Below, one piece after another: positions 1 to 12,886 of a stretch of 12,886 nucleotides of DNA (the first letter of the stretch is position 1; each line of letters opens with the position of its first letter). A model generated the notes under the pieces. That model worked only from the letters and a program-made list of their open reading frames with translations, had not been told where the DNA came from and did not search any database. This stretch comes from Planctomycetota bacterium. Lineage in GTDB: Bacteria > Planctomycetota > Planctomycetia > Pirellulales > Lacipirellulaceae. The DNA is taken from NCBI GenBank assembly GCA_039190745.1, contig JBCCXZ010000086.1:1-12886 (forward strand), read 5' to 3'. Both the position numbers and the translations under genes were made by a program.

Positions 1-116
1 AATCCTTCAAAGTAAGGGCTATTACCTTCCAAAGCAGGTTGTGTTGCGGTACATAGCACCAAGCTCATATTGTACTGCTGACACATTCCTTGCAAAACAC
101 TAACAATTGGTTTGAG
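1..116 (-). pseudogene. cas3: Internal fragment of a CRISPR-associated helicase Cas3 (type I-C-like), 5'-truncated, running off the left edge of the window
   Basis: Hand translation of the minus strand from 116 to 3 gives LKPIVSVLQGMCQQYNMSLVLCTATQPALEGNSPYFEG. CTATQP (53-36) is SF2 helicase motif III in the 'VLCTATQPAL' form I recall from type I-C Cas3, preceded by the usual 'LKPI..VL' helix that follows DEAQ. GC is 48/116 (41%) versus 45/64 (70%) for 117-180. Upstream in frame there is no DEAQ, and a TAG occurs at 152-150. Confidence 0.72.
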
Positions 117-150
117 CCGCCGCTGAACCAGACCCCGCGGGGCCGCGCAC

Positions 151-156
151 TATAGT
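151..156 (+). promoter_or_regulatory. Possible -10 element (TATAGT) for dksA
   Basis: A 5/6 match to TATAAT in an isolated AT patch within GC-rich DNA, 220 nt before the dksA ATG. No convincing -35. Confidence 0.3.
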
Positions 157-375
157 TAGTTTGCGGCCGCCGAGGCACGACCTCCGGCGGCCCCAAGTGC
201 GTACAGAGAAAGCGTCAACAGAGAAGGCCGCCCGAACACGCCCGGAGGGATACCCGGCAACCGCGGAGCGGCAGATGCAGCAGAGAGGCACCGACGATTC
301 CAACCACCGGACCCCGCGTCACAACGGGCCCTCAAGGACGGCAGGAATCGGCCGAGCAATCGAAAGCCCAAAACG

Positions 376-816
376 ATGGCCAGAAAAGACTCGATCCTGA
401 AACTCCGCGAAATGCTGGTCACCCGCCGCGACGCCCTCCGCAAGGCGCTCGCCGGAGACCTCAGCATGCTCCAATCGCTGCGCGAGCAGATCGGCAGCGA
501 CGTGGTCGACGCCGCGCTCGACGCGGCCCAGGACGAGATTAGCTCCAAGCTCGCCGAGGTGGAGAGCCGCGAGCTGGCCAACATCGAGATCGCTCTGGAA
601 CGCATCAAAGACGGCACCTACGGCCAGTGCGAAATCTGCGGCGGCAAGATCCCGCTCGCCCGGCTCAACGCCCTGCCCTACGCCACCATGTGCATCGAGT
701 GCCAGCGCCTCTCCGAGACCGGCGGCGGCCCCGGCGGGGCCGGCGGCGACTGGAGCCGCGTCATCGACACCGGCATCGACACCGAGGTCTCGTTCTCCGA
801 CCTCGAAGCCCAGTAA
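376..816 (+). CDS. dksA: DksA/TraR-family RNA polymerase-binding transcription factor (C4 zinc finger)
   Basis: Coiled-coil tip DxxDxA (DVVDAA), 'ALERIKDGTYGQCEIC', 'IPLARLNALPYATMCIECQ' with four Zn-binding cysteines, and strong GC3 codon bias. Confidence 0.92.
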   Translation: MARKDSILKLREMLVTRRDALRKALAGDLSMLQSLREQIGSDVVDAALDAAQDEISSKLAEVESRELANIEIALERIKDGTYGQCEICGGKIPLARLNALPYATMCIECQRLSETGGGPGGAGGDWSRVIDTGIDTEVSFSDLEAQ

Positions 817-881
817 GGGAATACCGTAAGCGGCACGCAGCCACGGCGGCTCGGTTTGTTCCGATCGCCCCCGCGCTTGTG

Positions 882-887
882 TAGAAT
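882..887 (+). promoter_or_regulatory. Possible -10 element (TAGAAT) for the HtrA gene
   Basis: TAGAAT about 65 nt upstream of ATG 951, the same hexamer as in the trpD promoter candidate. The -35 is weak (TTCCGA at 17 nt). Confidence 0.3.
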
Positions 888-950
888 CGAGCGGTGCGCT
901 CCCCACACGAGCCCGCCGCCCACGGGCCGGCTCCAATAGCAAAGAAGCCC

Positions 951-2060
951 ATGCCCAAGCCGACCAGATTCGTTGCGTTCCTCTGCCTGCTGCTCGCGGC
1001 GCCGAGCGCCTCCGCCCAGCAGTCCGACAACGGCGACCGCCAGGCGATGTTCGCCGCGCTCTCCCGCGACGTCGATCTGCTCGAGAAGCAGCTCAGCATC
1101 TACAAGCGGGTCGCCCAGCTGGTCGGCCCGTCGGTCGTCCACGTCGAGGCCACCTCGCTGCCCCAGTACAGCCTGCGGATGGACATCGAGGAGGCCGGCT
1201 CCGGCATCCTGGTCCGCCTCCGCGGCGTCGACTACGTCCTGACCAACCGCCACGTCATCCGCCACTCCAGCCCCGAACTGATCCGGCTCGAGCTCTCCGA
1301 CGGCCGCCAGGTCCGCCCGGGCCGCATCTGGAGCGACAAAGAAACCGACGTCGCGGTGATGCGGATCGATGCCGACGGCCTCCTCCCTGCCCGCATCGGA
1401 GACAGCGGGCTCGTGGAGATCGGCGACCCCGTGCTCGCCTTCGGCAGCCCCTTCAACCTCCGCCAGAGCGTCACCCGCGGCATCATCAGCGCCAAGGCCC
1501 GTTCGAACTTGGACCTGGGCGACTCCAAGGGCGAGGTGAAGTACCAGAACTTCCTGCAGACCGACGCCGCCATCAACCCCGGCAACAGCGGCGGCCCGCT
1601 GGTGAACCTCCGCGGCGAGGTGATCGGCCTGAACACCGCGATTGCCAGCAACTCCGGCGGCAACGACGGCATCGGCTTCTCGATCCCCATCAACATCGCT
1701 GTCCGCATCATGCGGCAGCTGGTCGAAGACGGCCGCGTGCAGCGCGGGTTCCTGGGCGTCACGCTCGACGGCTACTACGACGCCGACAAGGCCCGCGCCG
1801 CGGGCCTGAACCGCCTAATCGGCGCCCGCATCAAGCGCGTGGCCGACAGCTCCCCCGCCGCCCTTGCAGACCTGCAGGCCGACGACATCATCCTCCGCTA
1901 CAACGGCACGTCCGTCGTCGACAGCGACCACCTGCAGTCCCTGGTGAAGCTCACCGAGATCGGCGCCGCGGTCGAGATGATCGTCCTCAGGGGTGGCGAG
2001 CGGATCAGCAAGACCGCCCAAATCGGCGGCCCCAGCGCCGCGTTCACCCCGGCCCCGTAG
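951..2060 (+). CDS. HtrA/DegP-family periplasmic serine protease (trypsin domain plus one PDZ)
   Basis: Catalytic triad motifs TNRHV, TDVAV and QTDAAINPGNSGGPL. PDZ begins at 'RGFLGV'. The Sec signal peptide MPKPTRFVAFLCLLLAAPSASA favours ATG 951 over the track's start at 894. Confidence 0.93.
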   Translation: MPKPTRFVAFLCLLLAAPSASAQQSDNGDRQAMFAALSRDVDLLEKQLSIYKRVAQLVGPSVVHVEATSLPQYSLRMDIEEAGSGILVRLRGVDYVLTNRHVIRHSSPELIRLELSDGRQVRPGRIWSDKETDVAVMRIDADGLLPARIGDSGLVEIGDPVLAFGSPFNLRQSVTRGIISAKARSNLDLGDSKGEVKYQNFLQTDAAINPGNSGGPLVNLRGEVIGLNTAIASNSGGNDGIGFSIPINIAVRIMRQLVEDGRVQRGFLGVTLDGYYDADKARAAGLNRLIGARIKRVADSSPAALADLQADDIILRYNGTSVVDSDHLQSLVKLTEIGAAVEMIVLRGGERISKTAQIGGPSAAFTPAP

Positions 2061-2067
2061 CTCTCCG

Positions 2068-2145
2068 CGGTGCCATGCCCACGCTCGCGTGGGCATGCTC
2101 GGTCCCTGCAATCTCATGGCGACGACAAGCGTGGCCATGGCACCG
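2068..2145. repeat. REPIN-like element: two inverted ~30-nt palindromic REP-like units (CGGTGCCATG-type) with a 17-nt spacer
   Basis: Left unit 2068-2097 is CGGTGCCATGCCCACGCTCGCGTGGGCATG, with a perfect 11-bp hairpin 2074-2084/2087-2097. Right unit 2115-2145 reverse-complements to CGGTGCCATGGCCACGCTTGTCGTCGCCATG. The element starts 8 nt after the HtrA stop. Confidence 0.75.
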
Positions 2146-2201
2146 AGACCTTGAATGGGTGTATATACCCTAGGTTACCAATCGAACTCTTGTGAGAATC
2201 C

Positions 2202-2238
2202 TTGCGGTGTGAAACAAACTCGCGTCACAATGTGTGAC
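2202..2238 (+). promoter_or_regulatory. Candidate promoter TTGCGG-N18-CACAAT overlapped by the palindrome GTCACA-N3-TGTGAC (possible operator)
   Basis: TTGCGG 2202-2207, CACAAT 2226-2231, and a perfect inverted repeat 2224-2229/2233-2238 ending 20 nt before ATG 2259. Confidence 0.35.
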
Positions 2239-2258
2239 CAACCATAAGCGATCCAGCA

Positions 2259-3500
2259 ATGCCGCCATCTTTCACAGGATTCGCCGTCTTTGATCTCGAA
2301 ACGACCGGTCTCAGTATCCGCAGACATGATCGGATCATCGAGATTGGTGTCGTTCGTTTCGACGAGGACTTTGACCTGGTCGAAGAGTGGGAAACTCTGA
2401 TCAACCCCGAAAGAGACATCGGTGCTTCAGAAATACACGGGCTAACGGCGAGCGACCTTCGCGATGCCCCAACGTTTGCTGAGCTCTTGGTCGACATCTG
2501 GCACCGTTTCGAAGGAGCTATTCCGGTTGCTCATAATCTTGCGTTTGACCGCAGATTCTTGCTTGCAGAATTTCAACGTGCGGGAGTAGAGATTGAACAA
2601 TTTGATGGACTATGCACTTGCAAACTCGTCGAAGAGCTTGATTTGTCAACACCGAGTGCGCGACTTGAGGATGTGTGCCGCTCCCTTGGTCTTCCGATAG
2701 GAGATGCTCACAGTGCTGGACATGATGCAAAGATGGCGGCCGAGATACTTAAGCGCATTGAGAATCCAGCTTCGTTAGTTGAGGACTTAGTCCCCCCATC
2801 TTGTCCGTCCCTTTGGAAGCGTGGTGCTACACCGTTAGGAGTTACTCGTCAGAAGGCGCGAGAGACTCCAATGCGATCGGCGCTGCATACGCTAGCTCGA
2901 AGAGTAGAGCGAGAATCCGTTTCTGATGGGGCTAGCCGTGGGCAGCTGGATGAGTATCTATTGATCCTTGATCGTGTACTTGACGATCGGATTATTGAAG
3001 AGGCAGAGATTGAGGAATTGTCGTTCTTCGCAGACGAATGCGGCATTCAGCCTTCAGAGCTAGATACGCTACACGAACGCTACGTCTCAGCGCTAGCGGC
3101 TGCAGCTCTCGGTGACGGAGTTGTTACGGATGCCGAGCGTAGAGATCTGTATCGTGTATCCGATCTGCTCGGAGTTTCCCGGAGCAAAGCGGAGTCGTTG
3201 TTGGAAGTCGATCAGCTGCCTAGCGAATTTGAAACAGAAGACCTATCCGGCCTGACGGTGTGCTTCACGGGAACATCGCGGTGCCGAATCGACGGAGAAC
3301 TACTCAAACGGGACCAGCTGGAAGCGCTGGCTGAGTCATTCGGGCTAGTTCCCAAAAGGGGCGTGAGCAAGAAGCTCGATCTGGCTGTGCTCGCAGACCC
3401 AGACTCAATGTCTGGAAAGGCAAAGAAGGCGCGTGAGTACGGTGTACGAATAATGGCTGAGCGTGTGTTCTGGCGTAAGTTGGGTATTGATGTCGGCTGA
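2259..3500 (+). CDS. DEDDh 3'-5' exonuclease (DnaQ/epsilon-like) fused to a TerB-like helical region and a C-terminal BRCT domain; low-GC gene
   Basis: ExoI DLETTG, ExoII HNLAFD, ExoIII HSAGHDA. Two TerB-like acidic repeats (VLDDRIIEEAEIEEL, ALGDGVVTDAERRDL). BRCT motifs VCFTG, GVSKKLDLAV, SGKAKKAREYGV and 'VFW'. Hand-counted lines 2521-2580 (45% GC) and 2881-2940 (57%) versus 72% at 1381-1440. Confidence 0.88.
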   Translation: MPPSFTGFAVFDLETTGLSIRRHDRIIEIGVVRFDEDFDLVEEWETLINPERDIGASEIHGLTASDLRDAPTFAELLVDIWHRFEGAIPVAHNLAFDRRFLLAEFQRAGVEIEQFDGLCTCKLVEELDLSTPSARLEDVCRSLGLPIGDAHSAGHDAKMAAEILKRIENPASLVEDLVPPSCPSLWKRGATPLGVTRQKARETPMRSALHTLARRVERESVSDGASRGQLDEYLLILDRVLDDRIIEEAEIEELSFFADECGIQPSELDTLHERYVSALAAAALGDGVVTDAERRDLYRVSDLLGVSRSKAESLLEVDQLPSEFETEDLSGLTVCFTGTSRCRIDGELLKRDQLEALAESFGLVPKRGVSKKLDLAVLADPDSMSGKAKKAREYGVRIMAERVFWRKLGIDVG

Positions 3501-3519
3501 GCCGCCATTGGCAAGTCCC

Positions 3520-4440
3520 TCAAACCAACCCCCGCAAAACAAAATCCATCACCGCGTCCTCATCCACATCCACCGCCACGGTGAGGTTCGGCCGGTCGTC
3601 CGGCAGTTGGCGGCGGTCGAACACCGTCGCGCCGTAGGTGAGGTCGCCGCTGGTCTCGACGTCGCCGCTCAGGCGTTCGGTCGTGAAGATCTCCGGGTGC
3701 ACCGCCGCGGCGAGCGCCACCAGCTCGTGCATGAACATGCCCTCGACGCCCAAGCGTCGACGGTACGCGCGGAACGCCCCCGTGAGCATCGGGCACAAGA
3801 GTTCTGCCAGCAGCGGTGAGCCGACCGTCAGCCGGTCCAAGATGTCCATCCCCAGAACCACGCGGCTCGTCACGTCCAGCGGCACGAGCGTCATCGTGAT
3901 CGGCGAGTGCAGCACCTGCCGGGCACTCTCCGCGTCGCAGTAGACGTTGAACTCGGCCGCGGGAGTCACGTTCCCGGGGCCGCCGACCGTGCCGCCGGCG
4001 ATCACCAGGTGCCCGATCCGCGTGGCCAGGTCCGGCTCGCCCTGCAGCATCTGCGCGATGTTGGTGAGCGGGCCGCCGGTGACGATCGTCAGGTTCTCGC
4101 CGGCAGAACGCACCTCGTCGGCGAGCACTTTCGCACTCGGCCGCCGGTGCTGCAGCTCCGAGGCCTCTAGGTCTTGCCCGCACAGGCCGTCGGGGCCGTA
4201 GAGGTCGCGGGCGTCGGTCCGCAACGCCTGGTCCGGGGGGGCCTGCCCCAGCCGGGGCCGGGGAGACGGGTCGAGCCGTTCGACAATCGCCTGCACGTTG
4301 TGCGACGCTCGCGCGGGCGGCACGCAGCCGCCGGTCGCGGTGATCGCCGCCACCTCTAGCCGCGGGTCCCGCAGCGCGACGCAGATCGCCAGCGCGTCCC
4401 CCACGCCGGGGTCGCAGTCCAACACAAGTCTTCTAGGCAT
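3520..4440 (-). CDS. Inosine-uridine preferring nucleoside hydrolase family protein (Rih-like) with a non-canonical active site
   Basis: N-terminus MPRRLVLDCDPGVGDA (family motif DxDPGxDDA), plus GPLTNIA, GNVTPAAEFNVYCD, VPLDVT and G.T..D. The start at ATG 4440 matches family length (306 aa). Confidence 0.9.
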   Translation of the reverse strand: MPRRLVLDCDPGVGDALAICVALRDPRLEVAAITATGGCVPPARASHNVQAIVERLDPSPRPRLGQAPPDQALRTDARDLYGPDGLCGQDLEASELQHRRPSAKVLADEVRSAGENLTIVTGGPLTNIAQMLQGEPDLATRIGHLVIAGGTVGGPGNVTPAAEFNVYCDAESARQVLHSPITMTLVPLDVTSRVVLGMDILDRLTVGSPLLAELLCPMLTGAFRAYRRRLGVEGMFMHELVALAAAVHPEIFTTERLSGDVETSGDLTYGATVFDRRQLPDDRPNLTVAVDVDEDAVMDFVLRGLV

Positions 4441-4596
4441 CGGCCTCTTGCCGTATGAGGAGCATACCCCGCCCGGCGCCAGACGTGGCGCAACCGGCAC
4501 GGGGCCGAGGGGGGAGTGTAGCCGATCCACCCAAAAAAGGCAGCGCAGAACACCGCCCCGAACCCGCATCAAGCGACGCCGCAGGCACGCCACCGG

Positions 4597-4625
4597 TTGG
4601 GCGGCCGGCCAGCGGCCGATAGAAT
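4597..4625 (+). promoter_or_regulatory. Sigma70-like promoter for trpD: TTGGGC-N17-TAGAAT
   Basis: TTGGGC 4597-4602, exact 17-nt spacer, TAGAAT 4620-4625, located in the divergent intergenic region. Confidence 0.5.
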
Positions 4626-4648
4626 TTTGGCAGGCGTCATGATCTCTT

Positions 4649-4719
4649 GTAGGAGGCCTCTCCGAGGCCGATTCCGGTCCCTTAGCAAAAGCGAAATCGG
4701 GCTCGGAGAGCCCTCCTAA
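4649..4719. repeat. REPIN-like element: two inverted 25-nt GTAG-type REP units with a 21-nt spacer
   Basis: Left unit 4649-4673 is GTAGGAGGCCTCTCCGAGGCCGATT. Right unit 4695-4719 reverse-complements to TTAGGAGGGCTCTCCGAGCCCGATT. A 5' GTAG followed by a hairpin is the established layout of RAYT-associated REPs. Confidence 0.78.
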
Positions 4720-4736
4720 AGAAGAATTCCGATTGC

Positions 4737-4771
4737 CCCCTCACCCCTGACTTCCGATCACTCACCCCCAT
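4737..4771 (+). repeat. Degenerate heptamer tandem run just upstream of trpD
   Basis: CCCCTCA CCCCTGA CTTCCGA TCACTCA CCCCATC, ending 4 nt before ATG 4776. Confidence 0.35.
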
Positions 4772-4775
4772 CCCA

Positions 4776-5801
4776 ATGCCCAACTCCTTTCCCGAACTGC
4801 TCGCCGAAGTCCAAGCCGGCCGCGACCTCGGCCGCGAACAAGTCACCGAGGCCATCGGTGAGATCATGACCGGCCTGCGGTCGGACGAAGAAATCGGCGG
4901 CTTCCTCACCGCCCTGGCCGAGAAGGGCGAGACCGTCGACGAGATCGCCGGCGCCGCGGCCGCCATGCGGCGGCACATGACCCCCATCCGCAGCAGCCGA
5001 CCCAAGCTGCTCGACACCTGCGGCACCGGCGGTGACTCGAGCGGCACGTTCAACATCAGCACCGCCGCGGCCATCGTCGTCGCAGCCGCCGGCGTGCCCG
5101 TCGCCAAACACGGCAACCGCAGCGTCACCAGCAAGAGCGGCTCGGCCGACGTGCTCGCCGCGCTGGGCGTAAACATCGAGGCCGACCTGCCGCTGGTCGA
5201 GCGGTGCCTCGATGAACTGGGCCTCTGCTTCTGCTTCGCGCCGCTGATGCACCCGGCGATGAAAAACGTGGCCGCGGTCCGCAAGCGGCTCGGCATCCGC
5301 ACCGTGTTCAACCTGCTGGGGCCGCTCTCCAACCCGGCGGGCGCCCACTGCCAACTGCTCGGCGTCGGCAAGCCGGAGCTGCGACCGATGCTCGCGGCCG
5401 CCCTAGCCGCGTTGGGGGCCGAGCGCGCCCTCGTCGTCTGCGGCGATGACAGCTTGGACGAGGTCTCGCTCGCCACAACGACTAGTGGAACAAGCGTCTC
5501 GCCCGGAGGGCTGGAAGACTTCCGATGGAAGCCCGAGGACTTCGGCATCAACTCGGCGCCCCTCGACACGCTCCGCGTCTCCGGCCCCGAGGAGAGCGCG
5601 GCCGTAATCCGCGGCATCCTCGCCGGCGAGCCCGGCCCGCCCCGTGACATCGTGCTCCTAAACGCCGCCGCCGGGCTGATCGCCGCCCAAGAGACCGACG
5701 ACCCGCAAGAAGCCGCCGCCCGCTGCGCCGAGGTCCTCGACACCGGCGCCGCGAAAGACCTGCTCGCCCGCCTCAAAGAGATGACGGCAGCTTCGGCCTA
5801 G
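4776..5801 (+). CDS. trpD: Anthranilate phosphoribosyltransferase
   Basis: Motifs KGETVDEIAG, DTCGTGGD..TFNIST, AKHGNRSVTSKSGSAD, FAPLMHPAM, RTVFNLLGPLSNPA, LDEVS and VLLNAAA; 341 aa. Confidence 0.97.
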   Translation: MPNSFPELLAEVQAGRDLGREQVTEAIGEIMTGLRSDEEIGGFLTALAEKGETVDEIAGAAAAMRRHMTPIRSSRPKLLDTCGTGGDSSGTFNISTAAAIVVAAAGVPVAKHGNRSVTSKSGSADVLAALGVNIEADLPLVERCLDELGLCFCFAPLMHPAMKNVAAVRKRLGIRTVFNLLGPLSNPAGAHCQLLGVGKPELRPMLAAALAALGAERALVVCGDDSLDEVSLATTTSGTSVSPGGLEDFRWKPEDFGINSAPLDTLRVSGPEESAAVIRGILAGEPGPPRDIVLLNAAAGLIAAQETDDPQEAAARCAEVLDTGAAKDLLARLKEMTAASA

Positions 5802-5873
5802 CGCAGTCCGAGTCATTCGCTTCCAAGCTCACTGAATGCGCTGTTAGGCTGCAATAGGCTCCCCGGCCTTCAG

Positions 5874-5908
5874 CAACTGACCACTGACAACGGACCACCG
5901 ACAACTAC
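5874..5908 (+). repeat. Heptamer tandem repeat, five units (consensus CMACYGA)
   Basis: CAACTGA CCACTGA CAACGGA CCACCGA CAACTAC, ending 1 nt before the GTG at 5910. Confidence 0.7.
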
Positions 5909-5909
5909 T

Positions 5910-6719
5910 GTGCCCCGCAACGTCCACAGCCGCGACATCACCGGGCAGCTCATCATGCTCGGCACCGGCACGTCCGTGGGCGTCCCCACCATCGGCTGCG
6001 GCTGCGACGTCTGCACCAGCGACGACCCCCGAAACCGCCGCACCCGCTGCGGCCTCGCCCTGGGCCTGCCCGAGGGCAACCTGCTCGTCGACACCCCGCC
6101 CGACCTCCGCGAGCAACTCCTCCGCGAGGGTATCGGCCTAGTCCACTCCGTGCTCTACACCCACGAGCATGCCGACCACATCTTCGGGCTCGACGACCTG
6201 CGGCTGATGCAGTTCTACCTGGGCGGCCCCGTGCGGCTGTACTGCGAAGAGAAGGTCGAGCAGCGCATCCGCAAGGCGTACGACTACGCCTTCGCCGACC
6301 CCAGCCTCAGCACCCACTCCGGCGCCGTTCCCAAGCTCGAAGTCGAGCGTATCGGGCTAGAGCCTTTCGACATCCTGGGCCAGCACGTCGTGCCGTTGCG
6401 GCTGGAGCACGGGCCGCGGTTCGAGGTGCTCGGCTTCCGCTTCGGCAACGTCGCCTACTGCACCGACACAAGCCGCATCCCGCCCGAGAGCATGGCTCTC
6501 CTCGAGGGCCTCGACGTGCTGATCCTCGACTGCCTCCGCCACGAGGCGCACGTGACGCACTTCGGCGTGGCCGAGGCGGTGGACATTGCCGAGCAGCTCA
6601 AGCCTAAGCAGGCTTACCTCACGCACATGAGCCACGAGCTGGACTACGCCCGCTTCGCCGCCGAACTGCCCGACGGCGTGGCGCCCGCCTACGACGGACT
6701 GGCGATCCCGCTCACCTAG
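5910..6719 (+). CDS. Metallo-beta-lactamase-fold hydrolase, PhnP-like phosphodiesterase subfamily
   Basis: LGTGTSVGVP, CGCDVC structural Zn motif, THEHADH (HxHxDH), HG, YCTD, THF, THMSH and AYDGL. The GTG start is uncertain by about 15 codons. Confidence 0.9.
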   Translation: MPRNVHSRDITGQLIMLGTGTSVGVPTIGCGCDVCTSDDPRNRRTRCGLALGLPEGNLLVDTPPDLREQLLREGIGLVHSVLYTHEHADHIFGLDDLRLMQFYLGGPVRLYCEEKVEQRIRKAYDYAFADPSLSTHSGAVPKLEVERIGLEPFDILGQHVVPLRLEHGPRFEVLGFRFGNVAYCTDTSRIPPESMALLEGLDVLILDCLRHEAHVTHFGVAEAVDIAEQLKPKQAYLTHMSHELDYARFAAELPDGVAPAYDGLAIPLT

Positions 6720-6739
6720 AACCGCCCGCAGGCCAGAGG

Positions 6740-8917
6740 TTACCGGGCCTTGGCGATGTTCCGCTCGCGTAGCAGGTTGAGGTAGTCCACCGCGATCGCC
6801 ATCACCTCGTCGTTGTAAGGCGTGCTCTCGAACACCGGCTTGTCTTCGTCCTGCATGTCTTCGAAGACCTCTTCTTGGTCCTTCTCGGTGTTCACCTCTT
6901 CACGCTCGGCGAGGAACTTCTCTTTGTTGAGCGTCACGGTCGGGTCTTCCTTGCGCTCCAGGTACTTCTCGATCGCCTGGCGCTCGTCCTGGAAGTACTC
7001 GGCTTCGGCCGTTCGCACGTCGGAGCGTCGGCGCAGCTCCTGGATCACCTGCGGCGAGGCCCAGGGGTAGTTGCGGTGCGGCAGCGGACGCACCTGGTCG
7101 AACGCCATCGCGTAGTCGAGGTCGGCCTCGCCCACCTCCCAGTGCGTGGTGCGCGAGGGCAGCTCGATGTCCGACACGACGCCGCGGTTCTGCGTGCTGT
7201 CCCCGCTGGGCCGGTAGAACTGCTGGATTGTCAGCTTCAGCGCGCCCATGTTCTGCCCGCCGCGGATCGGAAGCAGCACGTCGCCCAGGTCGAACAGCTG
7301 CTGCACCGTGCCCTTGCCGTGCGTCGACTGGTCGCCGACGATAATCCCCCGGCCGTAGTCCTGGATCGCCCCGGCGAAGATCTCGCTGGCGCTGGCGCTG
7401 AAGTGGTTGATGAGCACAATCAGCGGGCCGGACCACTCCTCGCCGCGGTTGCGGTCGTCGTACGGCAGCACGCGGCCGTCGGGGCCCTTCACCTGCACCA
7501 CCGGGCCCTGGTCGATGAACAGGCCCGTCGTGTCGACCGACTCCGGCAGCGACCCGCCGCCGTTGAAACGCAGGTCCATGATCACCAGGTCGACGCCCTG
7601 CTTGTTGAAATCATTGAGGAGCCTCCGCACGTCCCGCGAGGTGCTCTTGAAGTCCTCACGGCCGGCGCGGCGGCCCTCCATGTCCATGTAGAAGCTCGGC
7701 AGGTCGATGACGCCAATCCGGTACGTGGCGCCCGCGGGGGTCTGCCCCTCGAGGACTTGACCTTCCGGTGAATCGCCCTTCCCGGCTTCCCCCGCGTCCT
7801 CAGCCGGCGCGTTGGGGTCGACGAGTCCCTTGTCGGTCAGCACCCGCTCGACGATCTCGCTGCGGGCCTCGCTGTCCTTCAGCTCGATCCGCGCCCGGGT
7901 AATGTCGTAGAACGTCATCCCCGACTTGTCTTCGGGCTTCACTTCCAGCCGGACGATCGTGCCCGGCTCGCCTCGGATGAGCTGCACGACGTCGTTGATC
8001 TTCATGTCGACGATGTCGATCAGTTCGCCGTTCGCCCCCTGGGCGACGCCGGTGATGATGTCCCCAACCGCCAGCCGGCCGTCCTTGTCGGCCGCGCCTC
8101 CGGGCACGATCCGCCGTACGATCGTCTCGCCGTACTTCGATTCCAGCGAGGCGCCGATGCCGTTCAGCTCCAGCCGCATCTGGATGTTGAAGTTCTCCAG
8201 CGTGCTGGGCGACATGTAGCTGCTGTGCGGGTCGAAGCTCTTGGTGAGCGATGACAGGAACAGTTCGAGCAGCTCGTCGTTGTCGGTCTGGTTCAGCCGG
8301 CGGCGGAGGCTGGTGTACCGCTTGGTCAGCTTCTCCTTGGCCTCGTCGGACTCCACGCCGTCCGCGTCGAACACCAGCAGCTCGTACTTCACCCGCTTCC
8401 GCCATTTCTCGTTCATCTCCGCCTCGGTGGCGGCGTAGGTCGTCTTCTCCGGGTCGGCGACGATCGTCTCGTCCACCGCGAAGTCGTGCGGCACTTCGAT
8501 CTGTGTCAACGCATAGTCCACCCGCTCATCCAGGCGTTGCAGGTAGAGGTCAAAAAGACGCTTCGCGAACCCAAGCTTTCCGCTGCGGACGTAGTCGTCG
8601 ATCTCCTTCTCACGCTCTTGGAACTGCTCGACGTCGCTCTGGTAGAAATAGAGTTTTCGGGGGTCGAGCGACTTGAGGTACATCTCGAGGGTCCGCCGAG
8701 AGACCTCGTCGTCTACCCGCATCGTCGAGAGGTGCTTCCGGTCGACCATCGCGCCGACGCTCATGGCGATGTTCCGGTCGCCGCGGGTCGGTTCGGTCGG
8801 CCGGGCTAACACCGCCGGCGCCACGATCGCCGCAGCAAGCAAAGCCAGCAGTAGGGCCGAGAACAACCGGCAGCGGGACAACCCGCGAACGACAGACCCC
8901 AGGGGAAGCAACCTCAT
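6740..8917 (-). CDS. prc: Carboxy-terminal processing (tail-specific) protease, S41A, Prc/Tsp type
   Basis: Signal peptide, long helical N-domain (LDPRKLYF, FDPHSSY), PDZ (GIGASL, GGAADKDGRL, IRGEPGT), DLRFNGGG, catalytic SASASEIF and GKGTVQ, QFYRPSGDSTQ, and an acidic C-terminal domain. Shine-Dalgarno AGAGGA lies 7 nt before the ATG. Confidence 0.94.
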   Translation of the reverse strand: MRLLPLGSVVRGLSRCRLFSALLLALLAAAIVAPAVLARPTEPTRGDRNIAMSVGAMVDRKHLSTMRVDDEVSRRTLEMYLKSLDPRKLYFYQSDVEQFQEREKEIDDYVRSGKLGFAKRLFDLYLQRLDERVDYALTQIEVPHDFAVDETIVADPEKTTYAATEAEMNEKWRKRVKYELLVFDADGVESDEAKEKLTKRYTSLRRRLNQTDNDELLELFLSSLTKSFDPHSSYMSPSTLENFNIQMRLELNGIGASLESKYGETIVRRIVPGGAADKDGRLAVGDIITGVAQGANGELIDIVDMKINDVVQLIRGEPGTIVRLEVKPEDKSGMTFYDITRARIELKDSEARSEIVERVLTDKGLVDPNAPAEDAGEAGKGDSPEGQVLEGQTPAGATYRIGVIDLPSFYMDMEGRRAGREDFKSTSRDVRRLLNDFNKQGVDLVIMDLRFNGGGSLPESVDTTGLFIDQGPVVQVKGPDGRVLPYDDRNRGEEWSGPLIVLINHFSASASEIFAGAIQDYGRGIIVGDQSTHGKGTVQQLFDLGDVLLPIRGGQNMGALKLTIQQFYRPSGDSTQNRGVVSDIELPSRTTHWEVGEADLDYAMAFDQVRPLPHRNYPWASPQVIQELRRRSDVRTAEAEYFQDERQAIEKYLERKEDPTVTLNKEKFLAEREEVNTEKDQEEVFEDMQDEDKPVFESTPYNDEVMAIAVDYLNLLRERNIAKAR

Positions 8918-8939
8918 ACGATCGTCCTCTCTTCTCTAT

Positions 8940-8969
8940 CTTTGCCTAAGTGGGCTTTGCCTAAGTGGG
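8940..8969. repeat. Perfect 15-bp tandem duplication CTTTGCCTAAGTGGG x2 in the prc leader
   Basis: 8940-8954 equals 8955-8969, followed by a degenerate partial third copy (CTCTGTCT). Confidence 0.85.
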
Positions 8970-9348
8970 CTCTGTCTCGACAGCGAGCGACACCGCCGAG
9001 TGTGCGACGGGGCCCTGGATTTGGCTTCAGAGCGACGGTGTCTTTCTAGGGCACAGCGCCCGGGATGGCTGCGTGGGGCAAAAAAGACCTGCGGGAACTA
9101 GCGGGGCGGCCGCGGCTGCACCCCCGACCCGCCGGCGGTCGCCGCCCAAGGGCGAGATCAGCACGACGGCCCGCGGGCTCAGGCCCGCGAATTACCGCAC
9201 AGAGGCCCATCAGAAGCAGCACGCTAAGCGAGGGTATCGTAGCCGGCGCGACCGACAGCGGCAAGGTCGAGACGACTGCCGCGGAAACCCAACCCGCTGC
9301 GGCCAAACCACTTGCCTGCATGCGGCCGAAGCGGCACGCCCCGGCCCC

Positions 9349-10380
9349 CTATTGCCCGCCCGTCGTGTCTCCCCTACCGGAATCGCGCGGCCCGCCCGTC
9401 GAGGTCTTGCCGGTTGGGTCCGGGATTGGAGCCACTCCGTAGTCGACTAACTCGGTCACGCTGTGACGCACGCGGCGGCCTTCGCTGTCGGTGTCGGTGG
9501 AAGATGCCTCCACGGCCCCGCCCGGCACCGATTCGCATAGAAAGACCGACCGGACGGTACGGCCCTTGGCAGAACGCCGGCTCCAACGCGTCCGGCAGCC
9601 GGACACGATCCGCCCGCGTAGCAGGTACGGCACGGGCATCGTCGTCACCTCCATCGACAGCGTCGCTTCGGGCCCGCCGCCCTCCTCCTCCGTCAACACA
9701 GTGCGGCTCATGCGCACCGCGTGCGGGAAGCCATCCCTGCGGTAGTGGGTCTGTTGCACAACGGTCTCATTTTCGTCGGCGTAACGGAACTCCCAGAGCC
9801 GGCACTCAAAGGGCTCCCCATGAACTTCGACCGTTGCGGCTCCGAGGTCGGCGGACTCGATCAACCGCCCCGGCTCGTCGGTCGCGAGCTTGAGCGCGCG
9901 GGTCTTCCAGTCTCCAGACACTTGCTTGCCGTCCAGGTCCACCGCCGCCTTCACGTCGAGCACGTAGGTGTCGTCCACCACCGCCTTCAGCACTTCGTGC
10001 TTTGTGGTGACGCTCTTTCCGAGCAGCGAGCCATCGGGGTTGAACGTCTCGGTGATGGTCCGCAGCACGCGGTAAGACCCAACCGGGAACCGCCCCCAGA
10101 GGTGCGTCGCGGCGGGGAACACGGGCGAGGGCGCCGGCTCGTCTTTCTCGTCCGGCACCGGCAGCTCAGGCGTAGGCAGCTCCGACGCGGGCACAGCATC
10201 GGCCTCGACGCGCGCCGGCTGCTCCGCGCTATCAGCGGCTTCAGCGGGGGCGTCGAAGGTCTCTTGGCCCTGCGCGCCAGGCACGCTCGATCCGCCCACA
10301 AAGAGCAAGCCGGCCAGCAAGGCGGCAGTCAACGACGAGAGCGGTCGATTCGGATTCAACAGTCGAGCTTTCTGACCCAT
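9349..10380 (-). CDS. Hypothetical exported protein, beta-strand-rich, function unknown
   Basis: From ATG 10380 there is a signal-peptide-like N-terminus (LTAALLAGLLFVGG...AQG/Q), an acidic Pro-rich linker, then a globular Thr/Val-rich domain (HLWGRFPVGSYRVLRTITETF...VPGGAV...TELVDYG). The track's extension to 10776 overlaps the SelA-like gene and is unlikely. Confidence 0.78.
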   Translation of the reverse strand: MGQKARLLNPNRPLSSLTAALLAGLLFVGGSSVPGAQGQETFDAPAEAADSAEQPARVEADAVPASELPTPELPVPDEKDEPAPSPVFPAATHLWGRFPVGSYRVLRTITETFNPDGSLLGKSVTTKHEVLKAVVDDTYVLDVKAAVDLDGKQVSGDWKTRALKLATDEPGRLIESADLGAATVEVHGEPFECRLWEFRYADENETVVQQTHYRRDGFPHAVRMSRTVLTEEEGGGPEATLSMEVTTMPVPYLLRGRIVSGCRTRWSRRSAKGRTVRSVFLCESVPGGAVEASSTDTDSEGRRVRHSVTELVDYGVAPIPDPTGKTSTGGPRDSGRGDTTGGQ

Positions 10381-10465
10381 GACGAGCAGGCGAGCCACCA
10401 GTTTAATCACCCGGCGGCCCCGAGTCAGCCGCCGCGGCGCGGGAAGTGCGCCTGCCCGCTGCCGC

Positions 10466-11557
10466 TTACCCGAAGCCGGATTCGGTCGCCGCGACAAGCC
10501 GCTGGTCCCACCGGGGGAAAACCGCACGCAGGTCCAGGTGCAGTGCGTCTGAGCGTTGGCGAGCCGCCACACGCTCGTCCCGTTCCAACCGCGCCGCGGC
10601 CGACTCGACCGAGGCAGTTCCCGACTCCACGCGCACGCACCACGTCGAAGCCTCCAGGTGCAGCCCGTCCGCTTTGCACCAAGGCGAGATATCTTCCATC
10701 GGCTCGGCCGCGGCCACGCCAGGGATCGCGGCGAGCAGCGGCGCCAGCCTTTCGGCACGCTGCCGCAGGTTGTCACGCGGGGTGGTGAGCAAGCTCCAAA
10801 CGGGCAGCTTGTGGATCAGCGTCTCACGGTCTTGGTACAGCCCGAGCGTCGCTTCCAATGCCGCCAAAGCCACCCGGTTGGGCGCCGCCGCGGCGTATGC
10901 TTCGTGTTCCCGTACGCCTTGCAGCGTCGAACTGCGGCCGAACACAACCGCACAAGCCGGTCCGCCCAGCAGCCCGTCGCCAGAAACCGCCACGGCATCC
11001 GCCCTGTCTTTCAGTCGCGCTGCTACTGTCGGCACCGACGCCAGTCCGTGCGTCTCCGGATCCACCAAACCCGCGATCCATGCACGCTCGAAGTTGTCCC
11101 AACCCGCCGCCAGGCAGCACGCCTCGAGCGCTGCCCGCGAAGAGAACACCAGGGCGTCCTCGCAACCCGCCGCCGCGGCCGCCGCCTGCTCCACCGAACG
11201 CACGTAAGCACCGTCAACCATCGCGTAGTCGCTCGCCAAGACCATCACGCGATGGACCGCCGCTTCGCTGAGCGGCACGCCGTCCCACACGCCCCCGAGT
11301 ACCACGCCCGTGGCGTTCACCAACGGCTCCGCGTGTCCCCGCTCACGGAGCACACGGCGAACGAACGCTTCGGCCAAGTCGCCAACGTTGGTCGGCACGC
11401 CCTCCACGGCTCGCGCGGCTCCTGCGCGCAGCTCGTTCAAGAACCCCGTCGCCTGCTGGGCAATGGTCGATTGATTCACCCGCTCCAGCGCACGCTGCAC
11501 GGTAGGGTGTTCCAGCAGCTCGCTGAGCTGCGGCAAGTCACGGAGGGAGGGCGGCAT
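10466..11557 (-). CDS. SelA-like protein (selenocysteine synthase homolog) lacking the catalytic PLP lysine; probable pseudoenzyme
   Basis: SelA landmarks in order: LRDLPQLSELL, LVNATGVVL, AGCEDALVF, GLVDPETHGL..VPTV, SGDGLLGGP, LAALEATLGLY, LPVWSLLT, LHLDLRAV. The ORF is uninterrupted, 363 aa from ATG 11557. Confidence 0.85.
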   Translation of the reverse strand: MPPSLRDLPQLSELLEHPTVQRALERVNQSTIAQQATGFLNELRAGAARAVEGVPTNVGDLAEAFVRRVLRERGHAEPLVNATGVVLGGVWDGVPLSEAAVHRVMVLASDYAMVDGAYVRSVEQAAAAAAGCEDALVFSSRAALEACCLAAGWDNFERAWIAGLVDPETHGLASVPTVAARLKDRADAVAVSGDGLLGGPACAVVFGRSSTLQGVREHEAYAAAAPNRVALAALEATLGLYQDRETLIHKLPVWSLLTTPRDNLRQRAERLAPLLAAIPGVAAAEPMEDISPWCKADGLHLEASTWCVRVESGTASVESAAARLERDERVAARQRSDALHLDLRAVFPRWDQRLVAATESGFG

Positions 11558-11592
11558 TTCAGAGTTGCTTCCAGGGGGCTGCGATCCGACCA

Positions 11593-11622
11593 ATTATGGT
11601 GGAGGCGAGCGTTGGAAGTCTA
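11593..11622 (-). promoter_or_regulatory. Candidate promoter TAGACT-N18-CATAAT for the SelA-like gene
   Basis: Minus-strand TAGACT (11622-11617) and CATAAT (11598-11593), 35 nt before ATG 11557. Confidence 0.35.
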
Positions 11623-11767
11623 TGAGATGCAGGGCAAGTGCCCTAAAGAAATCGCTGCAAGAGGCCTCGCGGCTCGTAAACAAGAGCGGGCTTGAACCCT
11701 TGCGAAGCCGCAGCGAAGCAACTGAGCCAGGACAGCTAAACGGATAGAACAAGAAACCCAGCCGAGG

Positions 11768-11992
11768 CTATTTCTTCTCGACGCCAGAGCTCTTCAACCC
11801 AACTTGCTCCGGCGACGGAAACGGGTCGTTCTTCACGAGCTTCGTGATCTCCCGCTCGTCGTGACGGCTGGTGGAGCCCGGTCCTCCGGAACCGCCCGTC
11901 CACGACTGGCACCCGCACGCCGCGAGCCCGCAGGCCGTGAGGATGAACCCGGCGCAAGCCGCCGATCGCAAACGCAACAAGCTACGCGTCAT
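11768..11992 (-). CDS. Small putative lipoprotein (74 aa)
   Basis: GGAG lies 8 nt before ATG 11992. Basic N-terminus, hydrophobic stretch, lipobox-like LAAC/ACGC, Gly-Ser linker and a C-terminal NDPFPSPEQVGL motif. Confidence 0.7.
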   Translation of the reverse strand: MTRSLLRLRSAACAGFILTACGLAACGCQSWTGGSGGPGSTSRHDEREITKLVKNDPFPSPEQVGLKSSGVEKK

Positions 11993-12080
11993 CTCAATCA
12001 CTCCGCTCAACGACTCCGACGGAAGTGTCCGCGTGCTGGAGCAGGCTTGGCTGTTGCGGCCCGGCTCCCAACACGCATGA

Positions 12081-12617
12081 CTACGGTTTGAGCCGGGGCT
12101 GAGACATCCACTCGCCTACGGTCTGCGGGCCCCTCGGCTCCTGCTTCGGAGTGAACAGCCGCTGCCAGAACGGCTCCTTCGGCCGCGACCGAGCCTGGGG
12201 CGACTTGGTCTTGGGGCCGGGGCTCACGATACCTTTGAATCCGTTCCACGCTTGTTTCGTCCCTTCGCCGATCTTCCGCGCCCCCGCTTCGATCGGCGCG
12301 AAGAACGACGCGCCGTCCTCGCCCGACCACGGGAAAGAGATCTTCGGCGGCTTGAATTCCGGGAACGTGATCTTCGGCGCCGGGATGCTTGGCCAGCTCA
12401 CCTTGATCAGCCCGCCGCGCTTCTCTTCTTTGGCGACCGCCTTCTCCACTGCATCGGAGGACGGCATCGTCTGCTCCGCCTCAGGCGCGGCGTCGCCGGA
12501 GCTGCTAAGGACTTGGCCCGTAGCGCTGGTGAGCCCCGCCATCGAGCAGACGATGGCCCCGGCCCAAAGCACGCCGGCGCTCACGGTTCTTGGACGATAG
12601 GTTGCGTGAAGTTTCAT
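12081..12617 (-). CDS. Hypothetical exported Pro/Lys-rich protein (178 aa)
   Basis: GGAGGG lies 8 nt before the ATG. Signal-peptide-like N-terminus, repeated PKI[TS]FP, and C-terminal PQTVGEWMSQPRL. Confidence 0.8.
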   Translation of the reverse strand: MKLHATYRPRTVSAGVLWAGAIVCSMAGLTSATGQVLSSSGDAAPEAEQTMPSSDAVEKAVAKEEKRGGLIKVSWPSIPAPKITFPEFKPPKISFPWSGEDGASFFAPIEAGARKIGEGTKQAWNGFKGIVSPGPKTKSPQARSRPKEPFWQRLFTPKQEPRGPQTVGEWMSQPRLKP

Positions 12618-12775
12618 GGAAGATGCCCTCCGGGCGCGTGTGAGCTGGGCCGCCGCCCATAGGAGTCTGCCGGCAGCGGGCGCGGAGCTTTCCAGATCGC
12701 TCCCGGCACGTCCAGCCCGATCGGGCGAGGCACGGTCTGCCTGCGTGCTCGTCGGTCGTCGAGCGCCCAGTCAGA

Positions 12776-12804
12776 TTGCTGCTACTCTGGCAATCCCGTA
12801 GGAT
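12776..12804 (+). promoter_or_regulatory. Sigma70-like promoter TTGCTG-N17-TAGGAT pointing off the right edge
   Basis: TTGCTG 12776-12781, 17-nt spacer, TAGGAT 12799-12804. Confidence 0.45.
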
Positions 12805-12854
12805 GCCAGAGGGACTTCGGAGTCGACTTCGCACACGCCCAGGACCACCGACCG

Positions 12855-12886
12855 TTGACCAAGAAACTCGAAAACCTCGGCTTTAT
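12855..12886 (+). CDS. Possible 5' end of a divergent gene (MTKKLENLGF...), truncated by the window edge
   Basis: TTG at 12855 with AGGA at 12841-12844, downstream of the promoter candidate. Only 10 codons are visible. Confidence 0.3.
   Translation, partial: MTKKLENLGF

Follow-up and report, generated by a model that had tools for sequence, protein, structure and literature searches.

Type I-C Cas3, represented here by PDB entries 8g9u_P and 8zns_A and the PADLOC model Cas3c, is an HD nuclease fused to an SF2 helicase. Type I systems that lack Cas3 or carry a dead nuclease exist naturally, for example the transposon-associated I-F3 and I-B systems. Interspecies chimeric contigs form a second field of comparison: according to a preprint (10.64898/2026.10.15.759294), of 640 near-complete MEGAHIT MAGs built from CAMI data 444 held at least one, and marker scores miss them. 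The locus described below had been read in the original prediction as a foreign type I CRISPR-Cas locus, probably I-C, cut in the middle of cas3 upstream of dksA, with a contig chimera as the alternative. According to our analysis the alternative is very probably correct: positions 1–116 are an exact copy of part of another organism's intact cas3, joined as an artefact upstream of the host dksA.

The window, that is, the whole 12,886-nt stretch of DNA analysed, is the entire contig C86, so that position 1 is the first base of the contig and no further DNA extends leftwards. It belongs to a host assembly (G000) of 3.89 Mb in 125 contigs with 65% GC, scored as 95.47% complete and 0.11% contaminated. 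The features of its left end are collected in Table 1.

Table 1. Features at the left end of the window and the evidence on which each is based.
Feature	Position	Strand	Basis
Foreign AT-rich contig tip, 41% GC	1–116		Identical to 8632–8747 of another organism's contig (10,119 nt, run X1)
Residues 378–415 of Cas3 P0012, helicase segment after Walker B (DEVQ, 368–371)	3–116	-	Profile and protein searches
Blunt junction without microhomology	116–117		0 bases in common with the host left flank; the donor's next base differs from window position 117
Host intergenic DNA overlapping the end of contig C38, which carries the host's own left neighbour	117–258	+	141/142 identical
Single difference between C86 and C38, mid-overlap	188		G001 agrees with the window base
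Predicted GC-rich hairpin in host DNA, beside the X1 coverage hole at 151–164	161–196	+	Weak, without shuffle control
Incidental stop (TAG) of the chimeric frame, in non-coding DNA of the host	150–152	-	Translation
Host dksA/TraR-family gene, below curated cut-offs; synteny anchor	376–816	+	Profile search

The tip stands out from the host by its composition. GC is 0.414 over positions 1–116 and 0.685 over 117–316, which bears out the predicted jump at about 117, and an equally low value is reached in just 0.03% of 66,915 genome windows of 116 nt. GC3 is 0.37 in the cas3 fragment versus 0.92 in dksA and 0.95 in htrA. The 116 nt had no DNA match elsewhere in the host's own genome or in 60 relatives. 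Translation of the minus strand from 116 to 3 returned the 38 residues of the original prediction, and the frame runs into TAG at 152–150 as described there. The junction is indeed sharp: the donor contig leaves the window after position 116 and the alignment with G001, a genome of the same genus, begins exactly at 117 (91% identity over 385 nt).

In profile and protein searches with positions 1–116, Cas3 helicase matched better than anything else. The 38-residue fragment matches PADLOC Cas3c (E = 5e-7), and 10 of the 11 phmmer matches among 1.84 billion proteins are Cas3, the eleventh (P0006) being a low-complexity repeat protein; an NCBIfam search returned no family for the 38-residue piece alone. 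The predicted assignment to Cas3, probably of type I-C, thus held as I-C-like. So did the position directly after Walker B, whereas the motif itself reads DEVQ here and not DEAQ or DEAH. The fragment is an exact substring of the Cas3 protein P0012; by sequence it is a member of the Cas3 family, without being one of this genome's own genes or loci.

P0012 was retrieved by protein search (734 aa, 100% identical over the fragment, encoded on a single 10,119-nt Logan contig). This contig was found in run X1, which contains 0.80 of the sampled words of window 1–600. It has a depth of 15.8 and matches the tip over its whole length with 0 differences. Beyond the 116 nt it runs on with other DNA, whose minus-strand translation gives P0012 residues 368–377, including Walker B, in frame; the whole P0012 open reading frame fits the contig at 7674–9878. 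The original prediction had held that near-100% identity to an unrelated organism would mark the fragment as an assembly artefact, and such a match (116 of 116 nt, on the X1 contig of another organism) is what was obtained. An exact search with a 30-nt stretch of the tip gave 0 matches in genome contig and metagenome contig collections.

P0012 combines an N-terminal HD nuclease with an SF2 helicase containing Walker A and B, as is characteristic of Cas3: HD lies at residues 51–52, GGGKT at 250 and DEVQ at 368. It scores 107 bits on TIGR01596 (cas3_HD; cut-off 43) and 139 bits on TIGR01587 (cas3_core; cut-off 102), and 692 bits on Cas3c versus 389 on the best Cas3b model. With its full length, scores above both cut-offs and the best fit to Cas3c, the source gene is intact. 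The in-frame ATGs at 86–84 and 68–66, proposed as possible starts of a C-terminal Cas3 remnant, are present; they are internal methionines of P0012, and no such remnant is needed to account for them.

The donor contig extends 7.6 kb downstream of cas3. The relatives L044 (65% identity) and L039 (50%) carry cas5c, cas8c and cas7c, and at L044, the closest locus with context, cas5, cas8c and cas7 lie downstream of cas3. Among the loci compared, the closest named relative is a Leptolyngbyaceae MAG (L040, 62%), followed by other cyanobacterial MAGs at 50–51%, while identity is 47% to the best plasmid matches and 38–39% to the Cas3c of host relatives. A cyanobacterium seems a likely donor, though weakly so, as the comparison loci L038–L040 were retrieved with a different query and cas genes move. 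A second Logan protein, P0017, is identical to the donor Cas3 at 680 of 734 positions and is encoded on a 7,195-nt contig; it appears to come from a close relative of the donor that exists elsewhere.

These data bear directly on the possibility that a resident type I-C locus, lying to the left of the window, was cut within cas3, so that either a Cascade with a dead nuclease or a remnant of the Cas3 C terminus stayed behind. The fragment is Cas3c-like, 3 of 40 relatives have a type I-C Cas3, and AT-rich contigs could be missing from the bin, all of which would suit such a locus. Against it, the identical gene exists intact, with its HD domain, in another organism, and the Cas3c proteins of the relatives have just 38–39% identity to P0012. 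Cas3c was not found in G000 or in G001. A search of the host's own genome with P0012 matched only the 38–39 residues of the tip and no further cas3, and cas1 and cas7c, the two other cas genes searched for, gave 0 matches each, as did Cas3c at E ≤ 1e-20, in an assembly that is 95.5% complete. Five weak matches to TIGR01587 in the same genome all fell below the cut-off and were not taken as cas3.

A scan for 20-mers repeated at 55–85 nt flagged two contigs only (C17 and C40), both with tandem repeats and neither with an array. The scan is a weak one, arrays being often unassembled, and absence from an incomplete bin is no proof. The host flank, moreover, is accounted for by contig C38, as described below. 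The existence of an identical donor gene in intact form largely disproves the resident locus, to which we assign a next to negligible probability. Neither the truncated foreign locus of the original prediction nor a nuclease-dead Cascade in the chromosome is supported: the source gene is intact, the host flank lies on C38 and is syntenic in relatives, and neither cas1 nor cas7c was found in the host assembly.

The host's own left flank is found on C38. This contig starts with the reverse complement of window 117–258, with 141 of 142 bases identical and one difference at 188. It continues into host-like DNA with a gene of 1136 codons for a coiled-coil-rich protein, an isomerase-like gene and queF/queC/queE-like genes; the isomerase-like and que names are our reading of the sequences, not profile matches. 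C38 aligns to G001 straight across the junction. The gene order in G001 is queE, queC, queF, isomerase, large gene, dksA, htrA, and there 684 nt separate the starts of the large gene and dksA, compared with 686 nt when C38 and C86 are put together.

The same arrangement recurs in relatives, which are kin and not independent cases. The large coiled-coil gene of C38 lies within 1.5 kb upstream of dksA in 17 of 19 relative dksA loci; of the other two, one (L029, genome G015) has it 2.3 kb away and one (L016, genome G013) has in its place the isomerase gene that is next on C38. The que cluster continues in six of eight wider regions, and one of the remaining two stops at a contig end. The cas3 fragment has no match in any of the 19 loci. 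The coiled-coil gene is clearly the usual upstream neighbour of dksA. C38 may be regarded as adjoining C86.

The 1136-aa protein itself (L026:569–3979, divergent from dksA) is conserved across its family at the N- and C-terminal ends. It has no Pfam match at 1e-5 and weak SMC-like matches only; a suspected N-terminal FHA domain was likewise not found by Pfam at 1e-5.

Taken together, the tip is identical to the contig of another organism that continues differently, and the host has another, syntenic continuation. The exact donor match, the C38 flank and the synteny support the chimeric contig that the original prediction had offered as its alternative. The join itself is informative as to how such a chimera could arise. 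At the join 0 bases are common to host flank and tip, and the donor continues with a base other than that at window 117. Such a join speaks against recombination or a misjoin caused by repeats and is what a ligated library chimera would look like. We infer a single chimeric library molecule, in which a donor fragment would have been ligated to a host fragment and which would have fallen in a thinly covered, hairpin-rich intergenic stretch. The X1 contigs leave a hole at window 151–164, beside the predicted GC-rich hairpin; the hole suggests thin coverage there, for which the hairpin at 161–196 is a possible, weakly indicated cause.

A de Bruijn assembler, likely MEGAHIT with a final k of 141, would then have extended C86 along the chimeric molecule. 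Five contig pairs of the assembly overlap by exactly 141 nt at their ends, 141 being the last k in the MEGAHIT default list, and the 116-nt tip is shorter than this. C38 and C86 share no 79-, 99-, 119- or 141-mer in their overlap because the difference at 188 sits in the middle of it, and therefore no competing branch would have been present against which the tip could be pruned. This one base would have kept the paths of C38 and C86 apart; the 116-nt dead end would have escaped pruning as a tip and been binned with the host. At a junction with good support about k bases of the donor would be expected, while a dead end of 116 nt would correspond to about the content of one read.

Run X1, like all the runs found, was examined as assembled contigs, which drop rare variants, and the best 7 of 17 records were considered individually. 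Depth over window 51–100 is 15.8, which is that of the donor contig alone, and hence none of the other X1 records among the 17 bridges the junction with 31 donor-side letters. In the bin 101–150, about 3.9 depth units come from an X1 record outside the best 7 of 17. At the contig level no record was seen to cross from 117 into C38, and no bridge is evident in the depth. The X1 host contig has a depth of about 9 and shows 3 differences from the window in 1336 bases. X1 need not be the exact source strain, and it may be the sample from which the window was assembled, hence not independent. Runs X2, X17 and X18 gave no cover of window 1–250; runs X3–X16 contain 3–5% of the words and are no evidence either way.

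The X1 host contig differs from the window within dksA at 411–412 and at 435, and agrees with G001 at 411–412. Either a strain variant or an error from low coverage may thus be present in the window.

A real junction has to be weighed against the same data. In that case a minority of the host cells would have acquired donor DNA upstream of dksA by an illegitimate insertion of very recent date, and both alleles would have been assembled. Donor and host DNA do occur together in run X1, C86 and C38 differ at 188, strain-like overlaps are seen at other contig ends, and rare variants can be missing from contigs. A natural insertion is, however, poorly matched by a join that lacks microhomology, by a break inside an open reading frame with no sign of a mobile-element end, and by 100% identity to the donor. 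The tip moreover stops at 116 nt though the donor DNA runs on for 8.6 kb at higher depth, and no bridging record is evident in X1. We consider such an insertion very improbable. A shade less probable still is its more specific form, a cross-phylum, homology-free transfer in which a host subpopulation has freshly captured the DNA of a likely cyanobacterial neighbour by blunt joining. If real, the junction would have caught a transfer between distant bacteria that took place without homology.

Observations were also made at other contig ends of the assembly. The last 93 nt at the right end of C13 (L055:608–700) are AT-rich (40–44% GC) and unmatched in C58 and G001, both of which match C13 up to this tip; it is probably a second chimeric tip. 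At the right end of C114 (L054:576–700) G001 aligns over 1–575 but has no match to the last 125 nt, which are AT-rich (36–46% GC) and may be either a foreign tip or a promoter region that has diverged. For C6, whose right end is AT-rich as well, a foreign tip was rejected, the last 77 nt matching G001 at 100%. The right end of the window (12667–12886) overlaps the start of C89 at about 90% identity with gaps, and C89 is probably the right neighbour of C86.

Further observations concern the interior of the window. A dispersed, REP- or MITE-like repeat about 73 nt long, often matching on both strands (palindromic), has one copy at 4648–4716; the search gave at least 44 matches in G000 and at least 48 in G001, nearly all to the repeat. 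At 2259–3500 lies a gene for a DEDDh exonuclease that is extended at length beyond its C-terminal end. On the minus strand, positions 10466–11593 encode a SelA-like PLP-dependent protein that matches the C-terminal half of the Pfam model only.

The tip carries no biological weight, the donor Cas3 being ordinary and intact and the host locus ordinary. Its significance is one of quality control: 116 nt of foreign sequence stand at a contig end despite 95.5% completeness and 0.11% contamination, and a jump in composition that lies no more than about 150 nt from a contig end of this assembly is not to be trusted.

Compared with type I-C Cas3, the fragment aligns weakly to residues 400–431 of 8g9u_P (E = 0.01), and the window holds only 38 of 734 residues, from another organism's ordinary, intact gene. 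The likeness to the Cas3-less or nuclease-dead type I systems does not go beyond the idea of the original prediction: the host assembly yielded no array and, in the search for cas7c, no Cascade gene, while the source cas3 is a complete gene. With the chimeric contigs of the preprint (10.64898/2026.10.15.759294) the tip has in common that foreign DNA stands within a contig of a well-scored bin (here 95.47% complete, 0.11% contaminated). The preprint names repeats and conserved regions as causes of joins, whereas the present join involves no shared sequence, which would point to a chimeric molecule. The tool described there cuts only at more than 1 kb from a contig end; this join lies 116 nt from the end. 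The tip works like a known assembly error and is not a real feature of the genome.

Follow-up and report, generated by a model that had tools for sequence, protein, structure and literature searches.

A putative catalytically dead selenocysteine synthase at the native selA locus of Pirellulales, carried mostly by genomes in which no selenocysteine genes were found

Why would a planctomycete keep a selA gene that has been stripped of its catalytic parts? The question is raised by a 12,886-nucleotide stretch of DNA (the window), in which one gene encodes a SelA-like protein, P0001, with glycine in place of the lysine that binds pyridoxal phosphate (PLP). The first-pass annotation, made from the sequence alone, had described an uninterrupted reading frame with glycine in SGDGLLGGP, GGVWDGV for HTNLGRA, SSRAAL for NNNAAA, an absent block of roughly 80 to 90 aa, and a promoter candidate of its own; all of this holds (Table 1), the absent block measuring 88 aa against three intact SelAs, as 21+67 around W153. 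An additional 8-aa deletion after residue 112 had escaped that annotation. The promoter candidate is the sole one within 3.9 kb (mean in shuffled sequences, 0.2), and both of its hexamers and the GGAAG are identical in G098, a genome of the same genus, where the surrounding DNA has diverged. The window contains no selB, selC or selD, as had been noted, but a full set sits elsewhere in the same genome (G000), on contig C29; no tRNA or Rfam match was found anywhere in the window. At 2259-3500 (+) the window also carries a gene, probably acquired horizontally, whose product is a DEDDh exonuclease; it matches TerB and BRCT weakly and lies where the GC content is low (51-55% versus ~68%).

Table 1. 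Positions of features at and beside the P0001 gene, in window coordinates
Feature	Position	Strand	Remarks
P0001, putative catalytically dead SelA, short form, 363 aa	10466..11557	-	Uninterrupted ORF; PF03841/TIGR00474 scores; structure match
N-terminal helical bundle, residues 1-75	11333..11557	-	Identical in G098 at pS 0.43
GGVWDGV replacing HTNLGRA after NATGVVL; Arg86 equivalent (Aquifex numbering) gone	11276..11296	-	
W153/D154 junction of the 88-aa core deletion	11096..11101	-	Removes Aquifex R174, T191, T192, D199, H215, S217, N218, Y220
Gly195 (GGG) at the PLP-lysine position, within SGDGLLGGP	10973..10975	-	
N263-L-x-x-R267-A-x-R270 motif on the first C-terminal-domain helix; candidate site of the second function	10748..10771	-	
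L341-D-L-R-x-V-F-P-R-W-D351, conserved C-terminal motif	10505..10537	-	
Sigma-70-like promoter candidate, TAGACT-18-CATAAT	11593..11622	-	Conserved in G098
GGAAG ribosome-binding-site candidate before ATG	11568..11572	-	Conserved in G098
Downstream gene, signal-peptide-like start	9349..10410	-	A marker of the native selA locus; weak DUF3108/TapB-like lead only

P0001 retains the domain order of SelA (N-terminal bundle, a core that is 88 aa shorter, and C-terminal domain) and matches PF03841 with 83 bits; its match to the SelA N-terminal family PF12390 is weak, and its TIGR00474 score of 121.6 bits lies below the cut-off of 267.9. We mapped residue roles by alignment from the passages of PMC4607533 and PMC11047290 that treat Aquifex SelA, and in that numbering P0001 is without K285, R86, R119, R312, R315, H215, S217, N218 and the DxGSG aspartate, and keeps S282 and D284. 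The PLP-binding lysine (K285 in Aquifex, K295 in Escherichia coli) corresponds to Gly195, and the aligned columns of the arginines for selenophosphate and positioning (R86, R119, R312 and R315) read G, V (region deleted), A and A. The deletion takes out the dimer-dimer sites T191, T192, D199 and Y220 as well as region 218-224, on which the decamer depends; mutating the four sites turns the SelA decamer into dimers, according to a passage of PMC4607533. On established chemistry, a protein so altered would be excluded from Sec synthesis. The predicted structure (mean pLDDT 88.7; 59-74 over the N-terminal 80 residues) has Aquifex SelA 3w1h as its closest structural match (Z 29.3, rmsd 11.5, 352 aligned), and an ESM Atlas search returned SelA clusters alone. 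As a homodimer P0001 scores 0.86, the best of three controls scoring 0.00, with runs agreeing in at least 78% of contacts at pLDDT of at least 84; the mark for this score is reached by 20/30 solved pairs and 1/23 single chains, and because SelA dimers have already been solved, the pass may be memory and show likeness only. The listed dimer interface is without residues 1-74 and helix 261-276, a listing that is no proof of non-contact.

The matches to P0001 include the cultured hosts Lacipirellula parvula, Bythopirellula goksoeyrii and B. polymerisocia, and from such source names we take the family to be Lacipirellulaceae and the order to be Pirellulales. The Lys column is occupied in the 100 best matches by Gly (99) or Ala (1), with Lys in the next 20; 65 native-type family loci out of 112 were read, and these have 62 Gly, 1 Ala and 2 Lys, with all four Gly codons represented among them. 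That the orthologs also lack Lys agrees with the pseudoenzyme proposed in the first-pass annotation, and so does the strength of selection: dN/dS, computed with a Nei-Gojobori script, is 0.06-0.18 in 14/14 close pairs that we chose. Between P0001 and its counterpart in G098 it is 0.105, with values of 0.106 and 0.077 for the comparison genes prc and trpD, and residues 1-75 show zero amino-acid changes. N-terminal identity exceeds core identity in 16/16 degenerate pairs versus 2/9 intact pairs, and selection preserves the predicted dimer together with the N-terminal bundle, helix 256-276 and the motif at the C terminus. A relic in slow decay, retained for something other than its protein such as transcription of the downstream gene, would suit the conserved housekeeping block around the gene and the fast divergence between lineages, seen as long branches; dN/dS near 0.1, the unchanged N-terminal residues, and the persistence of the gene where it has moved to other loci and where the downstream gene has been lost nonetheless leave this account scarcely credible. 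On its sequence, P0001 is a pseudoenzyme that has lost its catalytic residues and kept both fold and selection, and we consider it very probable that a dead enzyme is here under Sec-independent selection.

Dead SelAs come in two forms, one short (~362 aa) and one long (~430-480 aa), and are conserved tightly within lineages and divergent between them. Across lineages the Lys column holds G, R, A, H, F, E, Q, D, L or Y, and among 187 Lys-less sequences R86 is retained in 9, R312 in 29, R315 in 42 and S217 in 13. The aminotransferase fold has been put to other uses, in that MocR/GabR proteins have effector domains of this fold. By analogy, the dead dimer could be a small-molecule sensor or carrier that holds a metabolite non-covalently in the old active-site cleft; the predicted retention of the dimer fold, the nearly invariant INATG and GGPxCG motifs, and an EVG motif retained by the long forms speak for such a role. 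It appears improbable, however, given that the cleft is where conservation is lowest and where lineages differ (10 residues at the Lys column), with conservation concentrated in the C-terminal helix and N-terminal domain. Sugar dehydratases with His for Lys use non-covalent PLP or PMP. Dead SelA might similarly still be an enzyme, using non-covalent PLP or PMP or a new site, and His does occupy the Lys position in one genus-level group, which includes a Blastopirellula marina sequence (listed in supplement 3 of PMC1794560), while 23 degenerate copies still have Lys; this is nevertheless very improbable, as the short form has neither the strands nor the residues (H215, S217 and the DxGSG Asp) by which the pyridine ring is held, and no replacement residue is common to the lineages. 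JGI and UniRef call relatives seryl-tRNA(Sec) selenium transferase, the mis-annotation that had been foreseen. Lys-less long forms can even score above the TIGR00474 cut-off (e.g., G049, 290 bits; G141, 274; G120, 361), and because they pass this curated selA threshold they would count as Sec synthases in trait surveys.

The distribution of the dead gene is set against that of the selenocysteine machinery. The family profile matches 112/120 family genomes (70/71 of those of high quality), whereas selA above 480 bits is found in 28/120, selB in 27/120 and tRNA-Sec above 60 bits in 28/120; these counts, and those below, include non-independent kin and many fragmentary assemblies, and only the 28 tRNA-Sec matches above 60 bits were counted because the model also matches ordinary long-arm tRNAs. 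The co-occurrence check that had been suggested for the family finds dead SelA mostly away from selA, selB and selC, with the dead gene carried by 82 of the 89 family genomes in which none of the three was found. A second, degenerate-type match accompanies the high-scoring selA in 25/28 family genomes, one of the 25 being a partial, unread match. Outside the family, within a 301-genome sample of the order, a SelA-like gene is present in 60/174 selB-less genomes, 57 of them below 465 bits, and no SelA-like match was found in the other 114, including 52/52 genomes of one family. Outside the order, 208/282 genomes of the phylum match; 204 score as intact, a judgement by score on unread sequences that a weak second copy could escape, and the other 4 are contig-end pieces. 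Because selA in these genomes outside the order either scores as intact or was not found, graded decay with retention was seen only in Pirellulales.

This distribution bears on the earlier suggestion that the dead protein regulates a true SelA, and on the related reading that it is a dead subunit of a working one. Although G000 has both proteins, as do the family genomes with a second match, most carriers have no selA, selB or selC that could be found, which largely refutes both; P0001 is, in addition, without the ring interface, and the working SelA on C29 comes with a complete N-terminal domain of its own. We regard this role as highly improbable. A reading in which the dead protein shares its head with a truncated working SelA does not fit either, given that complete domain, and the TIGR04282 gene lies on a different contig. 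HisZ, the LCB1 subunit of SPT, and PDX1.2 are pseudoenzymes derived from translation or PLP enzymes, their dead folds kept as binding or scaffold subunits, and each works on a sister enzyme within its own cell. In most carriers of dead SelA, unlike in those systems, the sister enzyme is absent.

The dead gene sits at the native selA locus of Pirellulales and is not a spare paralogue. Synteny was read from ~80 loci with crude gene calls, at which dead family copies have proC, two hypothetical genes and an EF-P-like gene to one side and a secreted-protein gene and prc to the other. In G243, G290 and G365, intact selB-selA follows proC and is followed by the same secreted-protein gene and guaB; intact selA without adjacent selB is at that position in G271, G122 and G278, and degenerate copies are at the same position in G364, G202, G281, G141 and others. 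The two hypothetical genes between proC and the EF-P-like gene (L034:9081-10111 and L051:9196-10055) have no Pfam match and are conserved in many genomes of the order. Upstream of the dead gene, a small lipoprotein-like ORF (window 11768-11992, -) and a proline/lysine-rich ORF with a signal-like start (window 12081-12617, -) both recur at this locus in relatives, also with no Pfam match. No partner was found at the locus, where the conserved neighbours are housekeeping or secreted genes. The downstream secreted-type gene occurs in 163/301 genomes of the order; a functional tie to it was rejected, since it is present in 27/52 family genomes and in many genomes without SelA and does not co-occur with the dead gene. 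In G087 an Rdx/SelW-family gene with an in-frame TGA at the CxxU position (L058:2059-2289, +) lies 4 kb upstream of dead selA. A tie to this Rdx selenoprotein was also rejected, the gene being found at that one locus only and not at the other loci read or in G000.

The working sel genes of G000 on contig C29 comprise a selD fusion, selB, selA and selC, and this cluster groups with other lineages, apart from the native clade (support 97). Its selD (L003:3115-5340, -) carries a fused pyridine nucleotide-disulfide oxidoreductase domain and stands head to head with selB-selA-selC.

Whether the dead copies arose once or several times was addressed with quick trees. The degenerate copies of Pirellulales are on long branches and diverge fast between lineages. 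A mixture-model tree groups four degenerate copies from family f18, and G159, with intact SelAs of f18 (96, 93), and at least three changes are then needed; FastTree, on the other hand, joins nearly all degenerate copies (support 82), and an AU test does not reject a single clade of them (p 0.414). Copies in early decay are found in the selB-less genomes G159, G143, G364, G130, G283, G246 and G316, and we infer from these and from synteny that repeated decay in place is favoured. The short form itself occurs more than once in the trees, with G107 nested among long forms (99) and P0153 in another long group (99).

If SelA has a function that outlives its chemistry, the part responsible may be marked by the residues that the native enzyme and its dead descendants share. 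The most discriminating, top-ranked column of the alignment is N263, which is present in 26/31 native intact SelAs, 1/50 other SelAs and 209/210 degenerate copies, although the last count may be inflated, the degenerate set having been gathered with a profile in which N263 is invariant. The native clade comprises 31 rows (SH-aLRT 91) in a quick tree of 66 high-scoring SelAs, from which five more family sequences, in which N263 is absent too, were left out for run time. None of the 19 working SelAs in this tree that come from genomes with a dead copy has N263, and the 19 are spread over at least five groups outside the native clade. Conversely, in the 25 genomes with the full motif in their native SelA, no native-type dead copy was seen, with few candidates scored per genome and fragmentary assemblies; among these comparisons, the G316 sequence is already in early decay, and a second copy, of a foreign clade, is present in G084. 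The pattern is of one N263-type SelA per genome, intact or dead, and the exceptions to N263 are 5/31 native intact SelAs and the dead copy of G317 (1/14 newly read dead copies). The part played by N263 and R270 could be to support the structure instead of forming a binding site. The second selA of G084 (L151, on G084:C106) scores 502 bits and has Gln at the PLP-lysine column, the native selA of that genome being intact. A distinct clade of intact-looking SelAs (L136, L155-L158, L165, L172 and L175) mostly has SADK or STDK for SGDK, and a DPRT C-terminal motif.

We tentatively explain these observations by a native Pirellulales SelA that has been stripped of its PLP and selenium chemistry and is selected as a non-catalytic, dimeric binding protein, acting through its N-terminal bundle and the helix that opens the C-terminal domain. 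The intact ancestor would already have had a second job, tied to N263, a step that we think probable; after loss of Sec the catalytic parts would have decayed, probably more than once, and working SelAs acquired later would not replace the second job. The dead dimer may then be a scaffold with a binding module at each end, likely an adaptor. Weighing against this explanation, the job must be dispensable in much of the order, as seen in the selB-less genomes outside the family with no SelA-like match.

The least certain step is the nature of the partner, which is perhaps a protein. The dead dimer might instead bind a structured RNA, using the N-terminal domain as a D-arm/T-loop reader together with a basic C-terminal pocket; in most carriers this RNA cannot be tRNA-Sec, so that another tRNA elbow or a tRNA-shaped RNA would have to serve. 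As described in passages of PMC11047290, SelA's N-terminal domain reads tRNA-Sec at its D-arm and T-loop, and E. coli SelA has a second basic pocket at E430-R449. In the dead family no region is better kept than the N-terminal domain; R344, the counterpart of E. coli R449 in the alignment, is kept in 181/187 sequences, and R267 and R270 are kept in 187/187 and 185/187. However, the tRNA pocket is formed by two dimers (from a passage of PMC4607533) and the dimer-dimer block is deleted here, the net charge of the dead SelA is negative (mean, ~ -10), and no Rfam RNA was found in the window or at the G098 locus. The N-terminal Arg that is invariant in intact Pirellulales SelAs (26/26) is Thr in P0001, is lost from its clade and is kept in 96/187. 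An RNA partner is thus possible but unlikely. Because of the charge, the loss of this Arg, the lack of a ring for a tRNA pocket, and the combination of conservation within lineages with divergence between them, a protein partner is slightly favoured over RNA.

These proteins differ from the SelA relatives and orphans known so far. Dead SelA shares with bacterial SelA (TIGR00474, PF03841 and PF12390; PDB 3W1H, 3W1K, 8UZW) the fold, domain order, N-terminal bundle and predicted intimate dimer, and P0001 descends from an intact gene at the same locus; it differs in lacking the PLP Lys, R86/R119/R312/R315 and the ring interface, and in being mostly without selB and selC. The SelA-like proteins DgaE/DGL and MJ0158 keep PLP. 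They (PDB 7LC0, 2AEV; TIGR01437) resemble P0001 in having a SelA-related fold with no Sec role (Z 18.2 and 13.0), but align only from residue 71 of P0001 onward and have no N-terminal bundle, and the DgaE/selA_rel profiles (TIGR01437, NF047797) give no match to P0001 at E 0.05. The orphan SelA of Helicobacter pylori and H. acinonychis, according to passages of PMC4607533, stays under purifying selection in genomes that have lost the Sec system, has eroded dimer-dimer residues, and is credited by the authors with a possible alternative function. In the H. pylori type the N-terminal domain is lost and the catalytic residues are kept, so that P0001 is its mirror image. Nine SelA homologues in non-Sec organisms were set aside in PMC1794560, where it was remarked that a new function for SelA is possible, and the B. 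marina sequence listed in its supplement belongs to the dead SelA family; in the passages of that paper covered here, neither the lost lysine nor the clade nor the short form comes up. We found no description of the dead Pirellulales family in the literature searched, which mostly excludes subscription journals and excludes two supplements of PMC4807772, one of which may treat planctomycete sel genes.

Orphan selA genes have been noted since 2006 without a function. On balance we lean toward the native Pirellulales SelA being a moonlighting protein, in which a Sec-independent role would reside in the N-terminal bundle and the N-L-x-x-R-A-x-R helix, a role strong enough for a minimal dead dimer to have arisen several times independently once Sec was lost, for the 88-aa core to have been lost more than once, and for the protein to be kept despite re-acquisition of a foreign sel cluster. 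Because a dead SelA is conserved in a large group of planctomycetes that is mostly without Sec machinery, the enzyme likely had a second, non-catalytic job. The family offers a graded natural series at one locus, from intact SelA, through copies that keep Lys with the selenium sites gone and copies that have lost Lys, to those with the core deleted; with this series, a single candidate residue in N263, and cultured hosts, the second job of SelA is directly testable.
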